Virus record (IMG/VR): IMGVR_UViG_2778261227_000008
Strand: one strand, 5' to 3'
Origin: a virus
Taxonomy: Duplodnaviria; Heunggongvirae; Uroviricota; Caudoviricetes
Length of the DNA stretch: 5,181 nucleotides
In this document: piece after piece, positions 1 to 5,181 of the stretch
How positions within the stretch are numbered: the stretch's first letter is position 1
Layout of the letters: each line of letters starts with the position of its first letter
The notes under the pieces: generated by a model
Databases searched by the model: none
What the model was told of the DNA's origin: nothing
Seen by the model: the letters and a program-made list of their open reading frames with translations, nothing else
Program-made: the position numbers and the translations under genes

Positions 1-558
1 CGCTGTCTGCAACGGCACGCCATTTGCCTCACTGGCCGGAGCACTCTCGCGCACGCGCGCGTTATGTGTGGGGTTTAATTCTTTATCTGTATCTTTATCT
101 GTCGTGACTCGTCGTGACATGTCGTGACATATGCGTGACTCGTCGTGACACCCCTCATTCTGTTTTCGTAATTTTTCCCTCTCGCGCTGCGCTCTCTTGC
201 GCTCTGCCGGGGATTTCGCGGTTTGTGAAACGTTGCCATTGTCCTCTTTCAGTACCTGGCGTTTTTCCCATCCAGTGATTAAATCTCCATCAAGTACCCG
301 CCCCTGCATTGCCTGTAAAATTGAATCAATTACTTCTTCCGTCACATCAAGCGCACTTGCTAAATCTTCCGTCGTGACATCAATGTGACCACGTAGTGAC
401 ACGCCGTGACATGTCGTGACATTTCGTGACGCGCTCACCAGAAGGTGGATATACACAGCCATCACTGTTGCGATTGGCTGTCCTGACACCCTGGAAATTG
501 TTCGCCACTTAGGATCATTTGGCATGTCATGCCATAATCTGAGCCAGGCGTTAGCCAT
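1..558 (-). CDS. Putative phage replication initiator / replisome-organizer-like protein, N-terminal 186 codons; gene continues beyond the left edge of the window
   Basis: Hand translation of the minus strand from ATG at 558-556 (SD-like AGAGGTGA 5 nt upstream) is open for 186 codons to position 1. Not in the ORF track because there is no stop inside the window. Protein begins MANAWLRLWHDMPNDPKWRTISRVSGQPIATVMAVYIHLLVSA. It lies downstream of ydaS-ydaT, where lambdoid phages carry replication genes, and contains both iteron clusters. The family assignment is inference from position and N-terminal pattern. Confidence 0.55.
   Translation of the reverse strand, partial: MANAWLRLWHDMPNDPKWRTISRVSGQPIATVMAVYIHLLVSASRNVTTCHGVSLRGHIDVTTEDLASALDVTEEVIDSILQAMQGRVLDGDLITGWEKRQVLKEDNGNVSQTAKSPAERKRAQREREKLRKQNEGCHDESRICHDMSRRVTTDKDTDKELNPTHNARVRESAPASEANGVPLQTA
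101..150. repeat. Iteron cluster A: five copies of (G)TCGTGAC(A/T) at 10-11 bp spacing
   Basis: Read directly: gtcgtgactc / gtcgtgacat / gtcgtgacat / atgcgtgact / cgtcgtgaca, with GTGAC cores at 104, 114, 124, 135 and 145. An adjacent tandem repeat ctttatctgtat-ctttatctg lies at 81-101. Confidence 0.8.
371..430. repeat. Iteron cluster B: six copies of a GTGAC-core decamer at 10-11 bp spacing
   Basis: Read directly: GTGAC cores at 374, 385, 396, 406, 416 and 426. An inverted copy (GTCAC) is at 341-345. Confidence 0.8.
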
Positions 559-629
559 ACTCACCTCTTTTGATACCGAATCTTTTTACTCACAAATTGC
601 CGGAAGTGATCCGGTATGAATATTGCGAG

Positions 630-1055
630 TCAATGCACAGCCACAATATTTCCTGCAGGGCCACCACGATTCATCTGGTTGAAACCAGCGATCGCCACTG
701 CGACAAAATCATCAGCGTCTCTCACCAGTCGTTCCCGCGTCTCCACTAGTTCCCGAAAATAGGCTGAGCTATGGCTGCGCATTCGGGCCACCAGCAGAGG
801 TGGCATTGCTTTTTCGATAGCTGGTAACAACGCCTGAATTTTTTTAACCGCATCAGGGGTGTCTTTCTCCACCCAGCGGAAAATTTTCTGAGTATTGCGT
901 GCCAGGGCTTCCGGATGGCTGTCGTCATACAGTTCCGGGAACGTAATTCCCAGTTCGAAATACGCTTTGGTAATCTCTGCAGCCGGTACTTTCTCGCCGT
1001 CCGGATGTGCCCAGGCATTCATCGCCATGCGGATGTGTTCATGCTTGATTTTCAT
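630..1055 (-). CDS. ydaT: YdaT-like protein, 141 aa (CII-like regulator of Rac/CP-933P-type prophages; historically annotated as a toxin)
   Basis: ORF-track protein starts MKIKHEHI and is 141 aa. It lies immediately downstream of a Cro-like gene, with ATGA start/stop overlap at 1052-1055. Size and synteny match Rac ydaS-ydaT. The name is from recollection of the family, not a search. Confidence 0.7.
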   Translation of the reverse strand: MKIKHEHIRMAMNAWAHPDGEKVPAAEITKAYFELGITFPELYDDSHPEALARNTQKIFRWVEKDTPDAVKKIQALLPAIEKAMPPLLVARMRSHSSAYFRELVETRERLVRDADDFVAVAIAGFNQMNRGGPAGNIVAVH

Positions 1056-1354
1056 GAATCAACTCCATCAGATAAGCATGCACTACAATCACCTTCAGCA
1101 TGGACTACATGTGTTTGCCCCAAACGAATGCCGCTCGCATACTCAGGCCAAATAAGCTCCCAATCATGGGGTCGTAGCTCCGCCCTACTTACCTGGCCTT
1201 CCGTCGCAGATTCGATCATAAGGGCGCGGGTTGGAGATATAGCTGCTCGTCCAGACGCCATTTGCGATAAGTAAGATGGCGATACACCAAGTCTGGCCGC
1301 GAATTTCTTAGCATCACCAACTCTCAATGATTTAATAAACTCTTTTAATGTCAT
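1052..1354 (-). CDS. ydaS: YdaS-like Cro/HTH (XRE-family) DNA-binding protein, 100 aa
   Basis: ORF-track protein contains LGVSPSYLSQMASGRAAISPTRALMIESATEGQVSRAELRP, a typical HTH recognition-helix pattern. SD-like GAGGAAGG sits just upstream of ATG at 1354. It is divergent from the repressor-like gene and coupled to ydaT. Confidence 0.7.
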   Translation of the reverse strand: MTLKEFIKSLRVGDAKKFAARLGVSPSYLSQMASGRAAISPTRALMIESATEGQVSRAELRPHDWELIWPEYASGIRLGQTHVVHAEGDCSACLSDGVDS

Positions 1355-1382
1355 ACCTTCCTCGGTTTAGTGTTTTTTTGCG

Positions 1383-1445
1383 AGTTTAGTGTTTAATAAA
1401 CCATTAAGTCAAGTATTTGCTTGTTTAGTGATTACTAAAGATAAT
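1383..1445. promoter_or_regulatory. Divergent promoter/operator region between ydaS and the repressor gene
   Basis: Minus-strand promoter candidate: -35 TTGACT (rc of 1407-1412), 18-nt spacer, -10 TAAACT (rc of 1383-1388). Plus-strand candidate: -35 TTGCTT 1417-1422, 17-nt spacer, -10 GATAAT 1440-1445. The 11-bp palindrome GTTTA-A-TAAAC at 1391-1401 lies in the minus-promoter spacer. Direct repeats GTTTAGTG(T/A)TT at 1365-1375, 1384-1394 and 1423-1433. Elements read by eye, not scored. Confidence 0.5.
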
Positions 1446-1451
1446 TACCAC

Positions 1452-1823
1452 ATGCAAAAAAAAGAAATTCGCCGTTTACGTCTCAAGGAGTGGTTTAAAG
1501 ATAAAACTCTGCCACCCAAAGAGAAGAGCTACCTATCTCAACTAATGAGTGGGAGAGCCTCGTTTGGAGAAAAGGCTGCCAGAAGAATAGAGCAAACATA
1601 CGGGATGCCGGAAGGGTATCTGGATGCGGAATACGCAGAACAACCGGAGGTTTCTCCACCACATGCAGGGTTAACGTCTAATCAACTGGAATTATTGCAG
1701 ATTTTTTCAGCCTTCCCTGAGGATGAGCAACGCCAGATAATCAGCGAGTTAAAGCAGAAAAAAGAATCAATGGAAGACCTCATAGCGAGATGGATTGCGG
1801 CGCAAAAATGCCGCCGCGCCTGA
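1452..1823 (+). CDS. paaR2: HTH transcriptional regulator of a three-component toxin-antitoxin operon, 123 aa; occupies the prophage repressor position
   Basis: ATG at 1452, in frame within track ORF 1389..1823; the GTG at 1389 has no SD. XRE-like segment EKSYLSQLMSGRASFGEKAARRIEQTYGMPEGYL. It is divergent from the Cro-like gene and followed by an antitoxin-toxin pair. Identified as paaR2 from memory of the E. coli O157:H7 paaR2-paaA2-parE2 system; paralogue number not verifiable here. Confidence 0.65.
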   Translation: MQKKEIRRLRLKEWFKDKTLPPKEKSYLSQLMSGRASFGEKAARRIEQTYGMPEGYLDAEYAEQPEVSPPHAGLTSNQLELLQIFSAFPEDEQRQIISELKQKKESMEDLIARWIAAQKCRRA

Positions 1824-1843
1824 GTTATAAAACCGGAGGAAAC

Positions 1844-2035
1844 ATGAATAGAGCCCTTTCACCAATGGTTTCTGAGTTTGAAACCATTGAACAAGAAAAC
1901 AGTTACAACGAATGGCTGCGTGCGAAAGTAGCAACGAGCCTTGCAGATCCGCGCCCAGCAATTCCTCATGACGAAGTTGAGCGCAGAATGGCAGAACGCT
2001 TTGCTAAAATGCGCAAGGAACGGAGCAAGCAGTAA
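1844..2035 (+). CDS. paaA2: Small antitoxin, 63 aa (PaaA2-like)
   Basis: ATG at 1844 with SD GGAGGA at 1835-1840, in frame within track ORF 1790..2035. Product is MNRALSPMVSEFETIEQENSYNEWLRAKVATSLADPRPAIPHDEVERRMAERFAKMRKERSKQ. Its stop is 1 nt before the toxin start. Size and position fit the antitoxin of the ParE2 system, as recalled. Confidence 0.7.
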   Translation: MNRALSPMVSEFETIEQENSYNEWLRAKVATSLADPRPAIPHDEVERRMAERFAKMRKERSKQ

Positions 2036-2036
2036 A

Positions 2037-2315
2037 ATGTTACCCGTATTATGGCTTGAAAGCGCAGATACCGACTTGGATGATATAACTGGTTATATTG
2101 CTCGTTTCGACATAGATGCGGCAGAACGCTTATGGCAGCGATTAAGGGGTTGTGTGCTGCCGTTATCCGAACACCCGTATTTATACCCACCAAGCGACAG
2201 GGTGCCTGGCTTGCGTGAGATTGTGGCCCACCCTAACTATATAATTCTATACCGCGTAACAACATCAAGCGTTGAAGTAGTAAACGTGATCCACGCAAGA
2301 CGCCAGTTTCCCTAA
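2037..2315 (+). CDS. parE2: RelE/ParE-superfamily toxin, 92 aa (ParE2-like)
   Basis: ATG at 2037, in frame within track ORF 1941..2315. C-terminal pattern YIILYRVTTSSVEVVNVIHARRQFP is typical of ParE/RelE folds. Tightly coupled to the upstream antitoxin. Confidence 0.7.
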   Translation: MLPVLWLESADTDLDDITGYIARFDIDAAERLWQRLRGCVLPLSEHPYLYPPSDRVPGLREIVAHPNYIILYRVTTSSVEVVNVIHARRQFP

Positions 2316-2386
2316 CTTTCACTACCAATAGAAACATAACAACCGCAACGACTTTATCAAAAGCGTTGTGTTTGTTTCGTGTTGTG

Positions 2387-2428
2387 GTTTAGTTTTTACT
2401 TGACTTGAGTTTAATGTTTATTAAACTA
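2387..2428 (+). promoter_or_regulatory. Second operator/promoter copy (PL-like) pointing rightward toward the ydfA-like gene
   Basis: -35 TTGACT 2400-2405, 16-nt spacer, -10 TAAACT 2422-2427. Palindrome GTTTA-T-TAAAC at 2416-2426. The 22-mer gagtttaatgtttattaaacta (2407-2428) matches gagtttagtgtttaataaacca (1382-1403) at 19 of 22 positions. Half-site-like GTTTAGTTTTT at 2387-2397. Confidence 0.5.
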
Positions 2429-2603
2429 CAAATACCAACCCACCCCGCCCCACAGAATGCAGGGCAATACTTCGAGTTACCCGGCAGTGGTCAGGGGTTA
2501 AGTAGCCAGCCCGAGGCGTATGAACATGACGGCAGGGTTCAACTTTAACTATGCAGCAGGTTTTTGTTCCGCTACCCCGGCGTTAAGGGGAAATGAGGTC
2601 AAC

Positions 2604-2756
2604 ATGGATACTATCGATCTTGGCAACAGCGAATCTCTGGTATGTGGCGTGTTTCCCAACCAGGACGGTACGTTCACCGCGATGACGTATACCAAAAGCA
2701 AAACGTTTAAAACCGAAGCTGGCGCGCGTCGCTGGTTATCCAGAAATACTGACTGA
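2604..2756 (+). CDS. Small YdaF/YdfA-like prophage protein, 50 aa
   Basis: ATG at 2604 with GAGG at 2594-2597, in frame within track ORF 2520..2756. Product MDTIDLGNSESLVCGVFPNQDGTFTAMTYTKSKTFKTEAGARRWLSRNTD resembles the ~51-aa Rac YdaF / Qin YdfA proteins as I remember them. First gene after the PL-like promoter. Confidence 0.55.
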   Translation: MDTIDLGNSESLVCGVFPNQDGTFTAMTYTKSKTFKTEAGARRWLSRNTD

Positions 2757-3142
2757 TGAGATTAACGATGGAATTTAAAGATTTACCAACACCTTTCCAG
2801 GAAATGGCAGCGAATATAGTTCGTTCTCAATTGGCGACTCTTGACCTGAGTACCGTAGAAAAAGAAACCATAGATAATATATCCGGTAACGTGCGCCGTG
2901 CCTTTATCGGGTTGTACGAAGAGAAGCAGCACTCTGATAAGCATGATTCCTCTGAAAAATACTTCCTGGAATTAATGGATATCATTAACAAGGGGTTTGG
3001 TTTGTTGATGGAAAAGAAAGGGATTCGAATAGAACCCCTTAAAAACCATTTTACTGAGTGCAACATTAATTCCTGTGATTTAAAGCATCCCACTTCAGAT
3101 GGGAAAGTTGAAGCCAACTATAAAATATCAATTAATCATTAA
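2756..3142 (+). CDS. Hypothetical protein, 128 aa (124 aa if started at ATG 2768); no domain recognised; apparently AT-rich
   Basis: Track ORF 2756..3142. The ATG at 2756 overlaps the upstream stop (TGATG). Base composition looks clearly more AT-rich than flanking genes by eye (not computed). No motif I can assign. Confidence 0.5.
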   Translation: MRLTMEFKDLPTPFQEMAANIVRSQLATLDLSTVEKETIDNISGNVRRAFIGLYEEKQHSDKHDSSEKYFLELMDIINKGFGLLMEKKGIRIEPLKNHFTECNINSCDLKHPTSDGKVEANYKISINH

Positions 3143-3198
3143 GTTCTCCACGGGTGAGGTGGAGAACATGCGCCGGACACGGATAAATCTCCGGCATG
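3143..3198. terminator. Two hairpins between convergent genes; candidate bidirectional terminators
   Basis: Hairpin 1: GTTCTCCAC 3143-3151, 7-nt loop, GTGGAGAAC 3159-3167 (perfect 9-bp stem). Hairpin 2: CATGCGCCGGA 3167-3177 pairs with TCCGGCATG 3190-3198 with one bulge, followed by CTCTTT. No strong U-tract on either strand. Confidence 0.4.
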
Positions 3199-3220
3199 CT
3201 CTTTAACATTCTGGATATTC

Positions 3221-3667
3221 CTAACCACAAAGAAATCGCATCAATTTAGATTTTGTGGGCAGCTTCTCTTGTTGTTCGATGGAAACGCCTATTTTGATCT
3301 GTGTTTTTAAGATCGCAATATCTTTAAGTGATGACCAAATATGATCATCCGTTTTTTCCAGAATTTTTAACTGCATTTTCAATTCAGAATCAGAATATTT
3401 TTCTGCATCATCAAAAAGCTGCAAATATTCTGCGGATTTTCTCATGGCGTTACCTGACTTTTGTCCGAATCCATAAATCGTTTGGACGGTTGCGATCACA
3501 ACAATAAAAACGCCAGAAATTTCCGGAATGAATCCGCCAATGACAGATGAACCGAGGATAATACTCACCACTGAGAGAAGTTTATCGAGACGACCAGTCG
3601 CTACAGAAAATAGTTGCTCAAGAAAATAGCCATATAAAATTCTGTCAAGAATATCATCCCGGTCCAT
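3221..3667 (-). CDS. Small two-transmembrane membrane protein, 148 aa; SieB-like (superinfection exclusion) by position, or a SLATT-like 2-TM effector
   Basis: Track ORF; ATG at 3667 with AGGTGA upstream. Two hydrophobic helices (LLSVVSIILGSSVIGGFI and ISGVFIVVIATVQTIYGF) followed by a charged helical tail. Orientation opposite to the PL-like operon and adjacent to a ydaF-like gene, as sieB is in Rac. Functional name is inference. Confidence 0.55.
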   Translation of the reverse strand: MDRDDILDRILYGYFLEQLFSVATGRLDKLLSVVSIILGSSVIGGFIPEISGVFIVVIATVQTIYGFGQKSGNAMRKSAEYLQLFDDAEKYSDSELKMQLKILEKTDDHIWSSLKDIAILKTQIKIGVSIEQQEKLPTKSKLMRFLCG

Positions 3668-3673
3668 ACATCA

Positions 3674-3820
3674 TCACCTGCTTGTTTGGTTGTTGCTGTT
3701 CCCCCTCTCCTCCGAAGGAGCTGGAGATGGTTTTGGTCGAATGTTTTTCTCTGGTATGTGATCCCAGACTGTTTTATGTGTCGAATTGCCACCACCTGCT
3801 TGTGCTCTTTGCTCTGTCAT
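3674..3820 (-). CDS. Possible small ORF, 48 aa, immediately upstream of the two-TM gene; uncertain
   Basis: Internal ATG of track ORF 3674..3937, with AAGGA 6 nt upstream. Its stop TGA is 7 nt before the two-TM gene ATG. Product MTEQRAQAGGGNSTHKTVWDHIPEKNIRPKPSPAPSEERGNSNNQTSR is hydrophilic and low-complexity. A plus-strand ORF at 3727..3882 with SD AAGGAG competes for the same DNA. Confidence 0.25.
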   Translation of the reverse strand: MTEQRAQAGGGNSTHKTVWDHIPEKNIRPKPSPAPSEERGNSNNQTSR

Positions 3821-4119
3821 ATGATTTCCTTGGATCGTTGGGGATATCCAGATTATACAGATTTCTTGTCGTTGGGGAATGACAGGAACCACCTCGCCTG
3901 ACGTGGTTAAAAGCAGGCACACAACACGAAAGCGCACGGCGAAGTCATTTCTCCCTCTGTTGCGTGTCGCCGGTATCTTCGACCGTGCGCTTCCGGTTGT
4001 GGCACTCCGCGAAATGGCGCGGCGGTAAGTATGGCGGGGTTATCCTTACCCCCACTGGTAGCACCGGGTTGTCAGGTTGACCATACGCCTGAGTGACAAC
4101 CCCGCTACAACACTCCATG

Positions 4120-4176
4120 TTGATTTGTACCTTTGGCGGCATCAGTTTCATTGCTGGCTGATGTCCCCCCTTTTTA
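4120..4176 (+). ncRNA. dicF: DicF-like small RNA with terminator-like 3' hairpin and U-tract
   Basis: Sits directly upstream of dicB as in the Qin dicB operon. Segment TTTGGCGGCATCAGTTT matches my recollection of E. coli K-12 DicF (TTTGGCGGTATCAGTTT). Stem CATCAG/CTGATG extended by G-C pairs and followed by CCCCCCTTTTT (4165-4175). 5' boundary is estimated; the 5' portion differs from K-12 as I recall it. Confidence 0.5.
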
Positions 4177-4178
4177 AA

Positions 4179-4340
4179 GTGAATTTTGTGATGCGGTGAA
4201 TGCGGCTGAGCGCACGCGGAACAGTTAAAAAGCGATTAGTTCCCCCGTATCGGGTGTTTATGGGTTTCCCTGTATCCGGCGTTAATTGTTAACTGGTTAA
4301 CGTCACCTGGAGGCACCAGGCACCGCATCACAAAATTCAT
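4179..4340 (+). other. 20-bp long-range inverted repeat bracketing the dicB leader
   Basis: GTGAATTTTGTGATGCGGTG at 4179-4198 is the reverse complement of caccgcatcacaaaattcat at 4321-4340 (19 of 20, the last pair G-U in RNA). The 3' arm ends 4 nt before the dicB SD (GAGGA 4345-4349). Confidence 0.6.
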
Positions 4341-4356
4341 TGTTGAGGACGCGATA

Positions 4357-4545
4357 ATGGAAACGTTATTACCAAACGTTAATACGTCTGAAGGTTGTTT
4401 TGAAATTGGTGTCAGAATCAGTAACCCTGTATTTACTGAAGATGCCATTAATAAGAGAAAACACGAACGGGAGTTATTAAATCAAATTTGCATTCTTTCT
4501 ATGCTGGCCCGTTTACGTCCGACTCAAAAAGGATACTGGCAATGA
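4357..4545 (+). CDS. dicB: DicB cell-division inhibitor, 62 aa
   Basis: Hand translation gives METLLPNVNTSEGCFEIGVRISNPVFTEDAINKRKHERELLNQICILSMLARLRPTQKGYWQ, recognised as DicB. SD GAGGA 7 nt upstream. Confidence 0.9.
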   Translation: METLLPNVNTSEGCFEIGVRISNPVFTEDAINKRKHERELLNQICILSMLARLRPTQKGYWQ

Positions 4546-4733
4546 ATACCACATTTGCACTTGTTCTGACGGTTTTTCTTGTTTCCGGTGAACCGGTTGA
4601 CATGGTTACTGGCGTATACGGCTCAATGAAAGAATGCATGGCTGCCGCAGCGGAACAGAAAATTCCCGGTAACTGTTATCCGGTCGATAAAGTTATTCGC
4701 ATGGATAATAACGAAGTCCCGGCAGGGCTTTAA
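4542..4733 (+). CDS. ydfD: YdfD-like prophage lysis protein, 63 aa, N-terminal hydrophobic segment
   Basis: ATG at 4542 overlaps the dicB stop (ATGA), in frame within track ORF 4488..4733. Product MNTTFALVLTVFLVSGEPVDMVTGVYGSMKECMAAAAEQKIPGNCYPVDKVIRMDNNEVPAGL. Synteny dicF-dicB-ydfD. Confidence 0.8.
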   Translation: MNTTFALVLTVFLVSGEPVDMVTGVYGSMKECMAAAAEQKIPGNCYPVDKVIRMDNNEVPAGL

Positions 4734-4825
4734 ACCAGCACCGTAATAAATATCCGGTTTCATTTTTATATGCCAGCAATGGCAGGGATTTGTTCACCCT
4801 TAAATCTGTAATGAGGTAAAACAAA

Positions 4826-5181
4826 ATGAGTAAAGTCTTTATTTGCGCCGCCATTCCGGACGAACAGGCAATAAAGGAAGAAGGTGCAGTCGCTGTAGCC
4901 ACTGCCATTGAAGCCGGTGATGAACGTCGCGCCCGCGCAAAATTTCACTGGCAATTCCTGGAACATTATCCGGCTGCTCAGGACTGCGCTTATAAATTTC
5001 TTGTTTGCGAGGATAAACCCGGTATACCCCGCCCTGCCCTCGATTCCTGGGATGCTGAATATATGCAGGAAAACCGCTGGGATGAGGAGTCTGCTTCCTT
5101 TGTACCGGTTGAGACTGAATCCGATCCGATGAACGTCACTTTTGACAAGCTGGCCCCTGAAGTACAGAACGCTGTCATGGT
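4826..5181 (+). CDS. ydfE: YdfE-like protein, N-terminal 118 codons; continues beyond the right edge
   Basis: ATG at 4826 with GAGG 9 nt upstream; hand translation is open to the window end (MSKVFICAAIPDEQAIKEEGAVAVATAIEAGDERRARAKFHWQFLEHYPAAQDC...). Not in the ORF track because there is no stop inside the window. Name from synteny after ydfD and recollection. Confidence 0.55.
   Translation, partial: MSKVFICAAIPDEQAIKEEGAVAVATAIEAGDERRARAKFHWQFLEHYPAAQDCAYKFLVCEDKPGIPRPALDSWDAEYMQENRWDEESASFVPVETESDPMNVTFDKLAPEVQNAVM

Follow-up and report, generated by a model that had tools for sequence, protein, structure and literature searches.

The window analysed here, a stretch of 5,181 nucleotides, is the early region of a lambdoid E. 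coli prophage, with its closest counterparts in strain RM8082 (98%) and STEC711. On the minus strand, the cro-like ydaS (1354-1052) is followed by ydaT, the equivalent of cII (1055-630), and then by the 5′ part of an initiator gene annotated as 'phage replisome organizer' (558-1), of which 186 codons are present before it runs off the left end. The plus strand carries PaaR2-PaaA2-ParE2, DUF1391 and dicB. This gene order is that of the CP-933P-type immunity region (PMC8630535, PMC9986795), and the two studies describing that region mention, of the replication genes, only their place after ydaT. An exact YdaT operator, TTGATTTTCATGAATCAA, was found at 1045-1062 and is the sole perfect site. A consensus scan also gave a candidate pR-like sigma-70 promoter upstream of ydaS (minus strand, 1383-1412), and transcription from it would cross ydaT and the initiator gene. 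Scanning the window for Rfam families and for tRNAs gave no matches. It is possible that the prophage is defective.

In the closest relatives the full-length initiator gene has 346 codons (L002:3518-4558) and is followed by a gene for a 153-residue lambda-P-like helicase loader (PF06992, E = 2e-14). It sits in the position of lambda O, before a P-like loader; in other genomes the next gene encodes a DnaC-like loader, a DnaB helicase or a primase-helicase. The protein consists of a winged-helix N-domain, a disordered linker and a DnaT-like C-domain (PF17948, aa 201-267 of the L002:3518-4558 product, E = 2.4e-17), the last of these in a part outside the window. An AlphaFold2 model has a confident helical and winged-helix domain at aa 1-100, with a lower-confidence loop at aa 46-62, followed by a basic helix at aa 117-137 and a disordered tail. 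Within the N-domain coding region, a helix-turn-helix with its wing is predicted at aa 63-96 (minus strand, 271-372). It is followed by a basic segment, AKSPAERKRAQRERE (aa 114-128; minus strand, 175-219), which we call the arm.

PHROG families of replication initiation proteins match the initiator strongly, and more remote links were found to phrog_4880 ('replisome organizer', E = 4e-5) and phrog_10469 (E = 2e-7). The N-terminal 160 residues, on the other hand, matched no Pfam or NCBIfam model above threshold, either in the window protein or in 58 relatives, and a PDB sequence search returned only a match to the C-terminal DnaT domain. NCBI names the present family 'phage replisome organizer'. 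Membership of Phage_rep_org_N (PF09681/TIGR01714) was rejected, as all scores fell under the curated cut-offs; the best, from the homologue of phage Evi, were 12.8 bits against 23.3 for PF09681 and 15.5 against 49.8 for TIGR01714, and Phage_rep_org_N was among the top families for none of the 58 members. Pfam RepA_N (PF06970) was not matched either, and the fold score of the N-domain against the RepA_N/DnaD type was not above that against generic CRP-type winged helices.

Within the initiator gene lie two arrays of one short word. Cluster A has five copies of GTGAC on the plus strand (at 104, 114, 124, 135 and 145) and cluster B has six (at 374, 385, 396, 406, 416 and 426), with a gap of 224 bp between the clusters. 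Read on the gene strand, cluster A (101-149) consists of five GTCACG cores, in the extended form GTCACGAC, spaced 10-11 bp apart and coding for the disordered linker (aa 137-152), which has a pLDDT below 50 in the AlphaFold2 model. Cluster B (371-430) consists of six GTCAC cores at the same 10-11 bp spacing and codes for the loop at aa 43-62, which connects helices 3 and 4 of the N-domain. A single further core at 341-345 has the orientation opposite to both arrays; it reads GTGAC on the gene strand, encodes the peptide D-V-T and lies about 31-33 bp past the last direct repeat of cluster B.

Tandem Repeats Finder reported period-10 arrays at 101-149 and 396-430 as well as a 12-bp tandem of 1.9 copies at 80-102, and a repeat-family search placed both arrays in one 7-copy family. 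The raw number of GTGAC words in the window (15 compared to 8 expected, with at least 15 in 3 of 200 shuffles) was uninformative and was dropped in favour of phased-chain and hexamer tests. When a single 5-mer was followed at intervals of 9-12 bp, the two longest chains in the window had six and five members; the maximum in 1000 dinucleotide-preserving shuffles was four, reached once. The hexamer GTCACG occurs nine times on the gene strand, always within the arrays, where 1.9 copies would be expected in the window, and none of 200 shuffles reached nine. These results bear out the initial annotation, which had described five and six GTGAC repeats at 10-11 bp spacing, about 220 bp apart, and had placed a short AT-rich tandem at 81-101. 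It had also put both arrays within an open minus-strand reading frame, and translation confirmed that the frame starts with the ATG at 558 and stays open to the left end of the window. The periodic peptide that the repeats were said to impose is likewise seen in the translation. Since each of the three frames is used to read this one DNA word, it appears as VT(T), CHD and SR, and the resulting peptides differ (SRNVTTCHGVSLRGHIDVTT and CHDESRICHDMSRRVTT).

Cluster B of the window has six cores instead of the four of most relatives because of a 21-bp insertion (plus strand, 394-414). The insertion adds seven codons, encoding TCHGVSL, and amounts to two more repeat units, whose flanks are degenerate.

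Directly after the last core of cluster A lies a tract rich in AT and, on the gene strand, in purines (74-103, AGATAAAGATACAGATAAAGAATTAAA), which contains the 12-bp tandem. No other 30-mer of the gene is as unstable, and in the window as a whole the tract belongs to the top 0.3%; the window sites that are less stable are located at gene boundaries or within other genes. Throughout the family, relatives have (AGATAA)n or (AGATAC)n at the same place, read as DKDKDK or DTDTDT. We propose that 74-103 is a DNA-unwinding element and that cluster A is the core initiator-binding array of the origin to which it would belong. Neither a DnaA box nor an IHF consensus was found in the array region, and the YdaT operator motif does not occur between clusters A and B.

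Homologues of the N-domain alone were collected from a search of 5.8 billion proteins, which gave 917, and the DNA of six phage loci, 80 close viral contigs and 74 genome loci was examined. The genome loci come from gamma-, beta- and alpha-proteobacteria and a few others. Hosts of the family include E. coli (also the CP-933P-type elements of O157), Shigella, Pseudomonas, Aeromonas, Bordetella, Burkholderiales, sphingomonads and others. All homologues at about 55% identity or above have two GTCAC arrays at the same gene positions, with four copies at nt 129-160 and three to five at about nt 387-430, and in the family as a whole two arrays at homologous gene positions were found in 52 of about 70 loci. 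Among 38 distinct architectures, the repeats were spaced by 10 bp in 162 cases and by 11 bp in 30 (mean 10.17). In the complete 40-kb genome of phage Evi, at least four cores per 60 bp occur nowhere except in the two arrays.

The two clusters are not equally widespread. Cluster A beside a purine-rich AT tract is nearly universal (about 60 homologous loci of gamma-, beta- and alpha-proteobacteria). The copy number of cluster B varies from 2 to 6, and the cluster is absent in the distant members L121, L141, L143, L145, L153, L154 and L157. L159 has six copies in reversed orientation at nt 66-113 instead, within an insertion at a different site of the protein. Cluster B is thus not essential to the design, as it is missing in several distant homologues and relocated in L159. 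The distance between the clusters ranges from 200 to 360 bp (median 258). A helical phase of this distance was unconvincing, with a resultant of 0.45 at 10.0 bp and 0.23 at 10.5 bp (n = 25) after several periods had been tried. The loop encoded by cluster B changes its length across the family with the gain of repeats (L114, L127, L111 and Firinga). Because this loop is variable in length and the linker encoded by cluster A is disordered, both coding regions can accept a sequence dictated by the DNA.

Comparison of synonymous constraint across homologues, which the initial annotation had suggested as a check, showed that the synonymous sites of the cores are frozen. In 22 diverse genes, conserved residues within the cores of cluster B used one codon in 98% of cases, compared to 52% elsewhere (Mann-Whitney p = 5e-6). 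Ala-Ser is invariably GCG-TCA, Val-Thr GTC-ACG and Gly-His GGT-CAC in the cores. The inverted copy is also kept in the DNA alignment, and the Val of its Asp-Val-Thr is GTG in 19 of 19 diverse homologues. Among 36 distinct E. coli alleles, third codon positions were polymorphic at 4 of 19 sites in cores and at 80 of 141 outside, and in cluster B no core site was polymorphic. The spacers between the cores and the flanking codons drift freely. The cores are under purifying selection as DNA, not as protein. Because they are conserved in this way in many bacteria, the arrays and the AT tract are very probably the replication origin of the phage.

Homologues under about 55% identity do not have GTCAC; they carry another word at the same two positions and with the same 10-bp phasing. 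The substitute words are CGAACGC(A), GCAACG, GTAACG and TGACGC, and ACG with a variable triplet before it is common to all core words. A G follows GTCAC in 86% of the copies in cluster B and 87% of those in cluster A. Similarly, cgAACGCa is present in both arrays, and the flanking bases agree between them. When N-domains were placed on a neighbour-joining tree after masking of the loop, the core type was seen to change towards GTCAC in L114, L129 and L156 and away from it in L124, L109 and L112. Where both arrays are present the change is found in both (L129 has cluster A only); in L156, cluster B has GTGACG and cluster A has GTCACG.

The core type is accompanied by a difference in the protein. 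The basic segment after the wing reads AKSAAERKREQRERE in the GTCAC class, whereas it reads SAERAKAWRE in the AACGC-like classes. The motif RK[RNA].QR was found in 27 of 28 GTCAC-class loci and in none of 33 AACGC-like loci, as a raw count that ignores phylogeny. The arm is, moreover, encoded physically near cluster A, and L111 is discordant for arm and core type. Since the type of arm predicts the type of core across the family, we regard aa 114-128 as a candidate specificity determinant rather than as a finding. For modelling of the N-domain with an AlphaFold3-type method, (GTCACGNNNN)4 is proposed as the duplex.

A further property of the family is the exchange of its C-domains. In megablast comparisons, the similarity of the window to phages Evi, Tritos and others ends at 80, within the AT tract, and the C-domains of these phages are of a DnaD-like and not a DnaT-like type. 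The reverse is seen in phage pPE4, where an unrelated N-domain brings repeats and an AT tandem of its own and is joined, within that tandem, to the same C-domain as the window. Because C-domains are swapped at the AT tract, as in the Evi type and in the pPE4 chimera, the N-domain and the arrays form a unit of inheritance. Judged by these alignments, phages trade N- and C-terminal modules with one another, and the AT tract is the joint. The predicted type of C-domain in turn matches the next gene, be it P-like, DnaC-like, DnaB or primase-helicase. Hybrids of lambda O follow the same module-swap logic. It is also described for the Rep proteins of pSK41 and pPR9 (PMC5703833).

We consider it likely that vegetative replication of this CP-933P-type lambdoid prophage starts from the region described here, as an origin located inside the gene of its own initiator. 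As in iteron-type theta origins, one word recurs in a series of direct repeats and is selected as DNA. We infer binding by the initiator, melting of the AT tract, loading of the helicase and any role of cluster B as follows. Transcription from the pR-like promoter would provide the initiator and the P-like helicase loader. The N-terminal part of the initiator, with its DnaD/RepA_N-like winged helix and basic arm, would bind the GTCACG words. As the words recur every 10-11 bp, we propose that the protomers are all set on the same helix face, which gives a tight array. The array on cluster A (101-149) would then cause melting of the AT tract at 74-103, aided by supercoiling and transcription, and the DnaT-like C-domain, encoded just past the tract, together with the P-like loader would recruit the host's DnaB helicase to the melted site. 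Cluster B would probably be a second, auxiliary array bound by this initiator, one that was gained or kept repeatedly. It would most likely raise the local occupancy of the initiator or serve as a bridge to cluster A, giving a larger origin complex. Looping of the DNA between the clusters, as suggested in the initial annotation, cooperative loading, autoregulation and titration would each fit as its mode of action. We assign it an accessory role because it is lineage-restricted, movable (L159) and located at a variable distance with no clear phase.

It is also possible, if somewhat doubtful, that cluster A and the AT tract are the whole origin and that cluster B is a control element, acting in autoregulation, where bound initiator would block transcription through the gene, or limiting firing by titration or 'handcuffing' of the initiator. 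The second iteron sets of the plasmids P1 (incA) and F (incC) titrate or 'handcuff' their initiators. The distribution described above would suit such a role, with cluster A and the AT tract near universal and cluster B lineage-restricted and varying from 2 to 6 copies. In addition, no comparably unstable AT tract lies beside cluster B, and its conserved inverted copy recalls the inverted-repeat operators of iteron plasmids. However, a lytic phage origin has no obvious need of negative copy control, and a consensus scan showed no promoter at cluster B. The same observations also fit a cooperative or looping role, and a control element is compatible with the accessory-array explanation save for the sign of the effect.

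A stronger version of the origin model appears unlikely to us. Here, the initiator would read N3-ACG as a simple and evolvable code, with the conserved winged helix contacting the invariant ACG and the arm (aa 114-128) the variable triplet, and the origin would be obligately bipartite, the two arrays being joined by looping or by a protein scaffold so as to fire or to limit initiation. Because both arrays would be jointly required, both arrays and the arm would switch together. If true, this would make the locus a re-programmable initiator-origin pair, encoded partly within the sequence that codes for its own reader.

That the repeats are sites for another protein, either a host factor or another phage regulator, is improbable. 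The N-domain is without a validated assignment to a DNA-binding family, which would leave room for a different reader. Against this, across lineages the type of core goes with a segment of the very protein whose gene carries the arrays, and these stay with the N-domain through exchanges of the C-domain and of adjacent genes. Moreover, loci with the same core differ in their upstream regulators and downstream loaders, and the region has no DnaA box or IHF consensus.

More improbable still is that the repeats have no function at the level of DNA and either matter as repeats of the protein or were left behind by replication slippage where the loop and linker tolerate it. Both arrays do lie in low-confidence or disordered regions of the protein, and their copy number varies, for example through the 21-bp insertion. 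Slippage or selection on the peptide is nevertheless at odds with frozen synonymous positions, with one word in three frames that is kept across bacterial classes while the spacers drift, and with the change of word in both arrays together. Finally, a partition (centromere-like) or packaging site would have a similar anatomy, with two sets of short direct repeats at about one helical turn, as in parC of plasmid R1 with its two sets of five 11-bp repeats bound by ParR, but is scarcely credible for integrating lambdoid prophages with an integrase and an excisionase, with no partition genes in the window or neighbouring loci, no ParM/ParA-type partner in complete phage genomes such as that of Evi, and arrays that lie in a replication gene beside an AT-rich tract and a helicase loader.

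The initial annotation had likened the locus to lambda O, as a case of an initiator gene that contains its own origin. As an analogy of layout this is supported by the O position of the gene, the AT tract, the synonymous conservation and the co-variation of the arm, but the resemblance does not extend to sequence homology. PF04492 (Phage_rep_O), which lambda O itself matches with E = 6e-36, was not matched by the window protein, by full-length relatives or by any of 58 members. Homology to lambda O was rejected on this Pfam result and on an hhalign probability of 0.1% for the family profile against lambda O; homology to SPP1 G38P was rejected with the same hhalign probability of 0.1%.

The origin of lambda lies inside the O gene (PMC7466680). 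In lambda, and also in the Stx phages 933W and P27, it lies mid-gene and consists of repeats followed by an AT tract that is purine-rich on the coding strand, as is the case here. All elements of the lambda-type architecture, namely repeats in the gene, an adjacent AT tract and a loader gene downstream, are present. Cluster A and the lambda iterons occupy almost the same gene position: here the cores are at gene nt 410-455, followed by a tract of 73% AT and 70% purine, and in lambda the iterons are at O nt 349-433, followed by a tract of 76% AT and 69% purine. The division into an N-terminal part for origin specificity and a C-terminal part that meets the helicase loader would be common to both systems, as would transcription from a pR-like promoter, and both have the P-type loader gene next in line and the initiator gene itself after cro and cII equivalents. 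The number of repeats is four in lambda, six in the Stx phages and three to five here. The repeats themselves differ: each iteron of lambda has 18 bp with a dyad inside the unit, and the units recur every 20-24 bp, in contrast to direct words of 6-8 bp every 10-11 bp. In addition, lambda O has no sequence similarity to the initiator described here, whose C-domain is DnaT-like, and lambda has no second array in the coding region of the N-domain.

A comparable arrangement is known from RepA_N plasmids. In pSK41, the Rep boxes bound by the winged-helix N-domain lie in the middle of rep, the central stretch of protein that ori encodes is a linker that can be dispensed with, and the specificity of the C-domain is for the host or a partner protein (PMC5703833). 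Natural chimeras of such plasmids (pSK41, pTZ2162) move the N-domain together with ori (PMC5703833, PMC7145576). Unlike the words found here, however, RepA_N boxes are longer and semi-palindromic about an A-tract (PMC7145576). Moreover, pSK41 has one set of boxes instead of two arrays, and the hosts of the present family, in contrast to those of RepA_N initiators, are Proteobacteria. In phage SPP1, gene 38 contains oriL, which is made up of repeated boxes to which G38P binds and of an adjoining AT-rich unwinding element; the helicase loader and helicase genes come next, and G38P also binds a distant oriR (PMC5737612). This second site is elsewhere in the SPP1 genome, whereas here it is about 220 bp away within the same gene. 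G38P furthermore carries Phg_2220_C, which the present family does not.

Two sets of the same repeat acting in cis are found with P4 alpha (ori and crr), P1 RepA (incC and incA) and F RepE (ori2 and incC). The second set is either needed for firing, as P4 crr, or exerts control by titration and pairing, as in P1 and F. The clusters of these replicons are non-coding and flank the rep gene or lie kilobases away. Here, in contrast, both clusters are coding, and one of them lies within the coding sequence of the DNA-binding domain itself.

Origins inside initiator genes are already known from lambda, SPP1 and pSK41, and no concept is overturned by this locus. What is new is the family itself, its very short one-turn repeats, the second array in a loop of the DNA-binding domain and the co-switching of word and protein segment. 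In the literature searched on iterons in this family, on CP-933P and on the replication of non-lambdoid Stx phages, we found no account of this origin and no report of replication, binding or melting for any family member. If confirmed, the results would provide an origin and an initiator specificity for a widespread, uncharacterised replication module. The arrays would also be a natural example of a DNA signal that overrides codon choice and dictates the peptide in the loop of a folded domain. Initiator and sites would switch specificity in step, and a segment of 15 residues could be swapped to probe specificity. The model predicts replication incompatibility and cross-activation among co-resident prophages. 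It would also mark the AT tract as the recombination joint at which chimeric initiators are built.

Directly past this tract, in the part that belongs to the C-terminal module, lies a very GC-rich and partly palindromic block (31-61), with CGCGCACGCGCGCG at 48-61. A stem is predicted in it, and its stability is -51.9 compared to a window mean of -39.9. The block may act as a clamp bounding the unwinding region.

By sequence comparison, the AT-rich tract at window positions 74-103, the proposed DNA-unwinding element within the initiator gene, is also a recombination joint between modules. Similarity to the phages Evi and Tritos, as well as to many E. coli prophages, starts exactly at position 80. 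The Actinobacillus-labelled phage pPE4 has only window positions 1-94 in common with our stretch, and an unrelated N-terminal domain is joined there.

Directly after the AT-rich tract lies a GC-rich element, CGCGCACGCGCGCG (window 31-61), which might form the boundary of the unwinding region or might merely encode a proline linker. In many relatives this element reads CCCCCYTANCCCCCC (peptide PPLPP or NPPYPP) or is a short inverted repeat, for instance cccacctcac...ggtgggtgag. A GC-rich element was also observed just past the AT-rich tracts of loci L094, L099 and L102 and of phage phita81A.

At the edge of cluster B, the GTCAC(G) core array at 371-430, a direct repeat (CTTCTTCCGTCACATCAA / CTTCCGTCGTGACATCAA) was found at window 333-383, with its copies 33 bp apart and encoding the peptides DVTEE and DVTTED. 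This repeat may be the trace of a duplication and inversion of cores.

In the distant homologue from a Lysobacter locus (L159), six GCGTCAC repeats with a spacing of 9-10 bp are present at gene nucleotides 66-113, within extra sequence inserted close to the N-terminus (peptide CVTSVTSVTNVTV) and in the orientation opposite to the cluster A of the same locus. Here a second array seems to have been acquired independently at a different place. The loci from a Serratia MAG (L136) and from Pantoea (L151) encode a fusion of the same N-terminal domain to another C-terminal part (YVYYVATTDGDVVRVGISRNPWAR...) and carry CTACG/CGTAG repeats in place of the usual arrays, with no DKDK tract following these repeats. 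These two loci may represent a different use of the N-terminal domain.

The non-coding stretch of about 450 bp upstream of dicB (window 3900-4350) matched no Rfam family, DicF included; it contains an inverted repeat with AATTTTGTGATGCGGTG at approximately 4183-4199 and CACCGCATCACAAAATT at approximately 4320-4336.

The immunity region is of the CP-933P type, since the YdaT operator OM, TTGATTTTCATGAATCAA, which has been footprinted for CP-933P (PMC9986795), is present without a mismatch at the ydaS/ydaT junction (window 1045-1062). In place of cI, the plus strand carries a three-gene PaaR2-PaaA2-ParE2 toxin-antitoxin/repressor module (1452-2315), of which PaaA2 matches PF21217 (E 1e-19) and ParE matches PF05016 (E 4.5e-16).

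Follow-up and report, generated by a model that had tools for sequence, protein, structure and literature searches.

The immunity region of a CP-933P/Sp12-type lambdoid prophage with the paaR2-paaA2-parE2 toxin-antitoxin operon in its repressor transcript

The stretch of viral DNA analysed here (the window, 5,181 nucleotides) almost certainly contains the immunity switch of a lambdoid prophage of the CP-933P/Sp12 type, carrying the genes paaR2, paaA2 and parE2. The operon is already known from a lambda-like prophage of E. coli, was published in 2021 and 2023 and holds nothing new in itself. The gene identities, the anatomy of operators and promoters and the identity to the studied locus were observed in the window, and DNA binding, repression and activation, bistability and post-segregational killing are taken from the literature on the near-identical locus. 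On that locus EMSA, footprinting and reporter experiments, of the types proposed in a preliminary description of this DNA, have already been carried out (Jurenas et al. 2021, PMC8630535). Gene calls, Pfam matches and operator and promoter scans recovered, in place, all of the elements that had been described. Since the architecture and its analogies to CI, Cro, CII and the rexAB slot have been known since 2021/2023, their discovery value is small; the case illustrates that a regulatory design which is real and has been validated by experiment can be read from sequence alone.

Central to the switch is the operator region OR (1355-1451), a stretch of 97 bp across which the regulator gene paaR2 diverges from the Cro-like gene ydaS, the position of an immunity repressor, just as had been claimed. 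OR has four operators spaced ~19-20 bp, three of them bearing the motif GTTTAGT (at 1365, 1384 and 1423) and a weaker one lying near 1404. With a further copy at 2387 the motif is found four times in the window against 0.53 expected, a count reached in none of 200 shuffles, and all four copies fall inside the two fragments (1360-1450 and 2380-2430) that had been put forward for binding assays. An 18-bp palindrome is matched twice (0.00 expected), at 1384 and 1423, where it overlaps the promoters PR and PRM. The PR-type promoter, found by promoter scan on the minus strand (1412-1383; TTGACT, 18 nt, TAAACT), drives ydaS, ydaT and replication, and its -10 element overlaps the operator at 1384-1401. 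The PRM-type promoter on the plus strand (1417-1452; TTGCTT, 17 nt, GATAAT) was read directly from the sequence. Its -10 element ends 6 nt upstream of the paaR2 ATG, the gene has no Shine-Dalgarno sequence and the predicted start of transcription is the A of the ATG, i.e. the mRNA would be leaderless. For the reference locus the leaderless start and the N-terminus MQKKE are experimentally established (PMC8630535). Divergent repressor and Cro-type genes, a short gap and repeated operators over both promoters give the region the form of a lambdoid switch.

The repressor operon consists of three tightly packed plus-strand genes that occupy 1452-2315. The gaps between them, 20 nt for paaR2/paaA2 and 1 nt for paaA2/parE2, fit a single operon, and the co-transcription of the toxin-antitoxin pair with the regulator upstream of it, as had been proposed, is published for the reference locus. 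It is for that locus only that the toxicity of ParE2 (SOS induction), its neutralisation by PaaA2 and the co-transcription of all three genes are reported. The first gene, paaR2 (1452-1823), encodes a CI-analogue repressor of 123 aa with an HTH N-domain and an oligomerising C-domain. Residues 1-65 are the same as in PDB 7nkv, a structure deposited under the name 'Phage repressor protein CI', and the protein belongs to the transcriptional regulators of phrog_5736 (PHROG, E=1.6e-39); a Pfam scan of the 123-aa protein gave zero matches, including none to the Peptidase_S24 autocleavage domain. The second gene, paaA2 (1844-2035), encodes an antitoxin of 63 aa, residues 2-63 of which are identical to PDB 3zbe and which matches Pfam PF21217 (PaaA2) with 70.7 bits against a cut-off of 27; published work has shown that PaaA2 has no DNA-binding domain and that it is degraded by ClpAP/ClpXP. 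The third gene, parE2 (2037-2315), encodes a ParE-family toxin of 92 aa that is identical at 91 of 92 residues to the ParE2 of PDB 5cw7 (5cw7_B) and matches Pfam PF05016 (ParE_toxin) with 59.6 bits against a cut-off of 23. A ParE-family toxin, a PaaA-type antitoxin directly upstream and a separate HTH gene, paaR, in first place together constitute a PaaR-PaaA-ParE three-component system. The promoter scan gave no plus-strand promoter for the toxin-antitoxin pair in 1823-2037, the sole plus-strand hit (2056-2084) lying within parE2.

On the divergent side, the minus-strand genes run from a switch regulator through an activator into replication. The Cro-like HTH regulator YdaS (1052-1354) matches Pfam YdaS_toxin (46.2 bits), HTH_3 and, weakly, P22_Cro. 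It is followed by ydaT (630-1055), which encodes a CII-like activator, a POU-type HTH tetramer, that matches Pfam YdaT_toxin and, among PDB entries, scores 303.8 bits with 3c4r and 267.3 bits with 8bt1 (the YdaT of CP-933P). At the ydaS/ydaT junction, beside the promoter PRE, lies the high-affinity YdaT operator OM (1045-1062; TTGATTTTCATGAATCAA), an exact match to the published 5'-TTGATTN6AATCAA-3' (one match against 0.03 expected) that agrees in motif and position with PMC9986795. The gene beyond (1-558) encodes the N-terminal part of a lambda-O-like replication initiator and runs off the window; it belongs to the replication initiation proteins of phrog_3729 (PHROG, E=1.6e-92) and contains iteron-like repeats of GTCGTGAC at 101-149 and 371-430. 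With up to one mismatch this repeat occurs 10 times against 2.75 expected, and 10 was reached in 0 of 200 shuffles.

Beyond the repressor operon lies another set of operators with a promoter that points outward, OL/PL (2386-2427, plus strand), towards the ydfA-dicB operon. Its operators are the GTTTAGT at 2387 and GTTTAATGTTTATTAAAC at 2409-2426, and the PL promoter from the promoter scan (2400-2427; TTGACT, 16 nt, TAAACT) has the same hexamers as PR in the opposite direction, PL reading right and PR left. The likeness extends to a 24-nt inverted repeat in which 1391-1414 of OR pairs with 2403-2426 of OL. The regulator is thus flanked, as had been described, by a leftward promoter for ydaS, ydaT and replication and by a rightward promoter for an operon that begins with ydfA (2604-2756, plus strand; DUF1391, 97.8 bits in Pfam) and extends to the cell-division inhibitor gene dicB (4357-4545, plus strand; full-length Pfam DicB match, 123 bits). 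Between these two genes lies a DicF-like sRNA element (4122-4170, plus strand; Rfam RF00039, E=1.1e-4) whose 30.3 bits are below the gathering score of 48, for which reason it is not claimed as a bona fide DicF gene. At gathering thresholds Rfam gave no matches in the whole window; the relaxed search also returned STnc100, likewise sub-threshold (36.7 against 47). Between the parE2 stop and PL an extended plus-strand RNA hairpin is predicted (2314-2394; MFE -22 kcal/mol, z = -3.29, none of 200 shuffles as stable), the 5' part of which (~2314-2376) is invariant across three aligned loci, with several positions in 2377-2385 varying. A scan for a canonical intrinsic plus-strand terminator after parE2 found none, the long hairpin lacking a clean T-run; a function as terminator or insulator is possible.

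What is known of the function of this arrangement comes from the reference locus, where PaaR2 has been assigned as the analogue of CI, YdaS of Cro and YdaT of CII (PMC8630535). The published assays comprise GFP fusions to PRM, PR, PL and PRE, single-cell bistability and mini-F stabilisation, the reporters having been carried by plasmids in a K-12 background rather than by a single-copy prophage. PaaR2 gives a DNase I footprint over ~78 bp of the intergenic region, the published OR also being 97 bp; it is a repressor of PR (ydaS-ydaT) and PL and, at low concentration, an activator of its own leaderless PRM (PMC8630535). The promoter PL933P, with the hexamers of PR, is repressed ~100-fold by PaaR2 and YdaS, only one of the two switch states is left when paaR2 carries a stop mutation, and PaaR2 is reported to be unresponsive to mitomycin C (PMC8630535 for the first two). 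These experiments concern a locus with an identical OR and with PaaR2, YdaS and PaaA2 that are 99-100% identical to those here, and they bear out the proposal that the regulator is the maintenance repressor.

In the mechanism proposed for the window, PaaR2 translated from the leaderless PRM mRNA would bind the GTTTAGT-type operators in OR and OL, holding down PR (ydaS-ydaT-replication) and PL (ydfA, the DicF-like element and dicB), with low PaaR2 stimulating its own promoter. YdaS would compete in a Cro-like manner for the PaaR2 operators, a competition that would make the switch bistable, and YdaT, acting like CII at TTGATTN6AATCAA, would activate a PRE-like promoter from which transcription returns into paaR2. 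The repressor transcript would carry paaA2 and parE2 along as passengers, in the position that lambda gives to rexAB. With PaaA2 unstable, ParE2 would be freed only upon loss of the locus, so that the pair would act as an addiction module stabilising the immunity region.

Is the release of the toxin, then, linked to the state of the switch? The preliminary description had suggested that it is, such that when PaaR2 control is lost YdaS would shut PRM, the labile PaaA2 would decay and ParE2 would be set free. Such a sequence would fit the proteolysis of PaaA2 and the empty promoter scan of 1823-2037, together with the reports that YdaS is a stronger repressor of PRM than PaaR2 and that PRM activation needs low PaaR2, but it is opposed by a published test in which 0.876% of cells were SOS-positive with ydaST on and 0.953% with RAE2 on (P = 0.62), the fraction in both states being that of construct-free cells (PMC8630535). 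Moreover, mScarlet placed 3' of parE2 was expressed in both states and the toxin-antitoxin operon is transcribed in both, the YdaT-activated PRE providing an alternative route in the 'lytic' state, and ParE2 was activated only upon locus loss, through post-segregational killing (PMC8630535). Killing coupled to de-repression is thus largely refuted for the steady state and, taken as a whole, is unlikely. Of the earlier interpretation, the position of the repressor, the rexAB-like placing of the toxin-antitoxin pair and the role as maintenance repressor stand; toxin release on de-repression was not seen in the published test.

The distribution of the genes bears on what the pair contributes. The paaR2-paaA2-parE2 module is present in ~11% of complete E. 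coli genomes, and it is complete in the isolated coliphage Evi (97.4% identity). Of the PaaR2-homologue loci in 27 further species the divergent YdaS is kept in 22, with YdaT also in 11, and PaaA2/ParE2 were detected in none by tblastn (E <= 1e-3), nor by Pfam in six sampled downstream ORFs, a search that sampled part of those ORFs and could miss very divergent small antitoxins. The toxin-antitoxin pair therefore looks like an accessory insertion. The comparison shows a PaaR2-YdaS switch that is widespread, both within Enterobacterales and outside them, with no detectable toxin-antitoxin pair, and it supports the published guess that an immunity operon was there first and the pair was inserted into it. 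The slot behind the repressor varies in content, as expected for a moron or defence hotspot; in Photorhabdus caribbeanensis it holds a HipA-like kinase. That variability, and the sharing of a slot with rexAB, would suit a pair that resembles RexAB in function as well, giving superinfection exclusion or abortive-infection defence from the lysogenic transcript. This is quite unlikely, as PADLOC has no defence model matching PaaR2, PaaA2 or ParE2, so that the pair is not filed as a known defence system, and the published phenotype is addiction, phage exclusion being unreported in the literature consulted on the system.

For the window variant and Evi a further reading is distinctly doubtful, namely that PaaR2 is a single master repressor whose acute loss would co-release ParE2, DicB and DicF, with paaA2-parE2 acting as a Rex-like abortive-infection or anti-recombination device. 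It concerns non-steady-state conditions outside the published plasmid experiments, such as would arise, for example, when a hetero-immune phage superinfects or when recombination replaces the immunity region. Evi is an isolated phage and CP-933P is defective, which makes Evi the better of the two for experiments. Finally, that PaaR2 is the detached, autoregulatory DNA-binding module of a tripartite toxin-antitoxin system (a 'split antitoxin'), the true repressor lying elsewhere in the prophage, is very improbable and already contradicted: PaaR2 was originally described as the system's third component, PaaA2 cannot supply a DNA-binding domain and PaaR2 has no Pfam repressor domain, but its repression reaches beyond its own promoter, its stop mutant lacks a switch state, its homologues usually accompany YdaS where the pair is undetected, all four of the long homologues scanned (207-218 aa, from Yersinia, Erwinia, Mycoavidus and a Neisseriaceae bacterium) join the same HTH domain to a CI/LexA-type Peptidase_S24 domain like classical CI, and gene calls and Pfam found no other repressor-like gene in the part of this window that separates the dicB operon from the replication genes.

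The closest known relative is CP-933P of E. coli O157:H7 EDL933, which corresponds to Sp12 of Sakai and agrees with the window in the order and spacing of the genes. Over all 97 bp of OR the sequence is that of the O55:H7 DEC5E (CP-933P-type) and STEC388 loci (100% identity), YdaS matches the alleles of O55:H7 and STEC388 at 99-100% identity, PaaA2 is identical to that of the CP-933P-type locus, and PaaR2 and ParE2 are each 99% identical to the studied proteins, with one residue differing in each (G66E and S19G, respectively). The PL/OL hexamers and the YdaT operator are also those of the CP-933P-type locus, and OL is nearly identical to the O55:H7 locus, with substitutions at 2407, 2429 and within 2377-2385. 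YdaT, in contrast, has no more than 84% identity with the CP-933P-type allele and is nearer to the O6:H1 protein of PDB 3c4r. Downstream of PL the window has an intact operon of ydfA, the DicF-like element, dicB and ydfD together with a rare 1.3-kb cassette, whereas the CP-933P-type locus is rearranged there, with no ydfA/dicB and only ydfC and an ECs_2282-family gene. The window is a mosaic: the whole 5.2 kb was found at >=80% coverage in only 1 of 5,426 complete E. coli genomes, among which there was no match above 98.6% for the coding part nor above 81% coverage for the whole window. We infer that the published results transfer to this mosaic variant and that PL controls its intact dicB operon.

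In the E. coli K-12 prophages Qin (dicA-dicC / ydfA-dicF-dicB) and Rac (racR / ydaS-ydaT) a repressor likewise sits between a Cro-like leftward and a dicB- or kil-type rightward operon, and the ydfA, dicB, ydaS and ydaT families are common to them and the window (Pfam). Neither is known to have a toxin-antitoxin pair after the repressor. CP-933P and Rac share no more than 26% identity in YdaS and 31% in YdaT (PMC8630535). The C-terminus of PaaR2 resembles that of DicA, only residues 70-119 aligning; the match scores 28.8 bits where the cut-off is 101, which leaves PaaR2 outside the DicA family as defined by the NCBIfam model NF007257.

Compared with lambda (cI-rexA-rexB, OR/OL, cro, cII and O), there are four operators instead of three (PMC8630535), the repressor is without the S24 domain for RecA-stimulated autocleavage of classical CI (Pfam) and YdaT is a POU-type tetramer and not of the CII fold (PMC9986795). 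The Pfam scan reported no lambda CI, RexA or RexB family, the slot genes being those for PaaA2 and ParE, and the rexAB analogy is positional only; in those terms the claimed cI-rexAB position agrees with the statement that paaA2-parE2 'replaces rexA and rexB' and PaaR2 replaces CI (Prolic-Kalinsek et al. 2023, PMC9986795). Layout and logic are nonetheless the same as in lambda: a leaderless repressor gene divergent from a Cro-type gene over a multi-operator region, two accessory genes on the repressor transcript, a second set of operators and promoter beyond the repressor operon, and a CII-type activator followed by an iteron-bearing O gene.

The window (5,181 bp) is the early/immunity region of an Escherichia coli lambdoid prophage (Rac/Qin-type). 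Its minus strand carries the first part (186 N-terminal codons) of a lambda-O-like replication initiator (1-558; E=1.6e-92 to a PHROG replication initiation protein), ydaT (630-1055; Pfam YdaT_toxin) and ydaS (1052-1354; Pfam YdaS_toxin/HTH_3), which a 97-bp intergenic region (1355-1451) separates from three plus-strand genes for the regulator (paaR2, 1452-1823), the antitoxin (paaA2, 1844-2035; PaaA2 family, 70.7 bits, cut-off 27) and the toxin (parE2, 2037-2315; ParE family, 59.6 bits, cut-off 23), spaced by 20 nt and then 1 nt. After a 288-bp spacer come ydfA (2604-2756, plus strand; DUF1391), a 124-aa ORF (2768-3142, plus) where K-12-type loci have ydfB/ydfC, a 148-aa ORF encoding a pair of neighbouring hydrophobic helices (3221-3667, minus), a small ORF (3674-3823, minus), a sub-threshold Rfam match to DicF (4122-4170, plus) and dicB (4357-4545, plus; Pfam DicB, 123 bits), to the right of which a ydfD-like ORF is followed by the first part of an exonuclease gene of CP-933P type. 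The elements listed in the preliminary description were all found where it had placed them. Inside the O-like gene, GTCGTGAC repeats reach 10 matches (at most 1 mismatch) against 2.75 expected; they form two clusters, 97-150 and 369-430, with ~10-bp spacing, and look like origin iterons within an initiator gene, by analogy with the lambda ori.

The three plus-strand genes encode the structurally characterised PaaR2, PaaA2 and ParE2. Over residues 1-65 the regulator has exactly the sequence of PDB 7nkv/8c3k, deposited under the name 'Phage repressor protein CI', antitoxin residues 2-63 are identical to PaaA2 of PDB 3zbe, and the toxin matches ParE2 of PDB 5cw7 at 91 of 92 positions. YdaT matches PDB 3c4r at 303.8 bits and 8bt1, the CP-933P YdaT structure, at 267.3 bits. 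A Pfam scan of PaaR2 returned no S24 autocleavage domain. Its C-terminal half (residues 70-119; window 1659-1808) aligns to the C-terminal end of DicA, the repressor of Qin (NCBIfam NF007257, E=9e-7, far under the cut-off); this suggests a putative oligomerisation module in common, although the HTH domains are unlike.

The half-site GTTTAGT occurs four times (1365, 1384, 1423 and 2387) where 0.53 copies are expected, a count reached in 0 of 200 shuffles, and it is confined to the two fragments that the preliminary description had proposed testing; two matches to the complete 18-bp palindrome lie at 1384-1401 and 1423-1440, with an expectation of 0.00. A promoter scan gives twin sites with the same hexamers, TTGACT/TAAACT, one leftward (PR, 1412-1383) and one rightward (PL, 2400-2427), and an inverted repeat of 24 nt pairs 1391-1414 with 2403-2426. 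Direct reading adds a weaker rightward promoter (TTGCTT-17 nt-GATAAT, 1417-1445) ending 6 nt 5' of the regulator ATG; since no Shine-Dalgarno sequence precedes this start, the mRNA would be leaderless, and in CP-933P 5'-RACE and N-terminal sequencing (MQKKE) did find paaR2 leaderless like cI (PMC8630535). The YdaT operator 5'-TTGATTN6AATCAA-3' has one exact occurrence in the window (1045-1062), at the ydaS/ydaT junction, where it has also been placed in CP-933P (PMC9986795). Between the parE2 stop and PL a long RNA hairpin is predicted (2314-2394, plus; -22 kcal/mol, z = -3.3), its 5' part unchanged across three aligned loci; it does not qualify as a canonical terminator, and a possible role is to keep the repressor transcript insulated from the PL operon.

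This architecture, a regulator in the repressor position with the toxin-antitoxin pair downstream, was rightly read, and it is published for the near-identical CP-933P locus (Jurenas et al. 2021, mBio, PMC8630535). Prolic-Kalinsek et al. 2023 (PMC9986795) likewise have paaA2-parE2 taking the place of rexA and rexB, and PaaR2 that of CI. At the CP-933P locus the experiments were as follows. EMSA and DNase I footprinting located protection within the 97-bp region (~78 bp by PaaR2, ~65 bp by YdaS), and in assays with GFP fusions both proteins repressed PR and the paaR2 promoter PRM, with low levels of PaaR2 activating PRM and repressing PR. Downstream of parE2 there is a third promoter, PL933P, which has the hexamers of PR and three operators and is repressed ~100-fold by either regulator; between ydaS and ydaT, YdaT activates a PRE-like promoter (PMC8630535). 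The view of the regulator as the maintenance repressor is correct, repression of PR and PL being in print. Single cells hold one of two heritable, mutually exclusive states, ydaST-on or RAE2-on (paaR2-paaA2-parE2).

How, then, is the toxin tied to this switch? The proposed coupling of toxin release to prophage de-repression is unsupported: with an SOS reporter, positive cells make up 0.876% of the ydaST-on and 0.953% of the RAE2-on population (P = 0.62), neither value differing from that of construct-free cells, and the toxin-antitoxin operon is transcribed in both states (PMC8630535). ParE2 activation occurred only upon locus loss, read out as mini-F stabilisation; PaaR2 was reported without a mitomycin C response, and the authors proposed that the immunity region gained the pair by insertion and that it acts as an addiction module limiting rearrangements (PMC8630535). 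Killing of a Rex-like or anti-recombination kind, set off outside steady state, is improbable.

With each species represented by one genome, a scan relying on conserved peptide words found PaaR2 homologues of 44-76% identity at 27 loci in other taxa (Xenorhabdus, Photorhabdus, Yersinia, Erwinia, Morganella, Raoultella, Enterobacter, Arsenophonus, Mycoavidus and Massilia among them). By tblastn, a divergent YdaS homologue (51-63% identity) is kept at 22 of these and YdaT at 11, and PaaA2 or ParE2 was detected at none, small divergent antitoxins being able to slip past such a search. The genes 3' of the repressor differ from locus to locus, and in the part of these downstream ORFs scanned for families several matched none. 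Thus PaaR2 and YdaS make up the conserved core, a true immunity switch, to which the toxin-antitoxin pair is a passenger, lineage-specific and lodged in a slot of variable content; this speaks against PaaR2 as the DNA-binding part of a 'split antitoxin'. In Photorhabdus caribbeanensis (L014:3540-5098) a HipA_2-family kinase gene (231 bits) and a 272-aa ORF directly follow the PaaR2 homologue, and the slot of paaA2-parE2 may there hold another toxin type. Eight homologues are long (207-222 aa), and all four scanned (207-218 aa) carry Peptidase_S24, which makes the classical CI/LexA architecture. These four (L017 Yersinia aleksiciae, L020 Erwinia sp., L021 Mycoavidus, L028 Neisseriaceae bacterium) share the PaaR2 HTH domain at 45-76% identity over their first 58-114 residues; therefore the DNA-binding domains of the short (123-aa) PaaR2 type and of classical CI repressors capable of autocleavage belong to a single family.

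Within E. coli the module (1355-2603) is present at no less than 80% coverage in 595 of 5,426 complete genomes. Escherichia phage Evi (LR597642), a coliphage described as an isolate from the faeces of infants, carries ydaT-ydaS-paaR2-paaA2-parE2 at 97.4% DNA identity, positioned relative to replication genes and exonuclease as in the window, and therefore the switch is not restricted to defective prophages.

Against the O55:H7 DEC5E locus of CP-933P type, the 97-bp operator region and flanks are 100% identical, PaaR2 and YdaS 99% and YdaT 84%, and PL with its operators differs at few positions, none within promoter hexamers. The window is a mosaic: one complete E. coli genome among the 5,426 covers at least 80% of it, at 93.5% identity, and its YdaT belongs to the O6:H1/3c4r allele type. 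Downstream of PL the operon running from ydfA through the DicF-like element to dicB-ydfD is intact, as the preliminary description said and as in the E. coli locus STEC388, whereas the CP-933P-type locus is rearranged there, and for the ORFs past PL Jurenas et al. had no function to propose (PMC8630535). From the conserved PL and operators we infer that PaaR2 would control the division inhibitors DicB and DicF-like RNA. The DicF-like element (30.3 bits, gathering score 48) has a divergent 5' target-pairing region and may represent a variant of the DicF sRNA whose targets have changed; a partial STnc100-like match follows (4182-4334, plus; 36.7 bits against 47), just 5' of dicB. Segment 2757-4100 is rare, occurring in 14 of the 5,426 genomes, and is also found in prophages annotated with other repressors (LexA-family, racR). 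Within it, the 124-aa ORF matches phrog_6937 over its full length, its N-terminal 60 residues being common to several other PHROGs, and the 148-aa ORF, oriented against the rightward PL operon, matches phrog_6315 and, weakly, a PADLOC RT-associated SLATT effector (E=0.002); its product could act at the membrane, as a moron or as a defence effector. Overall, the preliminary interpretation is partly supported. The experiments it proposed were essentially already performed by Jurenas et al. (PMC8630535), and with conclusions also in print its title and main interpretation restate published ones: the feature is real, rightly located and rightly read in its main lines, and is an already known, experimentally dissected system of near-identical sequence.

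Follow-up and report, generated by a model that had tools for sequence, protein, structure and literature searches.

The closest described counterpart of the locus analyzed here is the immunity switch of prophage CP-933P/Sp12 of E. coli O157:H7 (Jurenas et al. 2021, mBio 12:e02947-21, PMC8630535). In that study, the 97-bp paaR2-ydaS intergenic region was footprinted with PaaR2 (78 bp protected) and YdaS (27 + 32 bp), and the PR and PRM promoters were mapped. The region was reported to contain four 18-bp inverted repeats at equal spacing, with the half-site GTTTAGTAA; the well-conserved ones overlap PRM (IR1) and PR (IR3), whereas in IR2 and IR4 one half-site was not conserved. PL, downstream of parE2, was found to have the same -35 and -10 as PR and similar operators. 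All three promoters were repressed by both proteins in gfp reporters, PR and PL 45- to 100-fold by either; PL-gfp was ~100-fold lower with PaaR2 or YdaS, and this reporter repression is the published support for OL. PaaR2 octamerises in solution, the switch is bistable, and regulation was assigned to PaaR2, YdaS, and YdaT (PMC8630535), the function of YdaT being described there and in PMC9986795. The authors named pseudo-symmetrical "operators OR1-OR3" and left the exact sequences bound for later work, allowing for the use of both direct and inverted repeats (PMC8630535).

Gene context and relation to known switches

The window, a 5,181-nucleotide stretch of a Caudoviricetes record (IMGVR_UViG_2778261227_000008), is the immunity region of a CP-933P/Sp12-type lambdoid prophage. 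The gene order is ydaT (cII-like; 630 to 1055, minus strand; Pfam YdaT_toxin) and ydaS (cro-like; 1052 to 1354, minus strand; 100 amino acids; Pfam YdaS_toxin, HTH_3, and a weak P22_Cro match), followed by the divergent paaR2 (cI-like; 1452 to 1823, plus strand), paaA2 (1844 to 2035), and parE2 (2037 to 2315). The last two form a toxin-antitoxin cargo (1844 to 2315, plus strand; Pfam PaaA2 and ParE_toxin). A replication gene starts at 558, leftward on the ydaT side, and the intergenic region between paaR2 and ydaS spans 97 bp (1355 to 1451).

PaaR2 is a CI-like repressor of 123 amino acids with an N-terminal helix-turn-helix (HTH) domain and a short helical C terminus. Its residues 1 to 65 are a 100% match to PDB 7NKV/8C3K, "Phage repressor protein CI," and its identity rests on PDB and the literature, Pfam having assigned no family. 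A literature search around PDB 7NKV, 8C3K, and 8C3L did not find a paper on a PaaR2-DNA complex. No S24 peptidase domain was detected in PaaR2: no Pfam family matched, and the alignment shows the short helical C terminus where relatives carry PF00717. Because PaaR2 does not have this autocleavage domain, RecA-mediated induction is not expected.

Comparison with O157:H7 showed that the OR region (1340 to 1470, 131 bp) is 100% identical to that of many O157:H7 genomes, and a match is present in 612 of 5,426 complete E. coli genomes (about 11%). The EDL933 primers have exact matches in the window over 1355 to 1451, where F-prom-PaaR2, F-PRM, and R-PRM lie, and at 2316 to 2336. Relative to O157:H7 86-24, the gene order and the OL core (2409 to 2426) are the same and PaaR2 differs only at linker residues 66 and 67. 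PaaA2 is identical to the O157:H7 protein, and YdaS and ParE2 have one different residue each. Thus, the three features of a CP-933P-type PaaR2/YdaS switch, the 97-bp promoter region, the PaaR2 DNA-binding domain, and a PL downstream of parE2, are all present. However, the OL flanks differ (2407 is G in the window and A in O157; 2430 is C in the window and A in O157), as do 23 of 141 YdaT residues, the replication gene left of 634 is nonhomologous at the DNA level, and the sequences diverge right of about 2593. This means that the window is a mosaic relative of CP-933P rather than CP-933P itself.

The organization is that of a lambdoid OR/OL region, with divergent repressor and cro-like genes, a short spacer, and multiple dyads over back-to-back promoters. 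Lambda and the window share divergent PR/PRM promoters, several dyad operators in the interval that separates the repressor gene from cro, a further operator cluster at PL past the repressor operon, a leaderless repressor mRNA, an oligomeric repressor, and bistability. In both, cargo genes follow the repressor gene and precede OL: rexAB in lambda and paaA2-parE2 here. However, the operators have no sequence similarity; lambda has three 17-bp operators compared to four 18-bp repeats in the published CP-933P analysis, its OR and OL are about 2.4 kb apart compared to about 1.0 kb, and its CII is replaced here by the POU-like YdaT. The switch therefore works like that of lambda, but PaaR2, not having the S24 (LexA-like) autocleavage domain, is not a classical member of the CI family in this respect.

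Operators and promoters at OR and OL

The initial annotation of this DNA had reported a duplicated 22-bp unit, each copy with an 11-bp palindrome. Both the sequences and the positions were exact: GAGTTTAGTGTTTAATAAACCA (1382 to 1403) and GAGTTTAATGTTTATTAAACTA (2407 to 2428) match at 19 of 22 positions, with 3 mismatches, and two such matches occurred in none of 200 dinucleotide-preserving shuffles. The perfect 5+1+5 palindrome GTTTANTAAAC occurs in the window solely at 1391 to 1401 and 2416 to 2426 (0 of 200 shuffles). GTTTAGT has four copies (1365, 1384, 1423, and 2387), all inside the two control regions, compared to 0.53 expected, and no shuffle reached four. Half-site-like repeats had been noted at these same positions and are indeed present at all four, but the copy at 2387 reads GTTTAGTTTTT and fits GTTTAGTG(T/A)TT less well than the other three. 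The 22-mers with their -35 elements also align in inverted orientation (arms 1391 to 1414 and 2403 to 2426, 24 nt, 83% complementary); this is because the site itself is a near-palindrome.

At OR, the promoter scan placed PR on the minus strand (1383 to 1412), with a -35 TTGACT (1412 to 1407), an 18-nt spacer, and a -10 TAAACT (1388 to 1383). PR drives ydaS-ydaT and the replication genes leftward, and 5′ RACE in O157:H7, done on identical sequence, agrees with it (PMC8630535). PRM (1417 to 1452, plus strand) scored under the scan threshold, and its hexamers were read from the sequence: a -35 TTGCTT (1417 to 1422), a 16-nt spacer, and a -10 GATAAT (1439 to 1444). The PRM transcript begins with the A of the paaR2 start codon (1452) and is thus leaderless; the published start of transcription is the start of translation, with the protein N terminus MQKKE (PMC8630535).

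Two strong operators lie between these promoter elements. The distal one, the 18-bp dyad GTTTAGTGT/TTAATAAAC (1384 to 1401), is a perfect GTTTA-N8-TAAAC at -68 from the paaR2 ATG, lies between the PR -35 and -10, and contains the first 5+1+5 palindrome (1391 to 1401). It falls within the 78-bp PaaR2 footprint published on identical DNA (PMC8630535). The proximal one, GTTTAGTGA/TTACTAAAG (1423 to 1440), lies at -29 between the PRM -35 and -10 and has one mismatch to the dyad; its filling should turn paaR2 transcription off. Two weaker repeats accompany them. A half-operator, GTTTAGTGTTTTTTTGCG (1365 to 1382), lies over the PR transcript start region and begins with GTTTAGT; just one of its half-sites is conserved, and its columns are not conserved among relatives in the anchor-based alignment. 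A weak fourth repeat (1404 to 1421) spans the back-to-back -35 elements GTCAAG-ta-TTTGCTT, and its core, GTCAAGtaTTTGCTT, is nearly invariant across relatives. Judging from the prose and primers of the published work, the proximal operator appears to be IR1, the weak repeat IR2, the distal operator IR3, and the half-operator IR4 of Jurenas et al.

A second cluster of the same operators is found at the promoter beyond the repressor operon. The main OL operator, GTTTAATGT/TTATTAAAC (2409 to 2426), is a perfect GTTTA-N8-TAAAC at +957 that is identical in O157:H7; its right half furnishes the PL -10, and it contains the second 5+1+5 palindrome (2416 to 2426). A partial operator, GTTTAGTTTTTACTTGAC (2387 to 2404), with GTTTAGT at 2387 and two mismatches to the dyad, overlaps the PL -35, and relatives keep a gtttanTTTTTACTTGAC motif ahead of their main OL site. 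No third conserved OL site was found upstream of 2387, where the window and O157:H7 differ. PL (2400 to 2427, plus strand; promoter scan) has a -35 TTGACT (2400 to 2405), a 16-nt spacer, and a -10 TAAACT (2422 to 2427), and fires rightward toward the DUF1391 gene and the dicB/kil side. Its hexamers are identical to those of PR, which bears out the leftward and rightward TTGACT/TAAACT pairs noted earlier. The centers of the OR and OL sites are 1025 bp apart.

Taken with the published data, the 22-bp units are very probably the principal OR and OL operators of a CP-933P/Sp12-type immunity switch, that is, 18-bp dyads inside sigma-70 promoters that are controlled by PaaR2 and YdaS. Of the earlier proposal of an OR/OL-type pair for a single repressor, the pair over divergent promoters is upheld by gene context, OR identity, published footprints and reporters, and family conservation, but the single regulator is not, both PaaR2 and YdaS being binders. 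The DNase I footprinting that had been suggested as a check is already published, together with EMSA, for both proteins on DNA identical to the OR of the window (PMC8630535). Therefore, since the operators, promoters, and regulators were characterized in 2021, the units are already known sites and the finding carries no new biology. The element matters as the control center of a prophage switch that governs a ParE-family toxin-antitoxin pair in O157:H7.

The operators in related loci

The family sample consisted of 62 related loci, many of them phylogenetically close to one another, and drew on several orders of Proteobacteria. Two positions of the 18-bp dyad recur upstream of the repressor, at about -67 and -29 from its start, and a third follows the repressor operon. 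Of the 62, 44 had a perfect GTTTA-N8-TAAAC at about -67 and 27 had one past the end of the repressor operon with the promoter context unchanged; 23 relatives have perfect sites at both OR and OL, and the -29 site was found in most. No perfect copy was found in 151.8 kb of upstream flank. Because the predicted HTH residues are invariant in the sampled family, repressor-operator covariation was not applicable, and site conservation was used instead.

Since the outer half-sites are what the 5+8+5 scan selects for, an alignment anchored on the -35 elements is the only unbiased view of their conservation. Its most conserved columns were AGTTTA and ACTAAAC, those of the distal OR operator having the highest information. 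The column profile comprised 37 distinct sequences, leaving out 16 loci without the GTCAAG...TTGC anchoring (mainly Pasteurellaceae, Orbaceae, and Burkholderia-type, with sites spaced differently), nine further poorly anchored loci, and duplicate sequences. Across bacterial orders, the dyad was conserved in its spacer bases as well, and the OL/PL promoter context was conserved in relatives. The scan of related prophages that had been proposed at the outset thus found the OR/OL pairing kept in the form of the 18-bp dyad, but the 5+1+5 palindrome in a minority of sites.

The PaaR2 N-terminal domain is common to S24-peptidase (LexA/CI-type) repressors of Serratia, Yersinia, Erwinia, and Proteus prophages. 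The DNA-binding domains are 60 to 85% identical, with an invariant predicted HTH segment (about residues 24 to 47). These relatives have the same OR architecture (AGTTTA-N8-TAAAC, 5 to 6 nt, GTCAAGtaTTTGCTT-GTTTAG-N6-ACTAAT) and the same OL/PL context. However, their C terminus carries PF00717 (about 210 amino acids) compared to a 60-residue helical tail in PaaR2, and the interior of the distal OR site has the opposite orientation in the window. One modest point added by this analysis is that the operator/promoter cassette and the DNA-binding domain are spread over several Proteobacteria orders, where the domain is fused in some cases to an SOS-cleavable S24 domain and in others to a noncleavable tail.

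Recognition unit and operation of the switch

The initial annotation took the 11-bp palindrome GTTTA-N-TAAAC itself as the operator unit. It is perfect at both sites and absent elsewhere in the window, and the inner TaAAc is moderately conserved among enterobacterial relatives. However, among the distinct 18-mers of relatives it occurs in just 5 of 28 at OR and 3 of 19 at OL, it is missing from the second strong site (1423 to 1440), and neither OR nor OL carries it in the closest paralogous E. coli paaR-paaA-parE system, where the 5+8+5 dyad is kept. In the lambda, 434, and P22 operators, an HTH dimer reads successive major grooves on one face of the DNA, a spacing that half-site centers 6 bp apart do not fit. 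The published repeat analysis also found 18-bp palindromes (PMC8630535). It is thus highly improbable that the 11-bp palindrome is what the repressor recognizes. A second possibility is that direct repeats rather than dyads are what the regulators read (GTTTAGTG at 1365, 1384, and 1423, on one strand), for instance with a PaaR2 octamer wrapping head-to-tail units (the "operators OR1-OR3"). A direct-repeat family (D1; 1377 to 1400, 1416 to 1439, and 2402 to 2425) is consistent with this. Against it, the right half-site ACTAAAC is as conserved in relatives as the left AGTTTA, conservation of the 1365 repeat does not extend beyond the lineage of the window, and the distal OR site of the window is flipped relative to the family norm in an otherwise unchanged architecture, as fits a symmetric site. 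We consider direct-repeat reading improbable, if somewhat less so than recognition of the 11-bp palindrome.

The two remaining explanations assign the similarity to something other than a phage repressor. Classical antitoxins bind palindromes at their own promoters, and the palindromes here flank the toxin-antitoxin operon, as they might if they were an autoregulatory operator bound by a PaaA2-ParE2 complex, as in classical type II modules. But PaaA2 (63 amino acids) matches PF21217 alone, with no RHH, HTH, or AbrB domain among its Pfam matches and hence without the DNA-binding domain of a type II antitoxin; the OR/OL architecture also occurs in relatives without toxin-antitoxin genes, and the published work assigns regulation to PaaR2, YdaS, and YdaT (PMC8630535). 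This explanation is hardly credible. The same holds for a mere duplication of a promoter with no operator function. The -35 and -10 hexamers are indeed the same at both sites, but the dyad spacer bases are conserved too, across bacterial orders, the similar site at 1423 to 1440 sits in a different promoter, PRM, and the idea is refuted by the published footprints on identical OR DNA and by the 45- to 100-fold repression of PR and PL (PMC8630535).

The second point that we add is thus that the recognized symmetry is the 18-bp dyad GTTTA-N8-TAAAC (1384 to 1401, 1423 to 1440, and 2409 to 2426), extendable to AGTTTAgT-N4-AcTAAACT, with the 5+1+5 palindrome being an inner extra half-site of it. The two principal dyads, at OR and OL, are each set in a sigma-70 promoter (TTGACT ... 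TAAACT), and one half-site of each doubles as the -10 hexamer. In the operation that we propose, PaaR2, oligomeric in solution, would bind through its HTH domain at the distal OR operator and at OL (2409 to 2426) and block RNA polymerase at PR (leftward, ydaS-ydaT-replication) and PL (rightward, the DUF1391/dicB side). At higher occupancy it would also fill the weaker site at 1423 to 1440 in PRM and limit its own synthesis. The Cro-like YdaS binds the same region and would do so with the reverse order of preference, generating a bistable switch, and PaaR2 octamers may loop OR and OL together over 1025 bp. This scheme joins what our analysis provides, namely identity to the studied DNA, promoter geometry, and conservation of the dyad and the OR/OL pairing, to contacted bases, a filling order, and looping that we infer.

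A speculative extension, to which we give a small chance, concerns the inner GTTTA (1391 to 1395 and 2416 to 2420), which is offset by 7 bp from the outer one. It may give the main PR and PL operators two overlapping binding registers, of which PaaR2 and YdaS would use different ones; the filling order would then follow from which register each protein takes and not from how tightly the two bind a shared site. If true, having the OR interior flipped would matter functionally in the lineage of the window.

Finally, paaA2-parE2 lies between paaR2 and OL and is carried as cargo within the repressor operon. In relatives without cargo, OL is found 54 to 142 nt after the repressor stop, and the OR/OL architecture is the same. 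The third point added here is that cargo recurs in the interval that separates the repressor gene from OL, which in this case holds paaA2-parE2.

Immunity region and its published counterpart

Analysis of ORFs and Pfam matches showed that the two 22-mers lie in a lambdoid immunity region, oriented in reverse of lambda's conventional map. A replication gene (start at 558, minus strand) runs off the left end. It is followed by ydaT (630-1055) and ydaS (1052-1354; YdaS, HTH_3, and weak P22_Cro matches), also on the minus strand, a 97-bp gap containing the right operator region (OR), and, on the plus strand, paaR2 (1452-1823), paaA2 (1844-2035), and parE2 (2037-2315). The left operator (OL), containing the second 22-mer, and then a DUF1391 gene lie 3′ of parE2. 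In its RefSeq annotation, the best E. coli match has the same gene order, and dicB, ydfD, and an exonuclease gene follow on the right. PR fires leftward to ydaS, and PRM and PL fire rightward. Two other repeats were seen to the left. TTGATTTTCATGAATCAA, a perfect TTGATT-N6-AATCAA inverted repeat across the ydaS stop and ydaT start (1045-1062), is a match to the high-affinity operator OM published for YdaT (PMC9986795). Copies of GTCGTGAC at 101, 111, 121, 142, 371, and 413 (101-150 and 371-421), inside the replication gene, resemble the iterons of an origin set within an O-like gene, the arrangement found in lambda.

The 22-mer operator feature is genuine and belongs to a system that has already been described and characterized by experiment. 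Jurenas et al. 2021 (PMC8630535) studied the locus in prophage CP-933P of E. coli O157:H7 EDL933, where the paaR2-ydaS intergenic region is 97 bp. They mapped PR933P and PRM933P by 5′ RACE, found the paaR2 mRNA to be leaderless, and showed by EMSA and DNase I footprinting that PaaR2 protects ∼78 bp and YdaS 27 and 32 bp. They also described four 18-bp inverted repeats, evenly spaced and with the half-site consensus GTTTAGTAA; gfp reporters of PR, PRM, and PL were each repressed by PaaR2 and by YdaS, and the locus was bistable. Thus, the footprinting and reporter experiments proposed in the initial annotation have essentially been published, on identical OR DNA.

The window contains exact matches to the EDL933 primers of that study at 1355-1380, 1379-1399, 1426-1451, and 2316-2336, and the PL reverse primer is one base off. 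Many O157:H7 genomes have the segment 1340-1470 with 100% identity, and a match to it is present in 612 of 5426 complete E. coli genomes. Compared to O157:H7 86-24, OR is identical and OL differs only at 2407 (G in the window versus A) and 2430 (C versus A), leaving the core at 2409-2426 unchanged. PaaR2 differs solely at linker residues 66 and 67, its residues 1 to 65 being those of PDB 7NKV/8C3K; PaaA2 is identical, YdaS and ParE2 differ at one residue each, and YdaT differs at 23. The published OR results therefore transfer directly. Collinearity with O157 is lost left of 634 and right of ∼2593, and the replication gene has no DNA match to its 86-24 counterpart, the blastn match starting only at 634. 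The window as a whole is a mosaic relative.

Symmetry of the operator sites

The 22-mers at 1382-1403 and 2407-2428 were found as annotated, differing at three positions, and none of the dinucleotide-preserving shuffles of the window gave a second 22-mer match. The 5+1+5 palindrome GTTTANTAAAC occurs at 1391-1401 and 2416-2426 and nowhere else in the window, and GTTTAGT has four copies (1365, 1384, 1423, and 2387) compared to 0.53 expected, all inside the two control regions. A sigma-70 scan bore out the divergent promoter pair, PR being TTGACT-18-TAAACT on the minus strand (1412 to 1383) and PL TTGACT-16-TAAACT on the plus strand (2400-2427). As read from the sequence, the OR distal dyad lies between the PR -35 and -10, its left half being the minus-strand -10, and the OL dyad is placed likewise in PL. 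A weaker dyad at 1423-1440 lies between a poor PRM -35, TTGCTT, and GATAAT, seven bases ahead of the leaderless start.

Each 22-mer holds two overlapping symmetries, the palindrome (centers 1396 and 2421) and an 18-bp dyad, GTTTA-N8-TAAAC (centers 1392/1393 and 2417/2418), which can be lengthened to AGTTTAgT-N4-AcTAAACT. Of the two, only the dyad symmetry is present in the third strong site, GTTTAGTGATTACTAAAG at 1423-1440. Since 25 N-terminal residues, among them a block over the predicted HTH segment, are invariant in 18 aligned proteins, the operators should also be conserved, and this was found among PaaR2 homologues and 63 genomic loci (Enterobacterales, Pasteurellales, Orbales, Burkholderiales, Nitrosomonadales, and others). 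The relatives share the upstream architecture gAGTTTA-N8-TAAAC, 5 to 6 nt, GTCAAGtaTTTGCTT, GTTTAG-N6-ACTAATcaaaat, ATG. In a scan for GTTTA-N8-TAAAC, most loci had sites near -67 and -29 relative to the start codon of the repressor gene (-68 and -29 in the window). Of 62 loci, 44 had a perfect copy at the upstream position and 27 had one 3′ of the repressor operon, compared to none in 151.8 kb of upstream flank. The palindrome, however, was found in only 5 of 28 distinct OR 18-mers and 3 of 19 distinct OL 18-mers.

Therefore, the OR/OL switch proposed in the initial annotation is correct in essence, given the published data for identical OR DNA and the family conservation, but the palindrome it emphasized appears to be an additional, internal copy of the half-site rather than the recognition unit. 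Besides its rarity, it is missing from the closest paralogous E. coli paaR-paaA-parE system, which has 5+8+5 dyads at OR and OL, and its half-site centers, 6 bp apart, misfit an HTH dimer, whereas the 18-bp dyad is the size of the lambda and P22 operators. Recognition of direct repeats instead of the dyad was left open by Jurenas et al. (PMC8630535). However, in an alignment anchored on the -35 elements only, both half-sites were equally conserved, which argues for the dyad; information was highest in the outer AGTTTA and ACTAAAC columns and moderate in the interior, and columns left of the site were not conserved. The published footprints and the repression contradict a pure promoter duplication as the source of the likeness. 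An antitoxin operator of the classical type is contradicted too, as PaaA2 has no DNA-binding domain and the operators also occur in relatives free of toxin-antitoxin genes.

The OR distal 20-mer (1383-1402) is the reverse complement (19/20) of AGTTTATTAAACACTAAACT, typical of the family (L020, the Yersinia aleksiciae locus, and most relatives). The interior of this site is flipped in the window's lineage, which is why the 22-mers read as direct and not mirror repeats. Within ydaS, ATTTAATAAAC (1330-1340) is a one-mismatch copy of the palindrome, and its TTTAATAAAC recurs exactly at 1392-1401. This copy is probably due to chance because it has no matching outer half-site.

Regulation and repressor architecture

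In the published work on the identical OR DNA, the protection by PaaR2 and by YdaS covers PR and PRM. At low levels, PaaR2 represses PR and PL while stimulating PRM mildly; at high levels of PaaR2 or YdaS, all three promoters are repressed (PMC8630535). The strong sites would fill first, and autoregulation may act through the weak site at 1423-1440. Because PaaR2 is reported to octamerize (PMC8630535), looping between OR and OL, with centers 1025 bp apart, would also be possible.

Unlike lambda CI, PaaR2 (1452-1823) has no S24 autocleavage domain; PaaR2-type proteins have a helical tail of ∼60 residues in its place. Repressors of ∼210 amino acids in Serratia, Yersinia, Erwinia, and Proteus (among homologues P0060-P0118) carry an S24 peptidase domain behind a DNA-binding domain 60 to 85% identical to that of PaaR2, so that the two types differ by a domain swap. 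Lacking this domain, the version of the switch with PaaR2 should be blind to RecA-mediated (SOS) cleavage.

Left operator and cargo slot

The downstream sites have a context in common: gtttanTTTTTACTTGAC, 3 to 5 nt, and GTTTA-N8-TAAACt. It comprises a -35 TTGAC and then an operator that supplies the -10, TAAACT, with its right half; this promoter is directed away from the repressor gene. The window OL (2387-2427) fits this exactly. The distance from the repressor stop codon to OL ranges from 54 nt to 2.3 kb (1824-2408 in the window; related loci L002-L060), with same-strand (plus) ORFs when long; paaA2-parE2 occupies it in the window. This interval is a recurrent cargo slot, comparable to the rexAB slot of lambda.

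E. coli STEC17-183 (L065, 1940-3100) has a paralogous immunity region, paaR-relB-parE, whose operators have diverged (OR GTTTATACACAACTAAAT and OL GTTTATTTTTGTATAAAC) and whose replication module differs (a DUF1376 protein and replication protein P). It may be the paaR1-type system. A G+C-rich stem just 3′ of the PL start (2441-2459; CACCCCGCCCCACAGAATG region), called terminator-like on the minus strand by the scan, is also kept in O157:H7 and in this paralogous locus and may serve the PL transcript as a leader or nut-like RNA element.

Follow-up and report, generated by a model that had tools for sequence, protein, structure and literature searches.

The closest described relative of the locus analysed here is the cryptic lambdoid prophage CP-933P of Escherichia coli EDL933 (Sp12 in strain Sakai), which carries the same gene, paaR2, with the same flanking pairs, ydaS-ydaT and paaA2-parE2, and in which leaderless expression of this gene has been demonstrated experimentally by Jurenas et al. 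(mBio 2021; PMC8630535). In that study, the transcription start of the promoter PRM933P, mapped by 5' RACE, coincides with the paaR2 translation start. When the open reading frame was set at the araB transcription start without a leader, the resulting PaaR2-His had the N-terminal (Edman) sequence MQKKE and an intact mass of 15,081 Da, and the PaaR2 produced from the native promoter was similar in size on a Western blot to the protein from the leaderless construct (PMC8630535). The MQKKE sequence was obtained from this pBAD-construct protein, which has no upstream GTG, and the evidence from the native promoter consists of the 5' RACE and the size on the Western blot.

The same study describes the control circuit. 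The control region contains four 18-bp palindromes plus direct repeats; the palindromes, with half-site GTTTAGTAA, overlap PRM933P, and the DNase I footprints of PaaR2 (~78 bp) and of YdaS span the 97-bp intergenic region (PMC8630535). PRM933P is weaker than PR933P, for which the start found by 5' RACE agrees with the predicted promoter. The activity of a PRM933P reporter was about fourfold higher with basal (leaky) PaaR2, a result that the authors attributed to activation of the promoter at low PaaR2 levels, and induced PaaR2 represses this promoter (PMC8630535). Past the toxin-antitoxin genes, PL933P has hexamers identical to those of PR933P and is repressed by both PaaR2 and YdaS. For PRE933P, located between ydaS and ydaT, YdaT is the activator: without it the basal activity lies below detection, and with it the level is comparable to that of basal PRM933P (PMC8630535). 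The motif TTGATT-N6-AATCAA has been reported for YdaT in a further study (PMC9986795).

The paaR2 immunity region and its relation to CP-933P

The window, that is the whole stretch of 5,181 nucleotides of viral DNA analysed here (IMG/VR record IMGVR_UViG_2778261227_000008), is the immunity region of an E. coli lambdoid prophage. The gene at 1452-1823 is paaR2, the lambda-CI analogue of a cryptic lambdoid prophage of the CP-933P/Sp12 type, and it opens the paaR2-paaA2-parE2 operon. Its product is orthologous to the EDL933 protein (WP_001169686.1), with 121 of 123 residues identical. PaaA2 and ParE are encoded downstream, YdaS and YdaT divergently across a 97-bp operator, and this arrangement assigns the window to the PaaR2/CP-933P immunity regions; the gene order ydaT-ydaS / paaR2-paaA2-parE2 was confirmed by Pfam and RefSeq annotation. 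The genes of the window are the following (anti-SD duplex energies are given in brackets where a start is preceded by a strong SD).

From 558 off the left end, minus strand: O-like replication gene with iterons (gene list)
630-1055, minus strand: ydaT, CII analogue, activates PRE933P; Pfam YdaT_toxin
1052-1354, minus strand: ydaS, Cro analogue; Pfam YdaS_toxin and HTH_3 (SD -8.6 kcal/mol)
1452-1823, plus strand: paaR2 coding sequence, 123 aa (also 123 aa in RefSeq); CI-like repressor without a peptidase S24 domain
1844-2035, plus strand: paaA2, antitoxin, co-transcribed 3' of paaR2; Pfam PaaA2, 1e-19 (SD -9.5 kcal/mol)
2037-2315, plus strand: parE2, toxin; Pfam ParE_toxin, 4.5e-16
2604-2756, plus strand: ydfA (SD -8.3 kcal/mol at its start)
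2768-3142, plus strand: open reading frame of 124 aa without a Pfam match
3221-3667, minus strand: open reading frame of 148 aa with a hydrophobic middle, without a Pfam match
4122-4170 and 4182-4334, plus strand: DicF-like and STnc100-like matches just 5' of dicB, sub-threshold in Rfam
4357-4545, plus strand: dicB, downstream of the DicF-like element
Right part of the window, listed after dicB, plus strand: DUF1482 gene (gene list)

The intergenic region between ydaS and paaR2 (1355-1451) is 97 bp long, which matches the figure given in PMC8630535, and this control region is identical to that of EDL933 together with the first 196 nt of paaR2. Over 1326-1647 there are zero differences from CP-933P of E. 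coli O157:H7 EDL933, and likewise over 1016-1102; the alignment of 1340-1480 accordingly gave 100% identity. At an identity of at least 95%, the region is present in about 590 of the 5,426 complete genomes of E. coli. The window is nevertheless a mosaic relative of CP-933P, not CP-933P itself. Whereas 1016-2376 is ~99% identical, ydaT diverges left of ~1015, its distal two-thirds (600-1015) being ~80% identical, and right of ~2377 (2377-4300) the window has ydfA and the open reading frames of 124 and 148 aa where EDL933 has an ECs_2282-family protein and ydfC. The whole window was unmatched by any single complete E. coli genome in the collection. These mosaic boundaries fit the published view that recombination affects the flanks, the immunity core being kept stable by the paaA2-parE2 pair.

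The 123-aa PaaR2 had no match in Pfam, and the C-terminal S24 autocleavage domain is absent. PaaR2 is thus outside the LexA/CI S24 family and, without this domain, not SOS-inducible. Escherichia phage Evi (LR597642.1, a 40-kb record) encodes at 24332-24700 a PaaR2 that is 99% identical to that of the window; its match to the window as a whole covers 65%, at an identity of 93%. Hence a less degraded phage, perhaps a functional one, may share the paaR2 immunity type.

Two further features lie away from the paaR2 control region. Within the O-like replication gene, 10-bp-phased GTCGTGAC(A/T) repeats occur at 91-161 (four copies) and 371-432 (five or six copies), and these clusters are iteron-type origin repeats as in the lambda ori. 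No match to Rfam was obtained in the window at the gathering thresholds. Below them, DicF scored 30.3 bits (gathering 48, E = 1e-4), with a stem-loop followed by a T-run, and STnc100 scored 36.7 bits (gathering 47). Qin-type prophages carry dicF just upstream of dicB, and the element found here upstream of dicB is probably a diverged DicF-like sRNA.

Promoter geometry and the start of paaR2

Based on the start mapped in CP-933P, on the layout of the identical DNA in the window and on the comparison of homologues presented below, we propose, with a probability of about 0.95, that in the repressed state paaR2 is expressed from the weak promoter PRM933P as a leaderless mRNA whose first base is the A of the start codon. 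The features on which this proposal and its alternatives bear are the following.

1045-1062, strand not assigned: YdaT recognition site TTGATT-N6-AATCAA at the ydaS/ydaT junction; exact match, 0.03 expected by chance
1383-1412, minus strand: PR933P, promoter for ydaS-ydaT, with -35 TTGACT (1412-1407), an 18-nt spacer and -10 TAAACT (1388-1383); promoter scan
1389-1391, plus strand: GTG in frame with paaR2, rejected as a start; weak SD (-2.5 kcal/mol), inside an operator repeat and the PR promoter
1417-1422, plus strand: TTGCTT, -35 of PRM933P; weak match (3/6), 17 nt 5' of the -10
1423-1440, strand not assigned: operator palindrome GTTTAGTGATTACTAAAG filling the PRM933P spacer; site for PaaR2/YdaS, from repeat family D1 and the published footprints
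1440-1445, plus strand: GATAAT, -10 of PRM933P (5/6), the sole good -10 placed for a start at 1452
1446-1451, plus strand: TACCAC, six-base gap between -10 and start, conserved in length and free in sequence
1452-1454, plus strand: ATG, +1 and paaR2 start codon; published 5' RACE, MQKKE and mass, and alignment of homologue N-termini
2400-2427, plus strand: PL933P-like promoter (TTGACT, 16 nt, TAAACT) with OL-type operator repeats; promoter scan

On the plus strand, TTGCTT is followed by the 17-nt spacer GTTTAGTGATTACTAAA (1423-1439), by GATAAT, by TACCAC and by the ATG, and since the canonical start is the seventh base after the -10 hexamer, +1 is predicted at the A of ATG 1452. The spacing of six nucleotides between -10 and ATG in GATAAT-TACCAC-ATG is that of a lambda-type leaderless start. 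From the position of the published +1, we infer that the hexamers at 1417-1422 and 1440-1445 are the PRM933P hexamers of PMC8630535. Over the 22 nt that precede ATG 1452 the best anti-SD duplex reaches -0.9 kcal/mol, i.e. there is no SD, against the values listed above for paaA2, ydaS and ydfA and -2.7 to -6.9 kcal/mol for the remaining starts scored. paaR2 thus has the combination expected of a leaderless gene, no SD together with a 5'-terminal AUG and not GUG or UUG. The sequence-only reading had noted a -10 at 1440-1445 ending 6 nt before an SD-less ATG at 1452, and had inferred that the gene in the repressor position appears to be translated from a leaderless or near-leaderless mRNA. Its coordinates are exact, the lack of an SD is borne out by the duplex energy, and the 5' RACE that it proposed as a check had been published for the identical sequence, with +1 at the paaR2 start codon (PMC8630535). 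The N-terminal sequencing that it also proposed was likewise available, MQKKE from the araB-start construct matching ATG 1452 (PMC8630535), and the comparative data agree independently. The inference was therefore correct, although not new, the leaderless start of paaR2 being already known; it shows that a leaderless gene, verified by experiment, could be predicted correctly from the sequence alone, given an SD-less ATG that follows a -10 after 6 nt and begins the gene in the repressor position.

PRM933P was unlisted in the consensus promoter scan of the window, which recovered PR933P and PL933P; with a -35 of only 3/6, it scores 8/12 overall, against a threshold of 9/12. Such a sub-threshold score fits a weak, activator-dependent promoter of the PRM type. 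Repeat family D1 has copies at 1377-1400, 1416-1439 and 2402-2425, and the palindrome at 1423-1440 is most likely the IR1 of PMC8630535. The third copy falls in a second operator/promoter block at ~2386-2427, in which the PL933P-like promoter repeats the PR region in inverted orientation.

The in-frame GTG at 1389 offers another start, from which translation of a longer mRNA would yield a protein of 144 aa, as some automated callers predict. Its frame is open to 1452, the nearest upstream in-frame stop being TAG 1368, public protein collections contain 144-aa and 150-aa versions with 231 and 153 member sequences, and a PRE933P transcript would include this codon. Yet the published +1 maps 3' of GTG 1389 and the native protein is sized like the 123-aa form (PMC8630535). 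The codon lies within the operator repeat at 1377-1400, as the sequence-only reading had pointed out, and abuts the PR -10 (1388-1383); the accompanying statement that it lacks an SD was too strong, a weak one (-2.5 kcal/mol) being present. Moreover, the N-termini of homologues align to Met1452 and not to an extension from GTG 1389, an in-frame stop occurs within the equivalent 21 codons in 44 of 53 homologous loci (within 4 codons in 14 of them), and the stretch upstream of 1452 is conserved as a promoter and operator would be, not in a coding pattern. We consider translation from GTG 1389 extremely improbable and reject it, since it is largely refuted by the mapped +1, the native size and the stops in these 44 loci. 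Extended PaaR2 entries of 150 aa (P0001) and 144 aa (P0002) have been called from codon 1371 or from GTG 1389 (window 1371-1823), whereas RefSeq has the form of 123 aa that experiment supports; such extended forms are a typical mis-annotation of a leaderless gene.

It could also be argued that the main paaR2 message is leadered, starting at PRE933P or another upstream promoter, that ATG 1452 is an internal start without an SD and that GATAAT-N6-ATG is incidental. PRE933P does exist and YdaT raises it to a level comparable with basal PRM933P, the window has an exact YdaT site at 1045-1062, and a canonical SD is absent from many E. coli genes. Against this stand the 5' RACE start at the ATG and the undetectable basal activity of PRE933P without YdaT (PMC8630535), as well as an offset fixed at 6 nt with free sequence in 33 diverged homologues, which is hard to explain without selection on the start site. 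On these three grounds an exclusively leadered message was rejected, and we regard it as very unlikely. The leadered route is more likely a second, conditional one, like lambda PRE, than a replacement. The site at 1045-1062 is the probable control site of PRE933P, and a YdaT-activated PRE933P should also give a long-leadered paaR2 transcript antisense to ydaS; leaderless expression is thus the maintenance mode and not necessarily the only one.

The leaderless reading suggests the following course of events. In the repressed state, the weak sigma-70 promoter PRM933P (TTGCTT, 17 nt, GATAAT) would transcribe paaR2 and, as suggested by the published reporter data, would be stimulated by low PaaR2. 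Because the -10 hexamer ends six bases upstream, RNA polymerase would begin at the A of the ATG and produce a paaR2-paaA2-parE2 mRNA without a 5' UTR or an SD. By analogy with lambda cI, initiation at the 5'-terminal AUG would probably proceed by direct binding of the 70S ribosome and initiator tRNA, and the unstructured, A-rich 5' end AUGCAAAAAAAAGAAA may aid it; in the predicted mRNA fold the first 35 nt of paaR2 are unpaired (z = +1.49; in 194 of 200 shuffles the fold is as stable or more so). As no leader is needed, the 97-bp divergent region can hold two back-to-back promoters and the operators shared by PaaR2 and YdaS. In the presence of YdaT, PRE933P would add a leadered transcript carrying both GTG 1389 and ATG 1452.

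Conservation of the -10-to-ATG distance among PaaR2 homologues

Genome contigs were used for the family-wide comparison because the phage collection has few PaaR2 relatives, namely Evi at 99% and four distant matches only. The homologues form two groups: PaaR2-like proteins of ~117-130 aa, at 40-75% identity, and proteins of 208-215 aa that resemble PaaR2 only in the N-terminal DNA-binding region (42-71% of the query, at ~60-85% identity) and have an S24 peptidase domain (PF00717) at the C-terminus. In their alignment, the N-termini correspond to the Met at 1452. Reading the DNA 5' of the aligned Met at 68 genomic loci (Enterobacterales, Burkholderiales, Nitrosomonas, Pasteurellaceae and others) gave 53 distinct upstream regions.

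Among these PaaR-type repressors of Gamma- and Betaproteobacteria, a -10-like hexamer stands exactly 6 nt before the aligned ATG in 33 of the 53 regions (62%), whereas no other offset from 0 to 29 exceeds 5 regions and the background is ~1.3 per offset (~2.5%); the arrangement exceeds chance. This bears on the simplest objection, namely that operator DNA rich in A and T has produced the -10-like hexamer next to the paaR2 ATG by chance. The intergenic region does have such a composition, and PRM933P does not reach the threshold of the promoter scan, but the start has been mapped directly by 5' RACE (PMC8630535), by which this explanation was already refuted, and the 62% found at offset 6 is far from the background; we attach practically no weight to it and have rejected it. 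The hexamers at the 6-nt offset are mainly CAAAAT (17 regions, e.g. Yersinia aleksiciae L022 and Proteus mirabilis L030), TAAACT (7, e.g. Caballeronia or Burkholderia, L055 and L061) and CACAAT (4), with others including GACAAT. The gap itself is not conserved in sequence: 31 distinct hexamers occur among the 33 conforming homologues, and positions -6 to -1 carry 0.05-0.31 bits. The TTG of the -35 (-35 to -33, at 17-nt spacing), a position that was not used in choosing the regions, reaches 1.3-1.8 bits across 34 family upstream regions. The same layout precedes two paralogous paaR-paaA-parE modules (75% and 66% protein identity), as GATAAT-GTATGT-ATG and GACAAT-AAGAAC-ATG. A gap of fixed length and free sequence points to selection on the position of the start site, and not on a coding extension or a ribosome-binding site, and insertions or deletions between -10 and ATG do not appear to be tolerated in the PaaR-type cassette.

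The exceptions include the Photorhabdus and Xenorhabdus homologues, which have a different upstream region. The Pasteurellaceae homologues (L047, L051, L057-L059, L062 and L063, from Mannheimia, Haemophilus, Aggregatibacter, Pasteurella and Rodentibacter) have a clear SD upstream. This lineage has apparently given up the leaderless layout for a leadered, SD-led start.

When the upstream regions L003-L070 (e.g. L012, L022, L030, L045, L049 and L066) were compared with window positions 1405-1451, a cassette GTCAAGTATTTGCTTGTTTAG....TACTAAT-CAAAAT-N6-ATG was found with almost every base retained in genera ranging from Escherichia, Yersinia and Proteus to Massilia, Nitrosomonas and Tepidimonas. 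This cassette precedes both short repressors (~117-135 aa) and long S24-peptidase repressors (~206-250 aa) with the PaaR2 N-terminal domain. From Enterobacterales to Burkholderiales and Nitrosomonas, this N-terminal domain appears to go together with a conserved cassette made up of the PR -35, the PRM -35 TTGCTT, a GTTTAG..ACTAA operator, the -10, six free bases and the ATG, and the DNA-binding domain and its operator/promoter look like one module that travels as a whole. We think it likely, if less firmly so than for paaR2 itself, that leaderless expression is an ancestral, selected property of the whole PaaR-type family, in its short and its long S24 forms, and not a peculiarity of CP-933P. 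No report of a family-wide pattern of a -10, six free bases and an ATG was found in a limited search of the literature. The family-wide geometry is a modest extension of a known phenomenon and not a new kind; a 6-nt gap that is constant in length and free in sequence across many genera could serve as a simple search signature for prophage repressors with leaderless mRNAs.

Comparison with other leaderless repressor genes

The sequence-only reading had drawn a parallel with the leaderless lambda cI mRNA made from PRM, and this parallel holds. In both systems the gene occupies the immunity-region position, diverges from a cro-type gene and has a weak promoter that the repressor it encodes stimulates, and the -10/6 nt/ATG geometry is identical (TAGATT-TAACGT-ATG in lambda, GATAAT-TACCAC-ATG in paaR2). 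Both also have a second promoter, PRE or PRE933P, activated by CII or YdaT, respectively. The proteins, however, have no sequence relationship detectable in searches, the 123-aa PaaR2 lacking the S24 autocleavage domain, and lambda has three operators where the paaR2 region has four 18-bp palindromes plus direct repeats. The place of rexAB in lambda is taken in the paaR2 locus by a toxin-antitoxin pair. The first codons, A-rich in both, are strikingly alike in composition, with AUGCAAAAAAAAGAAAUU in paaR2 (1452-1470) and AUGAGCACAAAAAAGAAACC in lambda cI (L071, 741-723, minus strand), and leaderless initiation may in both cases require a start that is rich in A and free of structure.

The racR gene of the Rac prophage also encodes a CI-like repressor and faces away from a ydaS-ydaT pair; of its promoters the strongest, PracR3, gives a leaderless transcript, as PRM933P does for paaR2 (PMC9638921). 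Unlike paaR2, racR has three promoters, two of them leadered (PMC9638921). It belongs to another protein family and has other operators. In the telomere phage PY54, as in paaR2, RACE showed that the repressor mRNA begins with AUG (PMC4488713). In that phage both cI and cro are leaderless (PMC4488713), whereas ydaS has a strong SD here; PY54 is a linear-plasmid prophage and its proteins are unrelated to those of the paaR2 locus. Taken together, lambda cI, racR, PY54 cI and paaR2 support the recurrence of leaderless maintenance transcripts in immunity switches.

Follow-up and report, generated by a model that had tools for sequence, protein, structure and literature searches.

A ribosomal-type boxA and a flanking inverted repeat at a reverse-cargo slot before dicF and dicB in a Qin/Rac-like prophage

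DicF, DicB and Kil are toxic inhibitors of cell division that, when expressed from cryptic prophages, influence how cells survive stress and resist phages, and termination by Rho and NusG keeps such cell-division inhibitor genes silent. The window considered here (the whole 5,181-nucleotide stretch analyzed, from the Caudoviricetes record IMGVR_UViG_2778261227_000008) raises the question of how dicF and dicB are transcribed when genes on the opposite strand stand between them and the early promoter. The original prediction described a PL-like promoter (2400–2427) separated from dicF-dicB-ydfD by an inserted gene, hairpins and an opposite-strand gene. This layout holds, with the named parts found at or near their predicted positions (Table 1): ydfA, a 124-aa gene, two hairpins and an opposite-strand cassette lie between the promoter and dicF. 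It left two outcomes for dicF and dicB, dependence on read-through or effective silencing. On the sequence evidence, read-through from the repressed early promoter appears far more likely than silencing. The layout with a reverse gene before dicF is recurrent and ordered, not a chance juxtaposition.

Table 1. Features of the window, with strand and supporting evidence
Feature	Position	Strand	Evidence or remark
OR-like operator repeats and PR-like promoter TTGACT-18-TAAACT (1412 to 1383)	1364–1440	promoter on −	between divergent YdaS/Cro-like gene and repressor-like gene
123-aa repressor-like regulator, cI/DicA position	1452–1823	+	phrog_5736 transcriptional regulator, E 1.6e-39
PaaA2/RelB-type antitoxin	1844–2035	+	Pfam PaaA2, E 1e-19
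ParE toxin	2037–2315	+	Pfam ParE_toxin, E 4.5e-16
OL-like operator repeats overlapping PL-like promoter TTGACT-16-TAAACT (2400–2427)	2386–2427	+	promoter scan, repeat comparison
ydfA (DUF1391)	2604–2756	+	Pfam, E 2.6e-28; 92% DNA identity to K-12 ydfA
124-aa gene of unknown function, in place of ydfB-ydfC	2768–3142	+	phrog_6937, E 9e-72
Hairpin 1	3143–3151/3159–3167	+	folding, −15.5 kcal/mol
Hairpin 2	3172–3177/3190–3195	+	folding
rrn-type boxA TGCTCTTTAACA	3197–3208	+	core UGCUCUUUA 9/9; GCTCTTTAACA fits functional consensus GYTCTTTAANA
Left arm of 18-nt inverted repeat, ATTCTGGATATTCCTAAC	3208–3225	+	overlaps stop codon of 148-aa gene
148-aa two-TM membrane protein, main cargo gene	3221–3667	−	phrog_6315, E 1.4e-23
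Unannotated 48-aa ORF, RBS AAGGA	3674–3820	−	upstream of 148-aa gene; read from sequence
Right arm of 18-nt inverted repeat, GTTGGGGATATCCAGATT (+ strand)	3837–3854	+	arm pairing
Cargo promoter, −35 TTCCCC (3879–3874), −10 TATAAT (3857–3852)	3837–3879	−	PWM 10.0
DicF precursor module	3927–4121	+	15-bp stem 3927–3942/3979–3995 matching K-12-mapped RNase III site, plus inner hairpins
Divergent DicF allele with terminator hairpin (4138–4165) and U-run	4122–4175	+	hairpin −15.8 kcal/mol
dicB leader with 19-bp perfect inverted repeat (4180–4198/4321–4339)	4168–4356	+	STnc100-like; Rfam RF02076, 37 bits, below gathering score 47
dicB	4357–4545	+	Pfam DicB, E 3.9e-36
ydfD/DUF1482 homolog	4542–4733	+	Pfam
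Exonuclease gene start	4826	+	same orientation as dicB; RM8082 annotation

Organization of the operon

The PL-like promoter (PWM score 11.1) has hexamers identical to those of the PR-like promoter and overlaps GTTTAGT-type repeats that are found also in the divergent PR-like region. Repeat families D1 and D2 and the inverted repeat I1 are common to the two regions (1364–1440 and 2386–2426). The 123-aa regulator gives a weak match to NCBIfam DicA over its C terminus, and phage Evi carries the same regulator gene. The PaaA2/ParE pair (1844–2315) occupies the place of lambda rexAB.

The order of the window is that of the dicBF operon of the K-12 Qin prophage, with repressor gene, PL-like promoter, ydfA, DicF precursor, dicB and ydfD. 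From position 3976 onward the two share 87% DNA identity, they have the RNase III stem and the dicB leader in common, and DicF is made by processing in K-12. Unlike K-12 Qin, the window has a different immunity specificity, a 124-aa gene in place of ydfB and ydfC, and a reverse-cargo insertion of about 790 nt that separates hairpin 2 from the precursor. The gene that replaces ydfB and ydfC was predicted as a 128-aa reading frame; the gene is there, but at 124 aa (WP_001345627 in RM8082 and strain 1303), and the longer count comes from an upstream ATG at 2756. The assignment of the hairpins to the insertion does not stand, as hairpin 1 and most of hairpin 2 also occur downstream of ydfC in K-12 Qin. 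A different hairpin is found in place of hairpin 1 in one related locus (L086), and the variation of the hairpin 2 stem among loci is one G·U pair in the + sense only. Folding revealed no U-tract after either hairpin on the + strand, and no + strand intrinsic terminator before DicF's own was found by terminator scan and folding. On the − strand, a U-rich tail follows hairpin 1, and this hairpin probably ends the cargo transcript.

The predicted opposite-strand two-transmembrane gene was confirmed, but the cassette comprises two genes, the second being the 48-aa ORF, which has a conserved HIPEKN(I/V)RP motif and a Pro-rich tail and at whose position a 50-aa gene is called in L218. Searches of Pfam, NCBIfam and PDB sequences for a function of the 148-aa protein were empty, and its homologs (23 proteins from a homolog search) are all from Enterobacteriaceae and without domains. 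A PADLOC match to SLATT is weak (E 0.002), with RTasSLATT in two of eight family members and no Pfam SLATT match. Homology to the superinfection exclusion protein SieB (PF14163) was rejected, with no Pfam match at E ≤ 0.1 and BLASTP E values of 0.2–0.3 against Rac and lambda SieB. The AlphaFold2 model of the 148-aa protein (pLDDT 54) was too poor to justify a fold search. The slot is used by two unrelated reverse cargo families, one of 148 aa and one of 151–172 aa with CxxC motifs. The cargo promoter overlaps the right arm of the inverted repeat, and its flank is conserved before both cargo types.

The cargo region (3199–3975) is covered to at least 80% in 72 of 5426 E. coli genomes. The longer region 2700–4120 has at least 98.5% identity in 13 E. 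coli genomes, and 14 reach at least 80% coverage. The 70-nt region around boxA occurs in 472 of the 5426 genomes (about 9% of complete genomes), including O157:H7 EDL933. Within the 'phages' collection, no record has this cargo, and only the DicF upstream module was matched.

DicF is present at 4122–4170, as a divergent allele that scores 30.3 bits (E 0.001) against Rfam RF00039 and does not reach the gathering score of 48. Alignment with six loci including K-12 places it between the conserved precursor module and the dicB leader, with a Rho-independent terminator at its end. The window's DicF and K-12 DicF differ in seed, loop and stem. In the window, the 5′ seed has an 8-nt deletion and substitutions, the K-12 seed UUUCUGGUGAC and CUCCG loop are absent (the loop reads UUUCAUUGCUGG), and the terminator stem is rebuilt in the Rac KilS type, with a private G-to-C change. 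The K-12 seed pairs with xylR, and the CUCCG loop pairs with the ftsZ RBS (PMC5069750). Duplex energy with ftsZ was discarded as a test of function; the window's DicF did no better than shuffles, but K-12 DicF was equally non-significant by this naive method.

The 15-bp RNase III stem is kept in eight loci (alignment and RNAalifold) and coincides with the RNase III cut in K-12. In the K-12 dicF region, primer extension detects no promoter and only an RNase III-generated 5′ end, and RT-PCR spans ydfA to dicF (PMC10448788). Because the homologous processing module is intact here, read-through would be the normal mode of expression and not a defect; the dependence on read-through raised by the original prediction is supported in this sense. 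The lack of a separate promoter together with the conserved RNase III stem points to a dicBF-type operon in which DicF would be matured from the PL/dicBp transcript.

The boxA and the inverted repeat at the slot

The boxA lies just before the antisense stretch, 55 nt past the stop codon of the 124-aa gene, in untranslated RNA for which the next + strand gene is dicB at 4357. It contains the core of rrn boxA, UGCUCUUUA (PMC2724277), and agrees with the consensus of functional boxA sites, GYTCTTTAANA (PMC5725501). The window has a single exact copy of the 12-mer, which is on the sense strand. Together with its 3′ flank, it resembles the boxA of the E. coli rrnH leader and 16S–23S spacer. Two loci (L005 and L015) carry GCTCTTTAACAATCTGGAT, which is identical at 18 of 19 positions to the E. 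coli rrnH spacer boxA region, and a 20-mer of these loci also equals the 23S-proximal spacer boxA of Lentisalinibacter. The complete boxA also appears in many phage leaders of IMG/VR.

Among 546 kb of YdfA-anchored loci, searched on both strands, the 12-mer was found seven times (0.08 expected), each time at the slot and on the sense strand. It precedes the reverse gene's stop codon by 24–38 nt in front of both unrelated cargo families, and boxA is conserved in every slot-bearing locus, including L016, L217 (Salmonella, in a P2-like context) and L218 (a 63%-identical copy). The boxA of L016 (O139:H1) was considered as a degenerate site, a reading that was rejected as it fits the published consensus. 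boxA is absent from the slot-less K-12 Qin, STEC388, E. coli B, mEp460 and Evi, and from prophages with shorter reverse genes (66–106 aa); K-12 Qin has TGACAGTTTACT where the window has boxA. The boxA loci are mutually related, and a single ancestral flank, not selection, may account for the association with long reverse cargo.

The transition mismatches between the arms of the inverted repeat are all G·U pairs in the + strand RNA only. Comparison of seven distinct arm pairs yields 14 G·U cells when they are read in the + sense but zero in the − sense, an asymmetry based on about six variable sites, and the arms of L218 have one compensatory change. The string AAUCUGGAU after boxA may belong to the Nus site rather than to the helix because it is also present in rrn spacers and other phage leaders. 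Taken together, boxA and the sense-only helix argue that the + strand is transcribed. What is new here is the rrn-type boxA before an antisense stretch, its recurrence before two cargo families and in a Salmonella copy, and the + sense flanking repeat.

The boxA core is identical to that of rrn operons and Salmonella CRISPR arrays, and the likeness to the rrn spacer boxA extends further. As in the rrn leader, a hairpin precedes boxA and an arm of a long-range helix follows it. As in the CRISPR case, in which boxA shields long untranslated transcripts from Rho (PMC7665894), boxA here heads a long untranslated RNA. Unlike in rrn operons and CRISPR arrays, the candidate site is embedded in the early operon of a phage, with two translated genes ahead of it and the promoter about 770 nt away, and the RNA that it would protect is cargo-gene antisense and sRNA precursor. 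A boxA is also able to promote repression, as in suhB (PMC5725501).

Opposite-strand genes are common at this position. In lambda, sieB sits on the opposite strand between N and ral; Rac has the order racR, ydaG, ydaF (DUF1391), reverse sieB, KilS sRNA, kilR and recE; and a reverse gene of 66 aa is found at the same position in mEp460, a phage that forms plaques, and in E. coli B. Rac sieB, like the window's cargo, lies between a DUF1391 gene and an sRNA with a cell-division inhibitor. The sieB genes of lambda and Rac are likewise opposite-strand membrane-protein genes with their own promoter, although position and orientation alone are shared with the cargo. For the cargo, as for sieB, one expects expression in the lysogen and antisense transcription once the prophage is induced. 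N-modified polymerase crosses sieB in lambda, whereas the window has no visible N gene or boxB. Processive transcription through the early-left operon is also what the lambdoid nut sites (boxA-boxB with N) and the HK022 put RNA provide. A lambda-type nut/N system was rejected, as no boxB hairpin after boxA is conserved between cargo types and the window's proteins include neither an N-like Pfam or PHROG match nor an arginine-rich N-like protein. A put-like RNA after PL was rejected as well (local alignment scores of 17–22 versus shuffle means of about 20, with putL and putR located by inverted repeat).

Alternative explanations

Polymerase could simply read through from PL with no device, the boxA-like string and the inverted repeat being conserved merely as flank for homologous exchange of cargo. 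We regard this account as unlikely. The flanks shared by all boxA loci are consistent with a single origin, and K-12, mEp460 and E. coli B do without boxA over 570–670 nt of untranslated RNA. C/G skew as a predictor of rut sites gave only a modest peak on the + strand (3590–3707, C/G up to 2.1) and no strong rut-like region; therefore, a need for anti-Rho protection is not demonstrated. Plain read-through would not, however, explain why the consensus match is exact in every slot-bearing locus despite changed neighboring bases (L016 and L217) or upstream context, or why the 12-mer is on the sense strand only. It also leaves aside the strand asymmetry of the arm mismatches, which neither recombination nor protein binding at the DNA level predicts. 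A different view, that dicF and dicB have a weak or non-σ70 promoter of their own between the cargo promoter and dicF, independent of PL, seems quite improbable. Global TSS data suggested independent transcription, from its own promoter, of the Rac sRNA KilS, a DicF paralog (PMC8175672), and the divergent junction at 3837–3880 is rich in promoters. The Rac upstream region lacks homology to this one, however, and the KilS promoter was rejected as a model for dicF. As originally predicted, no σ70-like + strand promoter is evident, the best candidate in 3100–4125 (PWM 8.9) lying below the median best score in shuffles (10.2). The K-12 primer extension, made on a homologous module, shows an RNase III-made 5′ end only, and the conserved stem favors maturation from a longer RNA.

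That the cassette is polar, with dicF and dicB effectively silenced and decaying in this prophage, we judge very improbable. A DicF allele under the Rfam threshold and the private change in its terminator stem would fit such decay, and transcripts from PL could meet interference from the convergent cargo promoter. The silencing raised by the original prediction nevertheless runs against the state of the locus. Intact copies of dicB, ydfD and the precursor module remain, at least 87% identical to K-12, and 72 genomes retain the cargo arrangement at 85–100% identity without loss of its open reading frames. Downstream, in the dicB orientation, come an exonuclease gene in the window and the genes for exonuclease, xis and int in the RM8082 prophage (99.8% identical). 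A + strand terminator is absent, with both hairpins lacking a + strand U-tract, and lambda, Rac and mEp460 have reverse genes at the same position. Finally, + strand transcription is favored by the exact rrn-type boxA and by a helix whose arms pair in the + sense only.

A model for read-through

We consider it probable that the region represents the PL-type, early-left operon of an E. coli prophage, lambdoid and similar to Qin and Rac, and that it is read through with Nus antitermination or looping at the slot. In the lysogen, the 123-aa repressor would bind the GTTTAGT-type operators and keep the PL-like promoter off. The pair formed by the 48-aa and 148-aa membrane proteins would fill a conserved slot akin to that of sieB in lambda and Rac and would be expressed in the lysogen from its own promoter, with hairpin 1 as its probable terminator. 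Upon derepression, a single long transcript would run through ydfA and the 124-aa gene and then cross about 1.2 kb of untranslated RNA, consisting of the antisense of the two-gene cargo followed by the structured DicF precursor. It would go on into dicB, ydfD and the exonuclease gene and, in RM8082, into xis and int. DicF would not be separately transcribed; RNase III would cut the 3927–3942/3979–3995 stem and RNase E would trim the product, as in K-12. The 3′ end of DicF would be set by its own terminator, and polymerases passing this terminator would express dicB.

At the entry to the slot, the operon-sense RNA would present hairpin 2 and then the perfect rrn-type boxA, where we propose that a host Nus-factor complex assembles and shields the untranslated stretch from Rho. 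In Rac, Rho/NusG termination limits read-through into kilR (PMC5793797). The complex may also keep the left arm (3208–3225) at the polymerase until the right arm (3837–3854) emerges, and pairing of the arms could then set the antisense cargo aside as a loop, in the way suggested for rRNA leaders.

More broadly, we tentatively suggest that N-less Qin/Rac-like prophages might carry a portable "anti-polarity" slot, in which a lysogen-expressed reverse cargo is framed, on the operon-sense strand, by a long-range helix and a boxA that mimics the one in the host rRNA spacer. Polymerase would recruit Nus factors there, loop out the antisense, escape Rho and reach dicF, dicB or kil, exo, xis and int. 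The boxA would explain how an early operon accommodates reverse cargo without an N protein, and it would have escaped earlier boxA searches limited to 50 nt upstream of annotated gene starts. A host-type boxA in this operon would be a simple switch, setting whether early-left transcription reaches the toxin and excision genes or not. If this is true, DicF/DicB toxin expression and prophage excision, including in O157:H7, would depend on host Nus factors through an unannotated site.

An immunity region and its promoters

The window (5181 bases) comprises the immunity region of a Qin/Rac-type lambdoid prophage together with its early-left operon. The closest complete match is in E. coli RM8082, where the exonuclease gene is followed by excisionase and integrase genes. 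The gene order mirrors the lambda series of cI-rexAB, OL/PL and leftward operon, with the PaaA2/ParE pair in the position of rexAB. In a sister prophage (2013C-3033, L006), a HigB/HTH pair occupies the PaaA2/ParE position in the opposite orientation. About 11 iterons of the GTCGTGACAT type, with 10-bp spacing, form two clusters (91-161 and 371-432), both in a region equivalent to the 5' part of the replication-initiator (O/DnaT-like) gene on the minus strand; judged by sequence, these clusters look like a lambda-style replication origin.

Features of the immunity region and early-left operon
Feature	Position	Strand	Remark
YdaT-family gene	630-1055	-	
YdaS/Cro-like HTH gene	1052-1354	-	
123-aa repressor-like regulator	1452-1823	+	
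PaaA2/ParE toxin-antitoxin pair	1844-2315	+	between repressor gene and OL/PL
PL-like promoter	2400-2427	+	TTGACT-16-TAAACT
ydfA	2604-2756	+	
124-aa gene	2768-3142	+	
Hairpin 1	3143-3167		
Hairpin 2	3172-3195		
boxA	3197-3208	+	TGCTCTTTAACA, directly 3' of hairpin 2
Left arm	3208-3225		ATTCTGGATATTCCTAAC
148-aa gene	3221-3667	-	two hydrophobic helices
48-aa ORF, unannotated	3674-3820	-	strong RBS AAGGA; upstream of 148-aa gene
Right arm	3837-3854		GTTGGGGATATCCAGATT
Cargo promoter (sigma-70 matrix)	3857-3852 (-10)	-	perfect -10 TATAAT, weak -35
DicF-like RNA	4122-4170		
dicB	4357-4545	+	
ydfD/DUF1482 gene	4542-4733	+	
Exonuclease gene	3' of ydfD/DUF1482 gene	+	only the start inside the window

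The PL-like promoter named in the original prediction is present as a motif, and GTTTAGT-type repeats overlap it. The repeats return at 1364-1440, a divergent region with an oppositely pointing promoter whose two hexamers are identical to those of the PL-like promoter. The shared repeats and hexamers amount to a putative OR/PR and OL/PL pattern. Of all promoter-like sites in the window, the one that scores highest (TTGATA-16-TATGTT with TG; 11.4) is at 2333-2360 on the minus strand, a little upstream of PL, and is directed backwards, antisense into the 3' end of parE. Compared with K-12, the PL leader (2434-2560) is longer by about 100 nt. A segment of it, AGTAGCCAGCCCGAGGCGTATGAACATGACGG (2498-2530), recurs in Buttiauxella, Kosakonia and Izhakiella (loci L233, L239, L241 and L251); in those Enterobacterales the leader resembles window 2498-2535, and a hairpin and the same boxA come within about 40 nt.

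Probable read-through into dicF

It had been proposed that a convergent gene separates the dicF-dicB-ydfD block from PL, and that dicF and dicB expression may depend on read-through or be effectively silenced. The anatomy behind this proposal is confirmed: folding finds two hairpins after the 124-aa gene, the opposite strand encodes a protein with two hydrophobic helices, and a DicF-like RNA is present. A convincing sigma-70 promoter ahead of dicF was likewise not found, as nothing on the plus strand of 3100-4125 scores above 8.9 with a sigma-70 matrix that gives about 11 for PL and PR and a median best of 10.2 for shuffles of the same stretch. With the anatomy in place and no plus-strand promoter above shuffle level, the observation stands.

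What it implies is another matter. Dependence on read-through can be retained, as normal biology rather than as a defect, given the K-12 precedent and a conserved DicF precursor module. In K-12, primer extension detected no internal promoter, and RT-PCR covered the span from ydfA to dicF (PMC10448788). The window is 87% identical to the corresponding K-12 region over 3976-5181, and comparison with other prophages extends the shared module upstream to about 3880. RNAalifold on eight correctly aligned loci (a ninth, mis-specified sequence was ignored) gives a 15-bp stem, 3927-3942/3979-3995, and the position of the K-12 190-nt 5' end coincides with its 3' arm. The conserved stem and the K-12 homology indicate that the window keeps the apparatus for maturing DicF from a longer RNA. 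By this analogy, read-through into dicF would not be abnormal, and silencing of dicF and dicB is unlikely.

A reverse gene at this place is not unusual either. Lambda carries sieB between N and ral on the opposite strand, and the Rac order (racR, ydaG, ydaF (DUF1391), reverse sieB, sRNA KilS, kilR, recE) is that of the window. In E. coli B and in mEp460, a phage that forms plaques, a reverse 66-aa gene separates a 121-aa gene from dicF, and the interval takes about 18 different forms among 80 YdfA-anchored IMG/VR loci.

DicF itself (4122-4175) is a divergent allele in the window (30.3 bits against an Rfam gathering score of 48): 8 nt are deleted from the 5' seed, the loop differs and the stem is rebuilt, and it does not have the seed and loop that K-12 DicF uses. 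A private G-to-C change weakens its stem from -21.0 to -15.8 kcal/mol. There are at least three DicF allele classes. Because the stem (GGCGGCAUCAG/CUGAUGUCCGCC) and downstream AAAGTGAATTTTGTGATG leader of the window class are shared with the Rac sRNA KilS (L013, a Rac locus, 5406-5503), KilS looks like a DicF paralog. In the dicB leader, a perfect 19-bp inverted repeat (4180-4198/4321-4339) encloses about 120 nt and is the central part of a match to STnc100, a Salmonella sRNA family, that falls below threshold (37 bits; gathering score 47). This repeat may be where RNase III makes the cut reported to yield the 3' end of the 72-nt DicF.

The reverse cargo

The cargo region (3199-3975) is covered to at least 80% in 72 of 5426 complete E. 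coli genomes. It also sits after ydfA-ydfB-ydfC and straight after ydfA, and is thus not tied to the 124-aa gene. Hairpin 1 and most of hairpin 2 belong to the backbone, being present after ydfC in K-12 too; hairpin 1 has a U-rich tail on the minus strand only. The small family that includes the 148-aa protein has members known only from Enterobacteriaceae and no Pfam domain; the protein gives a weak SLATT-like match and no similarity in a comparison with SieB, and its modelled structure was too poor to use. Judging by where and in which direction it is encoded, the protein is most likely a lysogen-expressed membrane protein of the exclusion or abortive-infection kind. The 48-aa ORF is variable in its N-terminal half, and its motif HIPEKN(I/V)RP and Pro-rich tail are kept in copies with diverged DNA (loci L005, L217 and L218); one diverged copy is a called gene.

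A second cargo family occupies the same slot on the minus strand (loci L015 2570-3085, L086 4963-5481 and L016 2574-3029; also in O157:H7 EDL933) and encodes proteins of 151-172 aa that have two CxxC pairs and, at the N-terminus, a coiled-coil-like region; no protein family was assigned to them. Direct repeats GTTGGGGA (minus strand TCCCCAAC) at 3838-3845 and 3872-3879 bracket the -10 of the cargo promoter and are kept before both families; they could be a candidate operator for some regulator.

boxA and a predicted sense-strand helix at the slot

The window boxA lies 55 nt after the 124-aa stop codon and 13 nt ahead of the stop codon of the reverse gene. Its sequence is that of the rrn boxA UGCUCUUUA with its spacer (PMC2724277) and fits the functional gamma-proteobacterial consensus GYTCTTTAANA (PMC5725501). 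The same stretch reads TGCTCTTTAACAATCTGGAT in relatives, TGCTCTTTAACAATTT in the K-12 rrnH leader and TGCTCTTTAAAAATCTGGAT in the rrnH 16S-23S spacer; a Lentisalinibacter spacer boxA preceding 23S rRNA is the 20-mer GCTCTTTAACAATCTGGATA.

Every slot-bearing locus has this boxA, always on the operon-sense strand, 24-38 nt before the reverse-gene stop. It accompanies the 148-aa cargo in E. coli and in a 63%-identical copy within a kilR operon (L218), and the unrelated 151-172-aa CxxC cargo in strains that include O157:H7 EDL933 and O139:H1. In a Salmonella P2-like element (L217), hairpin 2 is absent and a DicF-like terminator precedes boxA. Both strands of the YdfA-anchored loci (546 kb) together contain 7 copies of the 12-mer where 0.08 would be expected, each at the slot. 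Prophages with short reverse genes have no boxA, and a scan that recovers lambda nutL found none in K-12 Qin, STEC388, E. coli B, mEp460 or Evi. The 70-nt region around boxA is present in 472 of 5426 E. coli genomes, a count that does not represent independent events because the boxA-bearing loci are related. A search for an antitermination device of the HK022 put type found no homolog, and among the papers of the library searched none joins boxA, antitermination and dicB. In many unrelated phage contigs (IMG/VR loci L104, L108, L109, L126, L136, L162 and others), a strong promoter, a hairpin and the full ATGCTCTTTAACAATCTGGATAA lie within about 100 nt, so the extended, rrn-spacer-identical boxA seems to be common in the early leaders of phages.

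An inverted repeat links the 18 nt that follow boxA to a sequence on the far side of the cargo. Over seven distinct arm pairs, all transition mismatches are G·U in folded plus-strand RNA and A·C in folded minus-strand RNA, giving 14 wobble cells at about six sites in the plus sense and none in the minus sense. One locus carries a compensatory U-A to C-G change, and one hairpin 2 variant has the same strand asymmetry. Wobble in the plus sense only argues that plus-strand RNA across the cargo would be made and would matter. Since AAUCUGGAU also stands 3' of boxA in rrn spacers and other phage leaders, the left arm may partly belong to the Nus site itself. The arms recall rRNA leaders, where the RNA is thought to be held at the polymerase as a loop by boxA-bound Nus factors (PMC5725501).

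We propose that in the lysogen PL is repressed and the cargo is transcribed from its own promoter, its transcript probably ending at hairpin 1. Upon derepression, PL transcripts would pass ydfA and the 124-aa gene and gain a Nus complex at hairpin 2 and boxA. Free of Rho termination, they would run on through an untranslated stretch of about 1.2 kb, which measures 570-710 nt in loci that lack the slot; the two arms would pair. Polymerases that go past the DicF terminator (-15.8 kcal/mol) would reach dicB, ydfD and the exonuclease gene; in the near-identical RM8082 prophage these are followed by xis and int. In Salmonella, boxA shields long untranslated CRISPR transcripts from Rho (PMC7665894). 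At the syntenic place in Rac, kilR is turned on when NusG-dependent termination is lost (PMC5793797), which makes Rho a real barrier in such operons; the rut-like signal in the window is modest. A boxA can repress as well, as in the suhB example (PMC5725501).

The main interest would lie in an unannotated boxA of the rrn type, with a predicted sense-strand helix flanking it, at a recurrent slot for reverse cargo. A boxA at this slot would be a new context for a known mechanism.

Follow-up and report, generated by a model that had tools for sequence, protein, structure and literature searches.

The window analysed here, a stretch of 5,181 nucleotides, carries genes for YdaT, Cro-like and CI-like proteins, PaaA2/ParE, DUF1391, orf124 and orf148 (the latter antisense), then a DicF-like RNA, and beyond it DicB, DUF1482 and an exonuclease. 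This Qin/Rac-like gene context agrees with the original prediction, in which the segment at 2756-3667 was proposed to be AT-rich accessory cargo, carried by a lambdoid prophage in its early-left region. The base composition does so as well: the GC content of the segment is 0.387, compared to 0.477 in the left flank and 0.478 in the right flank, and the segment ranks 17th lowest in GC among the 4270 sliding 912-bp windows, the lowest of which (GC 0.384) starts at 2742. orf124 and orf148 each have a GC content of 0.376, and finer-scale dips are found elsewhere in the window (0.357 at 1301-1600, and 0.37 in dicB). The two genes, orf124 on the + strand and orf148 on the - strand, are convergent, and both are real, conserved genes. 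Overall, the AT-rich stretch contains two accessory modules of a Qin/Rac-like lambdoid prophage that are independent of each other.

orf124 (2768-3142, + strand) is an early-left-operon accessory gene coding for a protein of 124 aa. The first ATG, at 2756, would give the 128 aa originally assumed, but the homologues, the PHROG profile and RefSeq all begin at M5 (2768), the start used here. As had been proposed, the protein has no recognisable family, its only matches being PHROGs of unknown function: phrog_6937, listed as 'unknown function', matches over its full length (E=1e-71, residues 5-128 on profile positions 1-124 of 124), and phrog_1363, 2151 and 9419 also match residues 5-67. No match was found in Pfam, NCBIfam, PADLOC or PDB, PDB sequence searches with the orf124 family profile gave nothing significant, and none of the C-terminal variants contains a Pfam domain. 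The homologues, which form 227 protein clusters, agree at the N-terminus and diverge at the C-terminus: a module of ~53 aa at the N-terminal end is conserved, and the C-terminal half varies. The N-terminal 50-57 residues recur in Stx-phage and phage Evi early-left proteins whose C-termini are unrelated. The gene immediately follows DUF1391, is read in the same direction as the early-left (pL/dicB-type) operon and belongs to it, in place of ydfB-ydfC. Homology of orf124 to YdfB or YdfC was considered and rejected (hhalign probability 0.2% or lower). The value of orf124 is modest: it represents an early gene that is frequent in E. coli prophages and modular in architecture.

orf148 and the sieB slot

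orf148 (3221-3667, - strand; 148 aa) codes for a standalone SLATT-superfamily two-TM protein and lies in the sieB slot. The two-TM, charged-tail architecture ascribed to it earlier was recovered in our analysis, with hydrophobic segments at residues 30-47 and 51-68 separated by a 3-residue loop (TM hairpin 30-68), followed by an 80-residue helical, charged tail (14 K+R, 12 D+E). Structure prediction, which had been suggested as a check, gave a usable AF2 model (pLDDT 81, pTM 0.70) when built from 48 diverse sequences, with helices H3-44 and H48-65 and then four C-terminal helices; an earlier model from 7 close homologues (pLDDT 56) was discarded. When the usable model was searched against BFVD with Foldseek, 10 of the 21 best matches were named SLATT proteins, mostly at probability 0.9-1.00 and with query-normalised TM-scores up to 0.65, at E-values of only 0.01-0.3. 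The SLATT two-TM hairpin with helical extensions is present in orf148, and its fold resembles that of SLATT proteins.

The UniProt entry identical to orf148 is named 'SLATT domain-containing protein'. In the orf148 family, 29 of the 84 members matched NCBIfam SLATT_4 (NF033632; best E=1.2e-5) and 8 matched NCBIfam SLATT_1, every other family being matched by 3 members or fewer, and Pfam SLATT_4 was matched by a single one of the 84 relatives. orf148 itself had no Pfam match at E<=0.1 and matched no NCBIfam SLATT model at E<=1. As judged from these profiles, the sequence link between orf148 and SLATT is transitive through relatives, orf148 falling below threshold for every curated SLATT model. 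phrog_6315, listed as 'unknown function', matched over nearly the entire protein (E=1.4e-23, residues 2-148 on profile positions 3-148 of 152), and PDB sequence searches with the orf148 family profile gave nothing significant. A search of defence-system HMMs had also been suggested originally. In PADLOC-DB v2, the RTasSLATT model matched orf148 weakly (E=0.002), with no reverse transcriptase nearby, and relatives of orf148 gave weak matches to CBASS 2TM effector models; there was no confident system component, and orf124 and DUF1391 had no match at all. On the fold matches, the profile matches of its relatives and the UniProt name, we assign orf148 to the SLATT superfamily.

SieB is the superinfection exclusion protein B of lambda, P22 and Rac (Pfam PF14163); it causes the abortive exclusion of heterologous phages, with self-protection via the internally initiated Esc product. 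In Rac, the genes racR-ydaG-ydaF (DUF1391) converge on sieB, followed by kilS and kilR. orf148 occupies the equivalent location: it runs antisense within the early-left operon, converges on the DUF1391 gene and lies upstream of the kil/dicB genes. The slot is conserved: in prophages of Enterobacter, Klebsiella, Providencia and Polynucleobacter, relatives sharing ~21-30% identity are encoded antisense, with the repressor on one side and kil/exo/int genes on the other, and Providencia phage PSTNGR2lys also carries a relative in the antisense slot. The label 'SieB-like', under which orf148 was first described, is thus apt for slot and orientation but not for homology: Pfam SieB matches neither orf148 nor any of its 84 relatives, while Rac SieB scores 1.5e-31, and in comparisons with Rac SieB, hhalign of the orf148 family gave a probability of 0.3% and BLASTP an E of 0.31. 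An Esc-like internal start at M75, the only internal Met after the TM hairpin of orf148, was rejected because M75 is not conserved among close homologues.

The small ORF and the limits of the cassette

The sole conserved neighbour of the SLATT gene is a proline-rich small ORF (3674-3820, - strand), which codes for 48 aa (…HIPEKNIRPKPSPAPSEE…) and is mostly unannotated. No cyclase, SLOG, TIR or reverse transcriptase gene was found within 4-6 kb of orf148 or its relatives (Enterobacter, Klebsiella, Providencia, Polynucleobacter and phage loci). The small ORF has an upstream AAGGAA Shine-Dalgarno sequence, and its stop is 6 nt before the orf148 start codon. Across the family, nearly every locus examined has it, with its end 6-16 nt ahead of the SLATT gene; its position and proline-rich motif are conserved, and the peptides are 26-52 aa long. 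Scanning with one subgroup alignment returned 6 loci from genomes and 18 from viral contigs, and a second alignment returned 38 further viral-contig loci. Pairwise differences in the small ORF amounted to 1104/894/2312 at the three codon positions, and with third-position differences about twice those at positions 1 and 2, the pattern is that of a coding sequence. On this comparative evidence, the small ORF is coding and its peptide sequence is evidently under purifying selection.

Only in phages PSTNGR2lys and EKP1 is the small ORF annotated, its peptides have no PHROG match, and its presence next to the SLATT gene is newly described here. In phage EKP1, the small ORF and the SLATT gene are found together elsewhere, in antisense orientation, with the lysis genes on one side and the gene for the antitermination protein on the other; the small ORF travels with the SLATT gene, even to another phage position. 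One E. coli allele has the small ORF deleted and keeps an intact orf148, and the peptide is therefore not strictly required for retention of the gene. Two other reading frames of this region were set aside. The 87-aa GTG ORF at 3674-3937 was rejected as a separate gene and is regarded as an over-extended version of the small ORF, and the 68-aa ORF at 3945-4151, which runs antisense to the DicF-like RNA, is for that reason probably spurious.

A putative cassette promoter can be read from the sequence, with a perfect -10 hexamer TATAAT (3852-3857, - strand) and a weak -35. Three E. coli alleles have the identical box, and Enterobacter and Providencia loci contain similar ones; a promoter scan of the DNA returned no canonical sigma-70 site, the TATAAT box lying below its thresholds. 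At the upstream edge of the cassette lies the hairpin H0 (AACCAC-gtcaggcga-GTGGTT; 3887-3908, - strand). Compensatory changes preserve this hairpin in Providencia phage PSTNGR2lys (AACCTCA…TGAGGTT) as well as in loci of Enterobacter and Klebsiella. Two conserved hairpins, H2 (3143-3167) and H1 (3168-3199), neither assigned to a strand, are located between the convergent orf124 and orf148. Compensatory changes are present in 5 of the 11 predicted pairs of this H1/H2 element, which is probably a terminator or module-boundary element. It is present in prophages without orf148 (ML35 prophage, Qin K-12 and phage Evi), and in the Klebsiella/Edwardsiella subgroup the same element sits 5' of the small ORF.

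Pairwise blastn revealed that the orf148 cassette (about 3197-3908, - strand) is an indel relative to related prophages. The ML35 prophage aligns to 2428-3196 of the window and resumes at 3909, with about 31 bp replacing 712 bp of the window, and the alignment with Qin K-12 covers 3142-3182 and picks up again at 3976. The indel reaches past the right-hand end of 2756-3667. The 'insertion' first proposed thus describes ~3197-3908, but not orf124, which is an alternative allele at the ydfB/ydfC position. orf148 is absent from most closely related prophages and is therefore dispensable.

orf148 was found in 89 of the 5426 complete E. coli genomes, and roughly a thousand sequenced E. coli contigs carry the gene; the lysogen E. 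coli 1303 is one strain with exactly this locus. orf124 was found in 1334 of the same 5426 genomes (about 25%), mostly without orf148. Both genes were found together in 13 complete genomes. orf148 adjoins ydfB/ydfC-like genes or DUF1391 alone, orf124 occurs without orf148, and the distant relatives of orf148 (Enterobacter, Klebsiella, Providencia, Polynucleobacter and phage loci) never have an orf124-like neighbour. Because each gene assorts independently, orf124 and orf148 are neither one insertion nor a functional pair. The pairing originally put forward is thereby contradicted, and the real partner of orf148 is the small ORF, which lies outside the segment singled out at the time.

A proposed exclusion cassette and its alternatives

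We propose that the locus combines two independent modules, orf124 and a ~710-bp antisense leader/SLATT exclusion cassette, and together with the mechanism described below this explanation as a whole appears to us somewhat more probable than improbable. We infer that the cassette is a prophage-expressed abortive-infection or exclusion system, which perturbs the membrane and is gated by its leader peptide. The cassette's own promoter would drive its transcription in the lysogen, opposite to the early-left operon, which is repressed there, and the SLATT protein would be inserted into the inner membrane as a helical hairpin. Upon infection by a heterologous phage, the SLATT protein may oligomerise or open, membrane integrity or potential would collapse, and the infection would be aborted or the phage excluded, as with SieB. 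The same membrane action has been proposed for the SLATT effectors of CBASS and DRT systems. Gating of the toxin by the leader peptide could take the form of termination-reinitiation coupling, as by mok for hok, or the peptide could be a labile inhibitory partner. Upon induction of the resident prophage, convergent early-left transcription would silence the cassette, thus sparing the prophage's own lytic growth. Several results count against the proposal: the sequence link to SLATT is transitive and the fold matches have modest E-values, no signal-generating partner lies nearby, one E. coli allele keeps orf148 but not the small ORF, and the promoter scan gave no canonical sigma-70 site.

In a broader form, the peptide and the standalone SLATT protein may together make up an abortive-infection or exclusion system of two components, one that replaces SieB without being homologous to it and is carried as an antisense moron, with the peptide as its sensor or gate. 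The peptide might, for instance, be a leader sensitive to translation or to EF-P, or it might be a labile inhibitor that is displaced or degraded on infection. We offer this only tentatively, as possible though rather doubtful, and with the same reserve we suggest that such a system might be carried by temperate phages of Enterobacterales and beyond. Literature searches on the RefSeq accessions, on SLATT in prophages or superinfection, and on prophage defence screens turned up no account of the cassette. SLATT proteins are widespread predicted suicide effectors, and their activation is puzzling even in the characterised DRT10. If our proposal is true, a ~700-bp cassette with a tiny peptide partner would provide a simple model for the restraint and release of SLATT proteins, the SLATT pore would be controllable without a nucleotide or cDNA signal, and the lambdoid sieB slot would be a hotspot for unrelated membrane effectors. 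In that case, it would also become easier to annotate both orf148 and the small ORF, the latter being missed by pipelines.

The evidence has to be weighed against other explanations, two of which give orf124 a larger role. If orf124 and orf148 were one acquired unit, in which an effector cooperates with a regulator or antitoxin in defence or anti-defence, their adjacency, convergence, same GC content (0.376), only a shared hairpin element between them, and joint presence in 13 complete genomes would be accounted for. Gene distribution largely refutes this, as there are 1334 genomes with orf124 versus 89 with orf148, each gene occurs apart from the other, the distant relatives of orf148 have no orf124-like neighbour and the hairpin element exists without the cassette, so that we find a single unit scarcely credible. 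It is also conceivable that orf124 is the key gene of the stretch, an early anti-defence or host-takeover protein, whose N-terminal module docks a common partner while the C-terminus reflects an arms race. Such a role would fit the position of orf124, co-oriented with the early-left operon directly after DUF1391, its frequency of ~25% in E. coli genomes and the 50-57 N-terminal residues in common with Stx-phage and Evi proteins of unrelated C-termini. But no homology to a characterised protein or domain was found, and mosaic C-termini are common in lambdoid accessory genes and do not imply anti-defence; on balance, we judge it rather unlikely.

The remaining alternatives accept the cassette and assign it another function. 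The tight coupling of a small upstream gene to a predicted membrane toxin, the movement of the cassette as a self-contained moron and the presence of another TA pair (PaaA2/ParE) in the prophage would suit a TA-like addiction module, serving prophage stability, host physiology or persistence and having no direct anti-phage role. We regard this as improbable, since the cassette is kept in the sieB exclusion slot across genera and the SLATT gene stays intact in the allele that lacks the small ORF, which is unexpected for an essential antitoxin; TA and abortive-infection roles can, moreover, coexist. A function of orf148 in the phage's own cycle, as a holin- or antiholin-like timer or as a membrane modifier during lytic growth or entry, is suggested by its being a small two-TM membrane protein and by the EKP1 cassette, which adjoins holin-lysozyme-Rz genes. 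However, whatever the context, EKP1 included, the cassette runs antisense to the operons around it, most loci lie in the immunity/early-left region at a distance from lysis genes, and orf148 is dispensable, being absent from most close prophages, with relatives that are SLATT proteins and not members of holin families. This makes a role in the phage's own cycle very unlikely in our assessment.

Comparison with known systems

The proposed leader-gated cassette can be compared with three known systems. In hok/mok/sok, mok controls hok translation by termination-reinitiation coupling. The orf148 locus is similar in that a small upstream frame ends at the start of a membrane-toxin gene, an analogy that suggests possible translational coupling, and in that transcription of the opposite strand across the locus could serve for regulation. 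There is, however, no homology, the predicted orf148 toxin is far larger (148 aa, with two TM helices), its leader does not overlap the toxin gene and the leader peptide is under purifying selection; no dedicated antisense sRNA was identified at the orf148 locus, in contrast to hok/mok/sok.

With SieB, the orf148 cassette shares its genomic slot and orientation, and both involve a small protein of the inner membrane in which N-terminal TM helices are followed by a soluble tail; in both cases the protein is accessory and presumably expressed by the prophage. orf148 differs from SieB in lacking any sequence relationship to it, in being preceded by a conserved proline-rich small ORF and in having no conserved Esc-type internal start.

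The SLATT superfamily was reportedly defined by Burroughs et al. in 2015. The SLATT effectors (SLATT_1 to SLATT_6, in CBASS, DRT3/DRT10 (UG17), AbiA/UG23 and RADAR) have in common with orf148 the 2TM hairpin with helical extensions. The likeness extends to family profile matches to SLATT_4 and SLATT_1, to the fold and to the predicted role as a membrane-perturbing suicide effector. Characterised SLATT proteins act together with a partner that generates a signal, for instance a cyclase or a reverse transcriptase, whereas orf148 is standalone, is paired with a proline-rich peptide of 26-52 aa across its family, and is held at a fixed phage position.

The prophage region and its AT-rich segment

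The window corresponds to the immunity and early-left region of an E. coli lambdoid prophage of Qin/Rac-like type. A YdaT-like gene (630-1055) and a Cro/YdaS-like gene (1052-1354) lie on the minus strand, followed on the plus strand by a CI-like repressor gene (1389-1823), a PaaA2/ParE toxin-antitoxin pair recognized with Pfam (about 1790-2315), a DUF1391/YdfA-like gene (2604-2756) and orf124, which ends at 3142. Convergent with the latter is orf148 (3221-3667, minus strand), beyond which are found a DicF-like RNA (4122-4170, plus strand; 30.3 bits, below the Rfam gathering score of 48), dicB (4357-4545), a DUF1482/YdfD-like gene and the start of an exonuclease gene. Of 5426 complete E. coli genomes, 13 carry the 1.6-kb locus at 98% identity or more; in these, RefSeq labels the products of orf124 and orf148 alike as 'hypothetical protein'.

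The antitoxin (PF21217, E=1.7e-19) and ParE toxin (PF05016, E=1.1e-15) are encoded directly 3' of the CI-like repressor gene, the position of rexAB in lambda, in a region common to phage Evi. E. coli 1303 carries the same orf124-orf148 locus, but with a different repressor and without the PaaA2/ParE pair. The DicF-like/dicB region gives an 87% alignment with dicF-dicB of Qin K-12, and a below-threshold STnc100 match (37 bits; 4168-4389, plus strand) covers the dicB leader and start. A 68-aa ORF (3945-4151, minus strand), called a hypothetical protein in strain RM8082, is probably spurious because it is antisense to the DicF-like RNA and is annotated in no other genome.

The original prediction placed an AT-rich insertion with two convergent ORFs at 2756-3667, and both the ORFs and the composition are as it described. 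The GC content of this segment is 0.387, against 0.477 to its left and 0.478 to its right, the 17th lowest among 4270 sliding windows of the same length; orf124 and orf148 each have a GC content of 0.376. Shorter AT-rich patches occur at 1301-1600 (0.357) and in dicB (0.37). An ATG that would start a 128-aa orf124 at 2756 overlaps the stop codon of the DUF1391 gene (TGATG, within 2754-2770). The true start of orf124 is probably the second ATG, 12 nt downstream at 2768 (MEFKDLP), giving 124 aa, because it is the start shared by all homologues, the PHROG profile and the RefSeq annotation.

Two independent modules

Distribution and indel boundaries identify orf124 and orf148 as two independent modules rather than the single insertion originally proposed, and each is found without the other. 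DNA of orf148 is present in 89 of the 5426 genomes and that of orf124 in 1334, in 695 of them near full length. In E. coli 08-00022 orf148 is preceded by DUF1391-ydfB-ydfC-like genes, in O157:H7 MB41-1 it directly follows a frameshifted DUF1391 gene, and strain ML35 has orf124 without orf148. By pairwise blastn the orf148 indel spans about 3197-3908, so that the cassette runs some 240 bp past the right-hand end of the AT-rich segment; the ML35 prophage has 31 bp where the window has these 712 bp, and Qin K-12 also lacks them.

orf124 is an alternative allele at the ydfB/ydfC position. Its product is soluble and acidic, and the absence of any placeable motif was borne out by searches of Pfam, NCBIfam, PADLOC and PDB, none of which gave a match. 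It matches phrog_6937 over its full length. About 53 N-terminal residues (MEFKDLP…NVRRAFIGLYEEK) are shared with other PHROGs and with Stx-phage and phage-Evi early-left proteins, whose C-terminal halves differ; no Pfam domains were found in these C-terminal variants. Comparison with YdfB and YdfC revealed no relationship, which ruled out kinship to either. A role as an early anti-defence or host-directed protein is possible but unsupported.

The small ORF and the conserved non-coding elements

The actual companion of orf148 is a 48-codon ORF that the original prediction did not include. It runs from 3820 down to 3674 on the minus strand, has an AAGGAA Shine-Dalgarno sequence before its start, ends 6 nt before the orf148 ATG and encodes MTEQRAQAGGGNSTHKTVWDHIPEKNIRPKPSPAPSEERGNSNNQTSR. 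A small ORF with the proline-rich motif, ending 6-16 nt before the SLATT gene, occurs in nearly all loci examined, its peptide reading …KHMPVKQRPPVPPKED in Enterobacter, MEGKM.INQFG…P.PDGQVPYRP.P.P.PK in the Klebsiella/Edwardsiella subgroup, …HVPYRPAPVSPPKPQK in Providencia and …VPKTHPPRPKVF in Polynucleobacter. When 18 sequences of the Klebsiella/Edwardsiella subgroup are aligned by codon, pairwise differences at codon positions 1, 2 and 3 number 1104, 894 and 2312, with 25 of 25 columns variable at position 3, 15 at position 1 and 14 at position 2. By this codon-position signature, the small ORF encodes a translated, constrained peptide.

Only two phage records annotate the small ORF, and in both a SLATT homologue directly follows it. 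In phage EKP1 the pair is found at a different genome site, in antisense orientation, with the lysis genes on one side and an antitermination protein gene on the other, which indicates that the two genes move as a unit. The recorded host of EKP1 (L084, 3347-3941) is Elizabethkingia (Bacteroidota); its SLATT protein is 31% identical to that of orf148 and its cassette neighbours look lambdoid (class II holin, Rz, antitermination protein), which points either to a broad host range of the cassette or to a host assignment that needs checking. Short direct repeats (CAGGTG[A/G]TGGT) flank a deletion of about 100 bp in the E. coli 08-00022 allele (L017, 3951-3965, corresponding to 3686-3788 in the window), in which most of the small ORF is missing. 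The orf148 of this allele is intact (97.8% identical) with a Shine-Dalgarno sequence still in front, making it a natural 'leaderless' variant useful for experiments.

A putative, perfect -10 element TATAAT (3857-3852, minus strand) upstream of the small ORF is invariant among E. coli alleles, and the hairpin in front of it shows compensatory changes in other genera; a consensus promoter scan did not list this -10 element, owing to a weak -35. The surrounding 5' region (3820-3908, minus strand) shares the string …CAYCAGGC..GGTGG…ATTCCCCAAC…CTGGATATCCCCAAC…AAGGAA with loci of Enterobacter (L005) and a Providencia phage (L021). Such nucleotide conservation, despite SLATT proteins only about 28-45% identical, suggests constraint on a regulatory element at the DNA or RNA level. 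On the other side, 3' of orf148, is a conserved two-hairpin element (3143-3199; GCCGGA…TCCGGC, then CTCCAC…GTGGAG) with compensatory changes at 5 of 11 pairs and no match in Rfam. It is conserved in loci L018, L003, L002 and L009-L045, occurs also in prophages without the cassette, and in the Klebsiella/Edwardsiella subgroup is located within the 5' leader, immediately ahead of the small ORF. Possible roles are those of a terminator, a leader structure or a recombination boundary.

SLATT relationship, proposed function and comparison with SieB

The predicted two-TM architecture of orf148 was recovered, with hydrophobic helices at residues 30-47 and 51-68, separated by 3 residues, and a charged helical tail of 80 residues. 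The close family is small (23 clusters, Enterobacteriaceae only). Searched with a profile, 1.84 billion representatives yielded 145 proteins, every one of them standalone; the complete ones are mostly about 150-180 aa, and none has a precomputed Pfam domain. Four observations link the family to SLATT. The UniProt entry of identical sequence (A0A1E5WV07) is named 'SLATT domain-containing protein'. In individual scans of 84 family members, the NCBIfam model SLATT_4 (NF033632; best E=1.2e-5) was matched by 29, SLATT_1 by 8 and any unrelated family by 3 at most; orf148 itself fell below threshold for all curated SLATT models of Pfam and NCBIfam. PADLOC gave weak matches, exclusively to its reverse-transcriptase-associated SLATT and CBASS 2TM effector models. 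Finally, a Foldseek search of viral predicted structures with the AlphaFold2 model (pLDDT 81, pTM 0.70; 48-sequence alignment) placed 10 SLATT proteins among its top 21 matches; for most of them the probability was 0.9-1.00, and TM-scores reached 0.65, at E-values of only 0.01-0.3. It is very probable that the family is related to SLATT, that the small ORF and orf148 form a two-gene cassette and that this cassette is independent of orf124. The SLATT assignment itself is not new, being already in UniProt. A literature search found no description of a standalone SLATT clade fixed in the sieB slot (the antisense site in the early-left operon where Rac keeps sieB), of a SLATT gene with a proline-rich small ORF replacing a signal-generating enzyme, or of SLATT behaving as a mobile antisense cassette.

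SieB is a prophage-expressed abortive exclusion function of lambda and P22, and SLATT proteins have been proposed to be membrane-perturbing effectors. The proposed mechanism draws on both, and we give an anti-phage function of the cassette roughly even chances. The cassette is a self-contained moron, presumably active in the lysogen, where its transcription would oppose the repressed early-left operon. Its SLATT protein would reside in the inner membrane and, when another phage infects, would damage membrane integrity so that the infection is aborted. The leader peptide may gate the effector either at translation, by coupling or by ribosomes pausing on the proline-rich stretch, or as a labile inhibitory partner. 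Upon induction of the resident prophage, early-left transcription running antisense through the cassette would turn it off.

The description of orf148 as SieB-like holds for position and topology but not for ancestry. The Pfam SieB model recognizes Rac SieB (1.5e-31) and matches neither orf148 nor its 84 relatives, and hhalign (probability 0.3%) led us to reject homology. As for position, prophages of Enterobacter hormaechei, Klebsiella pneumoniae, Providencia alcalifaciens and a Polynucleobacter carry relatives about 21-30% identical to orf148 in the same slot, in antisense orientation, with the repressor side on one flank and the kil/exonuclease/integrase side on the other; Providencia phage PSTNGR2lys has a 45%-identical relative there. 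In Rac, racR, ydaG and ydaF (DUF1391) converge on sieB, which is followed by kilS and kilR, whereas in the window the CI-like gene, the DUF1391 gene and orf124 converge on orf148, followed by the DicF-like RNA and DicB.

Follow-up and report, generated by a model that had tools for sequence, protein, structure and literature searches.

The window, by which we mean the whole stretch of 5,181 nucleotides that was analysed, corresponds to the early-left region of an E. coli lambdoid prophage of the Qin/DicB type. Its plus strand carries a DUF1391 (ydfA-like) gene (2520-2756), a gene for a 128-aa protein (2756-3142), a DicF-like RNA (4122-4170, with a terminator hairpin at 4138-4165), an STnc100-like match (4168-4389) and dicB (4357-4545), into the start of which the STnc100-like match extends. 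The two RNA matches are divergent copies, both falling under the Rfam gathering score in a scan at E <= 1 (30.3 bits against 48 for the DicF-like RNA, 37 bits against 47 for the STnc100-like match). Between these plus-strand early genes, and on the minus strand, lie the gene for a two-TM (2TM) protein of 148 aa (3221-3667, phrog_6315) and a region with a small open reading frame (ORF), of which the 2TM gene is the downstream partner. The small ORF and the 2TM gene thus form a pair placed antisense inside a dicBF-type early operon, at a site of variable cargo. A scan of 3668-3925 against Rfam at E <= 1 gave no match.

In E. coli, 751 bases of this locus are found at 99 % identity or more in 16 complete genomes, and some allele of it, at a coverage of at least 80 %, is present in 72 of 5426 genomes. 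An inverted repeat at 3142-3166, read from the sequence as GTTCTCCAC-N7-GTGGAGAAC, separates the convergent plus-strand gene, which ends at 3142, from the cassette, which ends at 3221. This repeat may be a two-way terminator; its T-run is weak, and a terminator scan did not call it. The same E. coli site holds other minus-strand cargo genes. In two loci the interval between ydfB/C and dicF carries different cargo on that strand (at 1411-1786 in L058 and 1446-1766 in L059), in one an 86-aa remnant of a coiled-coil/zinc-ribbon-like protein and in the other a 106-aa multi-TM protein, which marks the site as a cargo hotspot within the dicBF operon.

Three further features of the window deserve mention in their own right. 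A 68-aa hypothetical protein annotated by PGAP on the minus strand at 3945-4151 (WP_157898028.1 in NZ_AP024126) is antisense to the DicF-like RNA and to the conserved region upstream of it, and is probably a spurious call. Two clusters of CGTGACA / GTCGTGAC heptamers (95-150 and 369-430), 220 nt apart on either side of 150-369, look like iteron or operator arrays. Finally, two adjacent small plus-strand genes are inserted between the gene for DUF1391 and one that is repressor-like; judged from the ORF list alone, the first (1845-2035) resembles a ParD/RelB-type antitoxin and the second (2038-2315) a ParE/RelE-type toxin.

Two overlapping reading frames on opposite strands

The original prediction described an antisense pair of small ORFs, both with good ribosome-binding sites, and both are present. 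The minus-strand ORF (3674-3820; ATG at 3820, TGA at 3674) encodes a proline-rich product of 48 aa, MTEQRAQAGGGNSTHKTVWDHIPEKNIRPKPSPAPSEERGNSNNQTSR, with the core motif DHIPEKNIRPKPSPAP, and its Shine-Dalgarno (SD) sequence AAGGA (3827-3831) precedes the ATG by 6 nt. The stop of this ORF likewise precedes the ATG of the 2TM gene (3667) by 6 nt and is overlapped by AGGTGA (minus strand, 3674-3679), which we read from the sequence as the ribosome-binding site of that gene. The plus-strand ORF (3727-3882) encodes a hydrophobic product of 51 aa with three Cys and has AAGGAG at 3715-3720, again 6 nt before its ATG. Counting AGA, AGG, CGA, CGG, ATA, CTA, CCC, GGA and GGG as rare, the minus ORF has 6 rare codons among its 48 and the plus ORF 8 among its 51; many rare codons had been noted for both. 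The window has 28 ATG-initiated ORFs of 45 aa or more, and a 5-mer SD core lies upstream of only 4 of them; the two members of the antisense pair are among the four, so the observation is not a trivial one. Open frames opposite a real gene are common, and comparative data are needed to tell the two ORFs apart.

Neither ORF is annotated in the seven E. coli records inspected for PGAP annotation, and the exact sequences of both are absent from a collection of about 15 billion predicted proteins in which the neighbouring 2TM protein is seen on about 1000 contigs. The 48-aa peptide has no match at E <= 1 in Pfam-A, NCBIfam, PHROGs or PADLOC.

Comparison across relatives makes it very probable that the minus ORF is a real protein-coding gene. 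A small ORF on the same strand is found directly upstream of every 2TM homologue recovered, including those of Salmonella and of metagenomic contigs, whether the 2TM proteins are 59-68 % identical (L008-L012), 43 % identical (L076) or about 30 % identical (L081, L094, L131 and L144, with 25-30 % as the lowest). At 34 % identity and below (L200, L201) the small ORF is present and called by gene callers, and in two GenBank entries, Providencia phage PSTNGR2lys and phage EKP1, both it and the 2TM gene are annotated as hypothetical proteins. It is intact in 11 of 11 divergent cassettes, and also in L081, L094, L131, L144, L200, L201, L202 and L203. An AAGG or AAGGA core falls within the 13 nt that precede the start in all 17 unique versions. 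With the single exception of L201, the small ORF of the relatives ends 4-18 nt before the 2TM start, which bears out the proposed coupling of the minus ORF to the 2TM gene.

The products of these ORFs are 26-52 aa long and have in common the motif H-[IVML]-P-x3-4-[RK]-x-P-x-P-P, which takes such forms in relatives as EHIPEKNVRPTPPPP, DHMPSRLIKTPPPPPP, RHVPLRQKPPVPPKPP, FHVPVNQRPAPIPEPKP and NHLNPKPIRPTPPPP; the N- and C-terminal thirds of the peptide are poorly conserved. In the subfamily with a 148-aa 2TM protein the core reads H-[IML]-P-E-K-[NDG]-[IV]-R and is written in alternative synonymous codons (CAC/CAT, CCA/CCT/CCG, GAG/GAA and AAA/AAG, with Arg as CGA, AGA, CGT or AGG). The indels of this subfamily measure 12, 9, 6 or 3 nt, all of them multiples of three. 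E. coli has a second allele, which shares about 92 % identity over the cassette and is very different in the 5′ half of the minus ORF. It has 12 additional nt inside that ORF and 2 nt upstream of its ATG, and the minus ORF is still in frame, at 52 aa. A search of 5.8 billion proteins with a profile of the peptide returned seven clusters, and a 148-aa gene follows in all four that were looked up; a scan of species-representative genomes with the peptide profile gave no relative.

Substitution patterns distinguish the frames. Summed Nei-Gojobori counts give a pN/pS of 0.36 over eight moderately diverged pairs, and 0.49 over 45 pairs, when the minus ORF is read in the sense direction. The corresponding values for the frame of the plus ORF are 1.37 and 1.47, and over the eight pairs the second antisense frame gives 0.99 and the wobble-mirror antisense frame, which is closed by stops, 0.43. 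Constraint at the protein level acts on the central motif of the small gene, and the two genes of the pair have diverged together. The small gene, which annotation leaves out of every E. coli record inspected, defines a family of small proteins with at least 15 sequence types.

That neither ORF is coding, and that 3668-3900 is instead a promoter followed by a long untranslated leader of the 2TM gene, is very unlikely in view of these comparisons. Both ORFs are indeed skipped by gene callers and PGAP, a conserved regulatory module extends from 3821 upward, and the loss of 118 bp is tolerated (both described below), all of which speaks for such a leader. Against it, the frame, the SD-preceded start and the motif are kept although synonymous sites are saturated among relatives (pS 0.66), Arg is retained through switches between CGN and AGR codons, and the subfamily indels are all multiples of three.

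On the same comparisons the plus ORF does not code for protein and is a mere shadow of the small gene and its leader. Its frame is interrupted by stops in 5 of 11 relatives (L052, L054, L008, L009 and L076), among them the closest Salmonella relative of the window allele (L052). In the second E. coli allele its C-terminus falls in another frame, and relatives outside E. coli have neither its start nor its SD. The AAGGAG itself is no more than the complement of the minus-strand codons CT-CCT-TC, which encode a conserved Ala-Pro-Ser. A real or second overlapping gene on the plus strand, translated from the dicBF-operon transcript, could draw on this strong AAGGAG 6 nt before the ATG, on a frame that is open in both E. 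coli alleles and on its position on the sense strand of the early operon. The pN/pS of 1.37-1.47, the in-frame stops, the change of frame, the missing start and SD outside E. coli and an SD that merely complements conserved Pro/Ser codons nevertheless make such a gene extremely improbable; Pfam, NCBIfam and PHROG searches found no family match for the plus ORF, and its sequence is missing from the protein collection.

It is thus frame conservation, synonymous codon use, pN/pS, the stops and the origin of the AAGGAG in Ala-Pro-Ser codons that lead us to take the minus ORF as the gene and the plus ORF as its shadow. The expectation that at most one of the two would be real holds, and examining the conservation of each frame, as had been proposed, separates a minus frame that is kept from a plus frame with stops and a frame switch. 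The prediction had left undecided which of the two is real, and it did not anticipate that the real one would found a conserved protein family without annotation. More generally, the Pro/Ser codons of a real gene can by themselves give its antisense strand a strong ribosome-binding site.

A portable module upstream of the small gene

As an alternative, the region had been suspected of being the promoter and leader of the 2TM gene, and 3821-3918 is in fact a conserved regulatory and leader module. Read along the minus strand, it consists of a 30-nt element, a repeat (R1), TATAAT, a second repeat (R2) and the SD, after which the small gene begins. The 30-nt element (3889-3918) is invariant, GCCTGCTTTTAACCACGTCAGGCGAGGTGG, with a stem AACCAC/GTGGTT; across module copies it is seen as GCCTGCTTTTANCCACNTCAGGCGAGGTGG. 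The direct repeat TCCCCAACGA occurs as R1 (3869-3878), in the -35 region, and, 34 nt from it, as R2 (3835-3844), between the -10-like hexamer TATAAT (3852-3857) and the SD. A hexamer of the form TAnnnT stands at the -10-like place in all type-A modules examined. The -35 is poor, and for this reason a simple promoter scan finds no complete sigma-70 match. TATAAT may be the -10 hexamer of a promoter for the small gene.

Conservation of the module far exceeds that of the coding sequence. Its copies include those of the window, L077-L079, L080-L199 and L200-L202; the 30-nt element is present in more than 120 viral contigs and 29 GenBank phages, and the module also stands beside other cargo of the E. 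coli site. At least 18 first ORFs that are unrelated to one another come after it, and their start codons all stand at nearly the same distance, 96-103 nt. The repeats, 10-14 nt long and 33-35 nt apart, lie on either side of the -10-like hexamer, and R1 and R2 change in concert between phages (TCCCCAACAAC, TTCCACAGTCAA, TACCCCTACAG, CCCCAATGTAAT and ACCACAACATTAA). Two compensatory variants of the element stem were read directly from the sequences; MAFFT columns are unsuited to counting stem pairs, as the 3′ arm is shifted by one column in two variants. Neither the mRNA nor the 30-nt element folds with a better energy than its shuffles.

A second type of module, type B, accounts for 23 of 81 unique sequences (among them L054, L059, L085, L089, L091, L117, L139 and L140). 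It has no repeats. TATCC and a covarying hairpin follow right after the 30-nt element, the 3′ arm of the hairpin is the SD sequence, and the ATG of the cargo comes about 40 nt after the element. With the repeats replaced by an SD-pairing hairpin, transcription of type-B modules would start in or upstream of the element, and the pairing implies a ribosome-binding site sequestered in the hairpin.

Loss of the small gene occurs naturally. Two 11-bp direct repeats, CACCTGCTTGT (3675-3685 and 3793-3803), bound a recurrent 118-bp deletion that removes most of it (alleles L004, L020-22, L028-29, L051 and H51-H54). The 148-aa 2TM gene is intact in six of the seven deletion loci. In the deletion allele a fusion ORF of 33 aa runs over the 2TM start, and 2TM expression may therefore well be altered. 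Since the peptide is lost and the 2TM gene intact in six loci, the peptide is not an indispensable antitoxin, which speaks against a type II toxin-antitoxin pair with the peptide as antitoxin.

The 2TM protein and the role of the pair

The 2TM family comprises 143 clusters at 50 % identity, and its proteins are similar in size, mostly of about 145-180 aa. The AF2 model of the 2TM protein is all-helical with a pLDDT of 94.7. Some UniRef entries name it "SLATT domain-containing protein". The Pfam SLATT model matches none of 62 family members, the PADLOC RTasSLATT profile matches three to four members weakly (E = 2e-3 to 3e-4), and matches to 2TM-effector profiles are also weak; beyond these weak effector-profile signals, the known PADLOC defence models match neither the peptide nor the 2TM family. 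A fold search of BFVD returned SLATT-named proteins of giant viruses as 8 of the 12 top matches, with probabilities of 0.97-1.0, but E about 1e-2 and TM 0.47-0.58, and sequence and fold searches of the PDB gave nothing significant for the 2TM protein. We speak of the protein as "SLATT-like" because there is no Pfam SLATT match, the PADLOC matches are weak and the others are at fold level: these signals suggest a remote likeness and not a demonstrated SLATT member.

The 2TM loci inspected are flanked only by genes of the phage early region and by the small ORF, with no SMODS, SLOG, RT, nucleotide cyclase or other nucleotide-signalling gene beside them. The Pfam SieB profile matches neither the 2TM protein nor its family, so that position and orientation alone are analogous. 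With the 2TM profile, a scan of species-representative genomes gave no relative, and scans of metagenome and IMG/VR sequences gave relatives at 91 % identity or more only. Fusions of peptide and 2TM protein were sought among N-terminally extended members of the 2TM family, and none was found. Some loci carry tandem second cassettes (at about 2890-3464 in L056, and downstream of the first 2TM gene in L094 and L131), in which a second proline-rich small ORF, for example MLINQFGDFPRPMPDGQVPYRPSPHQPPSPPPQPKP or ...IPIIPNHVPPKPRPPSPK, comes after the first 2TM gene; in L056 this second ORF precedes another gene of the 2TM family, for a protein of 155 aa.

The product of the small gene is hydrophilic, charged and proline-rich, and it is predicted to be disordered. 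Its AlphaFold prediction has a pTM of 0.18, no helix of four or more residues and no strand, and the confidence peaks at residues 21-40, which are the motif.

The pair forms a two-gene operon, in which the minus ORF, very probably translated, comes first, and we lean, with somewhat better than even confidence, towards a peptide that partners or modulates the SLATT-like 2TM effector. The pair would be an accessory ('moron') cassette that is expressed in the lysogen and serves superinfection exclusion or abortive infection. Through the motif H-x-P...[RK]-x-P-x-P-P, the disordered peptide would act at the protein level on the 2TM effector, which it would partner or modulate; the spacing of 4-18 nt, found in all relatives but one, would let the two be made together; and on induction, convergent transcription of the early operon would silence the cassette. 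Promoter use, a defence role and a direct interaction of peptide and 2TM protein are what we infer for the pair. The analogy of rexAB, sieB and bstA, all found at an equivalent hotspot, suggests expression in the lysogen. A cI repressor lies 0.3-2 kb from the module or the cassette in L077, L078, L201 and L202, and the L201 cassette adjoins both bstA and cI. The interval between cI and N is described as a mosaic hotspot that holds rexAB and bstA (PMC8585504).

The main rival, which we regard as possible and distinctly less probable, is that the small ORF is a translated regulatory leader or arrest peptide that tunes 2TM synthesis. Slowing of the ribosome in the H-x-P...R-P-x-P-P tract, or a dependence there on EF-P or proline supply, would then set the yield of 2TM protein. 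Salmonella mgtCBR has a proline-rich leader, mgtP, and arrest peptides of the SecM/ApdA type end in R-A-G-P or R-A-P-P. At 26-52 aa the ORF is very short, its product is predicted to be disordered, the SD of the 2TM gene lies at or beside the small-ORF stop with a spacing of 4-18 nt, most versions contain runs of 3-8 consecutive prolines, and the deletion allele is tolerated, all of which would suit a leader, as would the spacer of about 100 nt in L201, which has two inverted repeats and is attenuator-like. The window allele and several others, however, have no adjacent prolines (PKPSPAP, PAPIPEPKP, PKPQPKPQPKP), so that EF-P-type stalling is not universal, and the conservation of His and of hydrophobic and basic residues suggests specific recognition. 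Between the motif and the 2TM start lies a variable distance, 64 to 99 nt as calculated from peptide lengths and gaps, and the peptide has no N-terminal targeting signal of the kind found in force-sensing arrest peptides. Nor is the mRNA unusually structured: over 3640-3842 of the minus strand (z = -0.87) we found no conserved structure that would link the small ORF to the 2TM ribosome-binding site or a terminator, and spacers of 4-18 nt leave no room for one, L201 being the exception.

A more adventurous proposal would turn the proline-rich ORF into a sensor of the state of translation, with a ribosome pause in its H-x-P...R-P-x-P-P tract gating the synthesis of a pore-forming SLATT-like effector. 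We consider this unlikely, and equally unlikely its corollary that disturbance of translation, of EF-P or of proline-tRNA supply by a phage would trigger collapse of the membrane. If true, such a sensor would mean that abortive infection can be triggered by a new logic, and that this logic travels on a portable promoter module with paired repeats that co-vary from phage to phage. Returning to the partner reading, the pair offers a direct test case in which a disordered proline-rich peptide as protein partner can be set against the same peptide as translational sensor.

Several known systems bear on how the pair is to be read. Like the leaders mgtP, SecM and ApdA/ApdP, which the present ORF recalls, it has a short upstream ORF with a basic and Pro motif and a downstream gene for a membrane protein; it differs from them in that there is no conserved regulatory RNA structure, the peptide has no signal or TM segment, and adjacent prolines are missing in several alleles. 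With AcrZ, MgtS, KdpF and MgrB the window peptide shares a length below 50 aa, being routinely missed by annotation and being encoded beside, or acting on, a membrane protein. Those are single-pass hydrophobic proteins, whereas the present peptide is hydrophilic, charged, proline-rich and predicted extended.

SLATT (SMODS and SLOG-associating 2TM) effectors of CBASS-like, DRT and related conflict systems have a two-TM helical hairpin with cytoplasmic helices, as is predicted for the 2TM protein here; the present pair differs in its small peptide partner and in having no cyclase, SLOG or reverse transcriptase nearby. RexA/RexB of lambda, SieB of P22 and lambda, and BstA are, like the pair, temperate-phage accessory genes in a variable interval by the repressor and early-left operon, for which expression in the lysogen is presumed. 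RexB and SieB are small membrane proteins, as is found in the present pair, and sieB is antisense to the pL operon, as the present cassette is to its early operon. The pair has no sequence similarity to RexAB, SieB or BstA, and PADLOC gave no Rex or BstA match; its partner is a proline-rich peptide of 26-52 aa, whereas RexA is a sensor protein. We found no description in the literature of the peptide, of the peptide-2TM pair or of the module.

What emerges is a family of small proteins that has kept its link to a single family of membrane proteins in E. coli, in Salmonella and as far as Providencia-type phages. Placed at a site known for exclusion and abortive-infection genes and matching no catalogued defence system, the pair is a candidate for a new two-component membrane-acting system. 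As a prophage accessory cassette with a small membrane effector it is of a known kind; what is new is the proline-rich partner family and the strict linkage of the two.

Follow-up and report, generated by a model that had tools for sequence, protein, structure and literature searches.

A divergent allele class of the DicF/KilS small RNA family in a Qin/Rac-like lambdoid prophage of Escherichia coli

DicF is a textbook prophage small RNA (sRNA) that is usually treated as one sequence. Sequences resembling dicF were reportedly described in several other prophages, including Rac, by Faubladier and Bouche in 1994, and because of that earlier report part of the findings presented here may be a rediscovery. 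In E. coli K-12, DicF binds Hfq, has a 5' end generated by RNase E and causes filamentation and a block of cell division when overexpressed, and cleavage of the read-through dicBF transcript by RNase III gives a 72-nt DicF (PMC5069750). Its 3' region acts on ftsZ and pykA and its 5' region on xylR (PMC5069750), and manX has been described as a further target (PMC5069750; PMC9438474). The dicF copies covered by earlier surveys were more than 99% identical to the K-12 sequence (PMC5069750). Hfq RIL-seq data led to the prediction of a second prophage sRNA of K-12, KilS, which a northern blot confirmed and which has yncL as its partner and possibly a promoter of its own (Bar et al. 2021, PMC8175672). 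No paper naming DicF and KilS together was found in the searched literature, and PMC8175672 has no mention of DicF. The kind of sRNA discussed below is thus itself known, and what is added is modest: a rare, unnamed allele class with replacements of all three pairing modules, the recognition of KilS as a member of the DicF family, and a modular pattern that links segments of the RNA to targets.

The window analyzed here, a stretch of 5,181 nucleotides from the IMG/VR virus record IMGVR_UViG_2778261227_000008, covers the immunity and early-left region of an E. coli lambdoid prophage that resembles Qin and Rac, with the following features surrounding the sRNA locus.

630-1055, minus strand: YdaT-family gene
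1052-1354, minus strand: YdaS/Cro-like gene
1389-1823, plus strand: repressor-like regulator
1790-2315, plus strand: PaaA2/ParE toxin-antitoxin pair
2400-2427, plus strand: weak promoter-like site at the position of the early-left promoter of the operon, 9/12 match to the sigma-70 consensus
about 2603-2756, plus strand: ydfA homologue (DUF1391), leading gene of the sRNA-bearing operon, Pfam DUF1391 E = 9.4e-28
2756-3142, plus strand: 128-aa ORF
3221-3667, minus strand: 148-aa ORF between the DUF1391 gene and the sRNA
about 450 nt upstream of dicB: no convincing ORF
3981-4105, plus strand: conserved untranslated leader 5' of the sRNA, 88.8% identical to K-12 Qin, with inverted repeats I2-I4 inside
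4357-4545, plus strand: dicB, cell-division inhibitor and downstream gene of the operon, full-length match to Pfam DicB (PF05358, E = 3.9e-36)
4542-4733, after dicB: ydfD homologue, followed by the start of an exonuclease gene

The dicB, ydfD, ydfA-homologous and repressor genes are intact ORFs with full-length family matches, and dicB is annotated as such in a near-identical RefSeq locus. The gene order of DUF1391 gene, sRNA and dicB is that of Qin and of this RefSeq neighbour, which places the sRNA in a dicBF-type operon, and the position of the DUF1391 gene matches that of ydfA in Qin and of ydaF in Rac. None of the complete RefSeq E. coli genomes contains the entire window; as the best single place covers 81% of it at 93.5% identity, the window is a mosaic. 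The promoter that feeds the sRNA is ambiguous, because the minus-strand gene at 3221-3667 separates ydfA from it. The promoter-like site at 2400-2427 is to be regarded as weak, since the number of sites returned by the promoter scan was no higher than in shuffled sequences, and the scan of 3668-4120 detected no promoter-like site.

A sequence-only reading of the window had placed a DicF-like sRNA gene at 4106-4176 and had noted that its 5' region differs from that of K-12 DicF. Synteny, near-identical flanks, a hairpin followed by a U-run and a sub-threshold Rfam match all agree with such a gene, although its limits need adjustment, as 4120-4175 is homologous to the mature RNA and the first 14 bases (4106-4119) belong to the precursor. 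In a pairwise alignment to K-12 Qin, dicF (ncRNA b1574, L001 4383-4435, between ydfC and dicB) aligns with about 4120-4170 of the window, and by this alignment 4120-4175 on the plus strand is the positional homologue of K-12 dicF. The predicted RNA and the elements that flank it are as follows.

4106-4119, plus strand: precursor sequence preceding the mature RNA and contributing to a small hairpin at 4108-4122, matching the K-12 region before the annotated 5' end
4120-4175, plus strand: predicted mature DicF-family sRNA of about 51-56 nt, based on the alignment with K-12 dicF and the Rfam match
4120-4134, plus strand: 15-nt single-stranded 5' arm UUGAUUUGUACCUUU (subtype A), class-specific candidate seed, unpaired in the predicted fold
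4135-4170, plus strand: terminator hairpin of 11 bp, with outer stem GGCGG/CC(C)CC, inner stem CAUCAG/CUGAUG and a bulged U4164
4146-4157, plus strand: 12-nt loop UUUCAUUGCUGG
4167, plus strand: private substitution of C for G in the 3' stem arm (CCGCCC to CCCCCC)
4171-4175, plus strand: terminator U-run TTTTT, presumed Hfq-binding 3' tail, identical in all collected family members
4180-4198, plus strand: 5' arm of a perfect long-range duplex of 19 bp (inverted repeat I1)
4321-4339, plus strand: matching 3' arm of this duplex, shortly before dicB

The 5' end is placed at 4120 by analogy with K-12, 15 nt upstream of the GGCGG stem, and the 3' end is taken to be the terminator U-run. A simple terminator scan also detects the hairpin, at 4138-4165. 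The 19-bp duplex encloses the dicF-dicB spacer.

Far from being essentially identical to canonical DicF, the RNA body (4120-4170) is 59% identical to K-12 in the pairwise alignment and its 5' arm (4120-4134) 35%, and the sequence downstream of the body (4171-4230) is 98.3% identical. As aligned, the divergence is real and sharply local. The 5' part and the stem-loop both differ, as had been read from the sequence, but the emphasis on the 5' region was too narrow, in that the loop and the 3' arm differ equally. Both loci lie after a DUF1391 gene and a long leader and before dicB, with flanks that are 89-98% identical, and both have the UUUGGCGG.AUCAGUUU core, the hairpin base, a U-run continuing into AAAGUGAAUUUUGUGAUG and the long-range duplex downstream; the core is kept as TTTGGCGG (4132-4139) and ATCAGTTT (4141-4148), together with CC.CCCTTTTT. 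In contrast, the 5' arm of the window is 8 nt shorter than that of K-12 and unrelated to it (UUGAUUUGUACC versus UUUCUGGUGACG), the loop is UUUCAUUGCUGG rather than UUUUACUCCGUGA and lacks the ACUCCG anti-Shine-Dalgarno (anti-SD) motif, the inner stem is CAUCAG/CUGAUG whereas K-12 has CAG/CUG with an asymmetric internal loop, and the 3' arm does not contain the ACUGCUCUGCC of K-12 DicF. When scanned with the Rfam covariance model of DicF (RF00039), the window matched at 4122-4170 with 30.3 bits (E = 0.001), which is below the gathering score of 48; the consensus of its class scores 34-39 bits and K-12-type copies 76.7.

The second described system is found in K-12 Rac, where an RNA of the CUUGAAGU-loop class lies between sieB and kilR and is annotated as the ncRNA kilS (b4833). 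A three-way alignment shows the window to share with Qin and Rac both the base of the hairpin and the entire leader up to the start codon, and by this comparison KilS is another class of the DicF family. The homologous sRNA element precedes, in the case of KilS, another FtsZ-directed killer gene, kilR. KilS and the window allele have in common the hairpin base, the inner stem CAUCAG/CUGAUG, the bulged U, the CCGCCC-UUUUU end and the downstream leader, and each locus has a minus-strand gene that separates the DUF1391 gene from the sRNA (sieB in Rac, the 148-aa ORF in the window). They differ in the loop (UUUUUUUCUUGAAGUUCGG in KilS, UUUCAUUGCUGG in the window), in the 5' arm (UGUGUGUAGUCC versus UUGAUUUGUACCUUU) and in the downstream gene (kilR versus dicB). 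In addition, KilS is annotated as a 98-nt RNA with its own start site, and over about 100 nt its 5' extension has no similarity to the window; the KilS-specific UGUGUGUAGU, the CUUGAAGU loop and the position upstream of kilR are all absent from the window. The yncL leader contains ACUAUACACA, a match to the 5' segment specific to the KilS class (UGUGUGUAGU), which suggests that a variable segment of KilS does the pairing with yncL. Because KilS is a non-K-12 class, it provides independent evidence of such a class being an expressed, Hfq-associated RNA with its own partner. If confirmed, the link between KilS and DicF would unite two separately described sRNAs of K-12 in one family.

Scanning IMG/VR for the conserved post-terminator sequence and, separately, for the hairpin top of the window, with the addition of RefSeq loci, yielded 165 loci of the DicF family with 43 distinct alleles. 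The alleles were folded one by one, because the 3' arms of the classes were one column out of register in the MAFFT alignment. Each of the 43 folds as a hairpin abutting the U-run, with differing stems and loops, and the stems show paired changes (GGCGG/CCGCC versus GGUGG/CCACC, and also GGCGGGUAUC/GAUACCCGCC). The loops fall into discrete types, namely ACUCCGUG (K-12), CUUGAAGU, UUUCAUUGCUGG (window), UUAAUUGCUGG, GUUUUCCC and a few singletons, and they are combined with 5' arms that include UUUCUGGUGACG, UGUGUGUAGUC, UUGAUUUGUACC, UUGAUUGGUACC and GUUGAUUACCUU among others. As a given 5' arm can be found with several loops and a given loop with several 5' arms, the modules are evidently exchanged, and on this comparison of alleles DicF is a modular family. 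The hairpin class of the window has three 5' subtypes; the window belongs to subtype A, and subtype B has UUGAUUGGU. The unnamed classes in Escherichia and Shigella prophages have the same scaffold and flanks as the window, but each has its own mix of 5' arms, loops and 3' arms; the UUAAUUGCUGG loop is near that of the window, and the GUUUUCCC-loop class has the 5' arm GUUGAUUACCUUUUGG in common with subtype C. With the Rfam model, an allele that combines the K-12 loop with a foreign 5' arm reaches 58.9 bits, and all tested classes with other loops remain sub-threshold at 28.6-39.1 bits, so that family scans at curated thresholds miss divergent versions of DicF.

In a minority of E. coli prophages, the pairing segments borne by the same scaffold are quite different. 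In the scan of IMG/VR that was unbiased by loop type, the window loop was identified in 2 of 120 loci, and its 24-nt hairpin top occurs in 46 contigs of all IMG/VR. When 71-nt queries were searched by megablast against 5,426 complete E. coli genomes, the K-12 DicF type was identified in 3,975 genomes, the Rac (KilS) type in 1,431 and the window type in 84, seven of them at one mismatch. The 46 contigs and 84 genomes indicate that the class of the window is recurring and not a one-off. In the RefSeq annotation, copies 100% identical to the K-12 type are also found without an ncRNA feature, and a missing annotation of this kind is therefore uninformative. Among species-representative genomes, the family flank was identified in records of Escherichia and Shigella and in two MAG contigs, for which we suspect that the species labels reflect contamination, and an exact-pattern scan of the same genomes did not detect the hairpin of the window.

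The described targets of DicF were compared by cofold prediction. For K-12 DicF the published pairings are reproduced: xylR is bound by the 5' seed GGUGACGUUU, both ftsZ and pykA are bound in their SD regions by the loop motif ACUCCG, ftsZ is additionally bound ahead of its SD by CUGCCGCC, and codons 11-16 of manX are bound by ACUGCUCUGC.GCCC (3' arm segment ACUGCUCUGCCGCCC). The window allele has neither the xylR seed GGUGACGUUU nor the complementarity to the ftsZ ribosome-binding site that ACUCCG and CUGCCGCC provide, nor the manX-pairing 3' arm; its 5' arm, its loop and its 3' arm have each been replaced. Binding energies (kcal/mol) are given below as the energy of the dimer minus the energies of the monomers, with the fraction of the background that binds at least as well in brackets; they are crude predictions, and the background consists of 400 random 100-nt windows of prophage DNA rather than E. 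coli mRNA leaders.

K-12 DicF: ftsZ -13.9 (0.022); xylR -15.4 (0.020); pykA -9.7 (0.117); manX -15.9 (0.018)
Window allele, 5' end at 4120: ftsZ -10.2 (0.035); xylR -3.8 (0.61); pykA -1.4 (0.92); manX -5.5 (0.31)

From K-12 DicF to the window allele, xylR, pykA and manX move from the top 2-12% of the background to its middle. For the window allele, pairing with these three mRNAs is therefore predicted to be lost, and the predicted anti-SD pairing of the loop with ftsZ is gone as well. The natural chimeric alleles fit the idea of modules under the same predictions. A chimera that joins the K-12 5' arm to a foreign loop retains xylR alone (0.013; ftsZ 0.63), whereas chimeras with the K-12 loop and foreign 5' arms keep ftsZ (0.037-0.040) and pykA (0.050-0.055) and do not keep xylR. 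Together with the example of KilS, these chimeras suggest that the variable segments set the choice of targets; if they do, strains scored as dicF-present could differ in how their prophages affect host division and sugar metabolism upon induction.

The altered target set that had been suggested as possible from the sequence is thus probable by prediction, on account of the replaced pairing segments and the loss of xylR, pykA and manX in the cofold comparison, except that ftsZ may remain. The 5' end of subtype A, UUGAUUUGU.ACC, is predicted to pair with positions -21 to -10 of ftsZ (GG.ACAAAUCGG) through seven Watson-Crick and two G-U pairs that reach two nucleotides into the SD, and ftsZ may, as a lead only, still be a target of the window allele via this different and weaker pairing. 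The prediction hinges on the 5' end of the RNA, as a start at 4124 gives an energy of only -5.5, and it does not extend to subtypes B and C (0.12 for B; a site far inside the coding region for C). A perfect 7-mer between a 15-nt arm and a 40-nt region has a chance of about 0.02 before correction for the several targets examined.

Two other ways of assessing pairing were set aside. Hybrid-only duplex energies (RNAduplex, with whole RNAs or 20-nt windows) over-extend and did not separate the validated K-12 targets well from the background (background fractions ftsZ 0.26, xylR 0.12), and mononucleotide shuffles of the sRNA are a biased control because shuffling destroys the hairpin, so that random prophage windows were used instead. 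A cis target that co-varies with the allele class was also considered and rejected. The window loop has 10 nt of complementarity to GCCAGCAAUG at 4772-4781, for which about 0.2-0.4 matches are expected by chance, and this site is equally present beside K-12-type alleles (56 of 74 loci), without covariation.

It is reasonably probable, in our estimation, that 4120-4175 is a DicF/KilS-family sRNA gene, the product of which would be a terminated and processed early-left transcript that acts through Hfq on targets unlike those of K-12 DicF. Upon relief of the prophage repressor, the early-left operon (from the ydfA homologue through the sRNA to dicB, ydfD and the exonuclease gene) would be transcribed, and part of the transcripts would stop at the intrinsic terminator at 4135-4175. 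An endonuclease, which in K-12 is RNase E, might then cut in the AU-rich stretch near 4120 to make the 5' end. RNase III would cleave those transcripts that read through, in the duplex formed by 4180-4198 and 4321-4339, which is the likely site for a longer species of about 72 nt; we infer this position because a 3' end 19 nt past the terminator falls within the 5' arm of the duplex. The resulting RNA of 50-55 nt, with a single-stranded 5' arm of 15 nt followed by a hairpin and a U-tail, would have the architecture of an Hfq-dependent base-pairing sRNA. Points against this reading are the sub-threshold Rfam score, the stem-weakening C4167, the minus-strand gene that separates ydfA from the sRNA and the lack of a promoter-like site in 3668-4120, as well as, for the altered targets, the crudeness of the predictions and the possible retention of ftsZ.

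A wider and more speculative scenario, to which we would give only limited credence, is that DicF, KilS and the class of the window constitute one 'seed-swapping' prophage sRNA family, in which a conserved early-left processing and terminator scaffold carries exchangeable cassettes of 5' arm, loop and 3' arm that direct the RNA to lineage-specific host targets. Under this scenario, ftsZ would have been regained as a target by the 5' end of subtype A (UUGAUUUGU with ACAAAUCGG, -18 to -10, overlapping the SD), in convergence with what K-12 DicF does through its loop and 3' arm.

The main rival explanation is that the locus is a mere intrinsic terminator or attenuator (tL-like) that limits dicB, drifting or recombining freely and without any function in trans. 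Several of the results above are what such an element would be expected to show: the constants of the family are the stem base, the U-run and the flanks and its variables are the loop and the 5' arm, the hairpin is kept in every allele, no significant pairing of the K-12 type is predicted for the window allele, and the loop complementarity to 4772-4781 shows no co-variation with the allele class. However, DicF and KilS have the same architecture and are experimentally supported Hfq-associated sRNAs (PMC5069750; PMC8175672), the single-stranded 5' arm comes in discrete recurring types and is needless for a terminator, and the UUUGG...AUCAGUUU core is conserved beyond the needs of a hairpin. The two roles are also compatible, as K-12 DicF is itself terminator-derived. 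A terminator without trans function is accordingly less likely than the sRNA reading.

It is also conceivable that the window has a decaying copy in a defective prophage, the RNA being unmade or unstable and the G-to-C change at 4167 marking lost constraint. The core, the hairpin and the TTTTT run are retained, as the sequence-only reading had stated for core and terminator, but C4167 introduces a mismatch into the stem that this statement did not take into account: it breaks the middle pair of the GGCGG/CCGCC helix and leaves the Rho-independent terminator at the 3' end with an internal mismatch or bulge. Related copies have UCCGCCC or UCCGUCC as the 3' arm where the window has UCCCCCC, and C at 4167 occurs in none of the other 46 fetched copies with the same 24-nt hairpin top, among which the other arm variants are CCGTCC (ten copies) and TGCGCC (one). 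The substitution is predicted to weaken the stem, making the hairpin about 5 kcal/mol less stable than the class consensus (-15.8 kcal/mol, z = -2.5, versus -21.0), and in the minimum-energy fold it shifts the stem 3-4 nt from the U-run, which could cut termination and the yield of the short RNA. An exact copy of the 71-nt window query is likewise absent from the 5,426 complete genomes, the best match being 98.6%. On the other hand, the hairpin is predicted to be as stable as that of K-12 DicF (-15.9), the dicB, ydfD, ydfA-homologous and repressor genes around it are intact, and a single difference could be a sequencing error. Decay of this copy is therefore improbable.

It is very improbable that the locus instead codes for protein on the minus strand, where a 68-aa ORF with an ATG start (3945-4151) is called by PGAP as 'hypothetical protein' in two RefSeq genomes (strains NS-NP030 and RM8082): it has no Pfam match and a PHROG match over 19 residues only (E = 6.6e-4), no gene is called in most genomes with the same DNA, and its start codon is read from the strand opposite the CAU of the class-specific loop, which makes the ORF impossible in the other allele classes, even though they conserve the DNA beneath it, and it is very probably a miscall.

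Sequence comparison places the K-12 sRNA KilS in the DicF family:

L184 (K-12 Rac locus) 7406-7503, minus strand: kilS (b4833), an annotated sRNA of Rac.

KilS has the hairpin base, the inner stem, the U-run and the downstream leader in common with the DicF family, and no paper in the searchable literature names KilS and DicF jointly. KilS-type sequences were also identified on short MAG contigs labelled 'Proteobacteria bacterium' and 'Candidatus Nanosynbacter' (L177 and L181), which most likely represent mis-binned E. coli DNA. Among the RefSeq matches H123-H128 from complete E. coli genomes, no annotated feature was present even where the copy is 100% identical to K-12 dicF or kilS; a missing ncRNA annotation in these genomes is therefore uninformative on the element.

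Two sites downstream of the window sRNA are complementary to DicF-family RNAs:

Window 4299-4307, and about 4553 in L001 (K-12 Qin locus): AACGTCACC in the dicB leader, complementary to the K-12 DicF 5' seed.
Window 4772-4781: GCCAGCAATG, within a small hairpin that precedes the start codon of the exonuclease gene by about 45 nt.

The seed that matches the first site, GGUGACGUU, is the same as that for xylR pairing. The site lies 116 nt past the terminator and is found again at this offset in most K-12-type loci; it is present in the window as well, though the window sRNA lacks the matching seed. The second site shows perfect complementarity over 10 nt to the loop of the window sRNA (4150-4159). 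As it is equally conserved beside K-12-type alleles, the site shows no covariation with the sRNA allele, and its complementarity to the loop may be due to chance.

The dicF-dicB spacer (window 4168-4389) matches the Rfam family STnc100 with a sub-threshold score of 37 bits (gathering score 47), a match recovered in all related loci tested, including K-12 Qin, and the spacer is enclosed by a 19-bp perfect long-range duplex (window 4180-4198 with 4321-4339). In some prophages a DicF-like element and an STnc100-like spacer are followed by other RNA genes in place of dicB:

L045 4732-4920 and L053 2972-3160 (other collected loci): isrK and C4 antisense RNA genes, both exceeding Rfam thresholds.

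Other ORFs and genes of the window include the following:

3945-4151, minus strand: 68-aa ORF that overlaps the sRNA and its leader in antisense orientation.
3221-3667, minus strand: 148-aa ORF (PHROG 6315, function unknown), inside the operon on the opposite strand.
1790-2315: PaaA2/ParE toxin-antitoxin pair, flanked by the repressor-like gene and the early-left operon.

The 68-aa ORF, whose start codon falls in the sRNA loop, is a RefSeq "hypothetical protein" in strains NS-NP030 and RM8082, and is probably an annotation miscall. The 148-aa ORF has no Pfam match; its relative position and orientation are those of the superinfection-exclusion gene sieB in Rac. The PaaA2/ParE pair occupies a position where accessory genes of lambdoid phages are often located.

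Follow-up and report, generated by a model that had tools for sequence, protein, structure and literature searches.

Introduction

The nut sites of phage lambda consist of boxA (YGCTCTTA) followed by a boxB hairpin, which is bound by the N protein encoded in the same operon. The put RNAs of phage HK022 are processive antiterminators that need no phage protein; they suppress termination in cis via the zinc-binding domain of the RNA polymerase beta' subunit and occur in both the PL and PR operons. The C4 antisense RNA of phages P1 and P7 (RF01695) is a processed, structured RNA that heads a P1 operon at the immI locus, and this operon also encodes icd, a cell-division inhibitor.

DicF and the dicBF operon have been under study since 1989, and a 190-nt precursor of this sRNA is well known. 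The 190-nt species is RNase III-dependent and has a 5' end made by RNase III, while the 5' end of the 53-nt DicF species is made by RNase E (PMC10448788; PMC9438474). The 190-nt species is stable and builds up when RNase E is inactive, and the terminated ydfABC-dicF transcript is the main species in E. coli K-12 (PMC10448788). A cut by RNase III on the 3' side of DicF has also been described (PMC9438474).

Results

Gene order and processing sites of the dicBF locus

The window, i.e., the whole 5,181-nt stretch of viral DNA that was analyzed (IMG/VR record IMGVR_UViG_2778261227_000008), corresponds to the immunity and early-left region of a lambdoid prophage that resembles Qin (Table 1). A near-identical copy of this region is present in E. 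coli NS-NP030, and positions 3979-4360 align with the ydfC-dicF-dicB segment of the Qin prophage of E. coli K-12, the DicF-like RNA of the window being syntenic with K-12 dicF. The PaaA2/ParE pair is an insertion at the head of the early-left operon, with the DicA-like repressor on one side and the YdfA-like gene on the other. The low-GC minus-strand ORF may be a moron; its insertion site has the early-left ORFs on one side and the RNase III hairpin on the other. In transcript order, the locus comprises a predicted RNase III hairpin (HP-A), a conserved structured element, an RNase E linker, DicF with its terminator, a further predicted RNase III hairpin (HP-B) and dicB.

Table 1. Positions of genes, RNA structures and predicted processing sites in the window.
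Feature	Position	Strand	Evidence or remark
YdaS/YdaT-type pair	630-1354	-	
DicA-like repressor ORF	1389-1823		
PaaA2 antitoxin/ParE toxin pair	1790-2315	+	Pfam E = 1.7e-19 and 1.1e-15
DUF1391 (YdfA-like) ORF and two ORFs without assignment	after PaaA2/ParE pair		
148-aa low-GC ORF	3221-3667	-	phrog_6315, function unknown; no Pfam hit
HP-A hairpin, GAAAGCGCACGGCGAAG ... CTTCGACCGTGCGCTTCC	3927-3994	+	fold -28.8 kcal/mol; K-12 homologue folds alike
Conserved structured element, ~116 nt, four-way junction (P0, P1, P2a/P2, P3) and pseudoknot	3996-4111	+	CM hit 151.5 bits
Helix P0, GTTGTGG with CTACAAC	3996-4002 with 4105-4111	+	98.5% paired
Hairpin P1, CCGCG (4007-4011), loop AAATGG, CGCGG (4018-4022)	4007-4022	+	98% paired
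P2a, GGT (4024-4026) with ACC (4063-4065)	4024-4065	+	98-100% paired
Pseudoknot, GTATGG with CCATAC in P3 apical loop	4029-4034 with 4081-4086	+	
5' arm of pairing 1, GCGGGGTT	4034-4041	+	complementarity with 4098-4105 not conserved
Hairpin P2, GGGG (4036-4039), CCCC (4050-4053)	4036-4053	+	loop variable in length and sequence
P3 (= pairing 2), GGGTTGTCA (4066-4074) with TGACAACCC (4094-4102)	4066-4102	+	96% paired
Single-stranded linker with RNase E-type site UUGA/UUU at ~4123/4124	4112-4123	+	exact site inferred
DicF-like sRNA and intrinsic terminator (stem 4138-4165, T-run 4171-4175)	4122-4175	+	terminator scan
HP-B, ~180-nt hairpin with base duplex of >20 bp, GTGAATTTTGTGATGCGGTG/CACCGCATCACAAAATTCAT	4171-4349	+	fold -74.5 kcal/mol
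dicB, cell-division inhibitor, first downstream gene	4357-4545	+	Pfam DicB, E = 3.9e-36
DUF1482 gene	after dicB		

HP-A is predicted to be an RNase III substrate whose 3' arm is likely to give the 5' end of the 190-nt precursor. Counted back from the K-12 DicF 5' end, 137 nt lead into this arm, to a point between GACCGTGCG and CTTCCGG, and the calculated RNase III cut in the window lies at approximately 3989/3990, 6 nt before helix P0 of the element. On the other side of the element, the match to the Rfam DicF family (RF00039) spanned 4122-4170 and, at 30.3 bits, fell short of the gathering score of 48; the 5' end of K-12 DicF is RNase E-dependent. The element, located between the RNase III-made and RNase E-made ends that delimit the 190-nt species (Faubladier 1990; Ragunathan 2023), is the 5', non-DicF domain of this precursor, since it is flanked by the RNase III hairpin and the RNase E linker. 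A sequence-only reading of the locus had singled out positions 4034-4105 as an RNA structure placed where the DicF 5' end must be generated. This segment falls outside the RF00039 match, and the element belongs to the DicF precursor, not to DicF. The presence of an RNA structure on the plus strand, inside the precursor, was borne out, and so was its location, the 3' edge of the element being ~10-15 nt from the expected RNase E cut.

DicF of this prophage is a seed variant in which 8 nt of the K-12 5' region are absent. In DicF-like modules of other genera, the GGCGG...CCGCC terminator is kept and the 5' single-stranded regions are unrelated (e.g., UUGCUGUGUGUAG).

HP-B is STnc100-like (RF02076, 37 bits versus a gathering score of 47) and ends at the dicB ribosome-binding region. 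The RNase III cut known to occur on the 3' side of DicF is likely to lie in this hairpin. A module homologous to HP-B precedes terB in phage P7 (contig L003, 3897-4030), and HP-B looks like a reusable cassette for RNase III cleavage and translation control that is placed before early genes. An RNase III site formed by long-range pairing of CGTGCGCT (3985-3992) with AGCGCACG (4210-4217) was considered and dropped, as HP-A and HP-B both fold strongly locally.

Distribution and conservation of the element

Homologues were collected by pattern scans of viral contigs, of one genome per species and of metagenomes, which yielded ~130 unique sequences; their hosts include Citrobacter, Trabulsiella, Erwinia, Izhakiella, and Serratia symbiotica. 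In blastn searches, 4,721 of the 5,426 complete E. coli genomes matched a 481-nt query spanning the element, and in 2,717 of them at least 80% of the query was matched. A block of ~100 nt was also found in many lambdoid phages, and a version with 77% identity in P1/P7 as well as in hundreds of P1-like plasmids. Compared with K-12, the ~130 nt upstream of DicF are nearly invariant, while DicF itself differs by substitutions and by an indel of 8 nt. Conservation of the element exceeds that of DicF.

Copies of the element and DicF identical to those of E. coli in two GTDB contigs (L131 and L135), assigned to metagenome-assembled genomes of Veillonella parvula and Collinsella, almost certainly reflect binning contamination. 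In L130 (Shigella flexneri) and L012, P0 and the RNase III hairpin were lost by a deletion between short CGAAA repeats that correspond to window positions ~3934 and ~4010; this loss fits decay in defective prophages.

Close relatives frequently differ by 1-nt indels, which argues that the element is not coding, and loop lengths vary. Together, these indels and variable loop lengths ruled out a protein-coding sequence on either strand. The minus strand at 3945-4151 carries a 68-aa RefSeq ORF, annotated in strain NS-NP030 as hypothetical protein WP_157898028.1 and present in several phage records too, which wholly overlaps the conserved RNA element and DicF; given the 1-nt indels in close relatives, it is very likely a spurious gene call.

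Fold and covariation of the element

RNAalifold, applied to a MAFFT alignment of 53 distinct sequences, predicted P0, P1, P2a, P2, and P3 unaided. When the five helices and the pseudoknot were scored on this alignment, 95.9% of cells were paired and 16 pairs showed double changes, values that none of 500 shuffles reached; slid controls gave 35-52% of cells paired. The covariance-model (CM) alignment of 58 sequences gave 96.4% of cells paired and 17 double-change pairs, again reached by 0 of 500 shuffles. One invariant U.G and many G.U pairs in the alignment identify the plus strand as the folded strand.

P0 occurs with U-A, U.G, and C-G variants, including an L164-type form, GTTGCG..CTGT/ACAGCGCAAC. 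In P1, a G-C pair is replaced by A-U in two sequences, and phage P7 has the loop ACAGG. P2a encloses P2 and the 5' strand of the pseudoknot; its U-A pair has become C-G in P7, L243, and L292, so that P7 has GGC/GCC where the window has GGU/ACC. P2 has more than 25 distinct compensated stems among the homologues (e.g., CGGG/CCCG, CAGGG/CCCTG, TGGTG/CACCA, CAGGTG/CACCTG, and CCCGGG/CCCGGG) and double changes at 3 of its 4 pairs in the CM alignment. P3 shows double changes at 6 of 9 pairs, with a full swap to GGGTAACCA/TGGTTACCC in Izhakiella. It continues into an extension, GGT (4075-4077)/GCC (4087-4089), with a TGAG bulge (4090-4093) and a 9-nt apical loop, TGACCATAC; in Escherichia marmotae, the U.G pair of this extension is replaced by C-G.

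The pseudoknot joins the internal loop of P2a to the apical loop of P3. All six of its pairs were formed in each of the 58 sequences of the model-fitted alignment (A5), and two independent compensatory changes were found, GCATGG/CCATGC in phage P1 and ATATGG/CCATAT in viral contigs L309 and L310, together with wobble intermediates in L239, L306, and L311. A later scan added one lineage (L312/L313) with an uncompensated C4082-to-A change in the pseudoknot.

Two overlapping complementarities at the 3' side of the element

The sequence-only reading had proposed that TGACAACCCCGC (4094-4105) pairs alternately with GCGGGGTT and GGGTTGTCA, in mutually exclusive hairpins such as those of attenuators or RNA-processing signals. 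Both complementarities are placed exactly as it stated, and both are perfect. AACCCCGC (4098-4105) is the exact reverse complement of GCGGGGTT (pairing 1), TGACAACCC is that of GGGTTGTCA (pairing 2), and the 3' arms overlap by 5 nt (4098-4102). Among 10,000 dinucleotide-preserving shuffles of 4020-4115, a perfect stem of at least 8 bp was present in 7.7%. Since two such stems with a common 3' arm were present in only 0.04%, the shared-arm arrangement is not a chance product of composition; this rarity does not by itself make it a switch.

The two pairings fared differently with respect to covariation and folding. Pairing 2 carries the compensatory changes described above for P3. For pairing 1, 74.0% of cells were paired versus 73.9% in shuffles, 264 of 500 of which reached the observed value, and double changes were not in excess. 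Its G4036-C4103 pair was formed in only 18 of the 53 sequences, and all eight pairs were retained in only 13 of the 58 homologues. The 5' arm of pairing 1 is also the 5' strand of P2 and varies with its local P2 partner, while the 3' arm AACCCCGC stays constant. In the fold of 3990-4116, the six outer pairs of pairing 2 had probabilities of 0.95-0.99 and its three loop-side pairs of 0.32-0.76; pairing 1 had a probability of ~0.001. The minimum-free-energy fold of the complete element (-46.2 kcal/mol) contains P0, P1, P2, and P3, and forcing pairing 1 raised the energy to -41.7 kcal/mol, a cost of 4.5 kcal/mol. Pairing 1 was chosen in a 5'-truncated, 156-nt fold, because this fragment cuts off P0 and P1 and neither can form. 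The complementarity itself arises because, in this lineage, GGGGTT in the 5' strand of the neighboring hairpin resembles GGGTT in the 5' strand of pairing 2.

Pairing 2 is the selected helix P3; pairing 1 does not represent a second state but a coincidence specific to this lineage. The earlier interpretation was therefore partly supported, in that there is RNA structure in the DicF precursor, yet not an alternative-hairpin switch. Its 72-nt segment is the middle of a ~116-nt pseudoknotted four-way-junction RNA, a sense-strand domain of the PL-type dicBF operon with one folded state, not two.

Genomic context in other phages

A search with the covariance model returned 58 hits from 58 sources, with one copy per locus. 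No second copy was present on the PR side: the window, L307, and L308, in which both operons are spanned, each hold a single copy. In phage cdtI, a near-consensus PL comes first, ~270 nt separate it from the element, and a DicF-like terminator and then an HP-B-like hairpin follow before the first ORF. In Tritos, HannyBb, and 2H10, the element belongs to the early-left operon and precedes exonuclease, xis, and int. None of these four phages has an annotated N gene, and no antiterminator PHROG was matched among nine early-left ORFs. In P7, the conserved block starts ~45 nt after the C1 operators of Pban (Op(ban)); in P7/P1, the element is followed by a terminator, GCCCATCTTCGGGTGGGCGTTTTTT, and lies upstream of the tRNA genes of the ban operon. 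The P7 leader that is headed by the element also contains tRNA-Asn, tRNA-Thr, and further structured modules.

Among 197 unique homologues for which flanking sequence was available, 184 had an intrinsic terminator no more than 200 nt away. The 13 without one include several detection failures; in the true exceptions (L164-type and L172), an HP-B-like hairpin or an ORF directly follows the element. The distance from element to terminator varies from ~40 to ~120 nt, and an inspection by eye of a few loci showed no conserved complementarity between the element and the terminator arms. In Trabulsiella, Erwinia, Izhakiella, and Serratia (L136, L138, L139, and L129), the terminator hairpin at the DicF position is far longer and lies ~60-130 nt downstream of the element. 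These long stems contain AGGAG...ATGTTCTACCG, which looks like a ribosome-binding site and start codon inside the terminator stem.

Just 5' of P0, homologues from outside E. coli have a boxA-like TGCTCT(T/C)T. In the E. coli lineage the boxA-like motif (GTGCKCTY) is degenerate (TGCGCTTC) and part of the RNase III hairpin. A related sequence, GTGCTCTTACCGTTGTG (boxA-like TGCTCTT plus GTTGTG), frames several structured modules in the ban-operon leader of P7, where it recurs at 3318-3397, 3551-3718, and 3897-3915 of L003. In Citrobacter- and Erwinia-type prophages (L133, L138, L143, and L164), it also recurs on the 3' side of the element, as the 3' arm of HP-B-like hairpins.

Searches for known RNA classes

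A cmscan of 3996-4111 against Rfam 15 at E <= 10 returned only noise (mascRNA, 15 bits; SNORA7, 12 bits). Permissive Rfam scans of the window found DicF, the STnc100-like hit, noise, and no other family, and no C4 match at E <= 10. ARAGORN found no tRNA or tmRNA gene in the window, and a hammerhead-like CUGANGA/GAAA was rejected because the positions concerned are not conserved. Homology to put, suggested by a shared GCGCGGCGG and GGGUU..CAGGNUGA, failed a CM search and an alignment with shuffled controls: model R1 gave no hit at E <= 10 to putL/putR in the HK022 immunity region, and Smith-Waterman scores of the element against putL and putR did not differ significantly from those of shuffles (p = 0.12 and 0.25). 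Full-text literature searches, which did not take in older papers on put-like RNAs and the P1 genome, returned no description of the element, and the 2023 paper on dicBF regulation mentions neither a structure of the element nor terminator read-through nor Rho. The element is a well-supported structured RNA family that is apparently undescribed.

Discussion

The DicF literature examined gives neither a structure nor a role for the 137-nt 5' part of the precursor. Of all sequences in the locus, this part is the best conserved. It forms a pseudoknotted RNA in most E. coli genomes, and the element is shared by prophages of other Enterobacterales and by the P1 ban-operon leader. Among the explanations weighed for its function, a cis-acting role in read-through ranked first, tentatively. 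The domain would be a constitutively folded leader module that, as RNA emerging from polymerase, may act on the elongation complex by itself or together with Nus-type factors of the host, which the adjacent boxA-like GTGCKCTY could recruit. It would set how much transcription passes the next intrinsic terminator, namely that of DicF in this prophage and the strong one after Pban in P1/P7, with some transcripts ending as an sRNA and others extending into the genes that follow (dicB, exonuclease, xis, and int; the tRNAs and ban in P1). This ranking is based on the promoter-proximal position of the element, before the first terminator, in N-less phages and P1, on unpaired nucleotides that are invariant across unrelated leaders, on the boxA-like neighbor, and on retention of the element where no sRNA follows. 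Because families without an adjacent sRNA or terminator retain it, a role at the level of the operon fits better than one specific to an sRNA. However, each locus has a single copy and the PR side lacks one, unlike putL/putR, and there is no similarity to put in sequence or structure; in the E. coli lineage, the boxA-like motif is present in degenerate form and as part of the RNase III hairpin. A leaky terminator alone could, moreover, yield partial read-through, and the tight link to RNase III and RNase E sites equally fits a role in processing. Read-through need not be high, since the terminated ydfABC-dicF transcript predominates in K-12. The fold is shown and the function is inferred; the explanation as a whole, with its cis-acting read-through role, has somewhat less than an even chance of being correct.

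Nearly as likely as read-through is that the element serves as a platform for processing or stability: a rigid 5' block that presents the AU-rich linker to RNase E, such that a precise DicF 5' end is made, and that also protects the 190-nt precursor or the 3' end of the upstream mRNA from decay. Such a function would liken it to the tRNA that precedes a 3'ETS-derived sRNA or to the stem-loops that guide MicL processing. The element is the exact segment between the RNase III and RNase E cuts of the known precursor, in ~95% of cases an sRNA-like terminator module comes next, the stable 190-nt species builds up once RNase E is inactive (PMC10448788), and stem-loop-directed RNase E processing has a precedent (PMC9438474). 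Yet a pseudoknot and long invariant single strands, kept from P1 to Erwinia prophages, exceed the needs of a structural block, the downstream sRNA body is not conserved between P1-type and lambdoid types, and some families have no sRNA after the element. A stable structural RNA that is released and functions in trans, for instance as a decoy or binding partner of a host protein, appears unlikely. Extreme nucleotide conservation, four-way-junction connectivity with a 7-bp closing helix and flanking processing sites, and the place of the element as first of an array of stable RNAs in P1, which includes tRNAs, and in the P7 leader with its tRNA-Asn, tRNA-Thr, and structured modules would suit such an RNA, but no RNA of ~125-137 nt from the locus is reported in PMC10448788 or PMC9438474, ARAGORN finds no tRNA-like gene, and P0 is not evident in the P1-type.

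Control of the adjacent terminator by a ligand-sensing aptamer would suit an RNA that combines a complex fold, a pseudoknot and invariant nucleotides at its junction and that immediately precedes an intrinsic terminator. Such a riboswitch is nevertheless improbable: visual inspection of a few loci revealed no conserved overlap of antiterminator and terminator, the distance to the terminator varies as given above, and the element is restricted to phages. The genes downstream of it are also unrelated between hosts (dicB; orf39 of cdtI; tRNAs and ban), so that they share no pathway. More improbable still, and largely refuted, is a two-state switch for attenuation or processing, with TGACAACCCCGC alternating between GCGGGGTT and GGGTTGTCA. 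Its two complementarities are perfect in this prophage and rare in shuffles, and the 5'-truncated fold selects pairing 1; however, pairing 1 does not covary, is broken in most homologues and is nearly absent from the ensemble of the full element, and its 5' arm is taken by the covarying P2 hairpin, which forms first during transcription.

If the element controls read-through or sRNA maturation, it would explain how long early operons run through a terminator in N-less lambdoid phages and P1, and how toxic dicB is kept separate from DicF. Somewhat more doubtful than the read-through role itself is a broader proposal, according to which the element represents a new class of phage leader RNA by which host RNA polymerase, with or without Nus factors, is reprogrammed to pass terminators. 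This class would be unrelated to put in structure, would occur in N-less lambdoid prophages across Enterobacterales (including Qin of K-12) and in P1/P7, and might decide between production of a DicF-type sRNA only and expression of the whole early-left operon. Either way, an RNA-family entry is merited, and with it removal of the spurious protein annotation on the opposite strand.

Comparison with known systems

Several described RNAs share part of the properties of the element. C4 of P1/P7 is likewise a processed, structured RNA at the head of an operon with a cell-division inhibitor encoded downstream; its locus is immI, in contrast to ban for the element. As in tRNA-3'ETS sRNAs, MicL, and the DicF precursor, a stable folded RNA is directly followed by an RNase E site, cleavage at which releases an sRNA that ends in a terminator, but the element is neither a tRNA nor a simple hairpin and is conserved independently of the sRNA that follows. 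With nutL and the N-leader of lambda it shares the position in a PL leader, a boxA-like motif on its 5' side in homologues from outside E. coli, and RNase III hairpins in the leader, one of them abutting the ribosome-binding site of the first gene. Unlike nutL, it has a 116-nt pseudoknotted domain in place of a boxB-type hairpin and N-like protein, and its boxA match is partial and weak in the E. coli lineage. The put RNAs, of ~70 nt with two stem-loops and a triplex (PMC9378689), differ in that they have no pseudoknot of this kind, while the element is single-copy and missing on the PR side. Like HK022 putL/putR, the element is a sense-strand structured RNA in a repressor-controlled early operon of N-less lambdoid phages, upstream of terminators and more conserved than its flanks, and in cdtI and P1 it is promoter-proximal, as is putL. 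The element is not a member of the put or nut classes, though its position and conservation resemble those of both.

Follow-up and report, generated by a model that had tools for sequence, protein, structure and literature searches.

RNase III Processing and Prophage RNAs

In ribosomal RNA operons, the sequences flanking the 16S and 23S precursors pair over a long range. RNase III cuts both strands of these stems, excising the enclosed RNA from a polycistronic transcript. Another kind of site is found in the intercistronic regions of T7 early RNA and in the N-leader and sib of lambda, where the host enzyme recognises structured signals between genes and its cuts alter the stability or translation of neighbouring cistrons.

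DicF and DicB, both encoded by prophages, inhibit division of the host cell. In E. coli K-12, cutting of the transcript by RNase III between dicF and dicB has been on record since 1990 (Faubladier, Cam and Bouché, as cited in PMC5069750 and PMC9438474) and, according to these secondary sources, the 3' end of a 72-nt form of DicF depends on this enzyme. Likewise, a review lists the dicA-dicF-dicB intergenic regions as RNase III substrates (PMC2777011). A longer DicF species of 190 nt is also RNase III-dependent in K-12; the paper describing it names RNase III only for the 5' end of that species and does not mention a downstream site (PMC10448788).

STnc100 RNAs are known as multi-copy RNAs of prophages (PMC5331693, PMC12370729, Zhu/Shabalina/Storz 2026 preprint). 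Canonical copies stand alone, end in a terminator and often form tandem arrays beside tRNA genes. Arrays of three to five canonical units occupy ORF-free stretches of the viral contigs L014 (2265-3380), L079 (4349-5513) and L025 (342-1038). Those of L014 and L025 adjoin phage tRNA genes, and that of L079 contains an isrI match.

The Prophage Region

The window, meaning the whole stretch of 5,181 nucleotides that was analysed, comes from a virus of the Caudoviricetes (IMG/VR record IMGVR_UViG_2778261227_000008). It is the immunity and early-left region of a lambdoid (Qin/Rac-like) prophage. The minus strand carries YdaT- and YdaS/Cro-like genes. Pfam matches also identify a PaaA2-ParE toxin-antitoxin pair, DUF1391 (ydfA-like), DicB and DUF1482 (ydfD-like). 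Over the length queried, the segment 4100-4560 shares 99.8% identity with a prophage of E. coli NS-NP030; with the dicF-dicB segment of K-12 Qin, the identity is about 85-89%.

Two features lie further upstream in the window. Ten copies of GTCGTGAC (at most one mismatch) form two clusters on the plus strand, at 101-149 and 371-430, where 2.75 copies would be expected and none of 200 shuffles reaches ten. The clusters fall at the end of a gene annotated as 'DNA-binding protein' in the near-identical NS-NP030 prophage, and they look like the iterons of a replication origin inside an O-like gene. At 1452-2312 (+), the PaaA2 (70.7 bits) and ParE (59.6 bits) pair follows a 123-aa ORF that has no Pfam match. 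The module sits between the Cro/YdaS-like and ydfA-like genes, and together with the 123-aa ORF it presumably resembles the three-gene paaR2-paaA2-parE2 arrangement of O157 prophages.

At 4122-4175 (+) lies a divergent copy of the DicF small RNA, including an intrinsic terminator that consists of a stem at 4138-4165 and a U-tract at 4171-4175. The Rfam DicF model (RF00039) matches 4122-4170 with 30.3 bits, which is below the cut-off of 48, compared with 76.7 bits for DicF of K-12. Alignment with K-12 dicF shows that the position, the terminator and the UUUGGCGG motif are conserved. Relative to K-12, the DicF of the window is missing about 8 nt in its 5' region, and its terminator loop differs.

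Folding places a long irregular hairpin at 3917-4003 (+), with dicF about 120 nt downstream. RNase III probably cuts this hairpin to generate the 5' end of a DicF precursor of about 190 nt, because counting 190 nt back from the DicF terminator (about 4175) leads to about 3985, in the 3' strand of the hairpin. Upstream of it, at 3886-3925 (+), lies the motif CCACC(N)GCCTGA(N)GTGG-TAAAAG-CAGGCA. The same motif is found directly upstream of STnc100-like elements that have no dicF (L188, L195, L057 and L216). The motif folds into a small CCAC/GUGG hairpin and could be a candidate nut- or boxB-like site.

The dicB gene follows at 4346-4545 (+), with the Shine-Dalgarno sequence (SD) GAGGA at 4346-4350, the ATG at 4357 and the stop codon at 4543-4545. 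It matches Pfam DicB with 123 bits. A small hairpin, 4352-4369, forms around its start codon.

A Long-Range Helix between dicF and dicB

The spacer between dicF and dicB is bounded by an inverted repeat. Repeat search finds perfect arms at 4180-4198 (TGAATTTTGTGATGCGGTG) and 4321-4339 (CACCGCATCACAAAATTCA), which are 19 nt long, 100% complementary and separated by 122 nt. In RNA, the addition of a G4179:U4340 wobble and an A4178-U4341 pair gives a helix, P1, of 21 bp, formed by 4178-4198 and 4321-4341 on the plus strand. Its 21 contiguous pairs (20 Watson-Crick and one G:U) have a duplex energy of -33.1 kcal/mol. This length falls in the range of the intramolecular substrates that E. coli RNase III cuts on both strands, in which the RNA is double-stranded over about 20-22 bp with hardly an interruption. 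P1 starts 3 nt past the U-tract of the DicF terminator and ends 15 nt before the ATG of dicB.

The sequence-only reading of the window had described a near-perfect 20-bp inverted repeat whose 3' arm ends 4 nt before the dicB SD. The repeat is real, with 19 perfect pairs and a 20th (G4179/T4340) that becomes G:U in RNA, and the spacing is as described, since the arm ends at 4341 and GAGGA begins at 4346. A chance origin can be ruled out. In 200 dinucleotide-preserving shuffles of the window, with loops of up to 400 nt allowed, perfect inverted repeats usually reached 10-11 nt at most, and none was longer than 16 nt, compared with the 19 nt observed. Folding of 4170-4360, which had been proposed as a check, gives a lowest-energy structure that is closed by P1. 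Its energy of -74.7 kcal/mol corresponds to z = -5.5 and is equalled by none of 200 shuffles.

A Divergent STnc100 Fold

The RNA enclosed by P1 has a structure of its own. The full length of the Rfam STnc100 model (RF02076) aligns to 4168-4389 with 37.0 bits (E = 1.6e-5), under the gathering cut-off of 47, and in this match the inverted repeat is the closing helix. The copies of K-12, P7 and a Shigella phage are likewise unreported at the STnc100 cut-off.

For comparison, loci carrying the P5 motif were collected from viral contigs, and 55 non-redundant copies, the window included, were aligned. They share a common fold, which consists of P1 (…GGUG/CACC…), an AAU junction, P2 with the loop CUNNGCG, a variable P3, P4, and P5 (CCNGG-AGGCA-CCNGG). 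The window has the core fold of STnc100: the GGUG/CACC closing helix, the GGUGAAU junction, P2, and P5 with its AGGCA loop. After the 5' arm of P1, the AAU junction and the P2 hairpin (GCGGC UGAGC GCACGC, its loop bearing the conserved motif CUNNGCG) occupy 4199-4217. Next comes P3 at 4218-4277, a variable region in which the alignments show lineage-specific insertions and deletions. The P4 hairpin follows at 4278-4304, and P5 (CCUGG-AGGCA-CCAGG) at 4306-4320 directly abuts the 3' strand of P1.

Palindromes in the enclosed region had been noticed beforehand, namely GTTAAC twice and CCTGG/CCAGG. They are present, at 4288-4293 and 4296-4301 for GTTAAC and with CCTGG at 4306-4310 pairing with CCAGG at 4316-4320. 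They are not, however, the loose features they were taken for, being parts of the P4 hairpin, which contains both copies of GTTAAC, and of P5 in a conserved STnc100-like fold.

Covariation in P1, P2 and P5 is supported by RNAalifold and by a count of pairs on the specified structure. Across the 55 members, pairs of P1 vary between UA, CG and UG and between GC, AU and GU. The middle pair of P5 covaries as well, being GC in 48 sequences and UA in the other 7. None of 500 shuffles reaches the observed covariation score, and registers slid from the specified one score lower. The core motifs GGUGAAU, the P2 loop and the AGGCA loop are near-invariant even at loci in which another gene has taken the downstream place; for P5, the loop is invariant as sampled, since the retrieval pattern itself fixed the P5 motif. 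The family-wide part of P1 comprises only its inner 7-8 bp, and pairing at the outer 13 positions is limited to a minority of the 55 members. In the window, the inner 7-10 nt of the 5' arm (…GCGGUG) belong to the family-wide part and the outer 11-13 nt are specific to a subfamily. The element of the window is a divergent relative of STnc100, whose covarying closing helix corresponds to the inner 7-10 bp of P1.

The likeness to STnc100 and PasD sRNAs extends over GGUG/CACC, GGUGAAU, the CUNNGCG loop of P2, P4, and a P5 that abuts the 3' strand. In contrast to canonical copies, which stand alone, the element of the window scores 37 bits (<47), has another P2 stem sequence and a closing helix of 21 bp, and is part of an operon, where an ORF follows it directly. 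It also has no terminator of its own: a terminator scan found none after the 3' arm of P1, and the 3' hairpin of the STnc100 model aligns to the start region of dicB. Recognition of the dicF-dicB spacer as a divergent STnc100-family fold below the Rfam cut-off appears to be modestly new.

Several other interpretations of the enclosed RNA were considered and rejected. A tRNA-like fold is suggested by the 7-bp P1 stacked on the 5-bp P5, which resembles an acceptor/T-arm minihelix, and by the location of canonical copies near tRNA genes. It is opposed by the 5-nt loop, by a 3' end that has nothing like CCA or a discriminator, and by the lack of any overlapping Rfam tRNA match. Loop-loop pairing between P2 and P5 gives no consistent kissing interaction, as the P2 loop motif varies (UGC or AGC). 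PasD is not a variant of the dicB type; it is located in the late region near Q and lpxR. Finally, a 30-codon ORF inside the repeat (4200-4292) is probably not coding. The core lengths, 97-123 nt among relatives, differ by non-multiples of three, its ATG falls within the conserved GGUGAAUGCGG motif, and no usable SD was seen for it.

The Extended Helix among Relatives

A subfamily with a long P1 was collected by scanning with the dicB-type variant of P2 and by a scan of bacterial genomes. In relatives that share this P2 variant, P1 has 18-24 bp. The long helix is found in all copies that follow a DicF-like terminator, where the downstream gene is dicB, kil, or an ORF of 94 or 282 aa. At other loci of the subfamily, the downstream ORF has 107 aa or more. 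In other phages, the DicF-like RNAs ahead of the long-P1 element comprise at least four variants, whose target ranges may differ.

The arms of the long helix change in sequence and continue to pair. In L063, P1 carries compensatory changes from U-A to C-G and from A-U to G-C. L188, L127, L195, L219 from Klebsiella and L222 from Raoultella have unrelated outer arms that still pair, with energies of -30 to -40 kcal/mol. Variants of P1 also use G:U wobbles, which pair only in the plus-strand RNA. The outer 11-13 bp of P1 are therefore an extension specific to one subfamily and kept by compensatory changes, a pattern in the aligned sequences which argues that the extension is under selection. A second point that appears to be modestly new is that, in one subfamily, a longer closing helix has become an RNase III site.

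Long P1 helices are present also at loci that have no DicF upstream. Therefore, defining the 3' end of DicF is not the sole reason for the extension.

The dicB-type core is not restricted to lambdoid phages. Phage P7 (L001, 72453-72568), a P1-like phage, carries a copy upstream of terB. In this copy and in that of phage D6, the dicB-type core has a short P1 and belongs to the ban operon, with tRNA genes on one side and terB on the other. As P1-like plasmid prophages thus have the core too, the element moves between lambdoid and P1-like phages.

Sequences close to the E. coli dicF spacer (82-84% identity) were also found in Aeromonas phage AP1 (H61) and Actinobacillus phage vB_Apl-pPE4 (H62), and near-E. 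coli spacer sequence likewise occurs in L228 and L231, from Veillonella and Collinsella MAGs. Its occurrence under such unrelated hosts is most simply explained by contamination or mis-binning.

Correspondence with RNA Ends in K-12

The helix of the window has an orthologue in K-12, where 1649442-1649462 pairs with 1649573-1649593 (NC_000913.3) over 21 bp. The arms are identical at 40 of 42 positions. The two differences turn pairs into G:U and U:G, which hold only in the RNA of the plus strand. The two elements share their operon position and their distances to the terminator and to the dicB ATG. Compared with K-12, the window has a divergent DicF (30 bits), a variable region that is 12 nt longer, and a stronger helix, with 20 Watson-Crick pairs instead of 18. 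RNase III processing of the dicF-dicB spacer is already known in K-12, and the window carries the orthologous element, so that the repeat already has an explanation.

Published RNA ends in K-12 fall at the centre of this helix. The 72-nt DicF end was placed by means of the annotated DicF coordinates, with its length taken from secondary sources. Adding 19 nt to the 53-nt DicF (1649382-1649434) leads to 1649453, which is nucleotide 12 of the 21-nt 5' arm. On the other side, Term-seq data from two growth conditions place a 3' end at 1649584, which is 25 nt upstream of dicB (PMC7815308, supplementary file 3). In the same work this end has a Rho score of 0.95, which does not mark a region of Rho termination, and an intrinsic terminator score of 1.2, where the threshold is 3 (PMC7815308). 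It is nucleotide 12 of the 3' arm and a putative RNase III end.

The two ends, with the DicF length as secondary sources give it, thus lie opposite each other in the middle of the helix, with about 9-10 bp on either side. They are staggered by 3 nt, or by 2 nt if DicF is 71 nt long. The canonical offset of RNase III cuts leaves 2-nt 3' overhangs. In a 2-nt model, the pairs between the cuts would be G4188-C4331 and U4187-A4332 (G2453-C2584 and U2452-A2585 in K-12). They contain the G-C pair expected from the in vivo rule for RNase III, by which one or both of the paired positions between the cuts are G-C (Altuvia et al. 2018, PMC6212723).

Further evidence comes from RNA-seq of an rnc deletion, in which a position inside the core, 1649470, has 26 reads compared with 0 and 0 in the wild-type replicates (Gordon 2017, PMC5371410, Table S1); this site rests on those 26 reads, and the method merges sites up to 400 bp apart, which means that the RNase III site already known upstream could account for it.

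The earlier proposal that the long duplex is a plausible RNase III substrate setting the 3' end of DicF is supported, and what it describes was already established. The 72-nt end, as given in secondary sources, maps to the middle of the 5' arm, and the Term-seq end faces it across the 3' arm, as would be expected of an alternative 3' end of DicF made by RNase III.

Alternative Explanations

One alternative is a translational gate, in which the intact helix keeps the ribosome from dicB, and cleavage by RNase III or opening of the helix switches translation on. The 3' arm of P1 ends only 4 nt ahead of the SD, and the lowest-energy fold adds seven weak pairs between the terminator U-tract and UUGAGGA. 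Opening a 30S footprint of 4337-4372, which overlaps the arm by 5 nt, costs about 17 kcal/mol with the helix, compared with 9-10 kcal/mol without it. However, the SD (4346-4350) and the AUG (4357) are outside the helix, which ends at 4341, so the leader is not of the kind that sequesters its SD. The helix makes no difference to the cost of opening the stretch from SD to AUG, which is 7.8-8.4 kcal/mol in its presence and 7.3-8.7 kcal/mol in its absence, because the local hairpin 4352-4369 already holds the AUG. The weak pairs between U-tract and SD compete with the terminator hairpin, and related loci vary both in the distance from the helix to the next start codon (7-40 nt) and in the gene that follows. 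Gating of dicB translation, which the sequence-only reading had also proposed, is not supported by these energies, and this alternative is considered unlikely.

Another alternative is that P1 is a structural closing stem only. The helix would serve to fold the STnc100-like core and to insulate it from the flanking message, and cleavage by RNase III would be incidental or unimportant. This describes the inner 7-10 bp well, as they close all members of the family, including stand-alone copies with only 6-10 bp, and it agrees with core motifs that stay near-invariant when the downstream gene is replaced. It does not explain why P1 has 21 bp, which exceeds the need of folding if 6-10 bp suffice in stand-alone copies. 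Nor does it account for the maintenance of the extra 11-13 bp by compensatory change in several lineages, or for published RNA ends at the centre of the helix. As an explanation of the whole helix, it is slightly less probable still than the gate.

An element that acts in DNA, such as a protein binding site, a recombination site or a cruciform, might be suspected, since the inverted repeat is long and the prophage region is a mosaic that exchanges modules, but it can be dismissed, as neither a cruciform nor a dimeric operator is favoured by a spacer of 122 nt, both arms are inside a covarying RNA fold, and the strand-specific G:U wobbles by which variants pair are A:C mismatches on the other strand.

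A Model for Processing of the dicBF Transcript

The preferred reading, held with a probability of about 0.8, is that P1 in the read-through dicBF transcript is an RNase III site, of which the inner part is an ancestral STnc100-type closing helix and the outer part an extension. The helix, its conservation, its covariation and its coincidence with published K-12 ends are observed; the exact cut sites in the window, the fate of the excised core and the effect on dicB expression are predicted.

The process would start with read-through of the DicF terminator, after which the two arms could pair into P1 in the plus-strand dicBF transcript. RNase III would then bind this helix of roughly two turns and cut both strands centrally. 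The cuts are predicted after 4188/4189 and after 4332, positions transferred from the 72-nt DicF end of K-12 for the 5' arm and from the Term-seq end 1649584 for the 3' arm.

Three products would result. The first would be a DicF extended by about 18-19 nt, corresponding to the 72-nt form of K-12. The second would be the folded core of about 143 nt, which keeps a closing helix of 9-10 bp, a helix size that stand-alone STnc100 copies have as well. The third would be a dicB-ydfD message with a leader of 24 nt. In evolutionary terms, an ancestral STnc100-type closing helix would have become an RNase III site in one subfamily through the addition of the outer 11-13 bp.

Such processing would resemble that of the rRNA operons, compared with which the enclosed RNA is here only about 122-143 nt and a putative stable product. 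The sites of T7 and lambda differ more, as they are local hairpins with internal loops, whereas P1 is a perfect long-range helix that closes a domain of several hairpins.

A bolder version of the model may be put forward tentatively. The spacer could be a third product of dicBF, an STnc100-family RNA of about 130-143 nt excised by RNase III with 9-10 bp of P1, as in stand-alone STnc100 small RNAs. A DicF-like sRNA and an STnc100-like RNA would then form a mobile module of two RNAs, which lambdoid phages put ahead of various small, often toxic genes (dicB, kil and others). This version is considered less likely than not.

Significance for Prophage Biology

Cutting of the operon RNA decides the amounts of DicF and DicB. 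If the assignment of the hairpin at 3917-4003 holds, dicF is bracketed by two RNase III helices. To the processing already described in K-12, the present analysis adds the assignment of the cut to a specific 21-bp long-range helix, across which two independent published RNA ends face each other. It also ties the spacer to STnc100, a widespread and functionally unexplained family of prophage RNAs, and offers a concrete route by which RNase III could release an STnc100-type RNA from an operon.
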